A stretch of 64,000 nucleotides of DNA from the NCBI GenBank assembly GCA_028279825.1, contig JANQNA010000008.1:35173-99172 (forward strand), in the 5' to 3' direction. The notes below the pieces were generated by a model. That model ran no database searches, was not told the DNA's origin, and saw only the letters and a program-made list of their open reading frames with translations. Positions within the stretch are counted from its first letter, which is position 1; every line of letters starts with the position of its first letter. This DNA comes from an archaeon. GTDB lineage: Archaea; Aenigmatarchaeota; Aenigmatarchaeia; GW2011-AR5. Both the position numbers and the translations under genes were made by a program. This document shows positions 1 through 64,000 of the stretch, piece by piece.

Positions 1-34
1 TTTTTTATTTTCCTATTGCTTTGAGTGAGAATGA

Positions 35-1321
35 TTGTTTATGAAATTGAAGAGGGATCTGACCCTTGCTGACCTTGTTTTCTACGGGGTAGGCATAATT
101 CTCGGTGCAGGTATATATGTTCTTATAGGTCATTCAGCAGGCATTGCGGGTAACGGAGTCTGGATGTCATTTATTATTGCAGCTGTCGTCGCTTCCTTTA
201 CAGGACTGAGCTATGCGGAACTTTCTTCAATGTACCCGAAGGATGCAGCAGAATTCACGTATGTAAAAACAGCTTTTAAGGACACTACAGCCGGATTTAT
301 CATGGGATGGCTGACATTCTTTACAACTGTCATAGCATGTGCCGTTGTCGCCCTTGGATTCGGTAATTACTTTTCAAGCCTGACAGGCCTAGGTGTTGTA
401 GCGTCTGCAGCCATGATTATCATAGTCTTTTCCATAATAAACTATATTGGCATAAAGGTGTCAGCCAGACTCAACATAATTCTTACATCTATCACCCTGC
501 TCGGCATGCTTATCGTTATACTGATAGGCATTCCGCATCTGGGAACTATAGACTATTTTGAAACACCTACAGGTATTGTCGGTATAATAGGGGCGGCAAC
601 ACTTGTTTTCTTTGCATATCTTGGATTTGATGAAATAGTCAACGTGTCCGAAGAAGTAAAAAATGCCCGGAAGATTGTACCAAGGGCTATAATTATCTCC
701 ATTATAATAACAACAGCTATCTACATTCTTGTTGCCATATCAGCCGTTAGTGTTGTACCGTGGCAGCAGCTTGGTGAATCCTCAACACCTCTGGCTTTGG
801 TGGCTGCAACAGGATTAGGACCTTCAGCAGAATACATTTTGTCGGTGTTTGCACTCTTTGCGACGGCCAGTACTATCCTGATATTTATTGTGGCCGGCTC
901 GCGCATGCTGTACGGCATGGCAGCAGCTAAAGTACTCCCGAAAGTCCTGATCAGGCTGCATAGAAAGAGAAACACGCCTTATATCTCCATAATAGTGATA
1001 GCGGCGGTTGCACTTACGTTTGTTGTAATGGGTGACCTCAAGGATATAGCGTTTCTTGTGGACTTTTCGGCTTTCCTGATCTTTGCGATGATGAATCTTT
1101 CATGCTTTGTTCTTCGTCTTACACAACCAAAGACAGAGAGATTATTCAAGGTCCCGGGAAACATCGGCAAGATACCAGTGCTTCCTCTGGTTGGATTTCT
1201 GGTATCAACTTACATGCTGCTGCAGTTTGAGATACAAACAGCATGGTACGCAGTGCTTGTTATCGTGGTCGGATATATTTTTGCTAAATACATGGAGTCA
1301 GAAAATAATCCAAAATTCTAA
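35..1321 (+). CDS. amino acid permease (APC superfamily transporter)
   Basis: 428 aa polytopic membrane protein; N-terminal LTLADLVFYGVGIILGAGIY motif typical of APC amino-acid/polyamine permeases. Confidence 0.8.
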   Translation: MFMKLKRDLTLADLVFYGVGIILGAGIYVLIGHSAGIAGNGVWMSFIIAAVVASFTGLSYAELSSMYPKDAAEFTYVKTAFKDTTAGFIMGWLTFFTTVIACAVVALGFGNYFSSLTGLGVVASAAMIIIVFSIINYIGIKVSARLNIILTSITLLGMLIVILIGIPHLGTIDYFETPTGIVGIIGAATLVFFAYLGFDEIVNVSEEVKNARKIVPRAIIISIIITTAIYILVAISAVSVVPWQQLGESSTPLALVAATGLGPSAEYILSVFALFATASTILIFIVAGSRMLYGMAAAKVLPKVLIRLHRKRNTPYISIIVIAAVALTFVVMGDLKDIAFLVDFSAFLIFAMMNLSCFVLRLTQPKTERLFKVPGNIGKIPVLPLVGFLVSTYMLLQFEIQTAWYAVLVIVVGYIFAKYMESENNPKF

Positions 1322-2448
1322 TTTTTCAGAAACATCTTGACAAGAATAGGCGCTGTTATTGTCGTCAGTATGATTGCGAATATTATTGACGTGTAGATCT
1401 GTGTTGTTATGACGCCTAACAACAGTATGATCTGTAATATAACTATGTTTTCGTCACCGCGAGGCATCATTGACAGTCCTATCAGCTTGACGTCTTCTCT
1501 TGAAGTGCCGAAGAGCTTGGATACAAAACCACAACCTATCAGTTTTCCAAGAATCGTGGCCACAAATATGGCTGCTATCAGCAGCGGATTCAGATTTGTA
1601 AATATCATTAATGTACCGATTGAAGCGTAAAACAATGGGAGAATGAATCCCTTTGATAATATCTCGACTTTCGGAATTATCACAGGTTCAGTGAAGTGGC
1701 TGTTGGCTACGGCCATACCAGCAAGGAATGATCCTGCTGCTATGCTCAATCCAAGGTTGTCTGTAACAAACGCTAAAATGAACAGGACGGCTACCGGCAG
1801 TGTAAACAGCATGTTTTCATCGCGAAATATGTTTATCCTGTCCAGTATTTTGCCCACAACCGAAGACCCTATTGTTAAAATGAACAGATAGAAACCAAGA
1901 CTTACCAGCAGTATGAAGAATATGCTGGAAAGGGATATTGCCGTGCTGATATACATATTGAACACGGACAATGCAAGTATGCCGACAACGTCATCTGCTA
2001 TGCTTATCGCTACAATCAGCTTGCCTATGTTTGTGTTGAACTTACCCGATCTCATTAACAGCAAGAATAGCGAGCCGTTACTTGTTGACAGTATTGCCGT
2101 GCCTATTGCTACGCCTATGAGAAAATCATTGAAGAAGACCATTCCTACGAGAAACCCCAAGAAAAAGGAAATCAGCCCGCCTGTTATGGCGAGAAAGCTT
2201 GCCTTGTATGTGTAGTGCTTTATATCCTCGAGCTTGACTTCCATACCTGCAATGAATAACAGGAATATTATCCCGAAAGTAAGGAAGCCTGTAAGAAAAT
2301 CTCCGAGAATAACCCAGCCCAGTATAGGACCGAGTATTATACCTGCTATTACCTCGCCTACAAGCGAAGCGATACCGAATTTCTCTGTTATACTTCCCAG
2401 AATCTTGGCGAAAAGGAGCAGTAATCCCATTGTAAGCAGAATTTCCAT
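1318..2448 (-). CDS. monovalent cation:proton antiporter (CPA/Kef-type Na+/H+ exchanger)
   Basis: ORF track gives 1318..2796. Start trimmed to internal Met (MEILLTMGLLLLFAKILGSITEKFG...) because upstream extension is non-membrane junk; ~12 TM helices, GxxxxGP motifs typical of CPA antiporters. Confidence 0.7.
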   Translation of the reverse strand: MEILLTMGLLLLFAKILGSITEKFGIASLVGEVIAGIILGPILGWVILGDFLTGFLTFGIIFLLFIAGMEVKLEDIKHYTYKASFLAITGGLISFFLGFLVGMVFFNDFLIGVAIGTAILSTSNGSLFLLLMRSGKFNTNIGKLIVAISIADDVVGILALSVFNMYISTAISLSSIFFILLVSLGFYLFILTIGSSVVGKILDRINIFRDENMLFTLPVAVLFILAFVTDNLGLSIAAGSFLAGMAVANSHFTEPVIIPKVEILSKGFILPLFYASIGTLMIFTNLNPLLIAAIFVATILGKLIGCGFVSKLFGTSREDVKLIGLSMMPRGDENIVILQIILLLGVITTQIYTSIIFAIILTTITAPILVKMFLKN

Positions 2449-2919
2449 ATGTAACAATAGTAACCAGAATACAAATAAATGTCGCGACTGCGGTTTTAAG
2501 TATATTTTTGGTATATCGCACTCATGCGACGCAGACCTGTTCCTACGGAGGACATACCCAATGATGAATTTCTTTTTGGAGTACCTCCTAATGCTGAATT
2601 TGGAAGGGCTGAAACTGTCAGGGATAAGAAATATTTTTTCAGACGGCAGGGAGGTCACTTTCTTGTTACATGGGAAGGTACGGATGGTTTGTTCACTGCC
2701 TACGTTCAGAGAAAAAAATCCTTTCTGGACGGGAAGTACAGCTGGAGGACAGGATTTCTGTACAGGGGAGAAGACAGCATATACGCATATGACCATTTCA
2801 GGGTGGGTTCATACATTTCTTCGCAATTAGGGTTAAACCTTGATTCATTAATAGTTGAGTACAGGAAAAAAATCAAGAAGCAACGTAAATGACATCTTTA
2901 AATATGTATATTCACCGAT

Positions 2920-3294
2920 ATGTCTATGGACCGACATAGAGAGCCGCCTTCTGAGGTAGAAATATTTGGCGAGCATAAGTTCAGTGAAATAGAACTTGGT
3001 CTTTTGCAGATGCAGACGCTCTGGATACTGAGCAGTGATCCTACACATGGGTATGACCTGATGAAGAAACTGAATGATATAAAGAAGACGAAGATCACGC
3101 AGGGTACGCTTTATCCGACCTTACAGAGGCTGGAGGACAGGCAGCTTATAAGAAGCCACAGAGAGGGCAGGAAAACTGTATACTGCATAACGCAGAAAGG
3201 CAAAAAAGTCATGGACGAGTCATGCCTGGACTTTTCAAGGACGTTCTTCGGTATTTTCAAATCGTTCGTCTGCAACAAATGTACGGGGAATTGA
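2920..3294 (+). CDS. PadR-family winged-helix transcriptional regulator
   Basis: HGYDLMKKLNDI...GTLYPTLQRLEDRQLI matches PadR wHTH signature; immediately upstream of suf operon. Confidence 0.7.
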   Translation: MSMDRHREPPSEVEIFGEHKFSEIELGLLQMQTLWILSSDPTHGYDLMKKLNDIKKTKITQGTLYPTLQRLEDRQLIRSHREGRKTVYCITQKGKKVMDESCLDFSRTFFGIFKSFVCNKCTGN

Positions 3295-3295
3295 T

Positions 3296-4027
3296 ATGCT
3301 GGAAATAAGAGATTTGCATGTTGAAACAAACGGCAAAGAGATAATAAAAGGTCTTGATCTTGAGATAAAGAAAGGCGAGATACACGTGCTTATGGGTCCG
3401 AATGGATCGGGAAAAAGTACCTTGTCGTATGCATTAATGGGTCATCCGAAATACAAGATTACAAGGGGTGATGTTCTTTTTGAAGGTGAAAGTGTAAAGG
3501 ACCTGAGTCCTGATAAACGCTCAAAGCTTGGTATATTTCTTTCATTCCAGTATCCCATGGAAGTCCAGGGTGTCCAACTTTCAAATTTTATCAGACTGGC
3601 TACAGACAACAAAAACTTCCAGGAGTTCAGGGAAGATCTTAGCAACAATATGTCAATGCTGAAGATGGACAAGTCCTTCGGACAACGATATCTTAATGAC
3701 GGATTTTCCGGCGGTGAAAAGAAAAGAGGAGAAATTCTCCAGATGGCTATGCTTAAGCCTAAACTGGCCATACTGGATGAGACCGATTCCGGCCTGGATA
3801 TAGATGCACTGAAGACTGTGGCAGAAGGAATAAACACTGTCAACAAAAACGTGAATTCAGGTATACTCCTGATAACTCACTATCAGAGAATACTCAAGTT
3901 TGTGAAACCCGACTACGTTCACATAATCAGTGACGGGAAAATTGTCCAGACCGGTGGTGCAGATCTGGTGGACAAACTGGAAGAAGAAGGCTATGAGTGG
4001 GTGAGCAAGAATGGACATAAGAAGTGA
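3296..4027 (+). CDS. sufC: Fe-S cluster assembly ATPase SufC
   Basis: Walker [13 protein letters not shown] signature FSGGEKKR, Walker [13 protein letters not shown]; SufC-like N-terminus MLEIRDLHV. Confidence 0.9.
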
Positions 4028-5399
4028 TTATAAAGAGAAGTTTGGTTTTAACGTAAAGACAGATACTTTTCACGAGAAGAAAGGTTTATCGGAAAAAACA
4101 GTCAGGGAGATATCCGAGATAAAACAGGAACCTGAATGGATGACAAAGTACAGAACAGATGCGTTAAAGGTGTTTCTTAAGAAAAAAATGCCAAAGTGGG
4201 GAGCCAATCTTGAAAGCATTGATTTCGAGAAAATCATTTACTATCTAAGTGCTACAAAGAAGAAGGCAGCTACATGGGATGATGTACCTGCCGAAATCAA
4301 GAATACATTTGAGAAACTGGGAATACCGGAAGCCGAGAGAAAAATACTTGCCGGTGTCGAGGCTCAGTTTGATTCCGAGGTTGTTTACAGCAAGATACGG
4401 GAGGATTTAGAAAAACTGGGTGTTATATTCTGTTCCACCGATCAGGCACTGAAGGAACATCCCGAACTGTTCAAAAAATACTTTGGTACTGTTATACCGG
4501 CAGGGGACAACAAGTTTTCTGCACTCAACAGTGCTTTCTGGTCTGGCGGATCGTTTGTTTACGTGCCAAAAGGCGTTGAAGTTCCCATACCTCTGCAGGC
4601 TTACTTTAGAATAAATTCCAAAGATCTCGGCCAGTTTGAAAGAACACTTATCATAGCCGATGAAGGGAGTCGTGTACACTACATAGAGGGATGTACTGCG
4701 CCTATCTATTCATCGGACAGCCTTCATGCAGCTGTTGTTGAGGTGATTGCACTGCCTGGTGCACATGTTCGTTATACAACATTGCAGAACTGGTCAAATA
4801 ATGTTTACAATCTTGTCACGAAAAGGGCCCACGCACACAAAGATGCTATTGTTGAGTGGCTTGATGCAAACATTGGGAGTAAAATAACTATGAAATATCC
4901 AAGTGTTTATCTGCTTGGTGAGAATGCCAAAGCTGACATGATGTCTATAGCCTTTGCAGGTAAAGAGCAGTTACAGGACACAGGATCAAAGGCGGTACAC
5001 ATGGCAAAGAACACGAGCTCTTCCATAGTCAGCAAGTCCATCAGTAAAGACGGCGGCAGGACAATGTACAGAGGTCTTGTCAGAGTGAACAAGGGCTGCA
5101 AAGATTCAAAGTCAAACGTCCGGTGTGATGCTTTAATTCTGGATGAAAAATCCGCTTCCGATACCATTCCTTACATGGAGATAAACGAGAAGAAGGTTAA
5201 CATGGGGCATGAAGCAACCGTGGGCAAGATTGGCGAAGAGCAGCTCTTTTATCTACAGAGCCGTGGCCTAAGCGAGGCGGAAGCTGCTGCATTGATAGTG
5301 CGCGGTTTCTTTGACTGTTTCACAAAACAACTTCCACTGGAATATGCCGTAGAGTTTAATCGATTGATAGAAATGGAAATGGAAGGTAGTGTAGGATGA
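4011..5399 (+). CDS. sufB: Fe-S cluster assembly protein SufB
   Basis: 462 aa; conserved SufB blocks [34 protein letters not shown] and C-terminal beta-helix region; overlaps sufC end by 17 nt. Confidence 0.9.
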
Positions 5400-6436
5400 T
5401 GTTGCCGCTTCTAAGCAAGATAAGAGAGGAATCTATGAACAAATTTCTAGGTATGAATCTGCCGCAAGAAAGAGAAGAGGACTGGAGATATACGACAATA
5501 GACAACATTGAATTTACAGCAGGCGACAGCGAGATAATGATGAGTGATGCACCCGAAGGCGTGATATTTACGGATATTCTTACTGCAATGAAAGAACATT
5601 CGTCTATGATCGAAAAACATATGAAAGTAAAAATAATGGACAAATTTTCTGCGTTCCACTACGCAAACCTTGTGAACGGCATATTCATCCACATTCCTGA
5701 CGAAAAGAGTGCTGAACTTTCCTCTGTAATAAACGGTGCTTCACACACAGTCATTGTTCTGGGAAAGAACTCAAAATTAAAATACACGGAGGAATATTCC
5801 GGCACAGGATTAACTGACGGTGTTGAGATCTTTGCCGGAGAAGACAGCGAGGTCAACCTTACCTCTGTACATAATTCAAAGAAAACATTTTCATTCAAAC
5901 ATGCTGCGCTTGAACGCTCTGCCAAACTTGACTGGACTGTTGCATCTGTTGGTGAATTCCACAGAACAAGGATGGATATTGATCTCTGCGGTGAAGCCGC
6001 ATCTTCAGATATCAAGTGTGCATTCAAGGGTAGAAATGAACAGCATAAGGATTTTCTTGTAACAACAAATCATATCGGGCGTGATACTCAAAGCAACGTG
6101 CTTGGAAAAGGTATTCTTGATGACAGATCAACATCAGTTTTTCGTGGCATGATAAACATAGCAAAAACAGCACAGAGAACCGATGCGTACCTGTCTTCAA
6201 ATACTCTGCTATTAAGTGAGGAGGCAAGGGCAAACAGCGTTCCAAGTCTTGTTATTGATACTGATGATGTTAAAGCAAAACATGGTGCAACTACGGGGCA
6301 GATAGATGAAGAACAACTCTTTTATCTACAGAGCCGTGGCCTCAGCGAGGCACAGGCCGAGGAATTCATAGTCCAGGGATTCTTTGAACCGATTGTAAAC
6401 GACAAACTAAGGGGTGTATTGAATGGAAGTACGTGA
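5396..6436 (+). CDS. sufD: Fe-S cluster assembly protein SufD
   Basis: 346 aa SufB/D paralog with C-terminal ...[30 protein letters not shown] block shared with SufB; ATGA overlap with sufB. Confidence 0.8.
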
Positions 6437-7601
6437 TGATTTTCCCATTCTCAAGAGAAAGGTCAACGGTAAAACGCTTGTTTATCTGGACAATGCTGCT
6501 ACAACGCAAAAACCCAAACAGGTGATAGACAAAGTATCCGAGTACTACAAGGAGCACAATGCAAACATTCACAGAGGGATTCACAAGCTCAGTGAAGAGG
6601 CTACTAACGAGTTTGAAGAAACAAGAAAGAAAATAGCTAAGCTTATTGGCGCTAAAGAAGACGAGGTTGTGTTTACAAGAAGCACAACGGAGTCTCTGAA
6701 TACTTTAGCTTATTCATCGCTTCGTTCTCTTGGAGAGGGTGACGAGGTTGTACTTAGTGTTATGGAACACCACAGCAATATTGTTCCGTGGCAGATGCTG
6801 CAGGAAAAGGGTGTGAAGCTGAACTTCGTGGACATTAATCCTGACGGGACGCTAAAGATGGAACAGTTTGAAGAACTGATAAACAAGAATACAAAAATTG
6901 TTTCAATTGTTCATGCATCCAATGTACTTGGTACGATAAATCCTATTGCCGATATATCCAAAATTGCACATGATAATAATGCTATAATGATTGTAGACGG
7001 TGCACAAAGCGTGCCAAATATGAAAATAGACGTGAAGAAACTAGGCTGTGACTTTCTTGCATTTTCAGGGCATAAAATGCTTGGGCCAACGGGTGTGGGA
7101 ATACTCTACGGAAACAACTTTGACAACGTGGAACCGTTTCTGCGTGGCGGAGAAATGATCAGGGAAGTTTCGCTTCGCGAAGCTAAATGGAATGACATGC
7201 CCTGGAAGATGGAAGCGGGTACACCAAATATTGCAGGTGTTGCCGGGTTCGGTGAAGCTATTGCTTACCTGGAAAGAACTGGTTTATCAAAGATAAGGAA
7301 ACATGAAACAGAACTCGTAAAGTATGCAACGAAGAAGCTTGAGGATTTGGTTACAATATACGGCAATGCTGATAAAACAGGCGTGGTATCTTTTTCAATG
7401 AATGCCCATCCTCATGACGTTGCGTCACTGGTTGATTCAGAAGGTATAGCAATAAGATCGGGTCATATGTGCGCGCAGCCACTGATGGATCGACTGGAAG
7501 TCCCGGCTCTGTCCAGAGCCAGTTTCTATCTTTACAACACAAAAGAAGAGATAGACAAGCTTGTAACAGCTTTGGAAAAAGTCCAGAAGGTGTTTGAATG
7601 A
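6423..7601 (+). CDS. sufS: cysteine desulfurase SufS (class V aminotransferase)
   Basis: PLP-lysine motif FSGHKMLGPTGVGILYG, active-site Cys region RSGHMCAQP; 392 aa. Confidence 0.9.
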   Translation: MEVRDDFPILKRKVNGKTLVYLDNAATTQKPKQVIDKVSEYYKEHNANIHRGIHKLSEEATNEFEETRKKIAKLIGAKEDEVVFTRSTTESLNTLAYSSLRSLGEGDEVVLSVMEHHSNIVPWQMLQEKGVKLNFVDINPDGTLKMEQFEELINKNTKIVSIVHASNVLGTINPIADISKIAHDNNAIMIVDGAQSVPNMKIDVKKLGCDFLAFSGHKMLGPTGVGILYGNNFDNVEPFLRGGEMIREVSLREAKWNDMPWKMEAGTPNIAGVAGFGEAIAYLERTGLSKIRKHETELVKYATKKLEDLVTIYGNADKTGVVSFSMNAHPHDVASLVDSEGIAIRSGHMCAQPLMDRLEVPALSRASFYLYNTKEEIDKLVTALEKVQKVFE

Positions 7602-7921
7602 TTGAATTAAGAGGTCATCATGTAGCGTCTCTTGCTTATTATTTGTGTTATGGTCCGATGACTGGTAATGAATACCTTGATCATGCTAACGAAAAATTTG
7701 TTAGGTTACTCAGTGATAGCTCTACGGAAGTTAAAATTGTTGCAGGTCTTGACTTTGTTTGCGAGTCTGGTGGTACTTCATGTCCTAAAAAAACAAATAC
7801 ATGTTCGTATACACACGACGATGATTTTTGTATTGAAGAATATGGACTGACTGTTGGTAAAGTATATACCGTGGGAGAACTGGTAGAGATAGCTAAAGAA
7901 AACGGGGATGTGAGGTGCTGA
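7598..7921 (+). CDS. Cys-rich small protein embedded in suf operon (function unknown, possibly Fe-S related)
   Basis: 107 aa, starts MIELRGHH, 7 Cys incl. CESGGTSCPKKTNTC; ATGA-coupled to sufS and overlaps sufU start. Confidence 0.5.
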   Translation: MIELRGHHVASLAYYLCYGPMTGNEYLDHANEKFVRLLSDSSTEVKIVAGLDFVCESGGTSCPKKTNTCSYTHDDDFCIEEYGLTVGKVYTVGELVEIAKENGDVRC

Positions 7922-8340
7922 TTATGGATATGTACGAAGAGGTAATACTTGAGCATTACAAAAATCCGCAGAACCACGGCAAGATCGATCAGCCATCAGC
8001 TGATCGTGAGGAGTATAATCCGCTATGCGGGGACAAAGTTAGAATACAGTTAATAATCAAAGACGATAAAATTGAGGACATCAGGTTCCAGGGCCGTGGC
8101 TGTGCTATCAGTACTGCTTCCACTTCGCTGCTTACGCAACATGTGAAAGGCAAAACACTGGCGGAAGTAAAAAAACTCGACAAGGATGACATAGTAAAGC
8201 TGCTTGGTGTTGATGTTAACCCTACCAGATTTAAGTGTGTTTTACTCGGGTTAAAGACACTGAAACTGGCGATATACCAGTACCTGATTGATCACAAAAA
8301 GCATGTAGAGGAGAAAGAATTCAAAGTGAGTGATGCGTAA
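7915..8340 (+). CDS. sufU: SufU/IscU-type Fe-S scaffold (NifU-like N-terminal domain)
   Basis: EHYKNPQNHGKI...NPLCGDKVRIQL...FQGRGCAISTAS contains the three conserved Cys of IscU/SufU. Confidence 0.8.
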   Translation: MLIMDMYEEVILEHYKNPQNHGKIDQPSADREEYNPLCGDKVRIQLIIKDDKIEDIRFQGRGCAISTASTSLLTQHVKGKTLAEVKKLDKDDIVKLLGVDVNPTRFKCVLLGLKTLKLAIYQYLIDHKKHVEEKEFKVSDA

Positions 8341-8612
8341 TGAAACCTGAACAACTTTCGAGTTTGCTGGAATCTTTAACAGGGAAGAAGGATAATAAAC
8401 CTCAGCTGAAGGCAATTGCACACTGGATGAGAAAGGTAAAGGAATCCAAGGGCGAGTACATCCATACGGAAGGGGAGCTGCCTATGCTCGAAAAACTGGT
8501 TCACCTGGGTCTCATAAAAATGAGCAAAGAAAGCCATAACATAGTCAATGTTGAACTTACCGGATCAGGAAAAGAACTTCATGACAGCCTAGCGCTAGCG
8601 GGAATCATTTGA
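8340..8612 (+). CDS. hypothetical protein
   Basis: 90 aa ORF with start overlapping sufU stop (TAATG); no recognisable motif. Confidence 0.4.
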   Translation: MKPEQLSSLLESLTGKKDNKPQLKAIAHWMRKVKESKGEYIHTEGELPMLEKLVHLGLIKMSKESHNIVNVELTGSGKELHDSLALAGII

Positions 8613-8686
8613 GCATTGTGGGAAACCTTTAAAAGCAGAAGCAGACAATAGAGGTTAGTGATGAAGGAGCTAATTTTAGAGGGGAG

Positions 8687-8830
8687 ATGACGTTGACAAC
8701 TAGAGGAAAAGTATACACCTGTAAGAAATGTCTGAAAGAGATCCTTATTATGCTGGAAGGCAGGCATCCGGGCCCGCCTGCATGCTGTGGCAATACAATG
8801 ATGGAAATAAGATCTCCGTACAACAGATGA
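8687..8830 (+). CDS. desulforedoxin-like small Fe(Cys)4 protein
   Basis: 47 aa ORF below track threshold: MTLTTRGKVYTCKKCLKEILIMLEGRHPGPPACCGNTMMEI; C-x2-C-x16-CC spacing and VY(K/T)C / CCG(E/N)xM motifs as in desulforedoxin and the Dfx N-domain. Confidence 0.55.
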   Translation: MTLTTRGKVYTCKKCLKEILIMLEGRHPGPPACCGNTMMEIRSPYNR

Positions 8831-9228
8831 TATACCTGATTTTTATGAATATCAAATTATTTGGTCCTATTGTTAAAGGCAGGGGTGAAGCTAGTTCTGT
8901 TTTGAATTTTCCAACGCTTAATATGATTCCTGAAAAGAAGCCAGAGCTAAAAAACGGGGTCTATGGTGCAAAGGCAAAACTTAACGGCAAGAAATTTTTT
9001 GGAGTTTTGTACATAGGTAAACGGCCCACGTTTGATAACAGTGACATTTCCTGGGAAATTAACCTTTTTGGATATGAGAAAGGAGAAAAAGAAGAGTATA
9101 TAGAAGTGGAAATACTGTTTTTCATAAGACCCGATATGAAATTCTCATCTGTTGAGGAACTAAAACAGCAACAAAGCAAAGACAAGGAGTTTGCTATGAG
9201 CAAATTTGGTCATTCCAATCCCGAATAA
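8827..9228 (+). CDS. riboflavin kinase-like protein (bacterial RibF C-terminal domain type)
   Basis: GRGEASSVLNFPTLNM...GVYGAKAKL...GVLYIGKRPTF...EVEILFFIRPDMKFSSVEELKQQ matches flavokinase domain blocks; ATGA overlap with preceding desulforedoxin-like ORF. ORF track gives 8728..9228; 8827 or 8845 start preferred. Confidence 0.55.
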   Translation: MIYLIFMNIKLFGPIVKGRGEASSVLNFPTLNMIPEKKPELKNGVYGAKAKLNGKKFFGVLYIGKRPTFDNSDISWEINLFGYEKGEKEEYIEVEILFFIRPDMKFSSVEELKQQQSKDKEFAMSKFGHSNPE

Positions 9229-9521
9229 AGATTTAAATCTGTTTCTTATAATCCTAACCGATGGGAAATAGAGTTGATGCTGCATTGGAGTCTGGTGCTG
9301 AATTGCGGGAAATGGAAGCATATCTTTCCGGAAAGGCACAGTTCTTTAGAGGACTACCCGCGTCTCCTGATTCACCCGTGACTCATGATATCGAAGAAAA
9401 AGCAAGGCAATACAGGTCTAGAGCCGCTAGAATCGGAAGTTTGTATCCTTCTAATTTTTCCCGGACAACGGTTAGAGGTATCACAAGAGATGCGACTTAT
9501 CTTCTTGGCCTGGGTAGGAAA

Positions 9522-10061
9522 ATGTGGAACCTGTTTTTATTAAGACACGGTGAATATGATCCTGTTTCTGAGGGAAAACCGATGACTGGCAAAGGCAGAG
9601 ACCAGATACGTTCTGCTGCCAGCTACGTGAATCAGGTTTTGGACGGTTCAGATGCCTGCTTGGTTTCTTCACCATCTGACAGAACATTCGAAAGTTCCTG
9701 TATACTGGCTCAGGAAATGGGCATAGAAAGGGAAAGAATTTACCCCTCAACGATGCTGATTTATAAAATATACAAAGAATACTTCGGCCCGGAAGGAGTC
9801 TCAACATTTATTGATGTTATGAGAAGAAGAAGTGACAACCTTGTGTTAACAACACACAGCCCGGTTCTGGGAACGTTTCCTGCTCATTTTTTATCAGACA
9901 GATTCGGCACCACATCAGAAGACATGGAGAGGATAGGCTATGACCATGCCACTGGAAAGCTACACATTGGCTTTGGCCAGGGAATTCATATTGACATGAA
10001 GACGGGTGATTTCACGCTGTTTCCTCATAGCCAGCGTGCAGAAGAAGGTGTTTCTTCGTAA
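9522..10061 (+). CDS. histidine phosphatase superfamily protein (SixA-like)
   Basis: LLRHGEYD catalytic RHG motif at N-terminus and downstream LVLTTHSPVLG (conserved His) typical of SixA/PGAM fold. ORF track extends to 9261 but the 5' 260 nt lack similarity; start uncertain. Confidence 0.55.
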   Translation: MWNLFLLRHGEYDPVSEGKPMTGKGRDQIRSAASYVNQVLDGSDACLVSSPSDRTFESSCILAQEMGIERERIYPSTMLIYKIYKEYFGPEGVSTFIDVMRRRSDNLVLTTHSPVLGTFPAHFLSDRFGTTSEDMERIGYDHATGKLHIGFGQGIHIDMKTGDFTLFPHSQRAEEGVSS

Positions 10062-10726
10062 CATTTGTCTCTATACTCACAGTTCCTGCACATCCATATC
10101 TTGTCGTGTTTTGCCCTTGACTCAGGATCAGGCAATGCATCCATTTTCAGGAGCTTGTGCAGAGCTTTGAAACGGTTTATCACCATCTCTGCTTCTTCAG
10201 GATTGTAATCTACCTTGAATACCTTGCTCTTCAGGTTCTTCTTGTCTATGTATAACAGCACACCGTCGTGTATGTTCATGATATGCATATAGAGCTGCAA
10301 CTGCATTGCGTTGTAGTCGGCTGGTTTGTTAACGAAATCAACACTGCCAGTTGACTTAACCTCCATGAGAATGTTTTTTCCGCTTGCCTTCACGAGTATA
10401 ATATTATCTACCCTGCCAGATATGACAAAATCATCGACCTCTTTCTTGAATGGTGCTTCCGCCGATACCAACATGATTTCAGGATTCTTGTCGCTGGACA
10501 AGATCTTGACGACAAGGTCGTGCATTATGTTGCCAACTTCGAATATCTTCAGTAAATCAGGCCCGACAGAACTTGGAAATTTGTAGGAATACCATACCTT
10601 TCTCATGCATGTGCCTATTTCCGAAGGATAGTATTTGCCTATTGTTTTCGGATAAGATTCCCTGCGCAAATAATTGTCAACCATCTCGTTAAAATCAATC
10701 ATAACAAATCTATGACTATAATTCAT
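10025..10726 (-). CDS. Cas4-like PD-(D/E)xK nuclease with Fe-S cysteines (RecB-family exonuclease domain)
   Basis: N-terminal Cys (PSEIGTC), DxxISGRVD...ILMEVK core, QLQLY motif and C-terminal CRNCEYRDKC triad: the four-Cys + PD-(D/E)xK architecture of Cas4/DUF83. Confidence 0.65.
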   Translation of the reverse strand: MNYSHRFVMIDFNEMVDNYLRRESYPKTIGKYYPSEIGTCMRKVWYSYKFPSSVGPDLLKIFEVGNIMHDLVVKILSSDKNPEIMLVSAEAPFKKEVDDFVISGRVDNIILVKASGKNILMEVKSTGSVDFVNKPADYNAMQLQLYMHIMNIHDGVLLYIDKKNLKSKVFKVDYNPEEAEMVINRFKALHKLLKMDALPDPESRAKHDKIWMCRNCEYRDKCYEETPSSARWL

Positions 10727-10754
10727 TTAAATCTGAGACAACACAAGTAAAATT

Positions 10755-11462
10755 ATGAAAAAGCCCCAGACAGAGCACTGGCACAGGAATTCTGACACGG
10801 GACGTAATCTCCGCGAGGTTATCCTTGGTGGCCAGGATGGGCTCGTAAATGTGCTGGGTATTATACTTGCTGTAGCGACGGCTGCACAGGATGTTAAGAT
10901 CGTTATAATTGCCGGACTGGCTGCTACATTTGCTGAAAGCATCAGCATGGCAGCTGTTGCTTATACTTCTACAAAGGCTGAACGAGATTTCTATAAGTCA
11001 GAAGAAGCCAGGGAAAAGTGGGAGATGAAGCACTGGCCGGACAGAGAAAGAAAAGAGATATACGATATCTACAAGGCCAAGGGATTCAAGGGTAATATTC
11101 TAAATCAGATAGTCAATAAAATAACCTCCAACAAGAGACTGTGGCTAAAGGTAATGATGGAGGAGGAACTAAGGCTCTTTGAAGACGAATACAGGAATCC
11201 CGGCCGTTCAGCCGTAATAGTTGGTGTTGCTGCCATAATAGGATCATTAGTACCGCTTATACCGTTCCTGTTCTTTGGTATAGAAGGAGCGATTATCGGT
11301 TCTGTTGTGCTTTCGCTAATAGTTTTGTTTGTATCAGGCATGATTAAGGGACACCTGACAACAGGCAAGCTCCTGCGGAGCGCGACGGAAATGGCGTTAA
11401 TTGGTATGGGTGCTGCTCTAATAGGATACGGTATCGGAGCTGTGCTGGGTGTAGCTATATAG
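10755..11462 (+). CDS. VIT1/CCC1-family iron/manganese transporter
   Basis: ILGGQDGLVNVLGIILAV... matches the VIT family N-terminal signature; C-terminal TM helices. Confidence 0.7.
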   Translation: MKKPQTEHWHRNSDTGRNLREVILGGQDGLVNVLGIILAVATAAQDVKIVIIAGLAATFAESISMAAVAYTSTKAERDFYKSEEAREKWEMKHWPDRERKEIYDIYKAKGFKGNILNQIVNKITSNKRLWLKVMMEEELRLFEDEYRNPGRSAVIVGVAAIIGSLVPLIPFLFFGIEGAIIGSVVLSLIVLFVSGMIKGHLTTGKLLRSATEMALIGMGAALIGYGIGAVLGVAI

Positions 11463-11473
11463 GATATGATCAA

Positions 11474-11890
11474 ATGATAAGTTTTCAAGTATTGAATATG
11501 GAACAATTTGCTGATAATTGGCTGTATCAGAAATATCTTACCGTACTGAACAAGTTTCTGGAAGAGAATCTGCCTTCTATAGATCATACTCATGTATTCC
11601 TTACCGGATCGTTTCTTACAGGAAAACTGAAAGAAACTTCTGACCTTGACTTGGATATAATCAGCCCGAACACAACCAGACAGGAGGTTGTAAAGGTGAT
11701 GATTGACGGAGTTGAGGTTGAGTATGCTACGTTCTCCTTCAAGATGATTGAAAACTGGCTTGATGGGAACGAATATAAAGAGAAGAAACTTCTTGCAAAG
11801 GCTGTTTCTAACTGGAGAATGATCGTGGGAAGGGAGTTTCCTCAGGAACTCGTGGATAAGGCAAAGAAAATCGTAGCTGCTGATTCTTAG
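11474..11890 (+). CDS. minimal nucleotidyltransferase (Pol-beta superfamily)
   Basis: hVFLTGSFLTGKLKETSDLDLDI = GS-x9-DxD nucleotidyltransferase motif. Confidence 0.6.
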   Translation: MISFQVLNMEQFADNWLYQKYLTVLNKFLEENLPSIDHTHVFLTGSFLTGKLKETSDLDLDIISPNTTRQEVVKVMIDGVEVEYATFSFKMIENWLDGNEYKEKKLLAKAVSNWRMIVGREFPQELVDKAKKIVAADS

Positions 11891-11925
11891 TTGCTATTTA
11901 AAAAGATTGGTATCATGGTGATTGT

Positions 11926-12159
11926 ATGATATACCAAATGAGAGTTGACCCGCGGCACTCGGTCAGTCCAAAATTAGCACGTAAGGGCGTTCTAAGGGAA
12001 TTGAATTCTGCTGGAAATCAGTCAAGACCTCTTGCAGACCACGCTACGATATTTCCATATCCCTTGCTTGAGACAACGGAGCCTTTGACAGAAGAACAGA
12101 TACATGACCTGTTTAACAGACGTTATGTAATTCTAACTAAGCTTGATGAAGCTGCTTAA
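11926..12159 (+). CDS. hypothetical protein
   Basis: 77 aa ORF downstream of NTase; no motif. Confidence 0.3.
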   Translation: MIYQMRVDPRHSVSPKLARKGVLRELNSAGNQSRPLADHATIFPYPLLETTEPLTEEQIHDLFNRRYVILTKLDEAA

Positions 12160-12584
12160 ACGTCCAGAACTACATGGCATGTCCACTTGTTGCCCTTTTT
12201 GGCTACGTTAAACAGGTGCCACGTAACTGCTTTTACATCAACCAGCATTTCATGTATGTCTGTATTGATTGTTTCGCCTTCAAGCTGGGCAAACAGCCGA
12301 TAAGTAGGATCTTTTTCAATATCCACCTTTATTTTTGAGAACAGCATCAGATCACGGTCTTTTAGAAATACTATCTCATGAAGAAAATCATGAAGAAGTT
12401 TCTCAAGATTGTCATTTTCCAGCTTTATTGTCCTCTTTTCTTCTGTTTTAAGATCTGCTAATTCTTTAATCATGGTGTTTGTAACAGCCAAGCCAGCTGA
12501 CTCAAACAGTTCATTAAGCGAAGCACCCTCTGCTTCGAAAGCTACGTCCGCCACCGTTACGCCTTCAATATATCTGTAACTCAT
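12156..12584 (-). CDS. archease (RtcB activator)
   Basis: MSYRYIEGVTVADVAFEAEGASLNELFESAGLAV... matches archease N-terminal signature. ORF track gives 12156..12617; start moved to the conserved Met. Confidence 0.8.
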   Translation of the reverse strand: MSYRYIEGVTVADVAFEAEGASLNELFESAGLAVTNTMIKELADLKTEEKRTIKLENDNLEKLLHDFLHEIVFLKDRDLMLFSKIKVDIEKDPTYRLFAQLEGETINTDIHEMLVDVKAVTWHLFNVAKKGNKWTCHVVLDV

Positions 12585-12588
12585 GATA

Positions 12589-13317
12589 TCACTTGGCAGT
12601 AGCCTTTTTACATACAAAGTAAAGCACTTCTGACCTGTTTGTCGGGCGATCCCTGTCAGGGTCAGATATGGCTAAGACTTTGAAATGCTTTTTCAGCATC
12701 CTCAAAATTTTTTCCCTGGGAAAACTTACTTCAAGTATATTTTCTTCATGCAATCTGTACAAGTTGTCTCTTTTGTGCTCAAATATCCTCATTTTTGAGA
12801 GAACTTTGTTCTTTCCCAGTTTTTGCATCTCCTCGAATATGAAACTTTTTCCTATCTTCTTTGAGTGCTGTTCAGAAAGACTCCACGGTTTGAAGATGTT
12901 CTCCAGCACGTAAACATCGAAAATGAACAAACCGTTTTTGTTTAGATGTTCATCAGCTTTTTTAAAAACTTTTTTCCAATCACTTGCTTTGTGTAAATGG
13001 TTTATAGAATCAAATATGCAGAGAACGACATCGAATTTTTTATCCAGAGCGAAGCTCCTCATATCAGCCTGGAAAAAGTTTCCTTTCCTGACTTTCTTTT
13101 TTGCGATTTCAACCATTTCCTTTGACTGATCCAGTCCCCATACTTCATATTTTTTTGCCAGGGGTTTTACTATTTCACCTGTGCCACAGGCTAACTCCAG
13201 TATGGAATTTGCCTCTGGGTTATGTTTTCTGATCCATTTTCGTATATCAACAATCTTGTCTTTCGGATCATCCATCAGCTTATCGTAGTATTCAGCCATT
13301 TTGATATAGTTTTTCAC
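12589..13317 (-). CDS. class I SAM-dependent methyltransferase
   Basis: Motif I ILELACGTGEI, post-I D-loop and motif II/III spacing typical of Rossmann MTases. Confidence 0.8.
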   Translation of the reverse strand: MKNYIKMAEYYDKLMDDPKDKIVDIRKWIRKHNPEANSILELACGTGEIVKPLAKKYEVWGLDQSKEMVEIAKKKVRKGNFFQADMRSFALDKKFDVVLCIFDSINHLHKASDWKKVFKKADEHLNKNGLFIFDVYVLENIFKPWSLSEQHSKKIGKSFIFEEMQKLGKNKVLSKMRIFEHKRDNLYRLHEENILEVSFPREKILRMLKKHFKVLAISDPDRDRPTNRSEVLYFVCKKATAK

Positions 13318-13368
13318 AAATAAGATTTGTGCTCCATCCTTTTTAATTCTTCCTACTAAGTATTTTGG

Positions 13369-13980
13369 ATGATAACAACAATTATTTTTGATCTCGGTGA
13401 CGTGTACATAAAAGGAGCTTTTGGTGTTGAATACCGAATAGCGGAAATTACTGGTTTGAAACCGGATGCCATACTCAAATCATTGACTAGCACATTTTGG
13501 ACCCCCAATAACAAACAATTCTTGTATGGCAATATGAAAGAAGATGATTATTTGTCATGGCTGATTGAAGAGTTTGGGTGGAATATTAGCATTGAACAAT
13601 TGAAATCGGTCATACGTGAAAATTTTCAGGAAATTGAAGGAATGCGAGAAATAATAGAAAAGTTAAAGGAAAGGGGTTACAAACTAGGATTGTTGTCAGA
13701 TCATTCCAGGGAGTGGATAGACTACATCGAAGACAAATATAAGCATCACAAATTGTTTGATGTTATCCAGTATTCATTTGATGTAGGAACAGTAAAGGCT
13801 GAAAGGAAGATGTTTGAGTCGATACTTGAGAAATTGAAAGAAAGGCCGGAAAATTGCTTGTTTATTGATGACTTTGAAAAAAATACCGATGTTGCCAAGT
13901 CTCTTGGCTTAAGAACAATAGTTTTCAAGAACCCTGAACAACTTAGGGGAGAATTAAAGAACATGAAAATAGAAGTTTAG
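13369..13980 (+). CDS. HAD-superfamily hydrolase
   Basis: N-terminal IIFDLGDV (DxGxV nucleophile motif), motif II SD, motif IV FIDD. Confidence 0.75.
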   Translation: MITTIIFDLGDVYIKGAFGVEYRIAEITGLKPDAILKSLTSTFWTPNNKQFLYGNMKEDDYLSWLIEEFGWNISIEQLKSVIRENFQEIEGMREIIEKLKERGYKLGLLSDHSREWIDYIEDKYKHHKLFDVIQYSFDVGTVKAERKMFESILEKLKERPENCLFIDDFEKNTDVAKSLGLRTIVFKNPEQLRGELKNMKIEV

Positions 13981-14026
13981 ATCTTTATCTGTTATTTGGT
14001 TTTTTATACTTTTTTCTTATATTGAG

Positions 14027-14404
14027 ATGATGCATTATAGGGGTGAAGTTCTTGCCAGGGCCCTGATGAAGAGAGGGATAGACGAGGCTCCTGCAAGAAA
14101 AGCTGGAAGAGTACTGGCATACTATGAGACATCTCACGGAGATGAGAGATTTCCTTTGACCCAAAGGATAAGCTATATTTGGAGGGGCATGATAGCGTAT
14201 GGGGTAGAGCCCTATTTGGACGAATTAGAATGTTCGACACCAGTATTTGAGGATCCCAAAATGACCGACATATATCGTGCTTTGGATAGTATTGAAATTG
14301 GTGTTGCGGTAGGTGTTGAGATGGGGTTGCTAAATGTTTGTGAACATACCAAGTACGCTCTTTCCGCTAAAGGGACAGAGTTTTTTTCTTCTCTTTCAGT
14401 ATGA
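14027..14404 (+). CDS. hypothetical protein
   Basis: 125 aa ORF; no motif recognised. Confidence 0.35.
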   Translation: MMHYRGEVLARALMKRGIDEAPARKAGRVLAYYETSHGDERFPLTQRISYIWRGMIAYGVEPYLDELECSTPVFEDPKMTDIYRALDSIEIGVAVGVEMGLLNVCEHTKYALSAKGTEFFSSLSV

Positions 14405-14630
14405 TATCGTGTCTAGCAACAGCAACCTCCACGACATTTGCAAAGACGTATTTTCTGTCAACTGAACTTCCATCAAGAGGGCTTATGCTGCCATCAATAT
14501 AAGCTTGAATCAGACTTTCTTCAAGTTGTTTAGCACTACCGTCATATGTAAGGTGTTCAGAAAGTCGCTGATCATGTCTTCCGGGTACTCCTCTTGATCC
14601 CCATTCAGCATGGAAAAGTCTTTCTGCCAT
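14367..14630 (-). CDS. hypothetical protein
   Basis: 87 aa ORF convergent and overlapping previous ORF by 38 nt; one of the two may be spurious. Confidence 0.25.
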   Translation of the reverse strand: MAERLFHAEWGSRGVPGRHDQRLSEHLTYDGSAKQLEESLIQAYIDGSISPLDGSSVDRKYVFANVVEVAVARHDIILKEKKKTLSL

Positions 14631-14666
14631 GCGATTTCTATTTCAGAAAAGCATAAAAAGGATGTG

Positions 14667-16097
14667 CTAACCTTTCACGTTGCCTATGGGCGTGAACTTC
14701 ACGACTTTTTTGGATATGCCTGCTCGAGAAACAGATTCAATAACCTGGTCAACGTCTTTGTACGCTCCGCCTGCTTCTTCTGCCAGGCCTGAAAAGCTTC
14801 CCGTTTTTATGTAAATGCCACGTTTCTCCAGCTCTTTTTGAAGCTTGTCACCGCGGAACTGGCGCCTGGCTTGTGTACGACTCATTGTGCGGCCGGAACC
14901 ATGACACGTAGAACCGAATGTTTCTTTGCCCTTTTCCGTGCCAACTAGCAAGTATGAACCTGTTTCCATTGAACCGCCAATGATAACAGGCTGGCCTACA
15001 TCACGGTACTTTTCCGGAATCTCCGGATGCCCGGGCCCAAATGCCCGCGTTGCACCTTTACGATGCACGAGAACTTCGTGTTCTTTTCCGTCAATATCAT
15101 ACTTCTCGACCTTTGCCGTGTTATGGGTAACGTCATATATGCAACGCATGTCCATATCTTTGGCAGATTTTCCAAATACTTTGGAGAATACTTCACGGAT
15201 CCTGTGATTAATGACCTGGCGATTTGCAAAAGCCATGTTCATTGCGCCCTTCATGGCCTTGAAATAATCCTGGCCTTCTTTGCTCTGGAACGGTGCACAT
15301 GCGAGCTCACGATCCAGTATCTTGATTTTGTATTTTTTCTCCATGACTTCTAAAAACAGGTTCAGATACTCGGAAGCTATCTGGTGACCGAAGCCGCGAG
15401 ACCCGCAGTGGAACATGATGACAACCTGGTTTTCTTTCAGGCCTAATTTTTCTGCAACTTCCTTGTCGAATATATGACCCGGTTTGATTGTTTGTATTTC
15501 CAAATAATGATTACCAGAACCAAGAGTTCCTATCTGATTAAAACCACGATCTATTGCTTTCTTGCTGATGGTACTTGAATCTGTAGCCATACAGCCGTTC
15601 TCTTCTGTATTTTCCAAATCTTCTTCCCATCCATAGCCTTTTTCAACGGCCCACTTGGCACCTTTTTCTATGACTTCCAGAAATTCCTGTTTGTCTATCC
15701 TGACAAAGCCTTTTGTACCTACGCCCGATGGGACGCTCTTGAATAGCTCGTCGACAAGCTGTTTTAATTTTGGACGGACTTCATCTATTGTCAAGTTAGT
15801 TGCAACGAGTCTCATGCCACAGTTAATATCAAATCCTATACCACCAGGAGAAATTACACCGTCTTTGGTGTCCATGGCAGCTACCCCGCCTATTGGAAAG
15901 CCATAGCCTGAGTGTCCATCGGGCATACAGAATGAATAATTTACTATGCCCGGAAGCGTAGCTACGTTTGCGGCCTGGTCGAAGACGCGCTCATCCATCT
16001 TTTTGACTATGCCTTCCAGACCTATAATCTTCACAGGTACTTTCATACTCTCTTTTTTGGGTATTATCCATTCCGTATCGCTTTTTTTCTCTAACAT
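14667..16097 (-). CDS. rtcB: RNA-splicing ligase RtcB
   Basis: 476 aa; metal-binding and catalytic blocks FCMPDGHSGYGFPIGGVAA, NHAGAGR-like GSGNHYLE, and conserved His/Cys residues throughout. Confidence 0.92.
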   Translation of the reverse strand: MLEKKSDTEWIIPKKESMKVPVKIIGLEGIVKKMDERVFDQAANVATLPGIVNYSFCMPDGHSGYGFPIGGVAAMDTKDGVISPGGIGFDINCGMRLVATNLTIDEVRPKLKQLVDELFKSVPSGVGTKGFVRIDKQEFLEVIEKGAKWAVEKGYGWEEDLENTEENGCMATDSSTISKKAIDRGFNQIGTLGSGNHYLEIQTIKPGHIFDKEVAEKLGLKENQVVIMFHCGSRGFGHQIASEYLNLFLEVMEKKYKIKILDRELACAPFQSKEGQDYFKAMKGAMNMAFANRQVINHRIREVFSKVFGKSAKDMDMRCIYDVTHNTAKVEKYDIDGKEHEVLVHRKGATRAFGPGHPEIPEKYRDVGQPVIIGGSMETGSYLLVGTEKGKETFGSTCHGSGRTMSRTQARRQFRGDKLQKELEKRGIYIKTGSFSGLAEEAGGAYKDVDQVIESVSRAGISKKVVKFTPIGNVKG

Positions 16098-16221
16098 GTA
16101 AGTTCACCTATTATGTGCTAGAATCAGCACACATGCTTTTTACCATCGGAAATATTGACTCTTACTTCCGTTCTGGCAAGCATGTATGTAACATGACTAC
16201 TTGATATATACGCTTAAAAGC

Positions 16222-16800
16222 TTATTTCATGGCTTTTTTTATCCTGTGTAATGCTGTTATGTTTGTAAGAACTGCCAACAGTGCAATAACGTGTGTCAGG
16301 AATAATGGATCAAAATAAGTAAACAGAATACCCAAAAACAGCACAATTACCCTGTCCGGACGACCAAGTCCCCCTGATGTGTTTTGCACTCGCTTCTCGG
16401 CAGCCGCTGCTTTAGCATATGTGGTCATCATTGAGCCAAATAGATATAATCCAGCCCAGAAAAATGACGGAAAGTAGAAGGATGGTAAAACAACAAGCAT
16501 AAGGGCCAGAATTACTATGGCTTCGCTATAACGATCAACAATTGTATCGATATATGCACCCTTATTGGTGGCTTCTTTTCTGTATCTTGCCACGGCACCG
16601 TCAATTGCATCAAAGAATGAAGCAATCAGGAACAGAACAGCAGCTATAATGAACTGTCCGGTGATCAGAAAATATGCCGTAGCCAGAGAGAAGAGCAAAC
16701 CTAAACCTGTATAGGTGTTGGCACTCATAAATCCAAAGGTCTTCCCGATCTTCTGCGAAGATCCTTTCAATTTTTTCCTGCTCTTGTAAAGAGTCATCAT
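16222..16800 (-). CDS. CDP-alcohol phosphatidyltransferase
   Basis: DAIDGAVARYRKEATNKGAYIDTIVDRYSE = D-G-x2-A-R-x8-G-x3-D-x3-D signature; 6 TM helices. Confidence 0.8.
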   Translation of the reverse strand: MMTLYKSRKKLKGSSQKIGKTFGFMSANTYTGLGLLFSLATAYFLITGQFIIAAVLFLIASFFDAIDGAVARYRKEATNKGAYIDTIVDRYSEAIVILALMLVVLPSFYFPSFFWAGLYLFGSMMTTYAKAAAAEKRVQNTSGGLGRPDRVIVLFLGILFTYFDPLFLTHVIALLAVLTNITALHRIKKAMK

Positions 16801-16872
16801 TTAGCCTTCTTTTTGTACTTCCTCTGGAAGCCTTTCTTGTAGGACTTGTACCTTTTTTTGTTTCTCTCAAAA

Positions 16873-17589
16873 TTACTCGGATCCGCCATCTGTAGAAATT
16901 GGTTGCGCAGGTTTAAAAACCTCTGGATAGAGCTCTCTATACGCCCTATCTGCAAGGTCCATTACTTCATCAAAGTCCTTGCCTCTGTGCCTTAGTCTCA
17001 ATACTTCACGTATAACACTTTGCTTTGCCTCACGGGAACCACGCCTGCCTGTTATGTAAGCTACACTTTCGTCATCAAAGAAACCAGCGCCTTCCAAGTG
17101 TTTTACATCATGTTTTGTTGCCATGCCTATGACGTCGCGCGCTGTCAAAACTTGCCCATTTCGTGAAAATATGCCACCAAAATACTTGTAGTATGCAAAA
17201 CTATCAAACAATCTGATATCTTCTTCAGACATTCTAGGATTGAGAGCATGAAGGAACTCGTGAATTATTGTATGTTCCACGGACCTGTTGCCGTAATAAT
17301 CATCAATATGTATACGACTTGTTGGCGGCCAGTAAATAAGACCTGCACATCTTTCCTTATGTTTTTTGCCTTTCGTATCCTCTTTTTCAAGATAAAGAGG
17401 TCCGCCATGTTCTACATCGTAAACAGACAGGACATCGACAAAGTCACGTGCCGTCGGGTAATCCGCTATTCCATGCTTCCTGGTTATTTCTGGTGGTACT
17501 TTAACTGCACAGCCTGTTAATCCCGGCGTGATGATTAAGCCTGACAATAAAGCGGCTGAAACGGTATTCCTCAAGATCCCTCTTTTCAT
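16873..17589 (-). CDS. putative secreted/lipoprotein zinc metallopeptidase (HExxH)
   Basis: Signal peptide with lipobox-like LTGC, and HTIIHEFLHAL zinc-binding HExxH motif. Confidence 0.5.
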   Translation of the reverse strand: MKRGILRNTVSAALLSGLIITPGLTGCAVKVPPEITRKHGIADYPTARDFVDVLSVYDVEHGGPLYLEKEDTKGKKHKERCAGLIYWPPTSRIHIDDYYGNRSVEHTIIHEFLHALNPRMSEEDIRLFDSFAYYKYFGGIFSRNGQVLTARDVIGMATKHDVKHLEGAGFFDDESVAYITGRRGSREAKQSVIREVLRLRHRGKDFDEVMDLADRAYRELYPEVFKPAQPISTDGGSE

Positions 17590-17639
17590 TGTCTTAGAAT
17601 GAGGGAAATGTTTAAAAATAGAAAAAATATGTGAAAAGC

Positions 17640-18152
17640 TTAAGCTTTTCCAAGTGTTTTTTCGCCTGGTTTCCAGTTAATCGGACAGAGTTCACCGGAC
17701 TGCAATGCTTTCAAAGTTCGCAGGGTCTCTTCAACATTGCGCCCTACGGACAAATCAGACATTACGATATATCTTACAACACCTTCCGGGTCTATAATGA
17801 AGGTACCCCTGTAAGCTATGCCCTGGTCTTCTTTTAGAACATTGAACATTCTGCTTATATTGTGTGTTGTATCTGCAATCACAGGAAACTTAACTTCCGG
17901 AAGATCTCTTTCGAACCATGCCTTGTGGCTAAAAGCACTATCGGTACTTGCACCAATGACAACAGCATTGCTCTTTTTGAATTCTTCTTCGTGTTTTGCG
18001 AAATCTCTTATTTCTGTAGGACACACAAACGTGAAATCCAACGGATAGAAGAACAAGACAGTCCATTTACCTCGCGGCAGGCTTATCTTCTTCATTTCAC
18101 CGTTCACATATGCTTCCTCCGTAAAATCAGGTACTTTTTCACCTATTTTCAT
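17640..18152 (-). CDS. peroxiredoxin (AhpC/TSA family)
   Basis: Peroxidatic Cys motif FTFVCPTEI and resolving Cys near C-terminus (GELCPINW). Confidence 0.9.
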   Translation of the reverse strand: MKIGEKVPDFTEEAYVNGEMKKISLPRGKWTVLFFYPLDFTFVCPTEIRDFAKHEEEFKKSNAVVIGASTDSAFSHKAWFERDLPEVKFPVIADTTHNISRMFNVLKEDQGIAYRGTFIIDPEGVVRYIVMSDLSVGRNVEETLRTLKALQSGELCPINWKPGEKTLGKA

Positions 18153-18249
18153 GTTATCAACTCCCTAATAGATGTTCATACTATGATCTTTATTTTCTTA
18201 AGTCTTATTTTAACAGTTAAAATTTTGATTTAACTGCTTTGATGTAATT

Positions 18250-19110
18250 GTGAATTTTATCAATCAAGTTCTTAAATTTGAGAAACAATATATTAATAGA
18301 GTTATGTTGTTTGATAAACCACAGGATATAGAAGCCTATAAGATTTGGCTACAAAAATACCACGGGGAAGATGTAGAAAAAATAAGAAAATGGTTTGAGT
18401 TGGTTTCGAAAGATATTAAAGACAAATTTGAAAATTCTAGTTTTTGGACAGAATTGTTGGAAAAAAATCGCACATATTCTTATGATTATAAGAAAGATAC
18501 AGGTTGTGATCTTTTGATTTCAAGTTCAAATCCCACTGTATCAACAAAAGATTTTGACTCCTTACTTGATAAGAGTTTGAGACTTAATATTTTAAATAAT
18601 AAAAATTGGCCTGAGCCGCCCGACGATGGCTGGTTTCTCCCCAATAACTGGTTTTCAAGAATTGGAGACATTATTAGAACTAGAATCATTGTTAAATATT
18701 TAGATGGTGTTGAGTTTCTTATACCCAGAATAGAAACCCTTGCAAGAGAAAACAAGATTGTCTTTGAAAATCCAATTTTTAAATCAGACGAAGCAGGCTA
18801 CTATGCTGTGCACTTATATGTATGTGACACCTTTGAGGTTTATGGAATAGATTTTGATACTGAAAAAATGAAAATTAAGATAGAAATTCAATTGACAACA
18901 CAGCTGCAGGAAATTATATTAAAATTATTGCATAAGTATTATGAAGCTAGAAGAAAAAAAACTAAGAATAATGAGGAAATTCCATGGCAATGGAATTATA
19001 AAAATAACGAGTTCGCTACGAACTATCTTGGTCATATACTTCATTATATTGAGGGTATGATTGTTGATATTAGGCAGAAACAGGAGAGTGATTCAAATGG
19101 AGCAATTTGA
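18250..19110 (+). CDS. RelA/SpoT-like nucleotidyltransferase domain protein (candidate alarmone synthetase/toxSAS-like)
   Basis: C-terminal half carries the RSH synthetase hallmark blocks: SRIGDIIRTRIIVKYLDGV (cf. DIxGIRIIv), DEAGYYAVHLYV (cf. GYrSlHvvv), IKIEIQLTTQLQE (cf. vEIQIRTxxqhxWAE). Gene lies in a ~28% GC island. Confidence 0.55.
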   Translation: MNFINQVLKFEKQYINRVMLFDKPQDIEAYKIWLQKYHGEDVEKIRKWFELVSKDIKDKFENSSFWTELLEKNRTYSYDYKKDTGCDLLISSSNPTVSTKDFDSLLDKSLRLNILNNKNWPEPPDDGWFLPNNWFSRIGDIIRTRIIVKYLDGVEFLIPRIETLARENKIVFENPIFKSDEAGYYAVHLYVCDTFEVYGIDFDTEKMKIKIEIQLTTQLQEIILKLLHKYYEARRKKTKNNEEIPWQWNYKNNEFATNYLGHILHYIEGMIVDIRQKQESDSNGAI

Positions 19111-19531
19111 AAGATATTTCAACGTCTTAGGTATTGATGCAACAAAAAGAATGCGGATACGTGTGATATTTGATTTTTATAAGAGTATCTCCGAGGATGA
19201 GATTATTGATATTTTTATCAATACTAGGATCAACAAAGATTCTGAAACGGTATTTGATAGTTTGTTCTTTTTTACGGAAAAATCTGTTATGGAGGCAAAA
19301 TCCTTTTTGACAAAAGACCAATTTGATTTGGATTTTTTAAAAGAGCGTGTTGCCTATTGGGAAATAACAAAGGAAAATTATGACTTTGAAAATGCAACAG
19401 CAGACTCTCGCTTGAGTATCTTTGCCAAATTGAAAAGGCCTTCTGTTTTGAATTTAACGGCAGAAGGAAACAACTGTGATGAATTAAGAAGGATATTCAA
19501 GAAGTTCATTGTCGCTAATCAAAATATTTAA
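19097..19531 (+). CDS. hypothetical protein, overlapping partner of RelA/SpoT-like gene (candidate antitoxin/immunity)
   Basis: Start MEQFERYF preceded by GGAGAGTGA SD and overlapping upstream gene end by 14 nt; same AT-rich composition. Confidence 0.4.
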   Translation: MEQFERYFNVLGIDATKRMRIRVIFDFYKSISEDEIIDIFINTRINKDSETVFDSLFFFTEKSVMEAKSFLTKDQFDLDFLKERVAYWEITKENYDFENATADSRLSIFAKLKRPSVLNLTAEGNNCDELRRIFKKFIVANQNI

Positions 19532-19596
19532 TTTATAAATATGTTTGAAATATGGTTTAAATCCTGCTAATAAAGATTGATGTTCAATAATGATAT

Positions 19597-19944
19597 ATGG
19601 GCGATGATAAGATCAGGGAATTTGCTGAAAAGAAGTTTGGCAAGATAAATGTTATTGTTTCCCTTTATTCTCTGCAGATAGTCTGGGCTGACAGGAAATT
19701 CGCTGACATGGTTGATTTCAAGGAAGAAGAGCTACCCGGGAAGAACATCAGGGATATTATTGTTATAGATTATCATGTCTTTTTGCGGACACTCGGAAAA
19801 TTTCTTGGAAAAACAGCAGATGACACAAAGATTCTCAAGAGAAAGGACGGAAAAAAGATAAAAGCTTCCGGTACGGTTCATCATTTCTCCTTTGAAAAGG
19901 AAGAGTATATCTGCGTAAGGCTGAAAAAAGCAGAACATGTATAA
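19597..19944 (+). CDS. hypothetical protein (possible PAS-like fold)
   Basis: 115 aa; pattern of sensor-domain-like beta strands; weak. Confidence 0.3.
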   Translation: MGDDKIREFAEKKFGKINVIVSLYSLQIVWADRKFADMVDFKEEELPGKNIRDIIVIDYHVFLRTLGKFLGKTADDTKILKRKDGKKIKASGTVHHFSFEKEEYICVRLKKAEHV

Positions 19945-19968
19945 GAAGTTTTTGTTCTTTGTACTACT

Positions 19969-20280
19969 ATGATAGAGGGATATACCGTTCCGAAAGTGCA
20001 GGATATAGTCAGGATAGACGGGCGTTGGGCTCAAGTTGTGTCACAGGGACTGGTGTTATACCTGGATGATAAGTCACATGCGTATATTGACTGGCATGAT
20101 TATATGATGCACAAAAATCACAGACGCCGAAGTGTAGGACTTGTTAGAGCATTAGAGCCAAATTGTCTTTCTGCCGTTGAAATAGACAATATTTATTATG
20201 CTTTGGGCAGGAAAAAACCGGAAACAAAACTGAGTGTTTCTGTTTTCGGAGAGTTCAAGAAAGACTTAAGCAGAAATTGA
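19969..20280 (+). CDS. hypothetical protein
   Basis: 103 aa ORF 24 nt downstream of previous gene. Confidence 0.35.
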   Translation: MIEGYTVPKVQDIVRIDGRWAQVVSQGLVLYLDDKSHAYIDWHDYMMHKNHRRRSVGLVRALEPNCLSAVEIDNIYYALGRKKPETKLSVSVFGEFKKDLSRN

Positions 20281-20481
20281 ATAAATGAACATGATTATGG
20301 CAATAACTAAAAAGCATGCACCAAATTTTCTGTAGGGCACGTCTTTTATTGTGCCGCTCCATTTTATGTGAAGTCCTTTGAGCGCCCAGCATTGGAAACG
20401 GTAAACTTGTTTTGGAAATATCAACACAATTAATGCTGCCACAAGAAATATAATTCCCCTTATTGCGAATACATAGTCCAT
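20266..20481 (-). CDS. small membrane protein
   Basis: 71 aa, two predicted TM helices. Confidence 0.3.
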   Translation of the reverse strand: MDYVFAIRGIIFLVAALIVLIFPKQVYRFQCWALKGLHIKWSGTIKDVPYRKFGACFLVIAIIMFIYSISA

Positions 20482-20531
20482 AAATATACTGCTTTCATAA
20501 GGCTTAAGAGTGTATCTGAGACTGGCTTAGC

Positions 20532-20810
20532 ATGAGAACAGCTAGAGGATTCGAGTTAATGGCTATCAATATAGAAGAACATGTAGGAAACTATATGCCT
20601 GGACACTGGCGTGAGACAATTCGTACGGTTACTTCGGTTCCTTTGATTACTGAAGATAAGGCAAGGAGACTAGTTGAGGCGTATCAAAATGGAACTCTTC
20701 CTGTAGAGGTAAAAACATTAACGGATAATCCCAATGTGGCTGCTGGATTTTATGATTTCTTTTGGAAAACTAAACTTGAACCATATTTAGCAGAAGTCAA
20801 ATTACCTTAA
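20532..20810 (+). CDS. hypothetical protein
   Basis: 92 aa ORF. Confidence 0.3.
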   Translation: MRTARGFELMAINIEEHVGNYMPGHWRETIRTVTSVPLITEDKARRLVEAYQNGTLPVEVKTLTDNPNVAAGFYDFFWKTKLEPYLAEVKLP

Positions 20811-20815
20811 TGTAT

Positions 20816-21205
20816 CTATTCCTTCTTCAGATCCGCAAAGATCTCGTGTATGTTTCCATCAGGATCTGCGAAGAATGCTGTTCTCTGACCCCACGGCATA
20901 TCTTCTGGTTCCTTTATTGGTGTTGCACCTTTTGACGTAATTTCTTCATATACCTTGTTCATATCTTCAAGAGGTACAGAAAAAGCCAGTTCGAATGACT
21001 GTCCTTTCTTATCTTCTAGGAAGCTTTCGTGATTTGTTGCCTCGTTCAAGACTTTATGTGTAGACATTTCAAAGCGCACGCCATTGTTTTCAAATTCCAC
21101 GAAGTTCTCTAGCTGCATCTTTATCTTGAAACCCATGACATCTCTATAGAACTGTAGCATTTCATCAAATCTTGATGTTATGATGCTGATAACACTAATG
21201 TTCAT
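20816..21205 (-). CDS. VOC/glyoxalase-bleomycin resistance family protein
   Basis: 129 aa; paired beta-alpha-beta-beta-beta modules, C-terminal ADPDGNIHEIF typical of glyoxalase I fold. Confidence 0.75.
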   Translation of the reverse strand: MNISVISIITSRFDEMLQFYRDVMGFKIKMQLENFVEFENNGVRFEMSTHKVLNEATNHESFLEDKKGQSFELAFSVPLEDMNKVYEEITSKGATPIKEPEDMPWGQRTAFFADPDGNIHEIFADLKKE

Positions 21206-21279
21206 GATCTTAGTTGGTTCAAGTCTTTAAAAATAGCTATCGCAGTGCTGCTTAAGTAAGTTTTTATCAATCCCGTTAC

Positions 21280-21822
21280 ATGGAACTGGAAGAATATCTG
21301 AAGGCACTACGGGAATGTCCAGATGACCAGTTAACTGATGAATTAGGTATTCATGACAATTGGCCTATTCTTTTTGATGCGGATTTGGATTCTGTCGTTG
21401 GGTATCTGAGTCAACACAGTAATTATAAACATGTGGAGGAAGGGAAAGGCCACCGAGGAGATGTGGTTCATGTATTTTATTTCGTCCCGGGCACAGTTGA
21501 ACTGGATGTTTTTGGTAGTATTCGGGCTATAGATACAACATACTTCGGTCGTGATGAAGGCAAAAAAGGGATTGAAACTAGGAGGCAAATGAAAGACTAT
21601 AAAACGACGATCATGTTACATCCATATCAGGAAGTAGTAGTTGAAGGAATTGGCTGGCGGCGAGTGGTGGCGACAGTAGTAGAAGGTATCGGGGAATTGG
21701 CAATTAGAGAAAAAATTCCTATATGTATGCCAAGCACAATCGGCTGGAAATATCTAAAGACTAGAGAACGTGAGTATTCAAGAATTGTTTATCATGTTCC
21801 TGTTGTGTCTGCTTCATCGTAG
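21280..21822 (+). CDS. hypothetical protein
   Basis: 180 aa ORF; no motif. Confidence 0.4.
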
Positions 21823-24477
21823 AGCAGCTTGAGCTGCTGCCAATCTTGCTATAGGAACTCTGAAAGGACTGCAGCTTACGTAATCTTGACCGATACGGTG
21901 ACAGAACTCGACACTCTTTGGGTCACCGCCGTGTTCACCACAGATACCGATCTTCAAGTTAGGCCGGACAGCCCGTCCTTTTGCTACGCATATTTTCATC
22001 AGTTCACCAACACCAGTCTGGTCTACTGTCTGGAATGGATCATTAGCTAGAATGCCCGTATCCTGGTACATGCCCAAGAATTTTCCGGAATCGTCCCTGG
22101 ACAGACCCATTGTCATCTGTGTTAAATCATTTGTACCAAAAGAGAAGAATTCAGCAGTCTTTGCAACCTCATCTGCTGTTATTGCCGCTCTTGGAATTTC
22201 AATCATTGTTCCTACAAGATATTTTAGTTTAATATTATCATTTTCTTTTATAACTTCTTCTGCAGCTTTTCTTACAACTGTTTCCTGGTGCTCAAATTCT
22301 GTAACTGTTGAAATTAGCGGTACCATGATTTCCGGCTCTACCGGAATGCCCTCTTTGGTAACATTAACTGCGGCTTCTATGATTGCGCGCGCCTGCATTT
22401 CTGTAATTTCCGGGTAGGAAATACCTAAACGACAACCACGGTGTCCAAGCATCGGATTGAATTCGTGAAGATCTCTAACTCGCGATTTTATCTTGTCGTG
22501 ATGAACATTAAGGCCTTCGGCCATTTCTTTCTGATCTTTCTCCTCATGTGGAAGAAACTCGTGCAGAGGAGGATCTAACAATCTGATTGTGACAGGAAAT
22601 CCGTTCATTGCGCGAAATAGACCCTCAAAGTCTGCTCGCTGTAAAGGCAGTAACTTGTCCAAAGCGGCCCTACGGGCCTCTTCGCTCTCAGCCAGTATCA
22701 TTTCCCTCATCGGGCCAATCTTGCCTTCTCCGAAGAACATGTGTTCCGTCCTGCACAACCCAATACCTTGCGCACCGAATGCTATTGCATTTGTTGCCTG
22801 ATCAGGCTGATCTGCATTTGTACGGATTTTTAGTTTTCTGTACCTGTCAGCTGCTTTCATGATTTTATCATAATCCTGGAATGCTTCAGACTCTTTAGGA
22901 TCCATTGTTTTTTCTAAAAGTACCTGAATGATTTCTGACGGCTTTGTTTCAAGTTCTCCGTCCATTATCTCACCGGTTGTTCCGTCCAGAGAAATCCAGT
23001 CACCTTCTTTTACTGTTTTTCCTTTTACAGTCATTCTTTTATCAGCGTAGCTGATATCAAGATCTGCGCATCCTGCTACGCATACTTTACCCATCTGTCT
23101 TGCTACAAGAGCTGCATGGCTTGTCATACCGCCGCGAGCTGTTAATATTCCTTTGGCTGCTTTCATACCCTTAATGTCCTCAGGTGAAGTTTCTATACGT
23201 GTAAGAATGACGCTCTCTCCGCGCTTTGCCCATGATTCGGCTTCTGGAGCTGAGAAAACAACTCTTCCGGTAGCTGCACCAGGACCTGCGTTCAATCCTT
23301 TGGCCAGGAGATTTCCTTCTTTGAGTGATTTTTCTTTCTGGTTGTGATCGAAGATAGGCTGTAGCAGATGATTCAGCTGTTCAGGATCTAATCTCAACAG
23401 AGCCTGTTTGTCTGTTATTAAATTCTCATCAATCATGTCAGCTGCGATCTTCATTGCCGCGAAAGCTGTACGTTTACCTACACGACACTGCAGCATCCAT
23501 AGTTTGTCATTCTGTATAGTGAATTCAATATCAAGCATGTCCTTGTAGTGGCTTTCCAGCTTTTTCCTTATCTTTTCAAGCTCCTGATAGATCTGTGGAT
23601 TCTCTGTCTTCATCTTTTCCATTGGCAGAGGCGTACGAATACCAGCTACAACGTCTTCGCCCTGCGCGTTCATCAGATATTCCCCGTAGAAAATATTTTC
23701 ACCGGTTGCCGGGTCTCTTGTAAAGGCAACGCCTGTACCTGAATCAGCGCCCATGTTACCATAAGTCATGACTTGTATGTTTACAGCCGTTCCCCAGTCT
23801 GCAGGAATATCATACATTTTTCGATAAGCAATAGCTCTCTCATTGTTCCAAGAAGAAAAAACAGCCCCAACGGCTCCCCATAGCTGGTCCAGCGGATCTT
23901 CCGGGAACTTCTTGCCGTTCTTTTCCACTTCTTTCTTGTATTCATCAACAAGCTGTTTCAGGTCTGCAGCAGTGAGATCCGTATCAGACTTGGCGCCAAG
24001 CTTCTTTTTCTTCTCTTCCAGAAGATGCTCCAGCTCTACTCCCAGAACAACGTCAGCATACATCTGGACAAAACGCCTATAGGAATCGTAGACAAACCTT
24101 GGATTTGACGTCTTTTCTGCAAGACCTACGGCCACCTTATCGTTCATACCAAGATTAAGTATTGTATCCATCATGCCCGGCATGCTGGCACGTGCGCCAC
24201 TTCTTACTGATACAAGTAACGGGTTCTTTGGGTTGCCGAACTGGGCACCCATTTTCTTCTCCAATGCTTCTATATTGCTTGTTATTTCTTCTTCGAGAGA
24301 AGGAGGATATGTTTCTTTATTCTGATAGTAATGAGTACACACCTGTGTTGTGATTGTAAAACCGGGAGGAACGGGAAGGCCAATGTTGGTCATTTCTGCC
24401 AGATTTGCACCCTTTCCGCCAAGGAGCTCCTTCATGTCCTTGTTGCCTTCTTCAAATAAATAAACGTACTTCATCAA
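21814..24477 (-). CDS. ppdK: pyruvate, phosphate dikinase
   Basis: 887 aa; N-terminal ATP-grasp [24 protein letters not shown], phospho-His domain [16 protein letters not shown]-terminal PEP-utilising TIM-barrel block CGEHGGDP. Confidence 0.92.
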
Positions 24478-24593
24478 CGAAGGTTGCTCAAAAACACATA
24501 AAAAGATGTCGACATTCAGCCAGTTTATATAGGTTATTACAGTGCCTAATTCCGTATTTAAATGCAGAAAATAAGGGATTTTCAGGTGATAGA

Positions 24594-24764
24594 ATGGGTT
24601 TAGTAGTAACTTCAGCGGTAAAAGATGTCATTAAGAAAGCTGAGATGAACACTGCAGGAGACCTTGCAACAGCACTTGACCAGAAGGTTGAGGCACTATT
24701 GCAGGCGGCAGTTGCTCGTGCAAAAAGTAATGACAGAAAGACAGTAAGAGCCGGGGATTTGTAA
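24594..24764 (+). CDS. small histone-fold-like DNA-binding protein (lacks helix alpha3)
   Basis: 56 aa [56 protein letters not shown] aligns to helix1-loop-helix2-RKT(I/V) of archaeal histones; the ORF track's longer upstream extension uses a TTG start and looks non-coding. Confidence 0.45.
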
Positions 24765-24820
24765 ACCGGCAAACTGATGGACGTTCTTCGAACGTCTTAC
24801 GGTTCTTTTTTCTTTTTATT

Positions 24821-25156
24821 CTAAAAATCTTCTTCCATGGCTATTTCGTTAATAAGTTCCTGGCTTATGGTTTTTCCAAGCTTTTCTGAAATATATTGCG
24901 GTGCGTCTTCACGCAGCGTCAGAGATGCCAGCCTTAAGGGTCCTCCGTTTTCACCACATCCATAGCAAACAAATCTGTTCCTTTTTGGACGAATGTAAAA
25001 TGATGGATGTTTTTCTCTATGAAACGGACAAAGTCTTTTGTAGTTTGGTCCATGTTTTTGCTTTACGGGAGGTCCATGACCATCTTTATAATCAGCGAGA
25101 ACATCAAATGCAACATCGAGAACCAGTATATTCAGTAAATCATCCACTATTGTCAT
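24821..25156 (-). CDS. standalone CHC2 (DnaG primase-type) zinc-finger protein
   Basis: LCPFHREKHPSFYIRPKRNRFVCYGCGENGG = CPFH-EK-PSF...C-GCG CHC2 signature, preceded by DLLNIL..DVLADY block resembling the DnaG N-terminus. Confidence 0.6.
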   Translation of the reverse strand: MTIVDDLLNILVLDVAFDVLADYKDGHGPPVKQKHGPNYKRLCPFHREKHPSFYIRPKRNRFVCYGCGENGGPLRLASLTLREDAPQYISEKLGKTISQELINEIAMEEDF

Positions 25157-25215
25157 CCAGAGGTATTGTATAAAATCTATAAAAATAGTATAGGGAAAAA
25201 GAAAAGAATAATATT

Positions 25216-25413
25216 CTATCCTCTTGATGCTAGTTTGTGTTTTTTCACAAAGGCCCAGATTTTCTTTGTCATTTCACTTGGTGTTACTGGCTTGCTGCCA
25301 AACACTTTTTCCAATGTTTCATCTCTGCCTTTGAAGTTGATCGCATATCCGCCGAAAGGTTTTTTCTTCACCATGTTTTTTCCTCCTAAAGTATCAGCAT
25401 CAGTGACAGCCAT
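25216..25413 (-). CDS. small basic protein (possible SWIB/MDM2-like motif)
   Basis: 65 aa; RDETLEKVFGSKPVTPSEMTKKIWAFVKKHKL resembles the second half of SWIB domains; weak. Confidence 0.3.
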   Translation of the reverse strand: MAVTDADTLGGKNMVKKKPFGGYAINFKGRDETLEKVFGSKPVTPSEMTKKIWAFVKKHKLASRG

Positions 25414-25518
25414 GAATGCCCTAAAAAGGCTCCAAAAAGAGAACCAACAAAAACCACTGTCCCGATTGCTGTTAGATCATCCATTAATTAGTATTTCGCT
25501 TAGATCCCTTAAATAGGG

Positions 25519-25863
25519 CTATCCACGGTTGATCTTGACAGAAGAAGGAGTAATCAACAGCCACTCGTCGCCTATACCAGCTAAATCACCCTGGAATACT
25601 GTGCAGGATGTTTTGATCTTGGAAATACTGTGTTTCAGCTCGTCAAGATTGTTTTCCTTAAGCTCTTTTATCCTGGCGATAACAACGTTGCCTGTTCTTA
25701 CTTTCTTTATGATCCTGTCTGTATCTGACAGACTCTCTAATTTTTCAATAATTATCTTTACCTTTTCGGGCTGGTCGACTTCTATAGGAATTTCTGTGAA
25801 TTCCTCAACTGTACCAACCTGTTCTTTTTCCTTTTTCTTGAATACTTTTCCAAAAAGTGACAT
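25519..25863 (-). CDS. sepF: cell division protein SepF
   Basis: NVVIARIKELKENNLDELKHSISKIKTSCTVFQGDLAGIGDEWLLITPSSVKI matches SepF/DUF552 core. ORF track gives 25519..25887; start at MSLFGKVF preferred. Confidence 0.7.
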   Translation of the reverse strand: MSLFGKVFKKKEKEQVGTVEEFTEIPIEVDQPEKVKIIIEKLESLSDTDRIIKKVRTGNVVIARIKELKENNLDELKHSISKIKTSCTVFQGDLAGIGDEWLLITPSSVKINRG

Positions 25864-26004
25864 TTTGCATTTCTCCTTGCTTTTCAAGTTATAATTTTAT
25901 CTTCTTAAAGCTTATATTTCTGAAACAGCGCGTTTATGCGGTTTTTAGCGTAATTTAGACGTAATTGAGAGTATTATAAAAAGTTTGAGCGTCATTATTT
26001 CTGT

Positions 26005-26127
26005 ATGGCACTTTCAAATCTCAACGTAAAACGCAGCTTTAACCGCTGCTTAATGTGTGACGGCAGCATGGAAAAGTCTAATCTTGGCAGCATCTGCAAT
26101 ACGTGCAAGGACAAAATGAGAAAGTAA
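26005..26127 (+). CDS. small zinc-ribbon protein
   Basis: 40 aa ORF below track threshold: MALSNLNVKRSFNRCLMCDGSMEKSNLGSICNTCKDKMRK (CxxC-x12-CxxC). Confidence 0.3.
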   Translation: MALSNLNVKRSFNRCLMCDGSMEKSNLGSICNTCKDKMRK

Positions 26128-26202
26128 TCTAATTCTAAGGATAAGTTATATATAGAATAATCGCCAATTGTTAGAAGAATATACACATTTGGAGGTTGTG
26201 CG

Positions 26203-27849
26203 ATGAAGAAATTTCTTCTACCACTAGTTTTCGTATTGCTAGCATCCGTAGGGTTTGCGGCCACAGACACAGTGATGCTGGTATCTGATACCACTTCCGT
26301 CGATATGCTGATAGCAAAGGCGGCGAGTGAAAGAGCCGGTGTGCCCCTTCTTGTATTAGAGGACGGTATCCTGGCGGACGCGCTAAAGACAGAACTATCT
26401 GATCTTGGTGTAAAAACAGTTGTGCTCGTTGGAGGGCCTGCTGTAATTTCAGAAGCAATAGAAACAGAACTAGCTGAAGACTACGATGTCGTGCGTCTCT
26501 GGGGAAACGAGAGAACAGGAACTGCTGTAGAGGTTGCCAAGTACTTCTGGTACGGCGGTACTGACTGTGTTGTCCTTGCTGATGACACAAAAGACAGTGC
26601 TGCAGATACGGAAGTACAGACGGAAGCTTCTCTGGAAGCTTCTACGGACGGCTGTCCATTCTTCCCTGTTCCAAAGGGTAAAGTGCCGGCAGAAGTTTTA
26701 GACACAGTGAGCCAGCTTGGTGCGACAAAGGCCAAGTTTGTAGGTCTTGCTGCTTCCGGAGAGTTTAAAGCGAAATTCGGCAAACTAACACAGAAAGAGA
26801 ATGTCGGTGACTTGGACGCTATACGCGCCAATATCCAGGAAAGGATAAAGGAGAAGGCAGGAGAAGATCTCCGACTGCTTGTTGTTGCCGCTCCTAACTG
26901 GAGAGACGTTCTTGGCCATGCCGGACATTCGGGCATGCACACGGTTGTCAAGGTTGTGACATCTGCTGAACCGGTACCTCGTCTTGTAGAGTTCGTAAAC
27001 AACAATAACATAACAAATGTTGCGGTTGTCGGGAACCCTGAACTATCTGCAGAGATCGTTACTGCCTTTGAAACAGCTGGAATAAATGTAACAAAATTGT
27101 CCGGAAAACATGCAGAGGTTGCAAGAAAAGCCCTGAAGGAAACAAAGAAGAGATGGGAAGAAAGAGCAAGAGCTCTAAGAGCCATAGAAGTCAGGCTGAG
27201 AAAACATATGAAAGCAAACCTGGAAGACTATCTGGAAAGATTGAGGGATAGACTGGATCAGATAGAGGCAGAACTTGCTGATATGGCAGACACGGCTGAC
27301 GCGGATAAACTGGCAATAGTACAAGAAAAGGTTGATGCCGCTCAGACACAGCTGACTGCAATAGAGAGCTACATCGAAAACGGTAACTATCTGACAGCAC
27401 GCAAGCGTCTTGCAAGACTCACGCATAGTGTATTGTCGGCAAGATGGATGAACCGTGCTGCTCTTGGGATAGACTCAGCTGAAGATGTAATGGAGGAAGA
27501 GAACAGTCTGGAGAACACAAATTCAGATGTTTCCGGTCTTGCCAGCAGGCTGGATTCCTTGAAGGCCAAGTGTAACGCTGATGCACTGGATGATATCATT
27601 GCAGAAGCAAGGTCACTACACACTTCCATGCAGACAGCAAAGGAAGAAGGTGACTACGGCAAGGCTTCGAGACTTGCAGTGCAGCTGAGAAACACACTAA
27701 GACACGCAAATAATCTGGGAAACATTTGTGAAAAAACTGATAAAATATCCACAAATCTCATATCTGCAGTGAACCAACGTGTACAACGTGTACAGGCTCT
27801 CAAAACAAGAATAGGAGCTATGGTGGCTCAGACCCCTGACGCAACGTAA
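26203..27849 (+). CDS. secreted protein with three CWB2-like cell-wall-binding repeats and C-terminal coiled coil
   Basis: Signal peptide MKKFLLPLVFVLLASVGFA; repeats contain RLWGNERTGTAVEVAKYFW..GTDCVVLADD and VKTVVLVGGPAVISEAIETEL blocks characteristic of cell wall binding repeat 2; residues ~300-548 heptad-rich (LEDYLERLRDRLDQIEAELADMAD...). Confidence 0.6.
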   Translation: MKKFLLPLVFVLLASVGFAATDTVMLVSDTTSVDMLIAKAASERAGVPLLVLEDGILADALKTELSDLGVKTVVLVGGPAVISEAIETELAEDYDVVRLWGNERTGTAVEVAKYFWYGGTDCVVLADDTKDSAADTEVQTEASLEASTDGCPFFPVPKGKVPAEVLDTVSQLGATKAKFVGLAASGEFKAKFGKLTQKENVGDLDAIRANIQERIKEKAGEDLRLLVVAAPNWRDVLGHAGHSGMHTVVKVVTSAEPVPRLVEFVNNNNITNVAVVGNPELSAEIVTAFETAGINVTKLSGKHAEVARKALKETKKRWEERARALRAIEVRLRKHMKANLEDYLERLRDRLDQIEAELADMADTADADKLAIVQEKVDAAQTQLTAIESYIENGNYLTARKRLARLTHSVLSARWMNRAALGIDSAEDVMEEENSLENTNSDVSGLASRLDSLKAKCNADALDDIIAEARSLHTSMQTAKEEGDYGKASRLAVQLRNTLRHANNLGNICEKTDKISTNLISAVNQRVQRVQALKTRIGAMVAQTPDAT

Positions 27850-27854
27850 GATTT

Positions 27855-28490
27855 TTACTTTTTCTTTTCCATTACCTTTTTTGTTGTCTTGAAGTGTTTT
27901 TTTGCCACATAATCAAGTATTTTGTCATCGTACTTTTTGAGAAGCGCTTTTGCCGTGTCTTCCACGTGCGTGGCACCTTTGGGAAGTTTGTAGCCTACCT
28001 CAAGAGAAAGAGCCTTCAAAGTCCTCAAAAATTCTGCCCTGGCCAATATTGATGCTGCGGCAACAGCCATATCTCTTTCAGCCCGTACTTTTTGTTCGAG
28101 CCTGATCTTCTTGCTGTGCTCGAAGAGCATGCTTTTGAGAACCTTCTCGTCGGCGAACTTGTCAACCATTATAAAATCAACCTTTTCCTTCTTTACCAGA
28201 TTTTCTATTGTCCTTGCATGGCCCCATGCCAACAGTTTGTTCAGGTTCTTGAACTTTTTATGAAGAATGTTGTATTTTTCCGGCGAAATTCTTATCACTT
28301 CCCATTTACATTGCTTCTTTATTTTCGTAGCGGTACGCATAACTGTTGAGTCCATCATATTCTTTGAATCCTTGACACCTATTTCCCTTAATTTCTTCTC
28401 CTTTTCCTTGTCAACTATGACACCCGCTATTACCAAGAAACCGAAATAGTCTCCTTTTCCCGATTCATCTACGCCGATCCATTTTACCAT
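27855..28490 (-). CDS. rnhB: ribonuclease HII
   Basis: IGVDESGKGDYFGFLVIAGV DE-D-D catalytic N-terminus and DSK motif. Confidence 0.9.
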   Translation of the reverse strand: MVKWIGVDESGKGDYFGFLVIAGVIVDKEKEKKLREIGVKDSKNMMDSTVMRTATKIKKQCKWEVIRISPEKYNILHKKFKNLNKLLAWGHARTIENLVKKEKVDFIMVDKFADEKVLKSMLFEHSKKIRLEQKVRAERDMAVAAASILARAEFLRTLKALSLEVGYKLPKGATHVEDTAKALLKKYDDKILDYVAKKHFKTTKKVMEKKK

Positions 28491-28498
28491 ACTTTTAT

Positions 28499-28795
28499 TT
28501 GAGTTTGCATCAATATATTGTTATGAGATTCTTCTTTCGTAAGCCGCATGAAGAGACGGCAAGAAAAAATTATGACAGGATGCACAGGAAGATAGAGGGT
28601 TTGGAAGATATAGAAAATCGTGTAGAGCTGCTTCGTATGCTGGAAAAGATAGAACCCAGTCTATTGTCCCTGGAAAACACGCACATGAATGACTACGACA
28701 AGAAAAAACTGATGAACACGGTTAATTCTGACCTGAAAAAGGTTGATCTGGTTCTTGGTGGAATAAAGGGCAGAAAGGGCAAATTCAGCATTTAA
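28499..28795 (+). CDS. hypothetical protein
   Basis: 98 aa ORF. Confidence 0.3.
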   Translation: MSLHQYIVMRFFFRKPHEETARKNYDRMHRKIEGLEDIENRVELLRMLEKIEPSLLSLENTHMNDYDKKKLMNTVNSDLKKVDLVLGGIKGRKGKFSI

Positions 28796-28819
28796 ATATC
28801 TTTGTGTCACTATCATATA

Positions 28820-29590
28820 ATGACAACAGTAAAAGGACTAATTAAGGGGTTGTTCTTAGGCGCTGGTATACTGGGAACAGCAGCTGCAGCCGAGGCTCAG
28901 CCAAGGAAGGCTGTAAAACGTGGAGAACAGCAAAGAATATTGACGCCGGCACAGGCAAGGCATCCAAGAGCTGGTACAGGTAGAGGTAAACGTGAAACAC
29001 GCCCACCTGCGAGAGGCCGTTTTACGTATTTTCATTATCATAGAGGTGTTCCTGTAAGGGGTGATGGTTGCTATCCCCCATTTGTTCGCAGGATAGTTCC
29101 AGTACCTGCCCGTCCCGGATGGGACAGATTTACTGCTTACGGCGGTGAACCGGAACCTGTTCAGCCGGATCAGCCAAGGAAAGTAGATTTTCCCAGCGAC
29201 GATCCAGATCCAAGAAGAGTTGATCCAACACCAAGGGCGCCTGAAAAACCAACACAACGTCTTAATTATGAAGACTGTATTGCCAGAAACCAATACACAC
29301 TGGAAGGAGGCAGAATTCTTGATACTTACTTTTGGGCTATTGGCGAAGATGAACTGGCTACTTATTCAATGGGAACTGGTGGCAACATGCGTCTTGAAGT
29401 CCGAAGGGACGGTAAAACCCTTTACAAAATACCAGTGGGTGAGCTTGGAGAATATGCAACAATGGATGCGTTTTTGTCCCTGATTTCTCACCATGCAAAT
29501 ATGAACCATAATAGATATCTTGACGAAGTCATGAATTTTGATCCCCTGCCACACAATGCACAAGGTTGCCCGAGACACTTAATAGAATAA
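28820..29590 (+). CDS. secreted Arg/Pro-rich hypothetical protein
   Basis: Signal-like N-terminus MTTVKGLIKGLFLGAGILGTAAAAEA, then Pro/Arg-rich low-complexity linker and a C-terminal globular part; locally GC-rich. Confidence 0.4.
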   Translation: MTTVKGLIKGLFLGAGILGTAAAAEAQPRKAVKRGEQQRILTPAQARHPRAGTGRGKRETRPPARGRFTYFHYHRGVPVRGDGCYPPFVRRIVPVPARPGWDRFTAYGGEPEPVQPDQPRKVDFPSDDPDPRRVDPTPRAPEKPTQRLNYEDCIARNQYTLEGGRILDTYFWAIGEDELATYSMGTGGNMRLEVRRDGKTLYKIPVGELGEYATMDAFLSLISHHANMNHNRYLDEVMNFDPLPHNAQGCPRHLIE

Positions 29591-29614
29591 AAACACTTCT
29601 GGCTAATTCTAAGT

Positions 29615-30253
29615 ATGAATGTAACAAAAGTTATACAAATCCTGAAGAAGGAATCAAAAACATTTGATAAAACTGCTTTGATGAGCGTAGCTGACGCTCG
29701 AAAGAGCGTATTTCAGGTGTTAGTTTCGTGTATAATCTCTCTTAGAACCAGGGATGAGGTTACAGGAGAAGTCTCCAAGGCTCTCTTTGCTAGAGCGCCT
29801 ACGCCACGGAAGCTCTCAAAGCTTTCTGTAAAGCAGATAGAGAAGCTGATCTATCCGTGCGGATTCTACAAAACGAAAGCGCGTAGGATAAAGGCAATAT
29901 CCCAGTATGTAGAGAAGCATGGGGTACCCAAAACAATGGAAGGGTTGCTCTCCCTAAAGGGTGTTGGAAGAAAAACGGCCAACATTGTGCTTGTTTATGG
30001 CCACGGGCAAAAATACCACATACCCGTAGACACCCACGTTCATAGAATTCCCAATCGTTTAGGCTGGATAAAGACAAAAACGCCTGAACAGACGGAAAAG
30101 GCTCTTGAGAAGATCATTCCCAGAAGGTACTGGCAGGACTTCAACAACCTCTTTGTATCGTTTGGACAGAATATCTGCAAGCCTGTTGGTCCTAAATGTG
30201 GAACTTGTCCAGTAAACAGATACTGTAAATACGAGAAAAAAACGACTTCTTAA
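29615..30253 (+). CDS. nth: endonuclease III (HhH-GPD DNA glycosylase/lyase)
   Basis: HhH motif LKGVGRKTANIVL, catalytic Lys/Asp (VDTHVHRI), C-terminal 4Fe-4S loop CKPVGPKCGTCPVNRYC. Confidence 0.85.
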   Translation: MNVTKVIQILKKESKTFDKTALMSVADARKSVFQVLVSCIISLRTRDEVTGEVSKALFARAPTPRKLSKLSVKQIEKLIYPCGFYKTKARRIKAISQYVEKHGVPKTMEGLLSLKGVGRKTANIVLVYGHGQKYHIPVDTHVHRIPNRLGWIKTKTPEQTEKALEKIIPRRYWQDFNNLFVSFGQNICKPVGPKCGTCPVNRYCKYEKKTTS

Positions 30254-30275
30254 ATTTTTCTGCGTTTTTCTATTT

Positions 30276-30587
30276 ATGAGAAAACCAAAAGCAACTTGGG
30301 ATGATTTTTACGAACGTCTTACCTTTCATAGATATAAGACTGGCCCGAAAATGATTGAAGAATTAGAGGCAGATGGTTTTCGAACAGGCCAAATGTGTGA
30401 TGCGATGTATTACCATTTGCGTAAATGGGAGAGAGAAGGTCTTGTAGAGTCTAGAGAAAAAGCTCTAACAGAAGAACAATTAGCCAAAAGAGGTGGATAC
30501 GCCCAAAAAGAATATAAACTGACTCCAGGCTCCCCTCAGTCAAGGAGAAAAGATGCTTCTACAGACATGCTACCAGCCTTGGCTTAA
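30276..30587 (+). CDS. hypothetical protein (possible winged-helix)
   Basis: 103 aa ORF. Confidence 0.3.
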   Translation: MRKPKATWDDFYERLTFHRYKTGPKMIEELEADGFRTGQMCDAMYYHLRKWEREGLVESREKALTEEQLAKRGGYAQKEYKLTPGSPQSRRKDASTDMLPALA

Positions 30588-30609
30588 AAGAAAAAAGAAA
30601 AAATAGAGG

Positions 30610-30996
30610 CTAGAAGATTACCAGGACGATTCCCATGACGATAAAGGACAGAAGGGAATAACCGTTGTTTATGGAATACCACTTGGCTGTTTTGCCTTCC
30701 CACAGGACACCTGCGGAACTTGTTGTTGCAACAAAACCAAGCCATGCAAGAGCTCCTATAAGAGCACCGGCAGGGGCGGTTGTTGCGCCTGCGTAGCCGA
30801 CAAACATATTCAAAACGTAGGCCAAAATCAGGGTACTAACAACCATTGCAACGTATCCTGGTCCCATATTCTTCTTTTTCTTCGTTTTTCTCAGTCCCAG
30901 TTCTTTCATCCATGAGTCACCGAAGGCCATAGGCGAGTACCAGATCATTCCGATCACGATACTTGCTATTGCCGCGGCAACGACATCTACTACCAT
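30610..30996 (-). CDS. membrane protein (DUF1761-like)
   Basis: 128 aa, 4 TM helices. Confidence 0.45.
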   Translation of the reverse strand: MVVDVVAAAIASIVIGMIWYSPMAFGDSWMKELGLRKTKKKKNMGPGYVAMVVSTLILAYVLNMFVGYAGATTAPAGALIGALAWLGFVATTSSAGVLWEGKTAKWYSINNGYSLLSFIVMGIVLVIF

Positions 30997-31053
30997 ATGC
31001 CTATTTGGTTTTTGGATAACTTAAACCGTCTTCCATGTAGATATAATATAGCA

Positions 31054-31356
31054 TTATTGGCTACGCCAGGCTTCCATGCCGCCTGACAGCGTGGCTACTT
31101 CGTAACCCAGGCCTTTCAGGAACCTTCTGGCCTTTTCTGCACGAATCCCGTGCTCACAAACAGTGACAACCATCTTGTCCTTGGGAACTGCCTTCTCTAT
31201 ATTATCAGCGTCAAAAGAACTTATCGGCAAATTTACGCTATTGTGGATGTGATCTGCCTCGTATTCCCAGGGCTCGCGCACGTCCAGAATAAACACGTCA
31301 TTCTTTTCAATTCTCTCTTTGAGTCCCTTAACGTTGATTTCCATAAAATTACTCAC
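31054..31356 (-). CDS. rhodanese-domain sulfurtransferase
   Basis: Active-site loop CEHGIRAEKA with catalytic Cys; 100 aa single rhodanese domain. Confidence 0.8.
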   Translation of the reverse strand: MSNFMEINVKGLKERIEKNDVFILDVREPWEYEADHIHNSVNLPISSFDADNIEKAVPKDKMVVTVCEHGIRAEKARRFLKGLGYEVATLSGGMEAWRSQ

Positions 31357-31376
31357 TTTTAGAATTTATAAGAATC

Positions 31377-31673
31377 TTATTCTGTTTTTTCCACTCTAAG
31401 TATTGGTTTTTTGATGTTCTGGGCAAAACCTTTCAATGCTTCTACCTGTGTGGCATGAGCTGGTTCTCCTTTAATGCGATCTGCATAATCCAGCCTGTGC
31501 AACGTCCTGTCAATCCTGCCGATTGGATCGCGAACCATTTCATACACGTGTGGTTCAGGGTGATTCCTGGCGACTGTTACTTCTCCTGTAGTATTGTCCA
31601 CAGAATAGCCGTTCTTTGCCAGTACATGGCGTAAGCCGAGCAGCTCCAGATCTGTCATAGTTTCGTAGGTCAT
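31377..31673 (-). CDS. hypothetical protein
   Basis: 98 aa ORF. Confidence 0.4.
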   Translation of the reverse strand: MTYETMTDLELLGLRHVLAKNGYSVDNTTGEVTVARNHPEPHVYEMVRDPIGRIDRTLHRLDYADRIKGEPAHATQVEALKGFAQNIKKPILRVEKTE

Positions 31674-31716
31674 CCACTCTACTGCTGCAAAAAGTTTCTT
31701 AAAGCTTCTGCGAAAC

Positions 31717-32580
31717 TTGAGAAACTATAAATATCGCCCAGCGGCATTGTTTAATATGGCACTCTTCGGCAGGAAGAAGGAAAAGGCGGAATCTTCCCCG
31801 GAGCCCAAAAAAGAGGGTTCTGAGCAAAAAGAAATGAAAGAAATAAAGAAGGAAGTAACCGATAAAAAACCACCCGAAAATGAACCGACTGCCCCGCCCA
31901 GACCCGTCAAAACTGATTTTTTTGAAGATTCTAAGAATAACGATGAAATTACGAATCTGAATATGAAACTGGTTAAGATTATTAATGAAGTTGAGAATGT
32001 CAAGAAAAAAATTGACGAATCGACGTCCAAGACTATCACTGAAGTGAAGAATGTTTACGAGGACGTTGAGAATCTTGCTGACCTTGTAAAACATGTGCCG
32101 CAAGATACGTTGAGGGAGCTAAAATCGATAAAACGCAATCTGCCGATGGTTTACAGCGATATTAAGCAGTCTGTAGGGGAGCACGTGACGGCTTCTGTCG
32201 TTAGTGTCATAGATAGTAATATACTGAAGACTATAGCGGCTGCCGGAAGCCTGAATAGCAAGGATCTATTGGATAATATAATCAAGAACCACGTTTGCTC
32301 TAAAAACACACTTTACATACACCTGGCAAAGCTGGAGCAACAGGGGTTAATTCTTAAGAAAAGACAGGTACACGAAGTCTACTATTCTGTAACAGACAAA
32401 ATTAAACAGGACCTGGCTAAGGCCAAAGGCCCTGAAAATAAGGTCTCTGGTCAAAGTGGTTCACCCAAAGACTCAAAACAACCCGCTGCACAAGAGAATA
32501 AGGCGCCGGAGGCGCCTAAGAAGGAAGAAACTAAAGAAGAATCTAAGAAGCCTGAAGAGAAAACATCAACGGCATCATGA
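31717..32580 (+). CDS. Lys/Glu-rich coiled-coil protein with C-terminal winged-helix-like segment
   Basis: Low-complexity KE-rich N-terminus, central helical region, LYIHLAKLEQQGLILKKRQVHEVYYSVT wHTH-like; start may be the internal Met at 31756. Confidence 0.4.
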   Translation: MRNYKYRPAALFNMALFGRKKEKAESSPEPKKEGSEQKEMKEIKKEVTDKKPPENEPTAPPRPVKTDFFEDSKNNDEITNLNMKLVKIINEVENVKKKIDESTSKTITEVKNVYEDVENLADLVKHVPQDTLRELKSIKRNLPMVYSDIKQSVGEHVTASVVSVIDSNILKTIAAAGSLNSKDLLDNIIKNHVCSKNTLYIHLAKLEQQGLILKKRQVHEVYYSVTDKIKQDLAKAKGPENKVSGQSGSPKDSKQPAAQENKAPEAPKKEETKEESKKPEEKTSTAS

Positions 32581-32753
32581 TGAACTATTCAAAACTGAAA
32601 TGGTATCACATGGGACTGATAAAGCTGAGCACAGCCGCTTTTGTTCTTATGATAGCAAAAGCCTGGCCACCACTACTTTCAGCTGACCTGTATGTGTATG
32701 CAGCTATCTTTGTCCTGGCGGCCCTGATACCAATTTTCAAAGTGTTCAAGTGA
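32577..32753 (+). CDS. small membrane protein
   Basis: 58 aa ORF (below track threshold) with two hydrophobic helices; ATGA overlap with previous gene. Confidence 0.25.
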   Translation: MMNYSKLKWYHMGLIKLSTAAFVLMIAKAWPPLLSADLYVYAAIFVLAALIPIFKVFK

Positions 32754-32983
32754 CAACATGTTGATTGAGGGTTTGTTTCCAAACGGTTACTGCGGATCAT
32801 TTAGGAATGGGACTGGCCCAAACAACTTTGGAGAGACTTTTTTTAGAAAACAAATGCTCAGAGAGCTGAAAGGACAGGAACTAGAGAATCCATGCGTGTA
32901 TTGTATCGAAAGAAGATGCCAGAGAAGACACGGTAATGCTGACAGGGAAATGTACAGAGCTTTAGTAAAAATGGCAAGAGAAG

Positions 32984-33532
32984 CTACCTAATTAACCTAC
33001 TAACTTTCTTGAATTCGTCTGTTCCTGCTTTTTCCATCAACTGGAACAACACCATTTCTGAAGAAACAACGAATACACCGGACTGGCGAAGCCTGTCCAT
33101 AGCTAAAGATTTGTCTTCATGAGAGCGGGAAGAAGTCGCGTCAGCTACCACGTAAACACGGCGGCCGTGTTTCAGGGCTCCCAAAGCTGTTTTGAGAACG
33201 CAAATATGACTTTCTATACCGTAGATTACGAGGTGGTATATGCCAAGCTCGTTTATCATTTCAACGAACTTATCTGATTCAAAACAGTCAAACTCTGTTT
33301 TTTCTATCTTGTGGGCATTCTCGGGTACGTAAACGGTTTTTATGGTAGAACCCAGGCCTGTTGGATACTGTTCCGTGACTATTAACGGTATTTTCATTGC
33401 CTCTGCTGCCTTGTTCAGGGTGTTGGCATTGTCTATTACCTTGTCGAGCTCGTTTATGACAGGGCCAAGCCTGTCCTGTAGGTCAATAAGAACAAAAGCG
33501 GTTTTCTCACGGTCGGGCAAACCCAGATCCAT
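32984..33532 (-). CDS. isochorismatase-family cysteine hydrolase
   Basis: FVLIDLQDRL (catalytic Asp), conserved Lys region, and catalytic Cys in IYGIESHICVLKTAL. Confidence 0.8.
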   Translation of the reverse strand: MDLGLPDREKTAFVLIDLQDRLGPVINELDKVIDNANTLNKAAEAMKIPLIVTEQYPTGLGSTIKTVYVPENAHKIEKTEFDCFESDKFVEMINELGIYHLVIYGIESHICVLKTALGALKHGRRVYVVADATSSRSHEDKSLAMDRLRQSGVFVVSSEMVLFQLMEKAGTDEFKKVSRLIR

Positions 33533-33626
33533 AACCTACACTTGGTCATGAATCTATAAAAATTTGAAAACGACAGCCGAAAGCAGCAGGACTGTAAGAT
33601 AAAAACACCTGAAAACAATTATTAGC

Positions 33627-34217
33627 ATGGTTTTTGGATTCGGGAGGAAAGAATCTATTGCTGACTCGTTTAAGCTGGACCGTGTATTTGACGCAGCACA
33701 AAATACCATAAACACCTATCAACTGCTTGTTGTGCCTGTTATCGGAAAAGAAGAATTTGCAAAGAGGGTCATGACAAGATTCATGCTCAAACTGGAAAAA
33801 AACAAGGTAAACCTGAGCAAAGAAACACTCGAAGAGGTATATTCAAGGATAGGTACTATGATAGTAGAGAAGGGTATTGACGGGTATTTTTTGATGGATT
33901 ATTTGACCACGCTTGGTGAACGTGAATCTGACATACTCAAGGCTCTTCGCGATCATATCGACCTTTTCAGGATAATACTTGAGCAGGAAGAGAGATTTTC
34001 GCCAGAACACAGGATTATCACAGATAAGGAATTTGAAAAACTTGCCAAAATGCTTGCAGATGTGTTCAAGCACGTTGATACTGCCTTCCCAAGACCGTAC
34101 TTTGAAGTTGCTCAATTGAGAAAACAAATGGAAAAACGGTTCAAGGAATACGTAAGTTTCATGGATGCCTCCAACAAAGAACCGAAAAAAAATGATGACG
34201 ACGTCTGGCTTTACTGA
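33627..34217 (+). CDS. hypothetical protein (helical)
   Basis: 196 aa ORF. Confidence 0.4.
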   Translation: MVFGFGRKESIADSFKLDRVFDAAQNTINTYQLLVVPVIGKEEFAKRVMTRFMLKLEKNKVNLSKETLEEVYSRIGTMIVEKGIDGYFLMDYLTTLGERESDILKALRDHIDLFRIILEQEERFSPEHRIITDKEFEKLAKMLADVFKHVDTAFPRPYFEVAQLRKQMEKRFKEYVSFMDASNKEPKKNDDDVWLY

Positions 34218-34244
34218 TTTATAGTTTTTTGATATTAATTTTAT

Positions 34245-34658
34245 ATGATCAATTCTTACGGTTTTGACGTCTTCATCGGCAATGCTGCTCATGACAATGG
34301 AGAAGTTTATCCTACAAGGTTAGATCTTCATACAGGCGAGGCAACTACTCTTGCACCAATGCCTGAGCATGTATTGCTTGGCTTAATACGTGATGAGGTC
34401 CGGGAAGGAAAAAAGGTTCTTTTAGATAGAAGTCCTGGAAGCGAAGACGGTTGTTTTGCATATCCAGCCAGGGAATACGAGCCGTTTGGCCGTTCAGTAC
34501 TGAAAGAACTTATGAGATCGTACAGAGAGGCGAATACAGTTAATTCTAATGATCCATTCTATTTTCTTGCAGCCGTAGAAGCGACAGAAATCTTCAGGCG
34601 CGTGGCTGAAGACAGGCTAGATGAGTTGGAGAGTAATGACGCGGAGACAAAAGTATAA
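34245..34658 (+). CDS. hypothetical protein
   Basis: 137 aa ORF. Confidence 0.4.
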   Translation: MINSYGFDVFIGNAAHDNGEVYPTRLDLHTGEATTLAPMPEHVLLGLIRDEVREGKKVLLDRSPGSEDGCFAYPAREYEPFGRSVLKELMRSYREANTVNSNDPFYFLAAVEATEIFRRVAEDRLDELESNDAETKV

Positions 34659-35064
34659 AATGCAGGAATTATGGGCCATGCTTGAAACAGCTTTTCCTAA
34701 ACCGCCTTACCTGCTTCGCAGATATAATTATGAACAGTTTTTTGTGCACCGCACAGGAGTTTTCGAGGATCTTCCTGATTCCGATGACGTGAGATCAATA
34801 GCTTATCGTTATTTCCGGGGGCTTAGATACAATATTTTTACTGATCAAAGTGGTTTATTGCAGGGAGTTGATTCTGGCGATACTGTTATAGGATTTCCAA
34901 ATGACCATTTTTTGGGCCTGAGCCATGAATATCCTTCGGTTGTGATCAGCACGGGGTGGAGAGGACCGCCGGCTACAGAAAAACAGGCACAAAGATACGT
35001 TGATTTCACAATACATTACCTGGATTCTGTAGAAATTCTTACAGAAGCGGCATTTTTTGACTAA
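34621..35064 (+). CDS. hypothetical protein
   Basis: 147 aa ORF overlapping previous by 38 nt. Confidence 0.4.
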   Translation: MSWRVMTRRQKYKMQELWAMLETAFPKPPYLLRRYNYEQFFVHRTGVFEDLPDSDDVRSIAYRYFRGLRYNIFTDQSGLLQGVDSGDTVIGFPNDHFLGLSHEYPSVVISTGWRGPPATEKQAQRYVDFTIHYLDSVEILTEAAFFD

Positions 35065-35174
35065 AATATCGATTTTCCGGAGTATATTTAACTATATATA
35101 TAACCTACGTACATAGTAGTAGCTGTAGAAAAATGTAATTTCTCTGTAATTCGTCGGTAGTAACGGTGACATAA

Positions 35175-35318
35175 GTGGGAAAGCGGAAAAAAACAACGAG
35201 CAAATACGCAAAACAGTTTATCGAAACGTGGGAGTGTAGGGGTTGTAATTTTCAATGGAGCTATAGAACTGTCAAATGCCCTCTATGCTATTCAATCGAG
35301 ACGATAAAAATTGTATAG
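35175..35318 (+). CDS. small zinc-ribbon protein (GTG start?)
   Basis: ~47 aa: ...ETWECRGCNFQWSYRTVKCPLCYSIETIKIV, CxxC-x12-CxxC; start codon uncertain. Confidence 0.25.
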   Translation: MGKRKKTTSKYAKQFIETWECRGCNFQWSYRTVKCPLCYSIETIKIV

Positions 35319-35411
35319 ATATTATTTTTCTTTTCTTTTTCTACAAATTTTGTGCCTCTTGGGAATCTTTAAATAGTATTGACTGTATAGTAGTAACAAG
35401 GGTGTGGAAAA

Positions 35412-35651
35412 ATGTCGTTCAGAGAATTTATGGGAAGATATGCGAAACCCACTTTGGGTGCGGCTGTTGGTGCAGTTACTCTTGCTGCTCTTGATCCGTT
35501 TATATCACAGATGCTGGACATTCCTTATGATTCGATGACTGTTGCTATAGGTGCTGTTGACGGCGCGTATTCGGGTGCGGTTCTAGCGGCGAACCCTAGA
35601 TGCGCTCAAAGAGAAGTACCGAGAAGTGAACCCCCAGTCTATTTGCTTTAG
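35412..35651 (+). CDS. small membrane protein
   Basis: 79 aa ORF, Gly/Ala-rich hydrophobic. Confidence 0.35.
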   Translation: MSFREFMGRYAKPTLGAAVGAVTLAALDPFISQMLDIPYDSMTVAIGAVDGAYSGAVLAANPRCAQREVPRSEPPVYLL

Positions 35652-35702
35652 ATTCTTTTTCTACAAATTCTGGTTTAAAAAGGTTGGTGGAATAACCTGA
35701 TC

Positions 35703-36080
35703 ATGGCAACATTCGGTGAATTCTTTGATCGTGTCGCAAATACAAGATTTGAGGATGCGCTTAATTTTTTTGAAATGTGGATAGGTTCAGCTACAGAAGA
35801 CGAATGGACTTCTTATCGGCAACAGGAGCTCACACCTGAACTTGTTCGGCGTTTTGCCGTCGATGTCACAAATTACTTCTCGAGTATATCAAGATATTTG
35901 AAGGAAGGTGCATACAGACACCTTACACTAACTTACAGTACATTCATACGTGGAGTTCATGAACATGCCACAGATCTTGGTGTTGTTATTCCTTTGAGAG
36001 ATGTCAAAGGACCTGCAGGTTATGAGGCTCAGATGAGATGGCTGACTTATGAGAGAGTACCGGAAAACTTTCAAGAATAA
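35703..36080 (+). CDS. hypothetical protein
   Basis: 125 aa ORF. Confidence 0.4.
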   Translation: MATFGEFFDRVANTRFEDALNFFEMWIGSATEDEWTSYRQQELTPELVRRFAVDVTNYFSSISRYLKEGAYRHLTLTYSTFIRGVHEHATDLGVVIPLRDVKGPAGYEAQMRWLTYERVPENFQE

Positions 36081-36175
36081 GCTATTTTTTGGGTACACAT
36101 TGATTAGGTGCCCATTTTATTTATAGATTTTCGGAATTCCAAGTTTTTTATAGTTTTGATTATGAATAGAAGCCG

Positions 36176-37873
36176 ATGAAACTTATTGTAGTCGTCGGCG
36201 GCGTCATATCAGGCGTCGGAAAGGGTATTGCAACTGCTTCTATCGGAAAGATTCTACAACAGTATGGTTATTCTGTAACGGCTGTCAAGATTGACCCATA
36301 CATTAACTTTGATGCAGGAACTATGAGACCAACAGAACATGGAGAGGTATGGGTGACAGACGATGGCGGTGAAATAGACCAGGATTTAGGCAATTATGAA
36401 CGGTTCTTTGGTTATGAGATACCGAAGAAGAACAACATAACGACCGGACAGGTATATAGAGAGTTAATAGACAAGGAAAGAAGCGGCGGGTTTTTAGGAC
36501 AAACGGTTGAAGTCATTCCCCACGTGCCTAATGAGATAAAAAGAAGAATAAAGGAGTCGGGAAAAGATTATGATTTTGTTATAGTAGAGATAGGCGGCAC
36601 TTTGGGAGAATATCAGAACTTACCGTATCTTTTCGCTGCAAAGAGCCTGGAATTAGAATTAGGCAAGGAAAATGTTGCCTATGTTCTGGTATCATTTTTG
36701 CCAATTCCGCACAATATTGGTGAAATGAAGACAAAACCAACACAACTGGCAATAAAACTTCTCAACGAGGCGGGCATATTTCCTGACTTCGTATTATGCC
36801 GTGGAAGAGAAAGACTGGATGAAGTGAGGAGAAATAAGCTTGAACAGAACGCCAACATTGCCACGGGCTGCGTATTTTCTGCTCCTGACGTGAAGAGTGT
36901 TTATAGAGTGCCTCTGAATTTTGAGGCTGAAAAGTTTGGTTCAAAATTGTTAGGCAGAATGAATCTTGAGGCTAAAAAACAGCCTGACTGGAATACCTGG
37001 AGAAAAATCACGGAAACGATAGAAAATCCTGAAAAGACTCTGAAAATCGGCATGATTGGCAAGTATGTTGACATAGGAAGTTTTGCTTTAACAGACTCAT
37101 ACATCTCTGTTAATGAGTCATTGAAACATGCAGGCGCGCATGTTGGCGTTGGCGTGGAGATAGAATGGGTTGATGCCAAACAGATTGAAAAAGAAGGGAC
37201 AGATGTGCTGAAAGACTTCAACGGTATAATCGTACCGGGAGGTTTTGGAGGTTCCGGCGTGGAGGGCAAGATAGCTGCGGTAAAATACGCTAGAGAAAAT
37301 AATCTGCCGTTTCTTGGTCTTTGTTATGGTCTGCAAATGGCCGTCATAGAATATGCCCGCAACGTCTGCAATCTTGGAAATGCTCATACAACAGAGGTTG
37401 AACCAAAAACACCTCACCCTGTTATAGACATTCTGCCTACGCAAAAGGCCCTGATGGAGAAGAGTGAATATGGCGGGACAATGAGACTTGGTGCTTATGC
37501 GGCCGTACTGAAAGAAAGTACAAAGGTGTTTGATCTTTACAAGAAAACAGGAAGACTGGAGAAAGACGGCAACAAAGTAATCCAGATAAATGAAGAGTTT
37601 AGATTAGGAAAGAACACGGGAACGCTTGTACTTGAGAGGCACAGGCATCGTTATGAGGTGAATCCTCTCTATGTTGAGCAATTAGAGAAGGCCGGCCTTG
37701 TTTTTGGCGGGTTTCATACCAGACATGACGGAACAAACCTTATGGAGTTCTGTGAACTGCCAAATCATTTGTTTTTTGTAGCTACACAGGCACACCCGGA
37801 GTTCAAAAGCCAGCCGGAAGACCCGTCTCCGCTATTTCTTGGATTTGTGGAAGCCGCAAACAGCTTTAAATAG
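36176..37873 (+). CDS. pyrG: CTP synthase
   Basis: N-terminal synthetase P-loop VVGGVISGVGKGIATASIG and C-terminal type-1 glutamine amidotransferase with GLCYGLQ catalytic Cys and HPEF His. Confidence 0.95.
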   Translation: MKLIVVVGGVISGVGKGIATASIGKILQQYGYSVTAVKIDPYINFDAGTMRPTEHGEVWVTDDGGEIDQDLGNYERFFGYEIPKKNNITTGQVYRELIDKERSGGFLGQTVEVIPHVPNEIKRRIKESGKDYDFVIVEIGGTLGEYQNLPYLFAAKSLELELGKENVAYVLVSFLPIPHNIGEMKTKPTQLAIKLLNEAGIFPDFVLCRGRERLDEVRRNKLEQNANIATGCVFSAPDVKSVYRVPLNFEAEKFGSKLLGRMNLEAKKQPDWNTWRKITETIENPEKTLKIGMIGKYVDIGSFALTDSYISVNESLKHAGAHVGVGVEIEWVDAKQIEKEGTDVLKDFNGIIVPGGFGGSGVEGKIAAVKYARENNLPFLGLCYGLQMAVIEYARNVCNLGNAHTTEVEPKTPHPVIDILPTQKALMEKSEYGGTMRLGAYAAVLKESTKVFDLYKKTGRLEKDGNKVIQINEEFRLGKNTGTLVLERHRHRYEVNPLYVEQLEKAGLVFGGFHTRHDGTNLMEFCELPNHLFFVATQAHPEFKSQPEDPSPLFLGFVEAANSFK

Positions 37874-37918
37874 TTGTTCTCTTGAATGAAGAATCAGAAA
37901 CCAAAGAGGTGAAACCTA

Positions 37919-38017
37919 ATGAAGTTCAAATATGAAGATGAGGACTTAGACGGTGACGACGAATTCGACGGTGATGACGACGATTTCGGAGACGAAGATG
38001 ACGATGACGTCGAATAA
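37919..38017 (+). CDS. highly acidic 32-aa peptide
   Basis: MKFKYEDEDLDGDDEFDGDDDDFGDEDDDDVE with strong SD (AGAGGTGA) 8 nt upstream; below ORF-track threshold. Confidence 0.3.
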   Translation: MKFKYEDEDLDGDDEFDGDDDDFGDEDDDDVE

Positions 38018-38068
38018 ATGAAATTTTTTCTTTTTTGTTTCATTCCTTCTAAATATTTTCTACAAAAA

Positions 38069-38659
38069 TTATCTATTGCACAATTCATCTATGACTTCAG
38101 CATCAAGATTATGCCCAAAAACTTCCATGGCTTTCTTTTCAGGCCATCCGTGCCATTTTGACATATCAATGGAATCTATGTTTATAGACAGACCGTCTTC
38201 TCCCTTTAACACGTGGTATGCCAGTGCCACGCATACCAAGTAACTAACACCTGCTATGTCAATTTTCTCTATGCCATCACTTAACAATCGTTCTTTTAGA
38301 AGCATTTCTTGTTCTCCATAACCAGGGACAGGTGATATATACGTCATTCCTGGAAAATGACTTCTGATTGCAGGATGTATTAACATAGAATCAGGTGTTG
38401 TACTGTTTAAACCTAGAAAATAAACCCGTCTACCCTGTTCAGTGTATCTTCCTATCTCTTTACCAATTCTTTCAAATAGGGGTACCTGATCTGTAAAGTA
38501 ATTAGTCTCTTCACTTAAACTATCCAAATCTTCATACCAAGGTCTTACGTACCAAGCTTCTGTATGAACAACAGCTAGAGCATCACTTTCTGAAGGTCCT
38601 ACTGGTCTCCTTACCCTAGCTATGAATTCTTTCTTACGTTGACTCACTGATTTCACCAT
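38069..38659 (-). CDS. hypothetical protein
   Basis: 196 aa ORF. Confidence 0.45.
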   Translation of the reverse strand: MVKSVSQRKKEFIARVRRPVGPSESDALAVVHTEAWYVRPWYEDLDSLSEETNYFTDQVPLFERIGKEIGRYTEQGRRVYFLGLNSTTPDSMLIHPAIRSHFPGMTYISPVPGYGEQEMLLKERLLSDGIEKIDIAGVSYLVCVALAYHVLKGEDGLSINIDSIDMSKWHGWPEKKAMEVFGHNLDAEVIDELCNR

Positions 38660-38756
38660 TTAATTACTACTTATTAGTGATTATATGTATAAAAAGTTTT
38701 TTTGTTTCATATTTAGTTCTTAATTTTTATCTGACTTGAAAATTGCTTAAATACTT

Positions 38757-39317
38757 TTGTGGTATATCTCTTGCATGGCAAGAAGAGCAAATCCTCGTTA
38801 TAATTTTGTCCTACCTGTTGATAGCTCCGGAATACCGGGGTTTGAAAAGTGGGTAAAACTCAATCCCAAGGAAGCTCATGATATTTACGTTTTTGGTGCC
38901 TATTTAGACGAAGCCGGTAAATGTGTCGTGGGCATGCCGGAAAGAACTAAAGTACGCGCTGTTGGTGACGGAACTGTAAGATCTTCTTACGGCGGCGATG
39001 ACACTCCTGGTAAACTGGAAACACACCGCGGGTTTGTAATTATTGATCACAAACAGCCAGGGGCGCGTTTTTCTGCTTATTACGATATGATACCTTCCGT
39101 AGGCGATGGAGAAGAAGTTAAAAGGGGTACTGTTATTGGACATATGTTTAAGGGACAAGGAAAGGGAGATTTTGCTTATCTCAGATTCCAGTTAGGACGT
39201 GGAACTGACAGACATGACACGTTTATAAGAGGTCCCGTTGACCCTGAGGGCGTCTTCGGGGAGATTACAGACTTATTTGCAGAGCCGCCAATGAGTGCTA
39301 CTGCTACAATTCGTTAA
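38757..39317 (+). CDS. possible M23/LytM-like peptidase-domain protein
   Basis: HDIYVFGAY..VRAVGDGTV...HRGFVIIDH...SAYYDMIP..GEEVKRGTVIGHM resembles degenerate M23 beta-sheet core; weak. Confidence 0.4.
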   Translation: MWYISCMARRANPRYNFVLPVDSSGIPGFEKWVKLNPKEAHDIYVFGAYLDEAGKCVVGMPERTKVRAVGDGTVRSSYGGDDTPGKLETHRGFVIIDHKQPGARFSAYYDMIPSVGDGEEVKRGTVIGHMFKGQGKGDFAYLRFQLGRGTDRHDTFIRGPVDPEGVFGEITDLFAEPPMSATATIR

Positions 39318-39550
39318 CTGCTTCTAGAAGTAAGCTATTTATACAAGAGGAAACAAGATAAATCCTCGTGGACAAGACAAAAACAAGATGCCAAAGGTGC
39401 AACTTCACCAAAGAGAGCAATTACGATCACGAGATATGCCCTATATGCGGATCGTTTCTACTTTTGTTACCTACGTGGATCAACGGCGACTGCTGCATAT
39501 AGCATATAAATGGGTTACCTTTATATACTACCGTGTAGTAACACTATATA

Positions 39551-39919
39551 GTGGTACTGATGGCGCGATACAGAACAACACCGTTGAAACCTGGTGGTCT
39601 TGTTAAGTCAGGCAGCCCTGCTGCTACCAATTTTCTTGGACAGATCTACAAGCATCTTAGTGATCATCCGGAGATTGTGGAAGTAGATATGGATGCCGTA
39701 GGAGTAGTTGAACCGGAATTGGGTGCAACCGATAAGAGACGGCAGGCTCTGGCAATACGTTATGCTATCAAGCATGCAGAAGATCCAAATGTATATGACC
39801 GTGAAATGGAAAGATTAAAAGGAAGAACTGATGAACAGGTATTGGGTGAATACCTTTCAAATTTTAGACCTAGAAAAAAGAAAACATCGAAAGATGATCC
39901 ACAAGGTAGTTTGTTCTAG
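39551..39919 (+). CDS. hypothetical protein
   Basis: 122 aa ORF. Confidence 0.35.
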   Translation: MVLMARYRTTPLKPGGLVKSGSPAATNFLGQIYKHLSDHPEIVEVDMDAVGVVEPELGATDKRRQALAIRYAIKHAEDPNVYDREMERLKGRTDEQVLGEYLSNFRPRKKKTSKDDPQGSLF

Positions 39920-39951
39920 CGTTTTAAATAATTTCTTGCTATCTTAGCATC

Positions 39952-40260
39952 ATGACAGATTTTCAGTACAGACGTCTTCCTGCTTCGCCAAAGAAGATAA
40001 TTGACATAAATCCCGAGAAAGACGTTAGAATAAGGCTTCTAGGAAAGATTATAGACAAATCAGACGGGACTATAGTTCTGGACGACGGATCTACAACAAC
40101 AACTATTGTTACGGATGCTACGTGTGAGGTAAATGACATGGTGCGTATATTTGCCAGAGTGCTGCCGTTAGAGGACGGATTTGAGCTTCGCGGGGAAATC
40201 GTACAGAATGTGAATAAGCTTGACATGGAGCTGTATAAAAAGATTTACGGAGAAAGGTAG
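39952..40260 (+). CDS. OB-fold nucleic-acid-binding protein
   Basis: 102 aa; beta-rich OB-like pattern; 3 nt upstream of PCNA gene. Confidence 0.4.
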   Translation: MTDFQYRRLPASPKKIIDINPEKDVRIRLLGKIIDKSDGTIVLDDGSTTTTIVTDATCEVNDMVRIFARVLPLEDGFELRGEIVQNVNKLDMELYKKIYGER

Positions 40261-40263
40261 AAA

Positions 40264-41010
40264 ATGTTTGAGGCAAAAACCGAGAATATAACACTTTTGA
40301 GAGACAGCATAGCCACGGTGGCCGAACTTATAGATGAGACGGAACTGCACATAAAGGAGTACGGACTGCAGTTAATAGCTGCTGATCGTGCTGTTGTTGT
40401 CGTTGTTGATTTTTATCTTTCCAGAGAGCTATTCAAAGAGTACAAATATACGGATGACGCAAGGATTGGCATAAACCTGCAAAATTTACTGCAGATCCTG
40501 AAGAGAGCAAGCGATGAAGACATACTAACACTGAAGCTTTCAACAAACAAGCTTGACATAACAATAAAGGGCAAGTCAACAAGGAAATTTGTGCTGCCGT
40601 TAATAGATATATCCAAAGAGGAAACACCACCTTTGAATAAACTGGAATTCTCTTCACATATCTCACTGGATTCTGACATTCTGAGCAGCGGCATTGAAGA
40701 TGCTGAGTTAATAACAGATTCTGTTGTATTCACGATAACCAAGGATCACTTGACAATGAAAGGCGAGAGTGACTCTTCCTTTACGCAACTGGACCTTGCA
40801 CAGGGTGAAGGCGGGTTTAGGATATCTGACATGGGAGAGCCTGTAAGATCAAGATATTCACTGGACTATCTGAAGAAAATAATAAAGGCGAAGAAGTTCT
40901 CACCGGAAGCTAAACTTTCATTGGCTAATGATTATCCACTGAAACTTCAGTTTGAATCCCCAGGAAAAATACAATTAGGGTTTATTCTTGCCCCTCGAGT
41001 TGAGGAGTAG
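40264..41010 (+). CDS. pcn: DNA polymerase sliding clamp PCNA
   Basis: 248 aa, MFEAK N-terminus, two-domain repeat and inter-domain connecting loop typical of archaeal PCNA. Confidence 0.85.
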   Translation: MFEAKTENITLLRDSIATVAELIDETELHIKEYGLQLIAADRAVVVVVDFYLSRELFKEYKYTDDARIGINLQNLLQILKRASDEDILTLKLSTNKLDITIKGKSTRKFVLPLIDISKEETPPLNKLEFSSHISLDSDILSSGIEDAELITDSVVFTITKDHLTMKGESDSSFTQLDLAQGEGGFRISDMGEPVRSRYSLDYLKKIIKAKKFSPEAKLSLANDYPLKLQFESPGKIQLGFILAPRVEE

Positions 41011-41329
41011 TTTCAAACGATTCTATGACATTTCTGAAGTGTCCTATTGCTCTTTCTGTAATAAAACTATGCCTTTTAGGAAGACGCCTGATTGCTTCTT
41101 CGGAAAGCATGTAGCCATCTGCATTTTTTACGGCCAGACCTTCCCTAACCATTCTGTCCATTTCGTATTTTGGATTCGGGTCAGCTAGAGCTGTCCAAAC
41201 ACCAAAAACCTGTGATAAATGAACAATTTCAACGGCAGCGTCTTCAAACTGACGCTTTTGCAATCTTTTGCCGTATGGTGTTGGTCCTTCCGGCGGCACA
41301 ATCTCTTGTGGGTTGTAACGCATGGTCAA
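40982..41329 (-). CDS. hypothetical protein
   Basis: 115 aa ORF convergent with pcn. Confidence 0.35.
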   Translation of the reverse strand: MTMRYNPQEIVPPEGPTPYGKRLQKRQFEDAAVEIVHLSQVFGVWTALADPNPKYEMDRMVREGLAVKNADGYMLSEEAIRRLPKRHSFITERAIGHFRNVIESFETTPQLEGQE

Positions 41330-41455
41330 AGAATATCTAAAATCTTTTTAAAAGAAAGATGCGGGTAAATAAAGATAATTGAATTCATTTTTTACTTGGA
41401 GTGAGAAAAATGTTTATAAACTCAGATGGGAAACTAGTAAAGAGGTGCAACAAAA

Positions 41456-41707
41456 ATGGCAAGAGCTAGAAAGAGTTCAGGTAGTAAATGCAGTTGCAAC
41501 CCAGGTATCTTGGTCATCGCATGGATTTTGATGGCTTTGGGTCTTTGGGCACTTATTGGTGGAATTGCAACGCAATGGATGAGTTCTGCACCTACAGCTG
41601 TTAACGTAACGGTGCTTGGTTGGTATTTCGCAGGTATCCTATTGATATCTCTGGGAAAAATTGCCAAGTGGAAGAGCTGTGGTAACTGCGGAGCACACAA
41701 AATGTAA
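41456..41707 (+). CDS. small membrane protein with paired Cys motifs
   Basis: 83 aa; CSC before and CGNCGAH after two TM helices. Confidence 0.4.
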   Translation: MARARKSSGSKCSCNPGILVIAWILMALGLWALIGGIATQWMSSAPTAVNVTVLGWYFAGILLISLGKIAKWKSCGNCGAHKM

Positions 41708-41770
41708 TAGATTATTTTTTCTTTTTTCCGTAATTTTCTTTATTTAAGATTTGGAAACATATTCTTCTCA

Positions 41771-42967
41771 ATGAAGTATATACCAGTAATGTTCTTGTTC
41801 ATGATCGGGACAGTGTTTGCTGTTTCTTGTGATGTTTATACAATGGAATCGACTTGTGAAGATTCTGACTGTTTCTGGTGTGAAAAGTGTTCATTTAATC
41901 AGCTGAACACTTTTGGCGAAGCAAAGTGTGTTGAAACGTCTGTAGACTGCCTTTATGAATGTTCCACTGTTTGTGGTTCTAATTGCGGCTCCGCCGCTGA
42001 TTGTGAAGTAAATCTGACGGAAACTGATTGTTTCTATGACGGCACTTGCTCTGGTTGTGAATGTGCTTACAAACAGGAAAAGTGTCCCAAACCCGGTGCA
42101 TACGAGGGCAGAACATGCTACTATGGTGAGAGAAACTGTAATGAAAACGGCTGTACGATAAAATCCTGTATCATGCTGCCAAGTGAAACCTGCTCTCCGG
42201 CAGACGGATGTGTTTATTGCGGTCAGGATTACTGTGGTAATAGCGGTGAATTCAACCGTGATTATGAATGCAGAAATGACGATGTCTGGGCGGAACAGGT
42301 CAAATACTATTGCAACGCAACAGCCTGTTCGTACGAGGAAAGAGCCATTCTTGTAGAAAAATGTGATGATGGGTGCAACCTTGGTGCATGTAAGAGTGGT
42401 TTGTGCAATTTACAGGGTACAGAGTTTAACTGCAACGAGCTTGACGGATTCTATGGCAATAAATTCTGCATGGGTGATGATGTTTATTCAAGCCATCGTG
42501 ACTACAAGTGTGTGGAAGGCAAGTGTGAGTTTACTTCTTCAGATGTAAAGAGAGAGTCCTGCGAAAAGTGTGAGAGCGGCTTGTGTGTAACAGAAGAGCC
42601 AACAAATGATACTACAACAATAACGCCTACAATTCCTACCGAGCCTGTAATAACCGGCCCGTACAGCACTTTCAACAAGGGCGGGACTGTTTATAACGGA
42701 TTCCTGTTTGGTCAGGGTAAAGTTATAGTTGATACAGAAAAAGGTGTAAACGGCGTCATTAACTTTTCTATAACCCGCACAAACCGTCTGGGTACTTTGC
42801 AATTAAGAACGGGTGATACACTTCTTGAATTCAGGGAAACAGGTTCGCACCTGATCCCGTTAACAAATATTGGTTCTACTCTTGAATTTTCTGTCACATC
42901 ATCAGGCTGGTTCTTCTTTGCACCGTCCACATACAGCATCGGAAACATCATTTTGAACTATGGATAA
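41771..42967 (+). CDS. secreted cysteine-rich protein (>50 Cys) with Thr/Pro linker and C-terminal beta domain
   Basis: Signal peptide MKYIPVMFLFMIGTVFAVSC; dense Cys pairs (CxxC, CxC) over 280 aa, N-glycosylation sequons, TEEPTNDTTTITPTIPTEP linker. Confidence 0.6.
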   Translation: MKYIPVMFLFMIGTVFAVSCDVYTMESTCEDSDCFWCEKCSFNQLNTFGEAKCVETSVDCLYECSTVCGSNCGSAADCEVNLTETDCFYDGTCSGCECAYKQEKCPKPGAYEGRTCYYGERNCNENGCTIKSCIMLPSETCSPADGCVYCGQDYCGNSGEFNRDYECRNDDVWAEQVKYYCNATACSYEERAILVEKCDDGCNLGACKSGLCNLQGTEFNCNELDGFYGNKFCMGDDVYSSHRDYKCVEGKCEFTSSDVKRESCEKCESGLCVTEEPTNDTTTITPTIPTEPVITGPYSTFNKGGTVYNGFLFGQGKVIVDTEKGVNGVINFSITRTNRLGTLQLRTGDTLLEFRETGSHLIPLTNIGSTLEFSVTSSGWFFFAPSTYSIGNIILNYG

Positions 42968-42999
42968 GTTTAAAAAATCCAAAGTTCTATCTCTAGGAG

Positions 43000-44874
43000 A
43001 TGAAGAACAGATCTTATTACGGTGTAATTGGTAACGGTGAAACCTGTGCGTTTGTTTCTCCCCAGGGGAACATTGAATGGCTCTGCCTGCCTAAGTTTGA
43101 CGGCCAGATTGTTTTCTCTAAAGCTGTCAATAACCAGGGCGGTTCGCTGGATATACAGATAAACGACAACGGACGACAATTGTCATGCAAGGAAGCAAAA
43201 CAGGAATATATAGAGAAAACGGCCATACTCAAGACTACGTTAAAGTACAGCAACCTTCTGGCAGAACTGACGGACTTTATGCCATGGCCTGAGCCTGAGG
43301 CGTTTGAATCAGAGAAAAGAATGATATTCAGGCTTGTTAATCTGAAAAACAAATCAAAAAAGACAATGACATTGTCGCTGAAGATAAGAAGCAGCACTGA
43401 CTTCTGGACGTACAGGGATATTGAAGAGAACAACATTGTTCCCGGACACGGCTATGCTTTTGCTACGACATTCCTGGGCAATCTAAATTCCATAAAATTG
43501 AAACCAGGTGAATCAAAGCAGGTTGCAATTGTTTTTGTTTACGGAAAGAACGCAGCAGAAGTGAAAAAGGTTCTTACAAAGAAGAAACTTTTGGATCCAG
43601 ATATGCAGTTCAAGAAATGTATTAACTTCTGGTACACGTGGTGGGACAAGGGCTACACCTTGAAATCTGACAACAAGGCTTACAGAAAAGCGTACATATC
43701 TTCGTTGATAATAATGAAACTCATGAACTACGAGAAAACGGGTTCTATAATGGCCGCTGCCACGACTTCTTTACCTGCTTCACCCGTTGGAACTCACTCT
43801 TGGGATTACAGGTTCACATGGATAAGAGACGCTTACTATGCATGCAGGGCGTTTTTGGCCACGGGTCATTTCGAGGAAGTGAAAAAACAGCTGGCATTCT
43901 TTTACAAGCTTCAGGAAAGAAACGGTCACTGGGATTCGCCATTTTATACGATAGACGGGAAAGAACCGGGAGATGAGATAGAAATTGATCTGGGCGGGGA
44001 AATCTTAAGATTAAGTAACGGTGCAAAAAATCAATTACAGTTAGACAGTGAGGGGAGTGTTGTATATGCTACTTATCTTTACTATCTTTATTCAAAGGAT
44101 TTGAAATTTTTGGAAAAACACTGGAAACAAATAAGAGCAGCGGCTGAATGGACTTCCAAGAACTTCAACAAAGAGGAAAACGGCATATGGGAATTTCGTA
44201 ACAGAACCGTTCACTGGGTATACGGGAAAGTTATGTGTTATCTTTGCATGGAAGCTGCAATGAAGATAAGCGACATACTAAAGGAAAAAACTCCAAAACA
44301 TTGGGGTAAAGTAAGATCAAAAATAAAATCTGATGTCGTGAAGCATGGCTGGTCAAACCATAGAAAAGCATTTTTACAGTCATATGATGAGGACAGTGCC
44401 GCTGACGTGTCAGTGATGGCTCTGGAAGATTATGGCTTAGTCAAACCAATGGACAAAAAAATGAAGCAGACTATAAAGCTAATAGAAGACAAGCTGAATA
44501 TGAACGGCGGATTTAAAAGGAATGAAGATGCACAGCTGCCGTTTTATTTTACATCTCTCTGGATTGCGTCGCACTATCTGAGAGCGGGGAATAAAAAACG
44601 TGCAACAGAAATCATAAAGACCTGTCTGGAGAGTTCTACGAGTTTGTATTTAATGGCTGAACATTTTGATGCAAGGAATAAAATGCAATATGGTAATTTC
44701 CCGCAGACCTTCAATACGTCAATGCTTATAGAAAGATTAATAGAAATAGAAAACAAAGGTTTTGAGATAGAGAAACTGCTTGGCGTGTTTAATAAAGGAT
44801 TCCAGTGGGCCACGAGATACGATACGGAAGAACTAATAAAACATTCTGAAAAAGCTTTGGAGTACGGTGAGTAG
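43000..44874 (+). CDS. glycoside hydrolase family 15 (glucoamylase/glucodextranase-like)
   Basis: (alpha/alpha)6 catalytic-domain blocks incl. SWDYRFTWIRDAYYACRAFL (W-x-RD) and general acid region; 624 aa. Confidence 0.8.
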   Translation: MKNRSYYGVIGNGETCAFVSPQGNIEWLCLPKFDGQIVFSKAVNNQGGSLDIQINDNGRQLSCKEAKQEYIEKTAILKTTLKYSNLLAELTDFMPWPEPEAFESEKRMIFRLVNLKNKSKKTMTLSLKIRSSTDFWTYRDIEENNIVPGHGYAFATTFLGNLNSIKLKPGESKQVAIVFVYGKNAAEVKKVLTKKKLLDPDMQFKKCINFWYTWWDKGYTLKSDNKAYRKAYISSLIIMKLMNYEKTGSIMAAATTSLPASPVGTHSWDYRFTWIRDAYYACRAFLATGHFEEVKKQLAFFYKLQERNGHWDSPFYTIDGKEPGDEIEIDLGGEILRLSNGAKNQLQLDSEGSVVYATYLYYLYSKDLKFLEKHWKQIRAAAEWTSKNFNKEENGIWEFRNRTVHWVYGKVMCYLCMEAAMKISDILKEKTPKHWGKVRSKIKSDVVKHGWSNHRKAFLQSYDEDSAADVSVMALEDYGLVKPMDKKMKQTIKLIEDKLNMNGGFKRNEDAQLPFYFTSLWIASHYLRAGNKKRATEIIKTCLESSTSLYLMAEHFDARNKMQYGNFPQTFNTSMLIERLIEIENKGFEIEKLLGVFNKGFQWATRYDTEELIKHSEKALEYGE

Positions 44875-44875
44875 T

Positions 44876-46318
44876 TTACTTCTTTGATATGCGCATTCTG
44901 TTCTTGGATAAGACACCCATTATTGTTTTTGCCGTATCTCTCGGATGTGTTATTGCCGTCTTTGTTGTGCCAGTAAAGTCGCTCCGTATGTTTTGTTTTA
45001 TGTATTTGATTCTGAAAAAGTTTAGCTCCTCACGGGCCTCCAGAAATACATTCTTGAATTCCTCCCTGCTGATAGATTCATCCAAAAGCAGCGGATTATC
45101 CATGTTCTGATGTGTTAAAATGTCCCAGTTCATACCTTCGTCCGACACCTTTCCCCTTTGCTTTGCAACTTCCCACATGTCCGTACCAGGGAACGGCGTC
45201 ATTACAAAACACCAGATACCGTCTGCGCCGTTTTCTTTGGCGAATTTTATGAAGTCTATTGTTTCCCTCATTTCCGCTATAGTTTCCGTGGGAGTACCAA
45301 ATATAAGACTTCCGTAAACAGCAAACCCGTATTTTTTACAGGTTACAATAGCCTGTCTGTTTTTCTCAACGGTTGTCGTATTCTTTTTCAGATAGGCCAG
45401 AACTCTTTCACTTCCGCTTTCAAAGCCAAAACCAATTGTTTTTGTGTTCAGTGATTTTAATGTCTGGCAAACGTCATCATTTATGGAATCACTCCTGGCC
45501 TGACATGCTATTGTCATATCGTCCAGCACGCCCCTTTCCTTCAAGATATCGCGAATATCCTTCAGCCTTTTTACGTTAGCAGGGAACAGATCATCCCAGA
45601 CACTGTAGTGTTTTACCTTATATTTCTCCCTAAGAAGCATGATTTCTTCTACCACTCTTTCAGGACTATGGAATCTCACAGTCTTCCAGAAATGAGCCGT
45701 TGAACAGAATATACACTTGAAAGGACAACCACGGCTTGTGAGTATTGTTCCTTCTCTTGTGTGCTTTCCTGCACCGGAAACCATTTTCTTCTTGAAATAT
45801 CCCTTGTGCATGTAATCTCTGTCAGGAACAGGAATATCATCAATAGGATCTATCTGAGGTCGCAATTCTGTCTGTACTAATTTGTCATCCTTCCAGAAAA
45901 CCAAGCCCTTGATATCTTTCAGTTTTTCCTTGTCAAATTTGCCTTCCCTGCGGAAAGACTCCATTAGTTCGAGAAACGTCTGCTCACCTTCACCGGAAAC
46001 AGCTACGTCAAAACATTTTGGCATAGAGACTGGACAGGTGGAAATATGCACACCGCCCAGAATAACCGGTATGTTTAGCTCCTCCTTTATTCTCTGTGCC
46101 ATATTTGAGACATCGCCGATAAAAATAGTCATGGCTGAAAGACCAACAACATCAGGCTTGTATCTTTTCAGCTCGGTCATCGGATCTTCAAAATTAGCAT
46201 CAATTATTTTTACGTCGTTGAAGCCACCCTTTTCACGGATATATGTAGCCAGATAAGCTAAAGTAATCGGAGAAACAAGATCCCTATCCTTAACAATAGT
46301 CACTAATGCTATCTTCAT
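44876..46318 (-). CDS. B12-binding domain radical SAM protein
   Basis: N-terminal cobalamin-binding Rossmann-like domain, then radical SAM CPFKCIFCS (CxxxCxxC) motif. Confidence 0.85.
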   Translation of the reverse strand: MKIALVTIVKDRDLVSPITLAYLATYIREKGGFNDVKIIDANFEDPMTELKRYKPDVVGLSAMTIFIGDVSNMAQRIKEELNIPVILGGVHISTCPVSMPKCFDVAVSGEGEQTFLELMESFRREGKFDKEKLKDIKGLVFWKDDKLVQTELRPQIDPIDDIPVPDRDYMHKGYFKKKMVSGAGKHTREGTILTSRGCPFKCIFCSTAHFWKTVRFHSPERVVEEIMLLREKYKVKHYSVWDDLFPANVKRLKDIRDILKERGVLDDMTIACQARSDSINDDVCQTLKSLNTKTIGFGFESGSERVLAYLKKNTTTVEKNRQAIVTCKKYGFAVYGSLIFGTPTETIAEMRETIDFIKFAKENGADGIWCFVMTPFPGTDMWEVAKQRGKVSDEGMNWDILTHQNMDNPLLLDESISREEFKNVFLEAREELNFFRIKYIKQNIRSDFTGTTKTAITHPRDTAKTIMGVLSKNRMRISKK

Positions 46319-46440
46319 TAAACCGCTCCCCTAAGATTGTTTAGAATTAGCATATTTATAGTTATAATACGATTTTTTGGCCACTTTGTTTGCATTCGAA
46401 CCCCAACATGTATTAATATTTTCTTAGACAAGACAACAGT

Positions 46441-47088
46441 ATGAATTTTAATATTAAGGATTTTATGACTACTGACTTCTCATATTGGATAGGGCTTGTT
46501 CAAAGTGATGGTGGATTGTGTAGATGGGAAAAAGATAAGAAAATTCGCTATAGATTAGACTTCAATAACACAAGTTTGTTGTTAGCAAAAAAATTTCAGC
46601 TAGGTACAAGATACTTCAATGCAAATGTCAAGATATATAAGTTCAGATCAAAGAGAAATCAATATAGTTGTCAGTTTGTTGTTAACTCTGTTATTGATAT
46701 CTTGAAAACAATGAATATTGTCTACAAAAGGAAGGATTTTATACCACCATATTGGATAATAGAAAATCCTAAGTTTTTTGGATCTTACTTGGCTGGTTTG
46801 ATAGATGGTGATGGTACTGTTAGCATAAAACGAAAAAAATACCCACAATGTAGAATTAGGATATTGTCTCCTGTTAGACAAAATAAATTATCAAATCTTA
46901 TTGGTAATTTCATGAAATGTAGTGCTTTTGTTTATGAGCATAATGCGGGCCATACAACTTGCCCCTGCTTAGAATTCTATGTGACACCTAAGAATTCTGC
47001 ATTTATTAAGACTTTTGTTTTACCATATTTGAATTTAAACTACAAAAAAACAATGATTAAGAGGTATATGAAAACAAGGGGACTATAG
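46441..47088 (+). CDS. LAGLIDADG homing endonuclease (double-motif)
   Basis: Second motif SYLAGLIDGDGTVSI is canonical; first motif degenerate (YWIGLVQSDGGL); last 10 nt incl. stop overlap the 5' end of tRNA-Trp. Confidence 0.65.
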   Translation: MNFNIKDFMTTDFSYWIGLVQSDGGLCRWEKDKKIRYRLDFNNTSLLLAKKFQLGTRYFNANVKIYKFRSKRNQYSCQFVVNSVIDILKTMNIVYKRKDFIPPYWIIENPKFFGSYLAGLIDGDGTVSIKRKKYPQCRIRILSPVRQNKLSNLIGNFMKCSAFVYEHNAGHTTCPCLEFYVTPKNSAFIKTFVLPYLNLNYKKTMIKRYMKTRGL

Positions 47089-47243
47089 TCTAACCAGGCA
47101 TGACGTCGCGCTCCAGCAAGGCTTTTCTTTCAAAAAGAAAATCCTTGAGGCAAAAGAAACTATTACAGTTGGAGCCTTGAGACGAGCGAAGCTCGTCTGT
47201 GAGAAGAAACGCGATGGTGGGGGTTCGAATCCCTCTGGTCCCA
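47079..47243 (+). tRNA. tRNA-Trp(CCA) with 92-nt intron at canonical 37/38 position (intron 47117..47208)
   Basis: Acceptor GGGACTA/TGGTCCC + A73; anticodon stem TCGCG/CGCGA; loop CU-CCA-G|intron|A; T-arm GGGGG-TTCGAAT-CCCTC. Folded by eye; D-arm is non-canonical (3 bp). Confidence 0.7.
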
Positions 47244-47244
47244 T

Positions 47245-47976
47245 TTATTTCCATATACCTTCAAAGAACTCTTTGTAATACTCATAATTCATTTTCGACT
47301 TTATCATGAATACAGTTGGTTTATCTTTCCAAATAACTGTCATGACGTGGTCTTTGAAAATGAATGTACCAATTGGTAGTTTTTGATCAGTAAATTTAAC
47401 TTTCATGTCCTTGTATATATGATTTTTCTTGACTATACTCTTCAATGATATGTGTGACAGTAACCTAACTTTGATCCCCTTTTCTAGCCTCTTTTTATGA
47501 TAATTCTTGAAAAAATTGATGACTCTCTTTTCTCCCAGCATTCCACCAAGCATGAATCCTTGATATTCCTCGCCTCTTTTCAGCGTACCTAGAATCAGAT
47601 TGAATGCTGATTTTACACCATCGTATGATTCATATACAGTTGCTTCTTGCTGTTCTCTAGTTAGCTTTCTTCGCTGTTCTATCTGTGGAATTAACTTCTC
47701 TTTTAGCTCTTTTTTCTGACTAATTATCTCTTTTTCTTTTTCATTTAGAATATCAACCAAGTTACTTGGATGTGAAGCACGGAAATGTTTTACGTTGTTC
47801 TTTACAACAAAACTGACGAGTCCCTTTTCTACTAGTTTGTCCAGGATTGAATATATCTTTGAATCTGTAATCCTCGCTCTTTCTATGATAGGCCCTACTG
47901 TACTACTCTCCAGTTCGAGTAGCGCAAAGTATACCTTTATCTCCGACTTATTCAGTATCTGTTCCAGTACGTCCAT
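47245..47976 (-). CDS. TrmB-family transcriptional regulator
   Basis: N-terminal TrmB wHTH (KVYFALLELESSTVGPIIERARITDSKIYSILDKLVEKGLVS) and C-terminal effector domain; 243 aa. Confidence 0.7.
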   Translation of the reverse strand: MDVLEQILNKSEIKVYFALLELESSTVGPIIERARITDSKIYSILDKLVEKGLVSFVVKNNVKHFRASHPSNLVDILNEKEKEIISQKKELKEKLIPQIEQRRKLTREQQEATVYESYDGVKSAFNLILGTLKRGEEYQGFMLGGMLGEKRVINFFKNYHKKRLEKGIKVRLLSHISLKSIVKKNHIYKDMKVKFTDQKLPIGTFIFKDHVMTVIWKDKPTVFMIKSKMNYEYYKEFFEGIWK

Positions 47977-48083
47977 GATAATACATGTCTAGGACGTAAT
48001 ATAAAGCTACTTATTACCCCCTCTTCAGTAGGGGGTTAAATTTATCATGCCTCAGTAGTAATGTTTGACAGGAGTGTGGTAAA

Positions 48084-48287
48084 ATGACAGAACAAATGAG
48101 CGGAGAGGATCTTGCTATAGCAAGTAAATTAGAAAAAGATATGCTTCGACAAATTTCAGATGGTCGTCCTGTAGCATATGCCGAAATGGAAATGATGGAT
48201 CAACTATATAGAAAGACGGATGGTCGTCACGGACAGGATTATAAGAAGCAAGTGGAATCTTTCCTTATAGGAGGACTAGGTGAATAA
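48084..48287 (+). CDS. hypothetical protein (GRHG motif)
   Basis: 67 aa; LYRKTDGRHGQDY motif shared with next gene. Confidence 0.3.
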   Translation: MTEQMSGEDLAIASKLEKDMLRQISDGRPVAYAEMEMMDQLYRKTDGRHGQDYKKQVESFLIGGLGE

Positions 48288-48309
48288 GAATGGATAAAAT
48301 AGTGAAGAA

Positions 48310-48927
48310 ATGCGCCAAAAAGACAGGGAAATAATAAGGGTTGAAACACAAAAATATGTGAGGGGTCTTTCAGATCCGGGAAGTTGCTTCGTCAGGACTG
48401 AAGAGGAATTCCTGCACAGGATTTATGTACAAACTGAGGGGAGACACGGCACAAAAATGGATGGATATTCAGTGGATGAAGTTGTAACGCGACTATTTGG
48501 TCAGGTAAGGACCAAAGCAAAAGATGTCGGAAGACCTTATGTAGATGATCAGTTAGATGGATTATTCGATTTACTTGGCATTCAGGAAGTTCAAACAACT
48601 TATGTTGGTTTTAGTCGTGCCTCAGATATGTGTATTCAATTCCTTTATTCTGAAGGGTCTGGAGAAGCTGTATTAACTTTGAAGGATGAAACCGTCGAAC
48701 AGGAACCTGGATATACTCTTATCCATTTAGATGTGGATAGTGATAACCCAGTAAGGTTAAACGGATTTTATAGTACCCACGCAGAACATTTACAAGGTAG
48801 TGGACAGTTCGATGGAAAAATAGGTAGACTCGGGGGACTTGGAAAAAATGAAGAGCAAGAACAATTTGTTGTTAAGGGAATACTAGGAGATTTTTTAATG
48901 GCAAGAAGCTATGAGGATGTAAATTAG
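48310..48927 (+). CDS. hypothetical protein (GRHG motif)
   Basis: 205 aa; IYVQTEGRHGTKMDGY paralogous to upstream ORF. Confidence 0.4.
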   Translation: MRQKDREIIRVETQKYVRGLSDPGSCFVRTEEEFLHRIYVQTEGRHGTKMDGYSVDEVVTRLFGQVRTKAKDVGRPYVDDQLDGLFDLLGIQEVQTTYVGFSRASDMCIQFLYSEGSGEAVLTLKDETVEQEPGYTLIHLDVDSDNPVRLNGFYSTHAEHLQGSGQFDGKIGRLGGLGKNEEQEQFVVKGILGDFLMARSYEDVN

Positions 48928-48986
48928 ACATGAGATTCCCTCTGACCCCATTTTTTCTTTAAATTTGTTTTTGCTAACTGATGTGA

Positions 48987-49541
48987 ATGCCTGAAGTCAC
49001 ATTGTTTTGCGGGCCTGGTGAAGTATATCGCGGGTTGCCCGAGAGTGAAGTAGTCCAGAGATACATGTTAATGGCTGAACGTGAATTTGACAGGCTTATT
49101 CGTTTTGATGATCAATACGCGAGAGAACATGTAGATACGCCGGATTTTCAGGAAACTCTTGGACTAAAAGGCGGGAAACCGCTTGTTTTTACGGTATTTG
49201 CTGAACAGCCCGTTGTTTATGTCGGCGGAGAACCTGTCAGGATCACGTCTTCAAGTAATCTGTTCACTCCCAGATACAAGAAAGGCGTATGGCTTCCTGA
49301 TCTGGAAGTTATACAGGTTGCAAGTGAAAATGCAAGGGATGTGGACGTCATGCTTTTAGAATTAGAAAATTTGTACGCCGGTAAAAACAACTGGAAAACG
49401 TTCAGGTGGCGGTCCAGATTGAAAAGAAAAAAAGTTCCGGGTTCAGGCAGAATTGAGGCATTAGAAGTGATTGATTCTGAAGAAACACGTCGCATTGCCA
49501 AAGATGTCGTTGATTATGATCCAGAAAAGCTGTGTTTCTAA
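48987..49541 (+). CDS. hypothetical protein
   Basis: 184 aa ORF. Confidence 0.4.
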   Translation: MPEVTLFCGPGEVYRGLPESEVVQRYMLMAEREFDRLIRFDDQYAREHVDTPDFQETLGLKGGKPLVFTVFAEQPVVYVGGEPVRITSSSNLFTPRYKKGVWLPDLEVIQVASENARDVDVMLLELENLYAGKNNWKTFRWRSRLKRKKVPGSGRIEALEVIDSEETRRIAKDVVDYDPEKLCF

Positions 49542-50960
49542 CTATTTAGAAATTGACAGGTAGGCATTGTCTGCATATACTTCGTCTACGTTACAGTCAC
49601 AGCAGTCACCTGCATCTACCTGGAACGTGACTGATTTTGTGGCCACTGGCGTTAACCATGTTTCTTTGACTTCGACCCAGCCAGTACCTTTAGAACCGGC
49701 CCAATTGCCTATCTTTTCGTCTATTATCTGATCCTGGGAATCATAGGCAGTCAGATGCAATCTTGCATCATTAGCTAAACACGTTTCTCCGGGCAGCTGC
49801 GCGCAGGAATTACAGCTGTTGCCGGAAACTTTCAGGAATGCTGACGCTTCTGCCACATATGCACCGGAAAACGTGAATTTCCTGTTCTGAAGCATCATCG
49901 TGTTCGGATAAACACCGCTTGAGAACTTGGTACACATATTTGGAGAGTAACAGGTGGCGCCATAATTGTCTATGTTGGCCCCGCCAACTTCAACCCAGCC
50001 CTCCTGGAGCTGAACGGCAATCTGGGTGAATATTGACATCAGCTCCTCACTTGTAGGAGAAAAGTAATAATTACCTCCGGTAAGATTTGCTATAAGCATT
50101 AACTGCGGCTCGTCCACGTCATCACCAAGGCCAATTGCGTATATGGTTACATTCTGGGCTGCTGCTTCAGCTGCACGGCCTTCAGGGTCTGAATTCCTTG
50201 TTTCTCTCCCGTCTGTAAGCAAAACCTGGATTTTCTTGTCCAGACCATAAACAGCAAGTTCGTTTGTTGCCGTATATATGCCGTCTCCGATTGCCGTCCA
50301 GCCACGCGCTGAGAGATCGTCTATCTCGTCTTTTACAGCTTGTTTATCTATAGTTAACTGCTGGTCTAATCTTGCGCTGGTTGAGAAGCTAACAAGTCCT
50401 ACTTCATCCAGATCATCAGTTATGTCAACAAAAGACGTTGCAGCATCCTTTGCATCCTCCATTTTGTTGTCGTTTCTCATGCTGCCTGACCGATCAAGAA
50501 CAAGGAAGATACTTATTGGTTCGTGCAATGTCTCCCCAAATAGCGGTTCTGTGATGATATTGGACTTCTTCACGTTTATTTTGCTCACGGCCTTGGATCC
50601 CGGGATAGAAAGACGAAAATCATATGTCCCTGCGGCCAAAAATCCTCCCGACAGATTCAATTCGCTTACCTTGTTCTTTTCCAGGTCCACAGGATTTATC
50701 TCTATGTATTTGCCGTCAACGTACAACACCAGAGTATCATTAGGTATCATATTGCCAAGATTCCTGACAAACACCTTTTCGCTGTTTGCATTGTCAATTG
50801 TGACGGATGTCGACTGCCCCACAAAGGCTTCGGCTTCCTCTTCAACAATCTCCGTAGAAGTGTCCCCTATACCCTGAAAAGCAACGTAAGCAAGCAACAT
50901 ACTCACTGCTACTATAAGTAACAACATGACTGTAGCAATAGTTGCTGATATTCCCTTCAC
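49542..50960 (-). CDS. type IV pilin-like (class III signal peptide) protein with von Willebrand factor A domain
   Basis: N-terminus MKGISATIATVMLLLIVAVSMLLAYVAF resembles archaeal prepilin signal; MIDAS motif FLVLDRSGSM; C-terminal Cys-rich beta region. Confidence 0.65.
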   Translation of the reverse strand: MKGISATIATVMLLLIVAVSMLLAYVAFQGIGDTSTEIVEEEAEAFVGQSTSVTIDNANSEKVFVRNLGNMIPNDTLVLYVDGKYIEINPVDLEKNKVSELNLSGGFLAAGTYDFRLSIPGSKAVSKINVKKSNIITEPLFGETLHEPISIFLVLDRSGSMRNDNKMEDAKDAATSFVDITDDLDEVGLVSFSTSARLDQQLTIDKQAVKDEIDDLSARGWTAIGDGIYTATNELAVYGLDKKIQVLLTDGRETRNSDPEGRAAEAAAQNVTIYAIGLGDDVDEPQLMLIANLTGGNYYFSPTSEELMSIFTQIAVQLQEGWVEVGGANIDNYGATCYSPNMCTKFSSGVYPNTMMLQNRKFTFSGAYVAEASAFLKVSGNSCNSCAQLPGETCLANDARLHLTAYDSQDQIIDEKIGNWAGSKGTGWVEVKETWLTPVATKSVTFQVDAGDCCDCNVDEVYADNAYLSISK

Positions 50961-51142
50961 AATAATTATTTGTCAACGGGTCATATTAAAGTTCTGCTAA
51001 ACGTATTTTTCGATCTACAGAAAAACAGTCCAAAAACTGTAACTACTGTAAAGTGAGGGCAAACAGAAAGGTATTTAAGGTTATGCTCTGATCGGAATGT
51101 TTAAATAGTGGACCGAATGTAAGGAAATTTGGGTGTGACAAA

Positions 51143-51520
51143 ATGAAATCCACAAACGCAGGAGAATGGGCATACCTTGTATCAGTAGTCATTGCAGTTC
51201 TTGCCGGTATCGGCGCTGCTGCTGGCTTCGGAGCATCCAGCTGGGTAGCTGTTTTGCTTGTGATACTCGGTGCAATTGTCGGTCTCTTGAATATATCTGA
51301 GAAAGAAACAACTTCTTTCTTGGTAGCTACAGTAGCTTTGATTGTAGCAAGTCTAGGCGCTACAGTTGCCGGTGACGCAGGAGCATTCTTGCCATTGAAT
51401 GTTATCCCAGGTCTTGGTACACTGATTAACGCTATAGTTGCTAACATCGCAATATTCGCAGCTCCAGCTGCAATAATTGTGGCAGTCAAGGCTATTATGA
51501 ACCTAGCAAGCAGAAAATAA
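51143..51520 (+). CDS. Gly/Ala-rich small membrane protein
   Basis: 125 aa, 4 hydrophobic helices; preferred over overlapping antisense ORF 51043..51573. Confidence 0.35.
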   Translation: MKSTNAGEWAYLVSVVIAVLAGIGAAAGFGASSWVAVLLVILGAIVGLLNISEKETTSFLVATVALIVASLGATVAGDAGAFLPLNVIPGLGTLINAIVANIAIFAAPAAIIVAVKAIMNLASRK

Positions 51521-51575
51521 ACGTAAAGGTTCGACCGACTACTTTTGTTCGATTTTTTTCTTTTCCTCTTCATTT

Positions 51576-52751
51576 TTATTCTTGTAGAAAACGCGTAGCT
51601 ATCGTTGTGTAAATGACTGTTGCCAGGATGACAACGAATACGATATCTGAAAAGATTTGAGCGTTTGGTATTCCATAGGCTACAGGCAGCTGGGCCAATA
51701 CTGCTGATGCCAGTCCTCTGGGAGCCATTGTCTTGATCATGTCTTTTTCCGGCTTTGTAATTCTCAGTTTATAGGTACTCACGTTTACGGCCAATAAGCG
51801 AACCAGGATGATAATAATGGATATTGCCAATCCGTATATAATATACGTAGGATTGATGCTTACAATGATACCCAGGTAAACGAAGAAGAAGGATCTGATA
51901 AAGAAGGATACTTCTCCCTGGAAAGTGCGTAAAACTTTAGTAAATCCAAACCGCATATGCTTCATTTTGAGCATAATTGAGAAGGCCTTTCCGTTGCCCA
52001 GTACCAGGCCAAAGGCCAAAGCGGCTATGGCGCCTGAGCCAGATACAGATTCTACTGACACGTACAGAAGGAACAGAACTGATAATGTCAACATGTAGTC
52101 AAACGGCTTGCCCTTTATTTTCTCTAAAACGAATAACCAGGCTACACCGGCTACAAATCCCGTGACTGCTCCCACGGAAAAGGCTGATATGATCCCCTGA
52201 AGAGGGTTTACAGCCGTGTTCTGTGAAATTATGTTCAATAATACGATTGAGACAACAATGACAATAGGATCCGTGAAAATAGACTCTAAGATAACGATCA
52301 TTTTAGGGTTTTCTCTTACCTTTAATCGACGGGCTATGGAAATTACCACAGCCGAGGAGGTACCTCCTACGATCGTACCCATCAGCAGGCTGTACAGAAT
52401 GGAAAAGTCCATGAAAAAGAACGCAAATCCCGCTACCAGCAACAGAGTAAGCAAAAACCCTACAATGGACATTAGAATACTTCGCGGAAAACTACGGAGC
52501 ATCTTGTAGAAGTCCATGTTCACGCCAGCGTCGAAAAGAATTATTATCAGTGCTAATGCAGCCAGGAACGGTGTTATGGCTAAAAACAGTGAACGATCGA
52601 CCAGGTTGAATACCGGACCTACTAAAATCCCGAAAATCATGAGCCAGAATACGTCTGGTATTCTTGTCTTGTCGAAGAACAGATAACCGATATATCCAAC
52701 AATTATCGTTATACCGAAAAGTACCAGAAGGCTCAAACTGTCAACAGCCAT
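51576..52751 (-). CDS. polytopic membrane transporter (cation:proton antiporter-like)
   Basis: ~390 aa, 11-12 TM helices, GPxxNLVD-like N-terminal motif. ORF track gives 51576..52856; start trimmed to internal Met because the upstream part is encoded by a promoter palindrome. Confidence 0.45.
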   Translation of the reverse strand: MAVDSLSLLVLFGITIIVGYIGYLFFDKTRIPDVFWLMIFGILVGPVFNLVDRSLFLAITPFLAALALIIILFDAGVNMDFYKMLRSFPRSILMSIVGFLLTLLLVAGFAFFFMDFSILYSLLMGTIVGGTSSAVVISIARRLKVRENPKMIVILESIFTDPIVIVVSIVLLNIISQNTAVNPLQGIISAFSVGAVTGFVAGVAWLFVLEKIKGKPFDYMLTLSVLFLLYVSVESVSGSGAIAALAFGLVLGNGKAFSIMLKMKHMRFGFTKVLRTFQGEVSFFIRSFFFVYLGIIVSINPTYIIYGLAISIIIILVRLLAVNVSTYKLRITKPEKDMIKTMAPRGLASAVLAQLPVAYGIPNAQIFSDIVFVVILATVIYTTIATRFLQE

Positions 52752-52840
52752 AGAATTAATATCTCTATACCGTATAAATAGACTATACACAAAATTAGTT
52801 AACTTTTTAAGGAACCATAATAAAGTCTCAAAAGGTGATT

Positions 52841-52860
52841 GAATGAACCTGTTCATTCAG
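52841..52860. promoter_or_regulatory. perfect palindrome TGAATGAAC-CT-GTTCATTCA in divergent promoter region (transporter / tRNA-Thr)
   Basis: 9-bp perfectly complementary arms, 2-nt spacer, 9 nt upstream of tRNA-Thr 5' end. Confidence 0.35.
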
Positions 52861-52868
52861 TCGGTTTT

Positions 52869-52941
52869 GCCACCGTAGCTCAACTGGCAGAGCATTGGTT
52901 TTGTAAACCAAAGGTTGGGGGTTCAACTCCTCCCGGTGGCT
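52869..52941 (+). tRNA. tRNA-Thr(UGU)
   Basis: Cloverleaf folded by eye: acceptor GCCACCG/CGGTGGC+U73, D GCTC/GAGC, anticodon stem TTGGT/ACCAA loop uU-UGU-AA, T-arm GGGGG-TTCAACT-CCTCC. Confidence 0.8.
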
Positions 52942-52971
52942 CTTTTAATTCTTTTCGGTCATAGTGATCCC

Positions 52972-53235
52972 ATGAGTGACTATACAGATACGATTGCCAG
53001 AAACTGGTTTGAACAAATGAACGGCGGTCATCCTGAGCTAAAGGAAAAGGGATACCGGTTCTGGACGAATACAGATGCTGATTCCAGCGACGAAGCAGCA
53101 TTGCAAGATGTGGCAAGCAGATACGCAAAACATGGTGAAGTTTTGATTAGATTCCCTGCAAGATACCCTGGGCCTGACGGGTCTACCAGAGAAAATGAAA
53201 GAATGGTAGGAGTATTTGTAAGACCTAGGGAATAG
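52972..53235 (+). CDS. hypothetical protein
   Basis: 87 aa from internal Met (ORF track 52915.. overlaps the tRNA). Confidence 0.35.
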   Translation: MSDYTDTIARNWFEQMNGGHPELKEKGYRFWTNTDADSSDEAALQDVASRYAKHGEVLIRFPARYPGPDGSTRENERMVGVFVRPRE

Positions 53236-53245
53236 GTGTGAGCCA

Positions 53246-53614
53246 ATGAGATATAAAACTCAACGGTTTGAAATTGATAATACCTTTTTGGAAAACGAAT
53301 ACGCCACAAAAAAAAGTCCCACTGATGGTTTCAACGATGGACCCCATACATTATTTGTAGGTTCTGATCCTTCTGATTCTATACAAACTCCTGTTGTTTT
53401 TTATCAAAAAGTCATAAAAGTTGGTTTCCGTGATACTAACTATGAAATTCGTGGTACCGTTAAAGTACTTGGCGTACATCTTGGTCATAGATTTAATCCT
53501 GACACCGGCTGGGATGAAATAGAGGCAGGCAGGATATTTGATCATGCCACTAGAAGAGAAGTTGTCACAAAACTAAGAGAAATGGGATACAAAGGCGGTA
53601 TAGAGTTCTTGTAG
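53246..53614 (+). CDS. hypothetical protein
   Basis: 122 aa ORF. Confidence 0.4.
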   Translation: MRYKTQRFEIDNTFLENEYATKKSPTDGFNDGPHTLFVGSDPSDSIQTPVVFYQKVIKVGFRDTNYEIRGTVKVLGVHLGHRFNPDTGWDEIEAGRIFDHATRREVVTKLREMGYKGGIEFL

Positions 53615-53656
53615 CGGTTTTCTTCTTTTAAATAAAGGCCCGGTGGAATTAAACAT

Positions 53657-53818
53657 ATGGCAGAGAAACTTTCTGAACTGGTTCCAAGTGTCATTGCTCT
53701 TGCAATGGGGGTAGTTGGAATCGTGTTGGCAGTAATTGGTCAACCTGCTGATGCTATTGTCCCGCTTTTGGCTATAGGCCTTTTGGTACTTGGTTTTGCT
53801 GGTTTGAATAAAAGCTAA
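53657..53818 (+). CDS. small membrane protein
   Basis: 53 aa two-helix hydrophobic ORF below track threshold. Confidence 0.3.
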   Translation: MAEKLSELVPSVIALAMGVVGIVLAVIGQPADAIVPLLAIGLLVLGFAGLNKS

Positions 53819-53866
53819 TTGGTTTTTTACTGTTTCTGACCAAGTAGATACATGGAAAGAGAGGAA

Positions 53867-54001
53867 ATGGTCAAGCAGGTTAAAGAACTGGAAGAATACA
53901 TCAGCTGTTTTTATGCTGAATCTCCAGAAGATGAGGAAGTATTGAAACGTCTGAAAGACAAGATCCATGTCATGAAATGGGCTATTCATGGACGATACTA
54001 G
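53867..54001 (+). CDS. small hypothetical protein
   Basis: 44 aa ORF with strong SD AGAGAGGAAATG. Confidence 0.25.
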   Translation: MVKQVKELEEYISCFYAESPEDEEVLKRLKDKIHVMKWAIHGRY

Positions 54002-54063
54002 TCACTACTAGCTAGTTATAAATATACTATACCTTTATATACTCCAGAAATCTTAGTATATTC

Positions 54064-54432
54064 ATGGGAAATGAGAAACCAACATCATATCTTAAAGTGA
54101 AAGAAGACCACCCAGACGCACATTTACTCAAAGGTCCGTTCAATGCTGAATTCAATGCTGAACTAACCGGTCCTAGATATTGCCAACATTTGGCTAGACC
54201 TGATTCAGAACGTCTTGGTAAACCAAGGACAAGGCACGGTCGCGGTGATATTGTTGTGGAAGGCCTTTCTAGATATGGAGCTGAAATGGTTTTTGGTGCA
54301 GTTGGGTCTGCTGATACAGAACTTGAAGTTATGAATGCAGTATATGAACTAGATTTTCTATCTCCGCGTAAAATACCATCAGATACAGCAAGGGCAAATG
54401 CGATAGCAGCGGCAAGACGTCAAAGTGCTTAA
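54064..54432 (+). CDS. hypothetical protein
   Basis: 122 aa ORF. Confidence 0.35.
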   Translation: MGNEKPTSYLKVKEDHPDAHLLKGPFNAEFNAELTGPRYCQHLARPDSERLGKPRTRHGRGDIVVEGLSRYGAEMVFGAVGSADTELEVMNAVYELDFLSPRKIPSDTARANAIAAARRQSA

Positions 54433-54482
54433 TTTTGCGACTTCAACATTAGTTTTTTAAGGACAGTGTAGGTTAGATTCTT

Positions 54483-54764
54483 ATGGATAAAGAGAAAGTC
54501 ATAGAGGCGTTGAAGCAGGTAAATGATCCCGAAATAGACCTGAACGTATGGTTTTTGGGTCTCATATATGATATAGATATAGACGGCAATAACGTAAAGA
54601 TAAAGATGACATTTACGACCCCCTACTGTCCATATGGACCCGCTCTTGTGGCGGACGTAGAGAAAAAGGTAAAGGAGGCAGGGGCTGAGAAAGTGGAAGT
54701 AGAGGTTGTTCTTGAGCCTAAATGGGAGCCTAATGAAGAAGTAAAGATGGCTTTGGGTGTTTAG
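54483..54764 (+). CDS. DUF59/MIP18-family Fe-S assembly protein (SufT-like)
   Basis: LKQVNDPEIDLNVWFLGLIYDIDIDGNNVKIKMTFTTPYCPYGPAL with the conserved Cys of DUF59. Confidence 0.75.
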   Translation: MDKEKVIEALKQVNDPEIDLNVWFLGLIYDIDIDGNNVKIKMTFTTPYCPYGPALVADVEKKVKEAGAEKVEVEVVLEPKWEPNEEVKMALGV

Positions 54765-55154
54765 ATGATCATACCTGCTCTGTTATCGCTGGCTCTGACG
54801 ACGCCTACAGAAGTTTATTGTGAAAAGGGAGAAAAGGAATACCTTGCAATGATCGTTGACGATTCAAAGGTAGGTTATGTCGCCAGACTTAAATGTGTGG
54901 CTGATGGCGACGTTGTCATAAACACGAGGGACGTGCCGGACAAAAGATATAAGCTTGACATGGATCTTGGTGAATTATTTGAGGAGGGTGAAGAATGCTC
55001 TGCCGGACATCTTCACAGAGACCCGCCGGAAGGACATCCTGCAGGTACTGTTTATTGGAGAGAGGGTAGATACAAAAAAGACGTCAATTCCGGGATGGAA
55101 CTGATCAAGGATTCCTTTGAAGCATGCAGGGAAGCAGAAAATCCCGGAACTTAG
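54765..55154 (+). CDS. hypothetical secreted protein
   Basis: 129 aa, N-terminal hydrophobic segment. Confidence 0.35.
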   Translation: MIIPALLSLALTTPTEVYCEKGEKEYLAMIVDDSKVGYVARLKCVADGDVVINTRDVPDKRYKLDMDLGELFEEGEECSAGHLHRDPPEGHPAGTVYWREGRYKKDVNSGMELIKDSFEACREAENPGT

Positions 55155-55184
55155 CTTTTTATGCTTAATAATAAAGTGGTAAAG

Positions 55185-55625
55185 ATGGATTGTTTGTTTT
55201 GTAAAATCGTGAAGGGTGAAATGCCTGCTAAGAAAGTATACGAGGACGATTCAGTTATAGCATTTCTGGATATTAATCCGGCAAACCCTGGACATACGCT
55301 GGTTGTACCTAAAAAACACACAGAAACCATAGCTGATATTGAAGATTCTGATTTAGAAAAAGTAATTGTGGTTGTCAAGAATATTGCAAAAAAACTCAAG
55401 GACGAGCTTGACACAGCGGGACTGAATATTGTACAGAATAACGGAAAACTGGCCGGTCAATTAGTGAGTCATATTCATTTTCACGTAATTCCGCGCTTTG
55501 CCGGAGACCAGGTAATCATAACCTACCAGAGAGCGCAGGTTGATGAAAATAAAATGGAAGAGATCAGAAAGAAACTAACAGAAGAGGCTGCACCTGCTCC
55601 AAAGGATCTTGACCTCGATTTCTAG
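55185..55625 (+). CDS. HIT-family (histidine triad) nucleotide hydrolase
   Basis: HIHFHVIPR histidine triad; N-terminal CLFCKIV. ORF track gives 55161..55625; start trimmed to the Met preceding this block. Confidence 0.85.
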   Translation: MDCLFCKIVKGEMPAKKVYEDDSVIAFLDINPANPGHTLVVPKKHTETIADIEDSDLEKVIVVVKNIAKKLKDELDTAGLNIVQNNGKLAGQLVSHIHFHVIPRFAGDQVIITYQRAQVDENKMEEIRKKLTEEAAPAPKDLDLDF

Positions 55626-55918
55626 ATCATCAGAAACATGAAATACAGGACCATCAGAAAGTCCACAATTGTTATGGCTGTTATTGCTGTGCGGATGGCT
55701 CCCTCGGATCCCCAGAGAAAAGTGAATCTGGATACGTTTGCGTAAAGAGCAAACAGTATCAGAGGAAGAAACAGCAATATACCTATCACGTAGAATTCAA
55801 AGTAGCCAAAACCAAACGTGAAAGCCGGGACGAAGAAGTATGAAAATCCGGCCAGAAGTATGATTATGTACAGCACGGCTGTCACAAGAAAATAATCCGG
55901 GTATTTCTCCCTGTTCAT
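55622..55918 (-). CDS. membrane protein
   Basis: 98 aa, 3 TM helices. Confidence 0.35.
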   Translation of the reverse strand: MNREKYPDYFLVTAVLYIIILLAGFSYFFVPAFTFGFGYFEFYVIGILLFLPLILFALYANVSRFTFLWGSEGAIRTAITAITIVDFLMVLYFMFLMI

Positions 55919-55970
55919 AAAAGAATTATGTTGCAGGTCATATTTATACTACGATGACTAAAACGTATTC

Positions 55971-56345
55971 ATGGAGAGGAGATACATCCTGCTTGCAATA
56001 GCAATAGTGGTTATAATACTCTTTTTGATTGGCGGGTCATATTCAGACAACTGCGCGAGCATTGGTGGATGCAGATCCTGCTGGAGTTCGAACGCTGTTG
56101 TGGTTGAATCTGATTTATGTACGGAAACAGGAAGATGTTTGGCTGAGCCTTCGGCACAGCAGACAAATGCCATATCAGATGTTATACTTTGCGCGTGTGA
56201 AGACGCGAAAATCGTGAGCTACGCTGATGCTTCGCTTAACCGGCAAATCCAGGACTTTGTCGCTTTCTACACCCCTTACAACATAACAGCCGGGGAAATA
56301 TGCGAGCAGCCTGGTTTATTTCTGGCAAAAACAGCCTACGAGTAA
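55971..56345 (+). CDS. membrane-anchored Cys-rich small protein
   Basis: 124 aa; N-terminal TM then 8 Cys. Confidence 0.35.
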   Translation: MERRYILLAIAIVVIILFLIGGSYSDNCASIGGCRSCWSSNAVVVESDLCTETGRCLAEPSAQQTNAISDVILCACEDAKIVSYADASLNRQIQDFVAFYTPYNITAGEICEQPGLFLAKTAYE

Positions 56346-56496
56346 TTATAAACACAAACCACTATATGGTGATGATATTCTGTAGATTGTGCTATACAGA
56401 TGAATACCATAATACAACTATCCGAAAATAGCGGTATTCATCAAGTATAAATGGTTTGCCACCATATAATTATAATTGTAGACTTTCCATTTCCAG

Positions 56497-56724
56497 GTGG
56501 TTGAAATGGAAGACAAAAAGTTTTCTGAATTGATAAGAGCCGTGAAGGCCCTCAAGGCTATGAATCCGACTGAACTTGATATCAGCCAGATTGTGAAATC
56601 TTTTACACAGGATGATAACCTGTCAGTAGACCAGAGACTGATGCTGGAAAGTGAATTAAAGAAAAAGGTCAAGTCATCCACGGAAGTTTCTAAAACGTAT
56701 TACGATGCAACAGATTACTTCTGA
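56497..56724 (+). CDS. hypothetical protein
   Basis: 75 aa ORF. Confidence 0.3.
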   Translation: MVEMEDKKFSELIRAVKALKAMNPTELDISQIVKSFTQDDNLSVDQRLMLESELKKKVKSSTEVSKTYYDATDYF

Positions 56725-56783
56725 AGTGTAATGTACATGTAACGTTCAAAATTTTTATAAACTTTTCATATATACAACACACT

Positions 56784-57104
56784 ATGGGACACATGAATTC
56801 TGACAGTGATTTTGCAGCAAGTGGAAAGGTACTTTCAGTATCTCGTGGGAGATATGGAGAGCCACCTATCGGTGAATCAGATATGATTACACTGGTTATT
56901 GAAACTGGAGAAGGCAATTACACGGCTGATTTTCCAGTCCGTACACGAACTGATCTTGAATTATTGCCATATCAATCAGCCCTGGTTGGGACTGAAGTTG
57001 GATACTCCAAAAGATTTGAAGGACCGGACCTGCTTGAACAATGGGAACTCAAAATTTTATCAGGTCCTTTAGAGGGAAACTCTTTCAGAGGTACAAGAGC
57101 TTGA
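56784..57104 (+). CDS. hypothetical protein
   Basis: 106 aa ORF. Confidence 0.35.
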   Translation: MGHMNSDSDFAASGKVLSVSRGRYGEPPIGESDMITLVIETGEGNYTADFPVRTRTDLELLPYQSALVGTEVGYSKRFEGPDLLEQWELKILSGPLEGNSFRGTRA

Positions 57105-57296
57105 ACCATAATCTACTTCTAACCTACCTTATCCTACGGAAAAATGAAAGAAAAAACAAAAACTTAACATGTAGGTAAAAAATTTCTGAAAATTTTTTAA
57201 CCACGTGTATGGCAACGTATCAGAATGCTTATATAGTGGTTAAAAACCTAAAACAGTTACCAAAAAAATACTTTCAAAAAATATGGAGGAATTCAA

Positions 57297-58337
57297 ATGA
57301 CCGACATGAACGACGACGTGGCTAACTTTCACGTAGAACAGGCAAGAATTGTAGTCGTCGGTGCTGGAGGAGGCGGAGGTAACACCATTGACCGACTTAC
57401 ACAAGTAGGTATCACTGGTGCTACAACCATTGCTGCTAACACTGATGCAAAACACTTGGCAGTCACAAAGGCTGACAAGAGAATTCTACTAGGAAGGGAG
57501 CTTACGCGAGGAATGGGTGCAGGTGGATTTCCAGAAGTTGGAAAAAAATCTGCCGAAGAATCCAAGAACGACATACGAGAATCACTCCAGGGTTGCGATC
57601 TGCTTTTCCTTACGTGCGGACTTGGCGGAGGTACAGGTACAGGAGCAGCTCCTGTCATTGCATACCTTGCCAAAGAAATGGGTGCAATTGTAATAGCTGC
57701 AGTTACACTACCTTTCAAGATTGAGGGTGCGAGACTCAACAAAGCAGAGGAGGGTCTTGCGAAATTACGAGAGGTTTGCGACACAGTAATTGTGATTGAA
57801 AACCAGAAGCTCGTAGAACTAGCAGGAAATCGGCCGCTTAAGGAAGCGTTCGGTATAGCTGACGGCCTGATATCAACAATGATAAAGGGCATTACAGAGA
57901 CAATTTCACAACCGTCTCTTGTAAACCTTGACTATGCTGACGTAAGAACCATAATGAGAGCGGGCGGCGTAGCAACTATCGGTGTTGGTGAAAGTGACTC
58001 ACAAAACAGGGCTAGAGAAGCAGTAACAAAGGCTTTATCCCATCCATTACTAGACGTTGACTACTCTGGTGCATCCGGAGCGCTTATACAGATAATAGGC
58101 GGCGAGGATATGAAGCTGGAGGAAATCAGCACAATAGGCGAGACTATATCTCAACATATGGATCCAGAAGCTCTGGTAATGTGGGGAGCTCGAATATTAC
58201 CTGAATACTCCGGGAAGATCCAGGTAATAAGCATCATCACAGGTGTGAAATCGCCATACATCCTTGGAAAAACAGCAGCAAGAGCTGCAGCAAAGAACAA
58301 GGTGGCCAATGAACTCGGAATCGAGGTCATTGTCTAA
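57297..58337 (+). CDS. ftsZ: cell division GTPase FtsZ
   Basis: Tubulin signature GGGTGTGAAPVIA, T7 loop region, 346 aa. Confidence 0.92.
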   Translation: MTDMNDDVANFHVEQARIVVVGAGGGGGNTIDRLTQVGITGATTIAANTDAKHLAVTKADKRILLGRELTRGMGAGGFPEVGKKSAEESKNDIRESLQGCDLLFLTCGLGGGTGTGAAPVIAYLAKEMGAIVIAAVTLPFKIEGARLNKAEEGLAKLREVCDTVIVIENQKLVELAGNRPLKEAFGIADGLISTMIKGITETISQPSLVNLDYADVRTIMRAGGVATIGVGESDSQNRAREAVTKALSHPLLDVDYSGASGALIQIIGGEDMKLEEISTIGETISQHMDPEALVMWGARILPEYSGKIQVISIITGVKSPYILGKTAARAAAKNKVANELGIEVIV

Positions 58338-58384
58338 ACAGTCCTATGATGCATCAAAGATGCATCAACGGATTAACAATTAAT

Positions 58385-58660
58385 AAGGTCCGTTCAGCGA
58401 AATCGGGACGGACTTTATTATCATAGTTACCAGGAAACGCTTGGTGCCTAGAGCCTGAGTGTAACCTGCTAATATGGCTCCGGGCTTTGGTTTTGGGGCC
58501 ATCATAGTTATAAGCTAGCGAAATCCCTGACGGGGTCTAGGAGAGCATTTGTCAGACTCTTCGGACGGGCTATAACCAAGCAAGCGGTGATGTAAGGACG
58601 TTGAGGCACGACAAACAGAACAAGAGGCGCAAAATTATCGTTTCGGCGATTATTTTTTTG
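58385..58660 (+). ncRNA. candidate structured ncRNA in GC-rich ORF-free gap (RNase P RNA-like motifs; identity unresolved)
   Basis: ~520 bp without credible ORF, GC clearly above local average, multiple complementary segments (GTCCGTTC/GGACGGAC; CTAGAGCC.../GGTCTAGGAGAGC), ACGACAAACAGAAC resembling RNase P CR-IV. Strand and ends uncertain. Confidence 0.25.
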
Positions 58661-59082
58661 CTCGTTTTGTTTGCCAATAGTACCATAACTCCAATGATAC
58701 ATTGTTTGCTGCTTGACGGATTGGATAGCAGATACTAATCCTGTTTTATATAGGAAACGGGAGGATCGTACACGCTAGAGGCGTTACCGGCATATCTGCT
58801 ACACCAACTTCCACATCAGAAATCATCAGCAGTCCCGCCAGTTCAGCGGGATTGTTTATAATCAAGTGATCAATATGCGATTGGTAAAGGTAAAGAGAAA
58901 CCAGCAGGAAAAGACGATAGGCAATTTACGATTAGTTTTCAGTGTGCTCAACGTCTGCGAGGCTACCAAGGAAAACGAATGTACTACGCTTGATTTCTAC
59001 CAGATATTCAATGTAACGGAAGTCTGGGATCTGGAAGCTGTAGAAGTCGAAGAATAAAAGGCTGATTATTCATAATATTTCT

Positions 59083-59586
59083 ATGATCAAGACGAAAGAC
59101 TTTGTTCTAAGATCTATAACACTTTCAAAGAAAGATATTCAGGGATACTTAGAGTGTCATTTAGACAAGGACGCTCAAAGGAATTTTACCAATGCACCAC
59201 GCACCCTCACGGAAGCTAAATCAGAAATCAAAAAGAATATGATTCTCCCTCACTATCTGGCCGTAGAAATAGACGGCCGATTTGCTGGTTTTGTCCACTT
59301 AGAGCTGAATAAGAACCCTAAATACAAGCATTCTGCTGTGATCGGTTTTGGTTTACATAAGGATTTCAGGGGTAGAGGATTAGGAACTAAAGTCGTTAAG
59401 ACCGCCACTAATTATGGTTTTCGAAAGCTCAAGCTTGTTAGAATTTCTGGTTTGTGTCGGCCGTTCAACAAAGCGTCCATAAGAGTTCTAGAAAAATCTG
59501 GTTACAAATTAGAAGGCGTTCTCAAAAAGAGCAAATTCATAAACGGAAAATACCTCGATGACATGATATGGGCTAAAGTACGATAA
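59083..59586 (+). CDS. GNAT-family N-acetyltransferase (RimJ/RimL-like)
   Basis: Motif A core RGRGLGTKVV (Q/RxxGxG/A) and surrounding beta strands. Confidence 0.8.
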   Translation: MIKTKDFVLRSITLSKKDIQGYLECHLDKDAQRNFTNAPRTLTEAKSEIKKNMILPHYLAVEIDGRFAGFVHLELNKNPKYKHSAVIGFGLHKDFRGRGLGTKVVKTATNYGFRKLKLVRISGLCRPFNKASIRVLEKSGYKLEGVLKKSKFINGKYLDDMIWAKVR

Positions 59587-59624
59587 ATACTAAGGTTTTT
59601 ATCGGTTTTGTATAGTGTATACGC

Positions 59625-59822
59625 ATGGCGTTGCTTGAGAATGGCAAGAAGAAAGACAAGAGATGCCACGTCTGCGGAAAGATCATTCATGATCTAGACG
59701 AAGAGCTGTGCCATAGAAAACGTCCGGAAATATACCCAAACAAGCTGGGAAAGGTCCTTTCAGGCGTCATGCTTTTGGTCATTGCTTTCATGGTTTTGAG
59801 CTATTTCTGGCCTGTTGTGTAA
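59625..59822 (+). CDS. small zinc-ribbon membrane protein
   Basis: 65 aa; CHVCGKIIHDLDEELCHRK then one TM helix. Confidence 0.4.
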   Translation: MALLENGKKKDKRCHVCGKIIHDLDEELCHRKRPEIYPNKLGKVLSGVMLLVIAFMVLSYFWPVV

Positions 59823-59854
59823 TCTATATTTACTAGCTAGACTAATAACATTTT

Positions 59855-61078
59855 ATGTGTCTAGAAGATACAAACAGGGCTCTGAAAAACGTGAGAAATG
59901 TTTTCATGGCGTTCAACTGCAATATTGACAATATTGTTAAAGTCAGAAACCAGGACTTTCCTGAGGATATAGAAAAGGGTATACTTTATTCTATGAGGTA
60001 TGGTGCTTCTGAAAGTGTTATGAGCAAAGAAACAGAGGATTCGCTAAAGCGAATCCGTCCGGATGAGCAACGAATGGGCGGGCAGATAGGGATAATGGCC
60101 AACTTTCTGGCGATGCTGGGGCTGCGCCCCATAGTTTACACACCGCTGCACTCCACACAGCAGAATAAACTTTTTTCCAAAGGAATCAGGCTTATAGGCC
60201 CAAAAAACATGAAAGACAAAAAGATAAACTGGATCTTCGAGTTTGAAAAGGGTCAAATCTTTCATCGTGTAAAGGCTCGCACAACAAACAGGTTTATAGC
60301 TGCTTCGCGCCCGGACAAATTCAGGATGAAGCCAATAAAGCTTCCCGATAAATATGACTGTGCAATTCTTTCAGGGTTTCATGGGATTAAACCCCGCTAC
60401 AGGGACGGCAGAACTCACAGTGACCAGTTCAAGATAGCTGCCAGAATGATAGAGAAGATAAAAAGGAAGAAGAAACCTATACATCTGGAGATTGCGTATA
60501 CGAAAAACAAGAAGATAATGAACGGGATACTGAGGTTGGCTAAGTCTGTAGACAGTATTGGTTTAGACGTTCCGGAGCTTGTCAACATACTGAACTCAAC
60601 AGGCGACAAAGGACTGGCCAGGGCAATACACACAACACGTGACGTAAGATACGTTTACGATGGTCTGAAGAAGATGCAAAAGAGAATCAAAACAAAAAAG
60701 ATACACATACATGCATATGGATATTACATAGCTCTGGCAAAGGAAGACTATCACATAAAGCCTACAGAGATTAGGAAATCTATGCGTTTCGCGTCCATAG
60801 TTGCAGCTGCCAAAGCCGGTCATGGACTAAAATCCAAAAACGGTATTAAGAAGGGTTTGAACTATCCGGTTTCCGGCATAGGAGAGAAAAGCGGCAGAAT
60901 TCTGAGGGAACATCTTCGCAGGAGGGGTATTGAAATGGAAGACGGGATCGCCAGAGATAAAGATTATGTTATATTTGTACCGATACCCCTGGTGAAACGC
61001 GTGAAAGGTACTGTGGGTCTGGGAGACATTATTTCTTCCAGCATATTTACTGCGGAAGTGGGCTATTCATTGGAATAA
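59855..61078 (+). CDS. ADP-dependent sugar kinase (ADP-PFK/ADP-GK family)
   Basis: N-terminal FNCNIDNIVKV, MGGQIGIMANFLAMLG, and C-terminal VKGTVGLGDIISSSIFTAEV (GxGD ribokinase-superfamily motif); start may be the internal Met at 59906. Confidence 0.75.
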   Translation: MCLEDTNRALKNVRNVFMAFNCNIDNIVKVRNQDFPEDIEKGILYSMRYGASESVMSKETEDSLKRIRPDEQRMGGQIGIMANFLAMLGLRPIVYTPLHSTQQNKLFSKGIRLIGPKNMKDKKINWIFEFEKGQIFHRVKARTTNRFIAASRPDKFRMKPIKLPDKYDCAILSGFHGIKPRYRDGRTHSDQFKIAARMIEKIKRKKKPIHLEIAYTKNKKIMNGILRLAKSVDSIGLDVPELVNILNSTGDKGLARAIHTTRDVRYVYDGLKKMQKRIKTKKIHIHAYGYYIALAKEDYHIKPTEIRKSMRFASIVAAAKAGHGLKSKNGIKKGLNYPVSGIGEKSGRILREHLRRRGIEMEDGIARDKDYVIFVPIPLVKRVKGTVGLGDIISSSIFTAEVGYSLE

Positions 61079-61079
61079 A
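61053..61079 (+). repeat. 27-bp perfect direct repeat copy 1 (3' end of ADP-dependent kinase gene)
   Basis: GCGGAAGTGGGCTATTCATTGGAATA(A) recurs at 61352..61378. Confidence 0.8.
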
Positions 61080-61373
61080 TTAATTTTGAGAAACAGGCTC
61101 TCTTCTTAACCAAGCTTTAGAATTACCAACTGCACTGAAAACAATAAAAGGATACATTAGCGTTGCTGCGGTTGCCTCTTTATAGTTTCCTTCTTTCCAA
61201 AGACCGATGATCATTCCGCCAACTTCATTGAGAGAAGCACCTATCTCAGTTTGATATGTCATATCACTTAAATGTCTATCAAATACTTTGTATCGTCCAC
61301 TTTTATTTGGTCTGAACATAGGATTAACAGTATTGAAAACATATTTAAAGCATGGCGGAAGTGGGCTATTCAT
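61080..61373 (-). CDS. hypothetical ORF filling the segment between the 27-bp direct repeats
   Basis: 97 aa ORF whose N-terminus is encoded by the reverse complement of repeat copy 2; coding status doubtful. Confidence 0.25.
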   Translation of the reverse strand: MNSPLPPCFKYVFNTVNPMFRPNKSGRYKVFDRHLSDMTYQTEIGASLNEVGGMIIGLWKEGNYKEATAATLMYPFIVFSAVGNSKAWLRREPVSQN

Positions 61374-61378
61374 TGGAA
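61352..61378 (+). repeat. 27-bp perfect direct repeat copy 2
   Basis: GCGGAAGTGGGCTATTCATTGGAATAG; encodes the same AEVGYSLE-stop as the kinase C-terminus. Confidence 0.8.
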
Positions 61379-61412
61379 TAGCTATATATACGAACCTGGA
61401 AAATTAGTTATT

Positions 61413-62279
61413 ATGCTTGTTAAAGGTGCAAGCGTACTCAAGGCTGCTAAAAAAGGCAAGTATGCTGTGGGCGCATTCAATATAAACGATCTGGAGATGC
61501 TGAAAGCTGTTACTGTGGCGTGTGTTGAAGAAAAAGCTCCAGTCATAATACAAACTACTGAGAAAGCTATCAAATATGCCGGCATTGACTATCTTGTCGG
61601 CATGACACGTGTGGCTGCTACGGAAGATATTCCAATGGCTCTGCATTTTGATCACGGAAAGGATCTAAATCTCATGAAACAATGCATAAAGAAGGGTTAC
61701 ACTTCTGTCATGTTTGACGGATCTAAGCTTCCATTCAAAAAGAATATTGCTCAAACGAAGAAAGTTGTTGCCATGGCCAAAGGCAAAGCTTCAGTGGAGG
61801 CGGAACTTGGTGTGATATTTGGCAAGGAAGATTCTGTCAGCGCTTCGAAAGGACTTTATACAGATCCAAAGATGGCCAAAGAATTCGTGAAGAAGACAAA
61901 AATAGACAGTCTGGCTGTGGCTATTGGAACCAAACACGGGCTTAGTAAAAAAGAAATTGCACTTGGAAAGAAGAAAGGTCACCTAAAGCTTAGATTTGAT
62001 ATTCTGAAAGAAATACATGAAGACGTTAACGTGCCGCTGGTTCTGCATGGTGGATCTGATGTTCCTCATTCAGATATCAAAAAATGTATTAAGCTCGGTA
62101 TCTGTAAGGTGAATATAGACACAGATCTGCGGGTTGCTTTCACTGATTTTGTGAAGAAATTTTCTAAGGAACATCCTGATGTTTATGATCCAAGAGAGTT
62201 TCTGGGTCCCACGGTTCATGCAATGAAGAATGTTGTCAAAATAAAGGTGAGGGAATTTGGCGCGACTCAGAAAGCGTAG
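61413..62279 (+). CDS. class II fructose-bisphosphate aldolase (FbaA/tagatose-bisphosphate aldolase type)
   Basis: MLVKGASVLKAAKKGKYAVGAFNINDLEMLKAV...PVIIQTTEKAIKYAG; His-rich metal site (LHFDHG, LVLHGGSD). ORF track gives 61272..62279; start moved to the Met preceding the conserved block. Confidence 0.75.
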   Translation: MLVKGASVLKAAKKGKYAVGAFNINDLEMLKAVTVACVEEKAPVIIQTTEKAIKYAGIDYLVGMTRVAATEDIPMALHFDHGKDLNLMKQCIKKGYTSVMFDGSKLPFKKNIAQTKKVVAMAKGKASVEAELGVIFGKEDSVSASKGLYTDPKMAKEFVKKTKIDSLAVAIGTKHGLSKKEIALGKKKGHLKLRFDILKEIHEDVNVPLVLHGGSDVPHSDIKKCIKLGICKVNIDTDLRVAFTDFVKKFSKEHPDVYDPREFLGPTVHAMKNVVKIKVREFGATQKA

Positions 62280-62925
62280 TGCTGTTGTGAATTTCAAGAC
62301 TTACAAGAAAGGTACTGGAAGGAGTGCACTTCGTCTTGCAAAAAAACTTTCTAAGGTTTCTAAAAACAACGTGATACTTGCCGTACAAATTGCTGATTTG
62401 TATAGATTGCATAAAATGAAAGTACCTGTTTTTACACAGCATATTGACCCGATAAAATACGGTGCATTCACCGGGCATGACCTTGGCGAGGCACTGAGGG
62501 ATAACGGCGCTGACGGTGTCCTGATAAATCATTCAGAGGACAGAATGCTGCCTAGAGACATAAAAGAAACGATAAAAATTGCGCATAGATTAAAGCTGAA
62601 AACAATTGTTTGTATTGACAAACCAAAACTTGCCAAGCGCGTGGCAAGAATGAAACCTGATATAATTGCTATTGAGCCGCCTGAGCTTATAGGAACGGGT
62701 ATATCTGTGTCAAAGACAAAACCGGAAGTTGTTACAAAAACTGTGAAAGCAGTAAAATCCGTGAACAAAAAAATAGATGTGCTGTGCGGTGCAGGAATAT
62801 CTACGAAGGAAGACGTGAAAAAAGCAATAAGACTCGGATGCAAAGGTGTATTAGTGTCTTCAGCCATAGTTAATCATAGAGAACCTGAAAGACTGCTTAA
62901 ATCATTTTTGAGGGCGATGAAATGA
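62257..62925 (+). CDS. tpiA: triosephosphate isomerase (archaeal short type)
   Basis: VVNFKTYKKGTG N-terminus, catalytic INHSEDR (His) and AIEPPELIGTG (Glu), 222 aa. Confidence 0.8.
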   Translation: MARLRKRSAVVNFKTYKKGTGRSALRLAKKLSKVSKNNVILAVQIADLYRLHKMKVPVFTQHIDPIKYGAFTGHDLGEALRDNGADGVLINHSEDRMLPRDIKETIKIAHRLKLKTIVCIDKPKLAKRVARMKPDIIAIEPPELIGTGISVSKTKPEVVTKTVKAVKSVNKKIDVLCGAGISTKEDVKKAIRLGCKGVLVSSAIVNHREPERLLKSFLRAMK

Positions 62926-63827
62926 ATGTAAGAGAAATGCTGGAGAATATTCCTGGCGGTATAGAAGAAACGATAAAGAAAAAAGCACCGAAGATATCCG
63001 GCAGAATAGACAATATAGTTGTATGCGGAATGGGTGCATCAGGCATAAGCGGTGACGTACTTAGAGACTACCTGAAATACGAATCGAAGATACCTGTCAT
63101 AGTTTCCAGAGCTACCAAACTTCCTAAATTCGTTGGGAAAAATACACTGGTTTTTGCAATAACATATTCTGGCAAGACAGAAGAGACACTGTCTTCCATA
63201 AAAGACGCTAAAAGGAAAAGGGCCAAGCTTGTTGTTATATCGTCTAAAAAGATGGGTGGCAAATCTATACTTGTTCCTAAAGGTCTTTTACCAAGAATGG
63301 GATTACCATACCTGTTCTTCTCAATTCTAATGGTACTGGAAAAATCAAAGATTGTCAAAAGACAGGCTTCGTATGTAAAGGAAACGATAAAGGTAATGAA
63401 AAAACTTGACAAAGCAAAGGTAAAACAAATGGCGGATAAAATAAACAAGACACCGATCTTCTATGCACCGGAACATTTTGCATGTGTTGTGACAAGAATG
63501 ATGACACAGGTAAACGAAAACGCCAAGATGGTTTCGCACTATGGTGTGTTCACAGAACTGAATCATAATGAAATCGAGTCAAAAGATTTCAACAAGTTCA
63601 ATGTTGTTATTCTTCGGGATCGTGAAGATAAAGAAACGCAAAGATTCATCAAACTTGCAAAGCACATAATCGGCAGACATATAGAAATAAAGTCAAAAGG
63701 AAACTCACTGATGGCCAGAATGTTTTACATGATCTACTTCTGTGACTGGATAAGTTACTTTTTGGCTTTGAGAAGAGGAACAGATCCACTGAAGATGCCT
63801 GCAATAGATTACATCAAGACCCATTAA
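62922..63827 (+). CDS. bifunctional phosphoglucose/phosphomannose isomerase (SIS domain)
   Basis: SIS motif VVCGMGASGISGD, 301 aa size typical of archaeal PGI/PMI; ATGA overlap with tpiA. Confidence 0.7.
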   Translation: MNVREMLENIPGGIEETIKKKAPKISGRIDNIVVCGMGASGISGDVLRDYLKYESKIPVIVSRATKLPKFVGKNTLVFAITYSGKTEETLSSIKDAKRKRAKLVVISSKKMGGKSILVPKGLLPRMGLPYLFFSILMVLEKSKIVKRQASYVKETIKVMKKLDKAKVKQMADKINKTPIFYAPEHFACVVTRMMTQVNENAKMVSHYGVFTELNHNEIESKDFNKFNVVILRDREDKETQRFIKLAKHIIGRHIEIKSKGNSLMARMFYMIYFCDWISYFLALRRGTDPLKMPAIDYIKTH

Positions 63828-63846
63828 AGAACTTTGCTTAAAAGCC

Positions 63847-64000
63847 TAACCCAGTTTCTTATCTGTGTTGTAATCAGAAAGTTATCTTCGACGAGTTTTT
63901 TACCGTTCTTGCCCATTTTTGATCTTATCTTATCGTTGAGCAGTAATTTCTTTGTTACTTTCGCCGTTTCTTTAATGTTTACCGGGTTTACCAGATAACC
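63847..64000 (-). CDS. glycosyltransferase family 1-like protein, C-terminal fragment (runs off window)
   Basis: ...GYLVNPVNIKETAKVTKKLLLNDKIRSKMGKNGKKLVEDNF resembles the GT1/GT4 C-terminal helix. Confidence 0.45.

Follow-up and report, generated by a model that had tools for sequence, protein, structure and literature searches.

A conserved gene pair of archaea and bacteria encoding a predicted RelA/SpoT-fold protein and a predicted PH-like partner

The locus and its two genes

The window analyzed here is a 64,000-nt stretch of DNA from an archaeon of the Aenigmatarchaeota, and all coordinates refer to it. An AT-rich island had been proposed between a peroxiredoxin gene (17640-18152, minus strand) and a VOC/glyoxalase-like gene (20816-21205, minus strand), and both flanks and island were confirmed. 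Region 18160-19559 has a GC content of 30.3% compared with 41.2% for the whole window, the second lowest among 1253 sliding 1400-nt windows (z = -4.3); the minimum lies in the window starting at 18151, and 400-nt windows across the island range from 27 to 32.5%. The coding cassette itself has 31.6% GC. Because the GC3 of its two genes (0.28 and 0.34) is only moderately lower than that of the neighbors (~0.36-0.45), amino-acid composition explains part of this AT-richness. Three more small ORFs between the cassette and the VOC gene (19597-20810) have normal GC. A 25-nt, 76% inverted repeat bracketing the cassette (18206-18230 and 19517-19541) was considered as transposon-like ends and rejected, since 8 of 200 shuffles reach it and it is not conserved in three related loci (L001, L003, and L007).

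The island contains two ORFs on the plus strand, 18250..19110 and 19061/19097..19531. The first gene, G1 (18304..19110, plus strand), encodes a divergent small-alarmone-synthetase-like (RSH SYNTH-fold) protein with predicted nucleotide pyrophosphokinase activity. Its length was originally given as 286 aa, and the mechanical ORF call took a GTG at 18250 as the start; the true start is almost certainly the ATG at 18304, which gives 268 aa, since this is where both the family consensus (MxxxKPxxIxEYKxWL) and a database copy (P0001) start. The GTG thus falls in the AT-rich upstream intergenic region (18160..18303, plus strand), the presumed promoter and 5' leader. The second gene, G2 (19097..19531, plus strand), encodes a 144-aa protein with a predicted PH-like beta-sandwich. 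As first described, G2 overlaps the end of G1 by 14 nt (G2 ATG at 19097, G1 TGA at 19108-19110) and is preceded by a Shine-Dalgarno-like element, GGAGAG (19083..19088, plus strand), which lies within the G1 coding sequence 8 nt upstream of the G2 ATG.

Predicted folds and conserved residues of G1 and G2

The predicted structure of G1 has the three-dimensional fold of a SAS catalytic domain, with 194 residues aligning structurally to the 202-residue RelP chain. The N-terminal 130 aa, which the original prediction left unrecognized, are accounted for in this model as the N-terminal helices of the SAS fold. The proposed identity as a RelA/SpoT nucleotidyltransferase holds for the fold and the catalytic motifs but not for Pfam RelA_SpoT (PF04607), against which G1 of the window scores 24.5-25.1 bits with a curated gathering cutoff of 27; only 10 of 52 G1 relatives touch this family at E <= 1, and their best score is also below the cutoff. 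The G1 family profile found no RSH match among PDB sequences, only a spurious integrase fragment (E = 0.057). The sole PDB sequence match of a single G1 sequence is CapRel (E = 0.013), and matching to PDB sequences places G1 in none of the named toxSAS subfamilies (FaRel, FaRel2, PhRel, PhRel2, CapRel, and GRel). Weak partial matches link the catalytic core of G1 to PADLOC PDC-S33 (E = 3.7e-4) and PHROG 4773 (E = 3.2e-4), presumably other RelA/SpoT-like proteins; only ~82 of ~350 profile positions match, and G1 is a member of neither. A second family member (P0056) had no match in PHROGs, and a literature search found no mention of PDC-S33. Structurally, G1 is nearer to RelP and RelQ (PDB 6ewz, 5dec, and 6fgk) than to CapRel, with a sequence identity to the former of only 14-17%. 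Unlike G1, RelP and RelQ have no operon-coupled dedicated partner, are inherited vertically in Firmicutes, and lack the C-terminal WQWNY...NYLGHILHY segment. Judged by its modeled structure, G1 belongs to the RelA/SpoT synthetase fold as a deeply diverged member.

The three sequence blocks originally quoted as hallmarks (IIRTRIIV, GYYAVHLYV, and IEIQLTTQLQE) are present in the G1 translation. The conserved RSH catalytic motifs (K-x3-S-x3-K, Asp, G-loop Tyr, Glu-x-Gln, and distal His/Tyr) can be located, with K82, S86, K90, D122, Y166, H170, E194, Q196, H210, and Y213 invariant or nearly so; K82, K90, D122, R125, G165, H170, E194, Q196, and H210 are invariant among 52 G1 sequences, the set used for all G1 residues below. 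The K-x3-S-x3-K block (K82-N95, KDFDSLLDKSLRLN; 18547..18588, plus strand), in which S86, T91, R93, and N95 are nearly invariant, we take to be the equivalent of the ATP-phosphate-binding Syn1 motif of RSH synthetases (RxKxxxSxxxK). The following three blocks, also on the plus strand, were assigned by conservation and alignment. In the putative catalytic Mg-binding Asp block (D122-T126, DIIRT; 18667..18681), D122 aligns with CapRel D111 in a phmmer alignment. The putative acceptor-stacking Tyr loop (G165-H170, GYYAVH; 18796..18813) also contains an invariant A168 and a nearly invariant Y166, which aligns with CapRel Y155, described as the catalytic tyrosine (bioRxiv 10.64898/2026.04.06.716658). 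The putative catalytic Glu-x-Gln block (E194-E203, EIQLTTQLQE; 18883..18912), with T198, T199, Q200, Q202, and E203 nearly invariant, aligns to CapRel IEVQLRTELQH. The family has Thr in place of the canonical RSH Arg of EIQIRT, and DxxRT in place of DxxGxR; without this Arg and Gly-x-Arg, the chemistry of G1 could differ. Downstream lies a family-specific, near-invariant C-terminal segment (W228-M252, WQWNY..EF..NYLGHILHYIEGM; 18985..19059, plus strand), in which W228, W230, Y232, F237, Y241-G243, L246, H247, and E250 are invariant. Confidence of the monomer prediction is low here (pLDDT 51-75 over residues 211-268), and the segment is a candidate docking site for G2.

The partner protein was originally said to match nothing recognizable, which is correct for Pfam, where G2 finds no family at E <= 1, curated bacterial PH (bPH) included, but not for its fold. 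In the predicted structure, two N-terminal helices precede seven strands and a C-terminal helix, an arrangement that corresponds to the PH-like superfold, in which a C-terminal helix closes off a beta-sandwich of seven strands. PH-domain proteins of bacteria (e.g., PDB 3b77, Exig_2160) have no sequence or Pfam relationship to G2, which differs from them by an N-terminal helical hairpin, by invariant motifs of its own (YDF, AT..SR, and NCD), and by being soluble and strictly coupled to G1. Invariant polar residues are E66, D77, D96, S104, N126, C127, and N141. Neither a transmembrane segment nor a domain of recognizable toxic or enzymatic character is present in G2. The protein is unlike any toxSAS antitoxin of solved structure and shows no kinship to the known antitoxin classes (SAH hydrolase, Panacea/DUF4065, ATfaRel2, and others). 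A BFVD search with its structure returned one marginal match. G2 appeared to be an orphan in a word-indexed single-sequence search, which gave only itself and one relative; context look-ups and a profile search overturned this. No meaningful fusion of G2 to G1 or to other domains was found, the one candidate (L068) being a frameshifted pseudogene.

Pairing, distribution, and genomic context

The cassette is an obligate, coupled pair under purifying selection, distributed patchily across both domains. A pattern-limited scan of 185,579 species representatives gave 65 with the locus, and G2 lies directly downstream of G1 on the same strand in 63 of these 65, so that the pair does recur elsewhere, as the original prediction required; further metagenome contexts agree. 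The two exceptions are a contig end (L018) and a partner swap (L056), in which a pentapeptide-repeat protein, a DNA-mimic fold, fills the partner slot. A 4-nt overlap (ATGA) joins the genes in 31 of 60 loci. Beyond close relatives there is no conserved third gene, and the position of the cassette in the genome varies. G1 and G2 co-evolve (Mantel r = 0.76; none of 2000 permutations attained this value), with G2 changing faster than G1 (mean identity 33% vs 48%), and dN/dS values of 0.06-0.57 indicate purifying selection on both.

Copies of the cassette occur in ~20 archaeal and bacterial lineages and at least 60 species. About two in three of the genome loci come from bacteria; the module is not specifically archaeal. 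Sequences do not separate by domain (mean identity 0.55 among archaea, 0.47 among bacteria, and 0.50 between them), and copies in a Heimdallarchaeota MAG and a Neomarinimicrobiota MAG reach up to 81% identity. In 58 of 58 loci, the cassette has a higher AT content than its flanks. Archaeal carriers include ANME, Methanoperedens, Bathyarchaeia, Thaumarchaeota, and Heimdallarchaeota; cultured bacterial carriers are Chryseobacterium sp. Leaf404, Flavobacterium amnicola, Paenibacillus planticolens, Kribbella, Microbispora, and Herbiconiux. The families comprise at least 959 G1 clusters at 90% identity and at least 1129 G2 clusters at 50% identity.

Most neighborhoods consist of housekeeping genes (MutS, ribosomal proteins, CCA-adding enzyme, and Mbh hydrogenase), and roughly 10 annotated neighborhoods showed no defense-island enrichment. 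One locus (L072) adjoins a PemK/RHH toxin-antitoxin pair and an MmeI-type restriction-modification gene. Searches with tblastn against 72,556 plasmids and 50,697 phages gave no match to the cassette, and viral contigs of IMG/VR gave no confirmed match. A rare fusion protein (P0083) joins G1 to DUF4062, with the partner gene still downstream; its N-terminus matches PADLOC PDC-S60 (E = 3.5e-30), and DUF4062 has been characterized as a TIR-like antiphage NADase in two 2026 preprints. Decayed copies are found for both genes. G1 is interrupted by a stop codon inside EIQITTQ in L010, has lost profile positions 143-196 through an in-frame deletion in L053, and is broken in L060, L061, and L062 too, each time with G2 kept. 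Conversely, L065 and L066 have a frameshifted G2 beside an apparently intact, only partly visible G1. The bias in these counts (~5-6 for G1 vs 2 for G2) is within the expectation from gene length. As a sign that active G1 is toxic, the survival of G2 beside an inactivated G1 is thus indirect and statistically not decisive.

Possible functions of the cassette

The explanation that fits best, and to which we give an even chance, is that the locus is a self-contained, horizontally spreading cassette of toxSAS type, in which G1 is a toxic pyrophosphokinase and G2 its controller. In its favor we count the conserved active-site positions, the fixed pairing and co-evolution of the genes, the accessory and mobile character seen in their spread over both domains and their AT-rich composition, the copies with decayed G1 that keep G2, and the links to conflict systems given by the DUF4062 fusion and L072. 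G1 would most likely use ATP as donor and pyrophosphorylate the 3'-OH of an acceptor. A purine nucleotide is mildly favored as acceptor, which would yield a (p)ppGpp- or (p)ppApp-like alarmone and drain NTP pools; the alternative is the tRNA CCA end, and either activity would lead to growth arrest. The nucleotide is preferred because G1 is net acidic (median pI 6.1) and nearer in structure to RelP and RelQ than to CapRel, and because tRNA-targeting FaRel2 needs a basic patch at its N-terminus, which is absent from housekeeping SAS. Translational coupling with G1 would fix the G1:G2 ratio. G2 is most likely a PH-fold protein-binding module that would control G1 by direct contact, as a type II antitoxin, probably by gripping the conserved, poorly ordered C-terminal segment of G1. 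The enzymatic activity and its acceptor, toxicity, G1-G2 binding, the direction of control, and any anti-virus role of the cassette are what we infer here, and an activator or sensor role for G2 would be as compatible with the data as a toxin-antitoxin or defense role.

The likeness to toxSAS (FaRel, FaRel2, PhRel, PhRel2, and CapRel; Jimmy et al., bioRxiv 10.1101/575399; Kurata et al., bioRxiv 10.1101/2021.04.30.441581) lies in a single-domain enzyme of RSH-synthetase fold with conserved catalytic Asp and Tyr, whose gene forms with that of a small unrelated partner a conserved bicistronic operon, often with an overlap, that has spread patchily by horizontal transfer. The validated toxSAS systems were recognized by their conserved, overlapping bicistronic SAS operons (bioRxiv 10.1101/575399), and the G1-G2 pair has this architecture across disparate lineages. 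In contrast to toxSAS, G1 falls outside the Pfam RelA_SpoT thresholds and, by sequence, outside all named subfamilies; it has DxxRT and EIQxTT rather than DxxGxR and EIQxRT, and carries the extra C-terminal segment. A PH-like fold has been reported for no toxSAS antitoxin, and the G1-G2 pair is found in many archaea. Several observations count against a toxSAS-type cassette: the housekeeping neighborhoods, the absence from plasmids, phages, and IMG/VR, the frameshifted G2 copies beside apparently intact G1, the constant length and unusually high conservation of both proteins for a toxin-antitoxin pair, the missing Arg and Gly-x-Arg of G1, the dissimilarity of G2 to solved toxSAS antitoxins, and the failure of the family profile and of Pfam to place G1 within RSH at curated thresholds.

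In a rival reading, G2 activates rather than restrains G1. The cassette would then be an immune module in which G1 by itself does nothing, being auto-inhibited or oligomeric, until the PH-like G2 senses an infection cue and licenses it; neither gene would be toxic alone, both would be required for defense, and a broken G2 beside an intact-looking G1 would be tolerated. PANGU type I, in which a NAP sensor (Pag1A) acts on a GRel toxSAS (Pag1B), shows that a toxSAS partner can activate and that operons of this kind do not count as classical toxin-antitoxin systems (bioRxiv 10.64898/2026.04.06.716658). It shares with G1-G2 a bicistronic, co-evolving pair of toxSAS-fold effector and non-enzymatic partner. 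PH-like folds serve as general-purpose modules for recognizing ligands and peptides, and the many invariant polar residues of G2 suggest a specific ligand or interface; the DUF4062 NADase fusion puts G1 in an immune protein architecture, and the pentapeptide-repeat partner in L056 recalls the DNA-mimicking interface of PANGU. However, PANGU uses as partner a nucleoid-associated protein of ~37 kDa (at least 300 aa), which G2, with 144 aa and a PH-like fold, is not; G2 has nothing in common with Pag1A. The PANGU effector has a DNA-mimic C-terminal domain, and G1 has no such extra acidic domain. The lack of defense-island enrichment in the roughly 10 annotated neighborhoods and of anything related on phage or viral contigs also speaks against the activation model, which we consider rather unlikely.

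A role outside conflict, with G1 as a regulated synthetase of an alarmone or related nucleotide for stress physiology and G2 as its regulatory or receptor subunit, would suit the structural proximity to the housekeeping SAS RelP and RelQ, the high conservation and constant length of both proteins, the housekeeping flanks, and the absence from plasmids and phages; classical RSH are rare in archaea, and a divergent substitute is conceivable (PMC3153485). We consider it unlikely. The pair is present in only 65 of the 185,579 species representatives (pattern-limited scan), patchily across both domains with close cross-domain copies (up to 81% identity), and it is always compositionally deviant, without fixed position, and repeatedly pseudogenized, traits of accessory selfish or defense cassettes rather than of physiology genes; the fusion of G1 to an immune NADase domain also speaks against it. 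Very improbable is a type VII-like or product-receptor logic, in which G1 covalently modifies G2, or G2 binds the nucleotide product of G1, and G2 is the effector or neutralized toxin. Modifying antitoxins of nucleotidyltransferase fold exist in HEPN/MNT systems (PMC7641770), and the invariant Ser, Cys, Asp, and Asn of G2 could be modification or ligand sites. Yet G2 lacks a toxic or enzymatic domain and a transmembrane segment, the nearest relatives of G1 are pyrophosphokinases acting on nucleotides or tRNA and not on proteins, and decay strikes G1 at least as often as G2. It is a tentative possibility that G1 and G2 form a hitherto unrecognized cross-domain immune or signaling system, in which a non-canonical RSH enzyme, governed by a sensor or receptor of PH fold, makes a nucleotide product or modification other than (p)ppGpp, (p)ppApp, or tRNA-CCA pyrophosphate.

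RSH enzymes underlie stringent control in bacteria and, as toxSAS, several toxin-antitoxin and antiphage systems. In Archaea, they are regarded as rare and sporadic (PMC3153485). A literature search found no publication on the G1-G2 pairing and none joining RelA-SpoT or toxSAS with PH or pleckstrin. The cassette defines two large unannotated protein families and one fixed module common to many archaeal and bacterial phyla, and the predictions made here are directly testable because the family has cultured bacterial carriers. If G1 is active, alarmone-type or tRNA-pyrophosphorylation chemistry would enter uncultured archaea of biogeochemical importance, and a PH-fold protein would be a new class of toxSAS controller. 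Should the pair prove to be a cross-domain immune or signaling system, it would be the first alarmone-type conflict system native to Archaea.

Genes and composition of the cassette

The first gene of the cassette, G1 (18250..19110, + strand), encodes a divergent protein of the RelA/SpoT (RSH) synthetase fold, and the second, G2 (19061/19097..19531, + strand), encodes a 144-aa PH-like beta-sandwich partner. The length of 286 aa originally given for G1 needs correction: the start is most likely ATG 18304, giving 268 aa, because this is where the database copy begins, as does the consensus of the family, MxxxKPxxIxEYKxWL. The three peptide blocks quoted for it are all found in the translation. 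The reported 14-nt overlap is confirmed, as the G2 start ATG (19097) precedes the end of the G1 stop codon TGA (19108–19110), and the strong Shine–Dalgarno sequence is GGAGAG, 8 nt 5' of ATG 19097. The abrupt drop in base composition is also borne out: 18160–19559 has 30.3% GC versus a window average of 41.2%, the second lowest of 1253 sliding windows of 1400 nt (z = −4.3; minimum at 18151).

The cassette is flanked by a peroxiredoxin gene (17640–18152, − strand) and, beyond three small + strand ORFs (19597–20810), by a VOC/glyoxalase-like gene (20816–21205, − strand). One of the small ORFs encodes a 115-aa protein with PAS matches below threshold (E about 5e-4), the other two (103 and 92 aa) are without family, and none of the three is kept beside the cassette in other loci. 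A 25-nt, 76% inverted repeat (18206–18230 and 19517–19541) brackets the cassette exactly; as cassette ends it is probably due to chance, because 8 of 200 shuffles reach it and relatives do not conserve it. At another locus, L002, a 19-nt, 95% inverted repeat flanks the cassette (5789–5807 and 7377–7395). The gene content marks the window as archaeal: it includes an archaetidylinositol-phosphate-synthase-like gene and RtcB, and TFIIB lies on the same contig as the cassette's nearest relative. Rfam calls a tRNA at 47079–47243 (165 nt, 45.4 bits; not reported by ARAGORN), whose span implies a long intron. It borders the window's second-lowest GC region (about 46100–47850, roughly 33.5% GC).

The G1 and G2 families

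The RSH relationship of G1 is barely visible to sequence methods. The Pfam RelA_SpoT match proposed as a check scores 24.5–25.1 bits, below the cutoff of 27, and 10 of 52 G1 relatives match at E <= 1. The family profile found no RSH protein among PDB sequences, and the sole match of the single sequence was CapRel (7ztb/9erv; E = 0.013). Residues K82, K90, D122, R125, G165, H170, E194, Q196, and H210 are invariant across the family, with K82/K90 in K-x3-S-x3-K, G165/H170 in GYYAxH, and E194/Q196 in EIQxTT; this invariance marks what is probably a live active site. In the alignment to CapRel, D122 pairs with D111 and Y166 with Y155, which is described as the catalytic tyrosine (bioRxiv 10.64898/2026.04.06.716658). 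G1 differs from canonical RSH proteins in having DxxRT instead of DxxGxR, in replacing the Arg of EIQxRT with Thr (EIQxTT), and in carrying an extra near-invariant, family-specific C-terminal segment, WQWNY..EF..NYLGHILHYxEGM, which has low confidence in the monomer model.

G2 looked like an orphan in a first word-indexed search, a view overturned by context look-ups, each of which placed a gene of 144–147 aa (35–63% identity) directly 3' of a G1 homolog. The pair does co-occur elsewhere: a same-strand G2 follows G1 in 63 of 65 species-representative genomes, the exceptions being a contig edge (L018) and a locus (L056) where a pentapeptide-repeat protein of 541 aa takes the partner's place. 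Most often the two genes overlap by 4 nt (ATGA; 31/60 loci), which indicates translational coupling; comparison of the neighbourhoods found no further conserved gene. Distances of G1 and G2 correlate (Mantel r = 0.76, matched by 0 of 2000 permutations), G2 diverges faster (mean identity 33% versus 48% for G1), and dN/dS of 0.06–0.57 points to purifying selection on both. In an exhaustive profile search, G2 matches 1129 clusters (50% identity), of which 907 score E <= 1e-10; nearly all are stand-alone proteins of about 145 aa. G2 is soluble and mildly acidic, with invariant positions that include Y95-D96-F97, S104, and N126-C127. The only viral predicted structure resembling it is BFVD Q0H267, an uncharacterised 213-aa protein of Geobacillus phage GBSV1 (Foldseek E = 2.1e-4; TM 0.59 over 147 columns).

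Distribution, decay, and variants

Carriers of the cassette include archaea (Methanoperedens, ANME-1/Methanophagales, Methanosarcinales, Methanobacterium, Bathyarchaeia, Thaumarchaeota/Nitrosotalea, and Heimdallarchaeota) and bacteria (Chloroflexi/Dehalococcoidia, Acidobacteria, Planctomycetes, Latescibacteria, Nitrospirae, Marinimicrobia, Bacteroidetes, Actinobacteria, and Paenibacillus). Copies from the two domains are mingled, with mean identities of 0.55 (archaeal), 0.47 (bacterial), and 0.50 (between domains). G1 of a Neomarinimicrobiota MAG (L006) and of a Heimdallarchaeota MAG (L020) are 81% identical (dS about 0.23–0.31), reflecting either very recent inter-domain transfer or binning error/MAG contamination. 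In all 58 loci compared, the cassette is lower in GC than its flanks, by 11.5 points on average (p = 3.5e-11), and its GC follows that of the host (r = 0.87); thus, the "island" signature is a family trait, reflecting foreign origin or relaxed amelioration plus a composition rich in Lys, Asn, Ile, Tyr, and Phe. GC3 of the cassette genes in the window is only moderately low. The cassette was absent from the sequenced plasmids, phages, and IMG/VR contigs searched. Its flanks are mostly housekeeping genes; the only clearly defence-rich surroundings among annotated loci are in Marinimicrobia (L072), between a PemK/RHH toxin–antitoxin pair (5077–5618) and an MmeI-type type IIG restriction-modification gene (10669–14172).

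G1 is broken beside an intact G2 at several loci: by a TAA in place of Gln in EIQITTQ (L010), an in-frame deletion of profile positions 143–196 (L053), a missing N-terminus (L060), and frameshifts (L061 and L062). Conversely, L065 and L066 carry a frameshift in G2, with G1 partly visible at the contig edge. Keeping the partner once G1 is lost is what a toxin would predict, yet the bias is not significant when the lengths of the genes and the chance of MAG errors are considered. In a Microbacter sp. MAG, the pentapeptide-repeat protein that overlaps the G1 end (L056:5776–7401; Pfam Pentapeptide E = 1.5e-50) may be a partner swap, as proteins of this kind can mimic DNA. A rare 458-aa fusion, P0083 (L070:2703–4079 and L071:107–1483), joins an N-terminal DUF4062, matching PADLOC PDC-S60 (E = 3.5e-30), to G1. 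A partner of 147 aa still comes next, overlapping by 4 nt, and the surroundings are archaeal (Fae/Hps, RTC). DUF4062 is reported to be a TIR-like NADase that carries out antiphage defence (two 2026 preprints), and the fusion ties the G1 family to immune architectures.

Proposed mechanism and alternatives

The pair resembles modules of toxin-type small alarmone synthetases (toxSAS). Most likely, G1 would be a growth-arresting pyrophosphokinase, and G2, made by coupling in fixed stoichiometry with G1, would bind and control it. This reading is preferred because the validated toxSAS systems were themselves identified by a conserved bicistronic gene order (bioRxiv 10.1101/575399). The main rival follows the logic of PANGU, a defence operon with a NAP partner and a GRel toxSAS effector (bioRxiv 10.64898/2026.04.06.716658), in which the partner would activate instead of inhibiting. 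A non-conflict regulatory role, or modification or receptor logic between the two proteins, is less likely given the patchy cross-domain spread, deviant composition, lack of a fixed position, and repeated decay.

For a growth-arresting G1, a nucleotide acceptor (alarmone synthesis and NTP depletion) is mildly favoured over tRNA, because G1 is acidic (median pI 6.1) and closest to the housekeeping enzymes RelP/RelQ, whereas tRNA-targeting FaRel2 depends on an N-terminal basic patch that housekeeping enzymes are without. The invariant C-terminal segment of G1 is a candidate docking site for G2, since PH-like folds often clamp peptides or helices and the segment is poorly ordered alone. Some toxSAS enzymes act on the tRNA CCA end. 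A CCA-adding enzyme gene lies directly 5' of G1 in a bacterial context (L003:4472–5845 and L004:3275–4714), likely by coincidence, as it is seen solely there.

By sequence, G1 belongs to no named toxSAS subfamily, nor to Pfam RelA_SpoT at cutoff, and G2 belongs to no known antitoxin class. None of the literature searched connects RelA-SpoT or toxSAS with partners of the PH or pleckstrin type, and PDC-S33 is not mentioned in it. Source annotations read "hypothetical protein" except for one evidently mistaken LutC label (P0095). The pair is best regarded as a deeply diverged branch of RSH whose partner has a new fold; it is widespread in archaea and bacteria, and its function is putative.

Follow-up and report, generated by a model that had tools for sequence, protein, structure and literature searches.

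Gene arrangement at the locus

The locus under study lies in a stretch of 64,000 nt from an archaeal contig, referred to here as the window, and its features are collected in Table 1. A free-standing gene for a LAGLIDADG homing endonuclease (HE) runs into the 5' end of an intron-containing tRNA-Trp gene, which is followed by a TrmB-family gene on the opposite strand. The original prediction had placed a double-motif LAGLIDADG protein outside, yet physically joined to, a tRNA-Trp gene with a 92-nt intron, and this description was borne out. The open reading frame (ORF) has its own ATG and is inside neither an intron nor an intein, the junction was recovered by the ORF call, Rfam, and ARAGORN, and all predicted coordinates of the stop codon and the tRNA 5' end were correct.

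Table 1. Features at the HE/tRNA-Trp locus (window positions)
Feature	Position	Strand	Description
AT-rich spacer, 122 nt	46319..46440	+	separates the divergent radical-SAM gene from the HE gene
TATA-like TATTAATATTTT	~46412-46422	+	presumed HE promoter, judged from the sequence
LAGLIDADG homing endonuclease gene, free-standing	46441..47088	+	215 aa; ATG start; TAG stop 47086-47088; GC 30.4%
First LAGLIDADG motif, YWIGLVQSDG	46483..46512	+	predicted catalytic Asp23; from the translation
Second LAGLIDADG motif, LAGLIDGDGT	46789..46818	+	predicted catalytic Asp124; from sequence and translation
TATA-like TTTAAA / CTACAAAAAAAC	47034..47051	+	in the last 18 HE codons; candidate tRNA-Trp promoter by its sequence
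tRNA-Trp(CCA) gene	47079..47243	+	5' exon 47079-47116; intron 47117-47208; 3' exon 47209-47243
Overlap of HE ORF end and tRNA nt 1-10	47079..47088	+	10 nt; TAG stop = U8-A9-G10
tRNA-Trp anticodon	47113-47115	+	no CCA encoded at the gene end
Intron element GUUGGAGC	47168..47180	+	perfect antisense to precursor anticodon-loop nt 32-39, then C-UUGA (D'-like box)
TrmB-family HTH gene	47245..47976	-	stop codon 1 nt from the tRNA 3' end; GC 34.6%

The tRNA-Trp gene was matched by Rfam model RF00005 with 45.4 bits (gathering score 29) over the complete model (1-71). ARAGORN missed it at default settings; with introns allowed (-i), it reported tRNA-Trp(cca) interrupted after position 37 by an intron of 92 nt, i(37,92), in agreement with Rfam and with the predicted placement. 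The spliced tRNA of 73 nt folded into a cloverleaf (-30.0 kcal/mol). The ORF is not within the intron and, apart from the overlap, lies wholly upstream of tRNA nucleotide 1. The overlap itself is trivial, because UAG occupies positions 8-10 in the Rfam tRNA consensus and an ORF entering a tRNA in that frame stops there. Another member of the protein family described below (L012) terminates on the same UAG triplet of its tRNA, and some members terminate on a TGA supplied by the T-loop read in reverse complement.

Since the sequence directly upstream of tRNA-Trp is all HE coding sequence, the tRNA promoter has to be located in it. It also follows from this geometry that RNase P cleavage of an HE read-through transcript at 47078/47079 would remove the stop codon from the HE message. 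The equally close TrmB-family gene on the other side indicates that tight packing on tRNA-Trp is not peculiar to the HE.

The endonuclease and its fold

Pfam matches were judged against the curated cut-offs, and the 215-aa protein exceeded them for both LAGLIDADG_1 (PF00961; 29.8 bits, cut-off 23.1) and LAGLIDADG_3 (PF14528; 27.0 bits, cut-off 22.5), so that the predicted motifs also stand up to an HMM search. The AF2 model reached a pLDDT of 94.7 and a pTM of 0.91 and consists of two alpha-beta-beta-alpha-beta-beta-alpha domains. With this model, Foldseek returned a probability of 1.00 to I-DmoI, PI-PfuI, and I-AniI, and a PDB profile search with the protein matched I-DmoI at 3.9e-11. The nearest solved structures are those of I-DmoI/E-DreI, PI-PfuI, I-AniI, and I-Tsp061I. 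By profile score, two helices with acidic ends, and a pseudo-dimeric fold, the protein belongs to the LAGLIDADG superfamily, whose endonucleases cleave DNA site-specifically and leave 4-nt 3' overhangs. The gene is an intact one for a monomeric, I-DmoI-like LAGLIDADG endonuclease that is probably active.

The gene occurs as a single copy within the window, and its GC content is the lowest among the 41 long ORFs there (mean 41.7 +/- 3.9%), which may point to a foreign origin. A viral origin was considered and rejected, as IMG/VR gave three distant partial matches to the HE and nothing else. An integrated element with its attachment site in tRNA-Trp was likewise rejected: the neighboring ORFs include no integrase, and the 3' part of the tRNA is not repeated in the window.

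The tRNA-Trp intron

The intron was placed by ARAGORN at 37/38, the canonical archaeal position. In the minimum free energy (MFE) fold, the GUUGGAGC antisense pairs as an 8-bp helix, and the tRNA-Trp intron of family locus L035 carries UGGAGCG followed by CUGA in the same register. By hand analysis, the N+5 rule indicates C34 for both introns. A BHB drawn by hand has three of four pairs in the central helix and no clear inner helix, and the BHB-constrained fold reached -57.4 kcal/mol versus -60.9 for the MFE; a relaxed hBHBh' motif at the splice sites is possible.

In euryarchaea, the pre-tRNA-Trp intron is a box C/D guide for Cm34/Um39 (Clouet-d'Orval et al. 2001, as cited in PMC4033218 and PMC2584109). 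We tentatively liken the window intron to this guide, an assignment made by hand: the two share the 37/38 site, the anticodon-loop antisense, and the pairing of the fifth nucleotide upstream of the D'-like box with C34. However, the window intron has UUGA instead of CUGA as D' and lacks canonical C and D boxes as well as a second guide. A search for the full set found neither UGAUGA nor CUGA, and the Rfam C/D families gave no match to the intron; the box-like elements are limited to the anticodon antisense, the D'-like UUGA, and a possible C'-like UGUGAGA. Judged by these elements, the intron looks like an ordinary, widespread archaeal type.

A family of endonucleases in DPANN archaea

Homologs of the HE form a group of about 127 clusters at E<=1e-30, followed by a gap down to generic LAGLIDADG proteins. 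The family was found almost only in MAGs of DPANN archaea, with 66 loci among 185,579 species genomes, mostly of Aenigm-, Woese-, Nano-, Micr-, and Iainarchaeota, and several MAGs carry two copies at different loci. Its proteins are roughly 215-240 aa long. Asp23 is kept in 64/64 aligned members and Asp124 in 65/65; further family traits are the signature KKYPQC.IRI after the second motif and a C-terminal helix with a conserved [YH]K[KR]. NCBIfam has no model for the family, and no paper in the searched library connects LAGLIDADG enzymes to DPANN phyla or to archaeal sites that flank tRNA genes. Apparently, this is a discrete and previously undescribed family of DPANN-type archaea, and the window HE is a typical member of it.

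Adjacency to tRNA and 5S rRNA genes

The main result of this work is not the overlap in the window but the adjacency of the whole family to stable-RNA genes. At 30 of 65 loci, or 36 of 65 with probable calls included, the ORF runs with its 3' end up to or into a tRNA or 5S rRNA gene, where about one such locus is expected by chance. With ARAGORN, a tRNA was found within 100 nt at 25/65 loci versus 1.9 expected (p ~6e-22), and together with 5S rRNA and manual calls, adjacency rose to 35/65. When the family was collapsed at 50% identity, every member was adjacent in 17 of the 36 clusters (p ~6e-17). A relaxed detector placed a tRNA-like gene at the ORF 3' end in 29/65 loci versus 0.015 expected per locus, and Infernal confirmed two of its new calls. 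Overall, adjacency is enriched 15-30 fold relative to the local density of tRNAs. With the tools used, no adjacent RNA gene was detected at about a third of the loci, and multi-intron tRNAs at HE loci escape both ARAGORN and Infernal. With the HE genes unnamed in NCBIfam and their multi-intron tRNA neighbors overlooked, annotation of both is prone to errors, such as ORFs that are extended through tRNA genes.

The adjacent genes encode tRNAs of many identities as well as 5S rRNA, and they occur in both orientations at the HE 3' end. It follows that no single shared junction sequence indicates a common target. In both orientations, the ORF enters the RNA gene approximately 10 aa past the [YH]K[KR] motif. 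A flush junction as a mechanistic requirement was rejected, since tRNA-His lies 0, 14, and 165 nt downstream in the orthologs L026, L042, and L046, respectively. HE clades partly track the identity of the RNA, with groups at tRNA-His, tRNA-Arg-TCG, tRNA-Pro-UGG, and 5S rRNA genes; a clean correspondence was rejected, because the NJ tree matched it only in part.

Introns are no commoner next to the HE than elsewhere. One detector called intron-sized tRNAs in 19/29 adjacent versus 21/32 other tRNAs on the same contigs, and ARAGORN called introns in 12/27 versus 24/36, so that neither of the two detectors found an enrichment. Introns are missing from every adjacent 5S rRNA gene and from roughly one third of the adjacent tRNAs, including tRNA-Gly in L001, tRNA-His in L042, L049, and L056, and tRNA-Arg in L050, L051, L070, and L072. 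For tRNA-Pro(UGG), two insertions were present at three HE-bearing loci and the gene was intron-less in two HE-less relatives, a comparison of n=5 that is confounded by phylogeny.

Mobility, selection, and decay

One orthologous inter-tRNA site was found both occupied and empty. In L012, the HE lies between tRNA-Pro(GGG) and tRNA-Pro(UGG), and it is absent from the same site in two relatives: in L088, whose S19e is 84% identical, the site holds a spacer of 49 nt, and in L090 an unrelated methyltransferase gene. The L088 spacer aligned locally to the HE 3' end with a score of 20 (shuffle p=0.044), barely above other ORF windows. L071 is a frameshifted copy. With its patchy distribution, several sites, and a decayed copy, the family has the marks of a mobile HE.

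The family is also under purifying selection, with a dN/dS of 0.10-0.22 in syntenic ortholog pairs. Orthologous HEs and their flanking genes are similarly diverged, the flanking proteins being 50-80% identical, which points to long vertical persistence. A purely selfish HE would not usually persist in this way, and a host function would also be compatible with it.

For the window genome itself, no HE-less relative was found in the metagenome contigs and a set of 5.8 billion proteins. The metagenome contigs held no match to the exact 30-nt tRNA-Trp exon pattern and at best a 23% relative of the neighboring radical-SAM protein. In the protein set, the best homologs of the latter were at most 56% identical and not syntenic. 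The exact neighboring proteins of the window were absent from the searched collection, and the HE was on record there without its encoding contig.

Interpretation

We consider it moderately probable that the window gene is a free-standing HE that settled in the 5' flank of tRNA-Trp and spreads by intronless homing beside stable-RNA genes, with activity, target, and homing route as predicted below. The gene would spread and persist as a selfish element. Alleles without the HE would be cleaved by its enzyme within or close beside a conserved RNA gene, repair from the HE-bearing chromosome would co-convert the adjacent HE gene, and the insertion itself, or differences in sequence or introns, would shield the resident allele. 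We read the 10-nt overlap as a by-product of genome compaction, where no spacer is left and the ORF ends at the first in-frame stop inside the tRNA; the varying tRNA-His spacers of L026, L042, and L046 and the closely packed TrmB-like gene agree with this. This reading builds on the family and its fold, the conserved catalytic residues, the adjacency across the family, purifying selection, a single decayed copy, and a site that is occupied in one genome and empty in others.

Two other explanations had accompanied the original prediction, namely a relic of a mobile intron/HE rearrangement and an HE that targets the intron-less tRNA-Trp allele. Neither gained support, since introns are no commoner in adjacent tRNAs and the intron of tRNA-Trp is ordinary. 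A relic would mean that the tRNA-Trp intron, or a split tRNA, once housed the ORF and that a rearrangement moved it out, and the nearest archaeal LAGLIDADG enzymes in sequence and fold (I-DmoI, I-Tsp061I, PI-PfuI) are indeed intron- or intein-encoded. However, the tRNA is complete over the full model with the ORF upstream of it save for the overlap, no tRNA half or duplicate flanks it, and Rfam at E<=1 found the tRNA alone around the ORF and neither a group I intron nor any other known RNA. We also rejected remnants of a tRNA, or a duplicated target, in the sequence before the HE: the best candidate, T-arm-like GGGGTTCGAATGC at 46394-46404 (- strand), is an 11-nt match at chance level (E=1.9), one of many in the window. 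Moreover, the ORF is inside the RNA gene in 0/65 family loci and 5S rRNA genes show the same geometry, which leaves a relic highly improbable. In collaborative homing, the HE would cut intron-less tRNA-Trp at or near the intron site, the 92-nt intron would protect the resident allele, and both would be inherited together. A free-standing HE beside an intron-containing conserved gene fits this scheme of collaborative or trans homing (PMC2988022), as does the tRNA-Pro(UGG) comparison with its small and phylogenetically confounded sample. The family as a whole, however, has no link to introns by either count, many of the adjacent tRNAs and all adjacent 5S rRNA genes are intron-less, and a 37/38 intron with an anticodon antisense is of a widespread archaeal type, so that we judge this route quite unlikely.

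The adjacency could also arise without the RNA gene being a target. In compact genomes, HEs that are active elsewhere or decaying might accumulate beside tRNA and 5S rRNA genes because these independent transcription units offer sites of least harm. Such safe-harbor lodging would agree with HE junctions at both ends of RNA genes and in both orientations, with spacing that drifts among orthologs, with other genes packed equally tightly on tRNAs, such as the TrmB-like gene, and with the methyltransferase gene at the inter-tRNA site of L090. Nevertheless, it leaves the invariant catalytic residues and a dN/dS of 0.1-0.2 unexplained, and both the tendency of HE clades to follow one RNA identity and the strength of the enrichment speak against it; we regard it as rather unlikely. 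Alternatively, the protein may have been domesticated for a host function at stable-RNA loci, be it DNA binding, regulation of the RNA gene, or a maturase-like role as RNA chaperone. Syntenic orthologs that persist and diverge at a rate similar to that of their flanking proteins, the low dN/dS, and the LAGLIDADG maturases bI3 and I-AniI among the structural matches would suit this explanation. Against it stand the patchy distribution, the empty orthologous sites in close relatives, the frameshifted copy, paralogs at different RNA genes within some MAGs, the atypically low GC of the window copy, and the strict conservation of both catalytic Asp residues, which is unlike typical domesticated derivatives. 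Domestication thus appears improbable.

Intronless homing beside RNA genes may be extended one step further. The family could represent a distinct archaeal homing strategy, in which LAGLIDADG enzymes target tRNA and 5S rRNA genes from outside and this pressure adds to the multiple and non-canonical tRNA introns in DPANN archaea, with introns that break the site serving as immunity. We regard this extension as speculative and unlikely; immunity is hinted at because tRNA-Pro(UGG) has two insertions in 3/3 HE-bearing loci and 0/2 HE-less relatives. If intronless homing is confirmed, this mode, so far found mostly in phages, would extend to cellular archaeal chromosomes. Approximately 130 compact natural meganucleases would be gained whose likely targets are highly conserved RNA genes, and a testable candidate would be at hand for a selective force on the architecture of DPANN tRNA genes, including introns and tight packing.

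Comparison with known systems

The usual homes of archaeal LAGLIDADG enzymes are rRNA introns and inteins. With the endonucleases I-DmoI and I-Tsp061I and the endonuclease domain of PI-PfuI, the window HE shares two motifs in one chain of ~200 aa, the double alpha-beta-beta-alpha-beta-beta-alpha fold, and the conserved catalytic acidic residues. Those enzymes, however, have their genes within rRNA introns or inteins and cleave alleles that lack the intron or intein at the position where it inserts, whereas the window HE lies outside, beside the RNA gene. It is only 15-18% identical to them and has its own KKYPQC.IRI signature and C-terminal [YH]K[KR] helix.

Intronless homing as well as collaborative or trans homing have been reviewed (PMC2988022). 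F-CphI with the cyanophage psbA intron and T4 mobE with the nrdB intron resemble the present locus in that a free-standing HE lies beside an intron-containing conserved gene (PMC2988022, PMC6083498). They differ in having self-splicing group I introns and demonstrated cutting at the insertion site, whereas the window intron is of the protein-spliced kind found in archaeal tRNAs, and no statistical association with introns was seen for the HE family. The gene of the T4 enzyme SegB is a free-standing HE gene within a cluster of tRNA genes; the site that SegB recognizes includes the TpsiC stem-loop sequence conserved in tRNA genes, and SegB drives the joint inheritance of itself and the neighboring tRNA genes (PMC2330249). 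SegB is a GIY-YIG and not a LAGLIDADG enzyme, it belongs to a phage and not to a cellular chromosome, and its cleavage and homing are demonstrated, whereas those of the window HE are predicted. Intronless homing at the present locus might nonetheless be analogous, and with its free-standing HE gene among tRNA genes, SegB is the closest functional analog of the mechanism proposed here.

The window endonuclease and its junction with tRNA-Trp

The original prediction of a homing endonuclease (HE) ORF running into an intron-containing tRNA-Trp was confirmed, and each of its coordinates (ORF, TAG stop, tRNA-Trp 5' end, 92-nt intron) proved right. For both Pfam LAGLIDADG_1 and LAGLIDADG_3, the ORF scored above the curated threshold. 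The tRNA was recovered by Rfam and, with introns allowed, by ARAGORN, which placed the intron after position 37 of tRNA-Trp(CCA); at default settings ARAGORN did not detect it in the window. A cloverleaf fold was obtained for the spliced 73-nt tRNA.

Coordinates of features in the window and in numbered genomic loci (L) with HE family members or, for L088 and L090, HE-less relatives
Locus	Feature	Coordinates	Strand	Remarks
Window	HE ORF	46441-47088	+	215 aa, ATG start, TAG stop at 47086-47088
Window	First LAGLIDADG motif, YWIGLVQSDG	46483-46512	+	Within HE ORF
Window	Second LAGLIDADG motif, LAGLIDGDGT	46789-46818	+	Within HE ORF
Window	tRNA-Trp(CCA)	47079-47243	+	Complete Rfam tRNA model match, 45.4 bits
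Window	tRNA-Trp exons	47079-47116 and 47209-47243	+	92-nt intron between, 47117-47208
L024	5S rRNA gene at HE 3' end	3674-3789	Opposite HE	Rfam; flush or overlapping
L028	5S rRNA gene at HE 3' end	3674-3792	Opposite HE	Rfam; flush or overlapping
L036	5S rRNA gene at HE 3' end	767-884	Opposite HE	Rfam; flush or overlapping
L055	5S rRNA gene at HE 3' end	714-829	Opposite HE	Rfam; flush or overlapping
L071	5S rRNA gene at HE 3' end	3340-3476	Opposite HE	Rfam; flush or overlapping; HE frameshifted
L012	tRNA-Pro(UGG)	4669-4778		HE-bearing; two insertions
L016	tRNA-Pro(UGG)	3691-3796		HE-bearing; two insertions
L003	tRNA-Pro(UGG)	4715-4816		HE-bearing; two insertions
L088	tRNA-Pro(UGG)	4322-4397		HE-less; intron-less
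L090	tRNA-Pro(UGG)	4271-4347		HE-less; intron-less
L061	SRP RNA or RNase P RNA gene near HE	2418-2692
L025	SRP RNA or RNase P RNA gene near HE	242-601
L026	SRP RNA or RNase P RNA gene near HE	2818-3163

In the family profile search, the closest solved relative was I-DmoI (3.9e-11), followed by PI-PfuI, I-HjeMI, I-AniI, and I-Tsp061I. The AlphaFold model of the window HE, built with 29 homologues (pLDDT 94.7, pTM 0.91), comprises two alpha-beta-beta-alpha-beta-beta-alpha domains, and Foldseek with this model returned the same enzymes. Both catalytic aspartates are retained, and the gene, a single copy in the window, has the lowest GC content of its long ORFs (30.4%; 41.7 ± 3.9%). Based on the fold model, these matches, the aspartate pair, and the single low-GC copy, the ORF is an intact, free-standing gene for a predicted monomeric LAGLIDADG endonuclease, as opposed to one located inside an intron or intein.

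The overlap with tRNA-Trp measures 10 nt, and the HE stop codon coincides with tRNA residues U8-A9-G10. Since UAG is the tRNA consensus at positions 8-10 (Rfam model), the distance to the downstream tRNA-His varies among HE orthologues (0 nt in L026, 14 nt in L042, and 165 nt in L046), and a TrmB-family HTH gene (47245-47976, minus strand) is also packed tightly against tRNA-Trp on the other side, the overlap in itself is unremarkable and incidental. Genome compaction is the preferred reading of this flush junction. The stop codon of the TrmB-family gene is 1 nt from the tRNA 3' end, so that the T-rich trailer of the tRNA lies within its last codons; its GC content is low as well (34.6%), and it may form one low-GC patch with the HE. 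With this flush geometry, the tRNA-Trp promoter must fall within the HE coding sequence, where the TATA-like TTTAAA and CTACAAAAAAAC (47034-47051) are candidate elements, and RNase P cleavage of any HE read-through transcript would strip the HE stop codon.

A family abutting stable-RNA genes

Beyond the window overlap, free-standing LAGLIDADG genes abutting tRNA and 5S rRNA genes form a DPANN family, a pattern for which the searchable literature gave no earlier description. The homologues are stand-alone proteins of approximately 215-240 aa with 30-45% identity. An exhaustive profile search returned 127 family clusters at E<=1e-30 before an abrupt fall to generic LAGLIDADG proteins, and NCBIfam holds no model for the family. 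Scanning one genome per prokaryotic species yielded 66 loci, mostly in MAGs of Aenigmatarchaeota, Woesearchaeota, Nanoarchaeota, Micrarchaeota, and Iainarchaeota, several of which carry two copies at separate places. The window's genome had no close relative in any collection searched. The window also encodes PCNA, a TrmB-family regulator, and the intron-containing tRNA, which mark the genome as archaeal; its radical-SAM gene has named homologues mostly in DPANN and Altiarchaeota lineages, and the nearest relatives of its HE adjoin tRNA-Gly and tRNA-Val. In L003 (1-3525) and L004 (273-2678), the free-standing HE locus is closely preceded by a gene for a DUF87 (HerA-like) ATPase whose intein has a LAGLIDADG_3 domain of its own, and thus two unrelated LAGLIDADG elements lie within 4 kb.

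Touching tRNA genes were visible already in the first genomic contexts fetched. An ARAGORN tRNA overlapped or lay <=100 nt from an ORF end in 25 of 65 loci, while 1.9 were expected from the tRNA density of the far flanks (p ~6e-22), and 35 of 65 were adjacent to an RNA gene once 5S rRNA and manual calls were added. At the level of clusters (50% identity), every member was adjacent in 17 of 36 (p ~6e-17). A relaxed detector (acceptor stem plus T-loop, applied at the ORF 3' end) found a tRNA-like gene for 29/65 ORFs, with 0.015 expected per locus, and two of its new calls were confirmed by Infernal at a permissive threshold. Counting confirmed cases only, 30/65 ORFs abut an RNA gene at the 3' end (26 tRNA, 4 5S), or 36/65 including probable calls; approximately six more have a tRNA just upstream only. 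Rfam, applied to loci without an ARAGORN tRNA call, revealed the 5S rRNA genes and additional tRNAs. Multi-intron tRNAs escape ARAGORN -i and Rfam/Infernal alike, as happened in L026 (~1118-1275, a tRNA-His with two introns), L046 (~3845 onward), and for tRNA-Pro(UGG) of L012 and L016. In a multi-intron tRNA-His example, one intron follows the anticodon and another lies in the T-loop. Gene callers run ORFs through missed tRNAs, e.g., the 137-aa 'Rpr2' of L088, which starts inside tRNA-Pro.

A conserved [YH]K[KR] motif near the C-terminus precedes the junction by approximately 10 residues, whichever way the RNA gene is oriented. As in the window, the tRNA provides the HE stop codon in L012 (UAG at nt 8-10), and in L001, L010, L050, and L056 it is a TGA in the T-loop reverse complement, resulting in recurrent '...AGI*' tails. 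HE clades partly match one RNA identity (His, Arg-TCG, Pro-UGG, 5S), and related enzymes are also found beside differing tRNAs. Some members have an SRP RNA gene ~290 nt upstream or, at 1.7-2.4 kb, an RNase P RNA gene; these cases are too few and distant to tell whether the association reaches such RNAs as well. A 16S rRNA gene approximately 360 nt from a family HE (L021, 209-2616) spans 2408 nt against a 1478-position archaeal model and must therefore hold large insertions or introns.

Selection and possible mobility

In syntenic loci, HE orthologues have diverged to about the extent of their flanking genes (79% vs. 62-82% in L044/L047, 48% vs. 35-62% in L001/L010, 48% vs. 53-84% in L024/L028), and their dN/dS of 0.10-0.22 indicates purifying selection. 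The catalytic aspartates are invariant across aligned family members. The parallel divergence and the selection would suit a domesticated LAGLIDADG protein with a host function, which we nevertheless consider quite improbable, as the family is patchily distributed, the HE beside the 5S gene of L071 is frameshifted with its N-terminal half in another frame, and an orthologous site between two tRNA-Pro genes is polymorphic for the HE. This site is occupied in L012 (tRNA-Pro(GGG), HE, tRNA-Pro(UGG), Rpr2-S19e) and not in its relatives L088 and L090. In L088 (S19e 84% identical to that of L012), the same tRNA genes are separated by a 49-nt spacer only, and in L090 (77% identical) a 159-aa methyltransferase gene (3751-4230) occupies the site, so the spacer takes different cargo. 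The L088 spacer (4273-4321) shows similarity to the final ~25 nt of the L012 HE ORF (4640-4668; TTTATTAAGTAAAGATTTTGTA vs. TTTATTTTAGAAAGATTTGTA, shuffle p=0.044), for which a shared tRNA promoter, a deletion scar, or coincidence might each account. Neutral 'safe-harbour' lodging beside RNA genes seems unlikely. By sequence and analogy, we read the predicted endonuclease as a long-lived selfish element that would exploit the flanks of conserved RNA genes, and intronless homing (PMC2988022) may be the general scheme of its spread.

tRNA introns and comparison with known systems

While the free-standing HE joined to a tRNA stands, neither origin offered by the original prediction, an intron relic or an HE targeting the intron-less tRNA-Trp allele, is backed by evidence. 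The latter, collaborative homing, has precedent (PMC2988022), but is very doubtful here: tRNAs of intron-bearing size are as common beside HEs (19/29) as among the other tRNAs of these contigs (21/32), and many HE-adjacent tRNAs and all adjacent 5S genes are without introns. Contrary to these family counts, tRNA-Pro(UGG) hints at an intron/HE link that deserves follow-up, with two insertions (at D-arm, anticodon-loop, or T-arm positions) in 3/3 HE-bearing loci and none in 2/2 HE-less loci, a phylogeny-confounded sample of n=5. tRNA-Pro(GGG) of L012 also has a D-arm insertion, absent from L088.

In the window tRNA-Trp intron, 8 nt (GUUGGAGC, 47168-47175) are perfectly complementary to the anticodon loop; next come C-UUGA (D'-like, to 47180), a hairpin, and UGUGAGA. 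In L035 (Micrarchaeia), the tRNA-Trp intron (2868-2980) reads UGGAGCG-CUGA-hairpin-GAUGAUA in the same register, and C34 is the predicted methylation target of both by the N+5 rule. Neither canonical C and D boxes nor a clear bulge-helix-bulge motif could be discerned in the window intron, and Rfam gave no C/D family match. The euryarchaeal pre-tRNA-Trp intron, described as a box C/D guide for Cm34/Um39 (Clouet-d'Orval et al. 2001, cited in PMC4033218 and PMC2584109), is likewise directed at C34, which suggests that the window and L035 introns are reduced C'/D' guides of this kind. With the anticodon-loop antisense and C34 register common to L035 and the euryarchaeal intron, the window intron looks like an ordinary, old tRNA-Trp intron. 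For the role proposed for the family, the closest functional analogue is phage T4 SegB, a free-standing HE encoded within a tRNA cluster and recognising the TpsiC motif (PMC2330249).

Follow-up and report, generated by a model that had tools for sequence, protein, structure and literature searches.

How does a single small gene come to lie between two exact copies of a sequence that marks the end of a glycolytic kinase gene? The locus belongs to a window of 64 kb (the whole stretch of DNA analyzed here) and opens with the gene for an ADP-dependent phosphofructokinase/glucokinase (ADP_PFK_GK) of 407 aa, on the plus strand at 59855..61078, whose match to Pfam PF04587 (3e-70) extends to position 429 of the 430 in the profile. 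A class II fructose-bisphosphate aldolase (FBA) of 288 aa follows on the same strand at 61413..62279 (Pfam PF01116, 1.9e-98), with triose-phosphate isomerase (TIM, 62257-62925) downstream of it and glucose/mannose-phosphate isomerase (PGI/PMI, 62922-63827) downstream of TIM. These four gene calls were already made in a first-pass annotation of the window, and they hold. The same annotation took the repeated kinase end for the mark of an insertion, a proposal that is examined below together with the nature of the DNA between the copies and the ways in which it may have arrived.

The direct repeat

The sequence GCGGAAGTGGGCTATTCATTGGAATA is present twice in direct orientation, at 61052-61077 (copy 1) and at 61355-61380 (copy 2). 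The copies are identical over exactly 26 nt, and similarity is lost sharply at either edge. The repeat first described as 27 bp is therefore real but one base shorter, as base 27 is A after copy 1 and G after copy 2. Measured from start to start, the copies lie 303 nt apart, which replaces an earlier figure of 299 nt, and 277 nt (61078-61354) remain in between.

Copy 1 constitutes the 3′ end of the kinase gene, namely the 26 nt that precede the third base of its stop codon. It encodes AEVGYSLE plus the TA of the stop, and with the A that follows it completes TAA (61076-61078). Copy 2 with its own next base reads TAG, which confirms at base 27 the different endings, TAA and TAG, that had been assigned to the two copies. 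Copy 2 is non-coding with respect to the kinase and is placed between two divergent TATA boxes. In terms of a possible origin, copy 1 would represent an attL-like site or a left target duplication, and copy 2 an attR-like site or a right target duplication. Together with the G that follows, copy 2 also forms the palindrome CTATTC-ATTG-GAATAG, with a hairpin of -3.3 kcal/mol (z = -3.6).

Could such a repeat arise by chance? When up to three mismatches are allowed, the 26-mer has two sites in the 64-kb window and none in 100 dinucleotide-preserving shuffles. Furthermore, exact direct repeats of at least 17 nt spaced by 100-2000 nt do not occur in any of 20 locally shuffled windows. The chance expectation for a 26-nt repeat is thus none.

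An empty site in a syntenic relative

The nearest homologue of the kinase (P0003, 64% identical) is encoded on L001, an 11-kb MAG contig (GCA_964432525.1). L001 shares the gene order kinase-FBA-TIM-PGI with the window and is the only syntenic relative found. Its kinase and FBA genes are separated by a spacer of 32 nt (CCTATATATACAAAGATCGGAAATTAGTTATTATG), and the site is present as a single copy. Removal of 303 nt from the window, that is, one repeat copy and the 277 nt, leaves a spacer of 31 nt, and the L001 spacer has its orthologue in the window sequence directly 3′ of copy 2 (GCTATATATACGAACCTGGAAAATTAGTTATTATG). When the region of the four genes is aligned globally (about 4 kb, about 68% identity), one large indel only appears: 302 nt are absent from L001, directly after the stop codon of its kinase gene. 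Since this gap sits exactly at the repeat-bounded segment, the alignment shows an insertion of the 277 bp with duplication of the target, and the limits of the segment are fixed exactly. The insertion proposed in the first-pass annotation is borne out in this respect. A duplicated arrangement shared with relatives had been named there as the sign of an ordinary gene, and L001 has a single copy of the site.

More distant kinase loci (L002, L003, L007, and L009) carry other genes 3′ of the kinase and consequently provide no outgroup, and a scan of the genome contigs collection with the kinase as query gave no match. When did the insertion take place? The two copies in the window are identical at 26 of 26 positions, while the orthologous site in L001 differs from them at 4 of 26. 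This argues for a recent event in the lineage of the window, as does the composition of the inserted DNA, which shows no drift towards that of the host.

A small gene on the minus strand

The inserted DNA (277 bp, 61078..61354), missing in L001, has a GC content of 0.35, while the window as a whole has 0.41. On the plus strand the insert shows a negative GC skew, opposite to that of the flanking plus-strand genes, and it therefore looks like coding sequence of the minus strand. The mechanical ORF on that strand has 97 codons and extends to 61373, with its start inside repeat copy 2. Is it a gene at all? The first-pass annotation called it doubtful, and a word-indexed protein search with the ORF matched only a 60-aa call of the source genome itself. 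An exhaustive HMMER search, however, identified a protein of 75 aa (P0112) with 44% identity over ORF residues 19-81 (63 residues) and a library-wide E value of 2.3e-9, and a profile search added a second homologue (P0114). Both begin at a methionine aligned with Met19 of the ORF, for which reason translation probably starts there, and similarity reaches the C-terminus. Read from Met19, the gene occupies 61080..61319 on the minus strand and encodes 79 aa (MFRPNKSGRYKVFDRH...), predicted to be helical. Three further matches were discarded: a 1564-aa repeat protein (P0111) and a tandem-repeat ORF (P0113) looked like repeat-inflated or weak hits of the exhaustive search, and a match to a Gammaproteobacteria MAG contig (L006) was spurious, without a supporting ORF.

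The ratio dN/dS between P0112 and P0114 is 0.21, and in comparisons with the window gene synonymous sites are saturated. Together with the 44% identity and a conserved TATA spacing (see below), this ratio indicates that the antisense ORF is a real gene, a member of a conserved family of small proteins under purifying selection. The annotation is to be corrected from 60 or 97 aa to 79 aa, and from doubtful to real. The gene also looks foreign by its composition and distribution, given the GC content of 0.35, a GC3 of 0.24 (compared with 0.47 in the kinase gene and 0.38 in the FBA gene), and homologues that are found only on two metagenomic contigs.

The 79-aa protein has no matches in Pfam, PHROGs, PADLOC, NCBIfam, or PDB sequences, the last including a PDB profile search. 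An AlphaFold2 model built from the three-sequence alignment is helical with a pLDDT of 54 (low confidence), and a Foldseek comparison of the model with viral structures returned nothing below E = 1. At the level of DNA, no Rfam family matches within 60800-61600, and blastn and tblastn detect no second copy of the insert in the 64-kb window. The ends of the insert, AATTAATTTTGAG... and ...TTTAAAGCATG, are unrelated to each other and contain no inverted repeats.

Promoters and neighboring genes

Strict TATA matches 5′ of the window ORFs show a spacing to the ATG that peaks at 21-23 nt. The inserted gene has a TATA-like box (TTTAAATA, 61342..61349, minus strand), located 22 nt 5′ of the start codon and, at the other side, 5 nt from the right edge of the insert. 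In L004, the contig that carries P0112, a TTTATAAA box lies at the identical spacing of 22 nt, and the contig of P0114 (L005) has the same box. Read on the minus strand from the edge of copy 2, the insert consists of 5 nt, the TATA box, 22 nt, the 79-aa ORF, its stop codon, and 2 nt. Apart from a single complete gene with its own promoter, it contains nothing.

FBA has a TATA box of its own (TATATATA, 61383..61390, plus strand), also 22 nt 5′ of the ATG. This box is conserved in L001 and thus marks the original downstream flank. A TATA box at this distance of 22 nt probably precedes the kinase gene as well. The locus had been described as a tight operon; the gene order kinase-FBA-TIM-PGI/PMI stands, but the boxes of FBA and probably of the kinase make the glycolytic cluster one of separately promoted genes.

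How do the neighbors fare? The inserted gene is convergent with the kinase gene, their stop codons being separated by 1 nt, and its TATA box and that of FBA are divergent and 33 nt apart. Copy 1 keeps the last eight codons of the kinase, and the first inserted base restores the TAA stop. Copy 2, which ends 2 nt 5′ of the FBA TATA box, keeps the 26 nt that were originally directly 5′ of this box. The promoter context of FBA is therefore unchanged, presumably including the position of the BRE, the TFB-recognition element of archaeal promoters. Both neighbors keep what they need.

A second repeat-flanked gene occurs elsewhere in the window. At 35333-35669, a 17-bp repeat surrounds a 79-aa gene in the same anatomy as at 61052-61380, and in both structures the right-hand copy ends 2-5 nt 5′ of a host TATA box.

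The gene family on two metagenomic contigs

L004, with P0112, is a metagenomic contig of 4.3 kb and GC 0.34, composed of co-oriented small orphan ORFs and a weak TrmB-like winged-helix match; L005, with P0114, is a metagenomic contig of 1 kb. The two share 87% identity, limited to a stretch of about 345 bp that begins about 74 nt 5′ of the ATG and reaches about 40 nt beyond the stop codon, and their flanks outside this module are unrelated, even as protein. Because the module is shared and the flanks are not, the gene behaves as a movable module elsewhere, too. The boundaries of the L004/L005 module differ from those of the window insert, and hence there is no conserved element end. No direct repeats flank the module on either contig, and only a weak 12-nt inverted pair is seen in L004. 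Searches of phages and IMG/VR with the L004-encoded proteins of 272 and 170 aa gave no match, nor did a plasmid search with the former. By its orphan-gene content, taken alone, L004 may be mobile-element-like.

How the insert may have arrived

Our preferred explanation, which we hold tentatively and at a little short of an even chance, is that short-site recombination with a mobile element recently placed a foreign one-gene module where the kinase stop codon meets the FBA promoter, with duplication of 26 bp of the target. The 3′ end of the kinase gene would have recombined with a matching 26-bp attP-like site on a mobile element or a small DNA circle, and a recombinase encoded elsewhere would have catalyzed the reaction in trans. 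The outcome would be a non-autonomous element bounded by attL and attR, similar to a decayed cis-mobilizable element, and the inserted gene's own promoter would drive transcription away from FBA and towards the kinase gene. Integration by a site-specific integrase is plausible but unproven. As for its origin, the insert is most likely a non-autonomous one-gene remnant or a mini-element.

The known integrated elements of archaea have att sites that range from 8 to more than 25 bp, with a median of 17 (PMC6563490). Of 68 such elements, 14 occupy the 3′-distal part of protein genes and 15 intergenic DNA, and replacement of the stop codon by element sequence is documented for 3′-distal integration (PMC6563490). 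The smallest element in that set measures 2.6 kb and has an integrase (PMC6563490). Elements that have retained attL and attR and lost their integrase are a recognized class in bacteria (CIME; PMC5704250). The length of archaeal att sites, the targeting of 3′ ends, and the existence of the CIME class support recombination between short sites.

Against it stands the result of the searches, which revealed no attP-bearing partner in the collections covered. Neither the insert nor any of the roughly 45 window ORFs scanned by Pfam contains an integrase or transposase. IMG/VR holds no element with a match to the 26-mer or its 20-nt halves, a degenerate coding version of the 26-mer has no match in JGI metagenomes, and the insert has none in phage and plasmid collections. 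Could the insert itself be part of a split integrase of the SSV type? This was rejected: both homologues begin only at the residue aligned with Met19, past the repeat, no similarity to integrases is seen, and in the circular form the reading frame would be closed by a stop codon in the repeat, 3 codons 5′ of the ATG. The decay of a kb-sized element is likewise an awkward route to the present insert, which holds exactly one intact gene with 2 nt and 5 nt to spare. Slow erosion also fits badly with repeat copies that are still identical and with a GC3 that has not drifted towards the host value.

Alternatively, a short fragment may have been inserted at a staggered double-strand break or a transposition-like cut, where nicks 26 nt apart were filled in to give a true target-site duplication. 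Such an event would require neither a site-specific recombinase nor any sequence match in the donor, and although unlikely it is the most serious competitor. It would account for the sharp edges of identity and agrees with the failure to find an integrase, an attP partner, or conserved element ends. The look-alike at 35333-35669, where both the 17-bp repeat and the 79-aa gene are unrelated to those described here, is in its favor as well; however, that structure comes without an empty-site control. Casposases duplicate 14-15 bp of their target, and duplications of 17-26 bp exceed those of known transposases, casposases included. Moreover, terminal inverted repeats and further copies in the window are absent, and random capture would rarely deliver exactly a promoter and an ORF.

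It is also conceivable, if improbable, that the polarity is the reverse, the repeat-flanked gene being ancestral and L001 having lost it by recombination between the 26-bp repeats. A deletion between direct repeats would give exactly the arrangement of L001, and polarity is read here from one syntenic relative and no outgroup. However, the same insertion would still be required, merely at an earlier time. An old insertion is also difficult to reconcile with copies that are identical throughout in an operon only about 68% identical to that of L001, where the site differs at 4 of 26 positions, and with a GC3 of 0.24 that has not moved towards the host.

An assembly artefact is highly improbable. 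The source is a metagenome-assembled contig of 157,969 bp, and a graph assembler working on a mixed population would yield a repeat-bounded loop if foreign DNA with the 26-mer in common, be it a short contig or a circle, were threaded into it. Nevertheless, the foreign piece would still need an exact 26-nt match to the 3′ end of this particular kinase gene; furthermore, NCBI and Logan assemblies both list the ORF in its 60-aa form, and the sequence context is unbroken at the junctions. Finally, the notion that the repeat is a coincidence or a functional motif (e.g., a shared regulatory element) around an ordinary resident gene finds a hint in the small palindrome of its 3′ half but is effectively refuted by the shuffle controls, with zero chance matches expected, and by the alignment with L001, from which the whole segment is missing, and copy 1 is in any case coding sequence.

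Relation to known systems

Which known elements does the insert resemble? As in the archaeal elements integrated at the 3′ ends of protein genes (thaumarchaeal examples in PMC6563490), direct repeats surround foreign DNA, the 26-bp repeat falls within the range of att lengths, a protein gene is targeted at its 3′ end, the stop codon is restored from element sequence, and a relative has the empty site. Those elements, however, are multigene, encode an integrase by definition, and measure at least 2.6 kb (PMC6563490), while the insert has 277 bp and one gene. It is about 10 times smaller than the smallest of them, with no integrase and no known parent. Like a CIME, the insert has two copies of the site at the end of a target gene, lacks a recombinase of its own, and would be movable only with help in trans. 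CIMEs, in contrast, are bacterial, kb-sized, and traceable to recognizable parent ICEs; the insert is archaeal, has no known parent, and is a single intact gene instead of decayed remnants.

MITEs and casposons share with the insert the anatomy of a small non-autonomous segment flanked by duplicated target, and casposons also favor the 3′ ends of genes. Differently to these, the insert has no terminal inverted repeats, no multiple copies in the window, and neither Cas1 nor a transposase; its 26-bp duplication is longer than those known, and it carries a complete protein gene with its own promoter. Integron cassettes are comparable in that they, too, comprise one gene in about 300 bp and could occur as small circles. 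However, 61078-61354 contains no attC-like imperfect palindrome, there is no integron integrase among the scanned ORFs and no attI nearby, and a 26-bp target duplication does not arise when a cassette is inserted. By anatomy and presumed origin the insert corresponds to an integration scar at a protein gene's 3′ end. It is best filed as a very small non-autonomous or decayed derivative of integrated mobile elements, because the integrase that defines these is absent. The host genome is probably of the Aenigmarchaeota/DPANN, judged solely by how the kinase homologues are named. What is unusual is the size of 277 bp, the content of one intact self-promoted orphan gene, and a possible second example.

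A broader reading, speculative and rather improbable, is that streamlined archaea of the DPANN type gain orphan genes singly, each in a cassette of about 300 bp with its own promoter, inserted directly 5′ of host promoters with target duplications of 17-26 bp and without an element-encoded integrase. The agent might be a recombinase acting in trans on mini-circles, or cassettes might be captured at breaks close to promoters. The structures at 61052-61380 and 35333-35669 and the module of about 345 bp on L004 and L005 would then be three footprints of this process.

Significance

As a footprint of mobile DNA, the insert is clean but fairly ordinary. It illustrates, resolved to the base pair, how the mobile gene pool of archaea supplies one orphan gene to a compact and probably DPANN genome with no damage to the neighbors, since the 26-bp duplication preserves both the C-terminus of the kinase and the promoter context of FBA. 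Mobile elements of this lineage have scarcely been described, and the locus contributes an insertion site where a protein gene ends. Should units of one gene prove to be the rule and not an accident, they would point to an undescribed route of gene gain by cassettes.

The inserted gene and its relatives

Homologues of the gene inserted between the kinase and the class II fructose-bisphosphate aldolase (FBA) genes lie within a module on two metagenomic contigs, L004 (2312-2665) and L005 (536-893). The contigs have ~345 bp of this module in common, at 87% nucleotide identity, and the flanks on either side of it are wholly unrelated. At the left edge, CGTAGCTAA provides a stop codon for the ORF that lies upstream, which is not the same ORF in L004 as in L005, and it is read in a different frame in each. 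A database protein from outside the window, P0113 (132 aa), is built of three tandem repeats of ~52 aa each. Its weak match (45-50% along 22-29 aa) to the C-terminal portion of the product of the inserted gene (EATAATLMYPFIVFSAVGNSKAW) may or may not be meaningful.

In the window, the 3' half of the 26-nt direct repeat that flanks the insert forms, together with the next G, a small, perfect palindrome (CTATTC-ATTG-GAATAG, 61366-61381), for which a DNA hairpin of -3.3 kcal/mol (z = -3.6) is calculated. The palindrome is missing at the orthologous site of L001, the syntenic relative that lacks the insert. Either a core-type site for a recombinase or chance might account for it.

Other repeats and ORFs in the window

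Another structure, laid out like the insert at 61 kb, is found at 35333-35669, in an orphan-ORF block flanked by isochorismatase and CTP synthase genes. Here two identical 17-bp copies of TTCTTTTTCTACAAATT in direct orientation, at 35333-35349 and 35653-35669, enclose 303 bp that hold one TTTAAATA box and one Gly/Ala-rich ORF of 79 aa on the plus strand (35412-35651), whose sequence is unrelated to that of the insert at 61 kb. No such 17-mer repeat appeared in 20 shuffles. The second copy starts 1 nt after the stop codon of the ORF and ends 4 nt upstream of the TATA-like box that precedes the next gene (35703-36080).

Another exact direct repeat, the 26-nt CTCTTTTATCTACAGAGCCGTGGCCT, occurs at 5244-5269 and 6317-6342, 1073 nt apart. 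The copies fall in the C-terminal regions of a pair of neighbouring ORFs, which we take, by eye, to be SufB-like and SufD-like. The two ORFs share a 15-residue peptide, and the repeat looks like the product of paralogy or gene conversion rather than of insertion.

The window also encodes a free-standing LAGLIDADG homing-endonuclease-like ORF of 215 aa (46441-47088, plus strand; Pfam LAGLIDADG_1, 1.2e-6), located between a TrmB-type regulator gene and an ORF that, judged by eye, is presumably radical-SAM-enzyme-like. Further ORFs resemble a Cas4/PD-(D/E)XK nuclease (10025-10726, minus strand; Pfam, 6e-9 and 7e-7) and, weakly, a RelA/SpoT domain (18250-19110, plus strand; 3.5e-5, under the Pfam cut-off).

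Promoters and aldolase of the glycolytic cluster

At 59800-63830 and across the whole window, TATA-like boxes are positioned 21-23 nt upstream of start codons, including those of the kinase, FBA and the inserted gene. This spacing implies that the mRNAs would be leaderless or near-leaderless, and that the apparent glycolytic operon would contain separate internal promoters. Archaea more often use aldolases of class I type or bifunctional enzymes. The FBA of this cluster is a bacterial-type class II enzyme (61413-62279; PF01116, 1.9e-98) that is kept in L001, and the host of the cluster is an archaeon, probably from the DPANN group.
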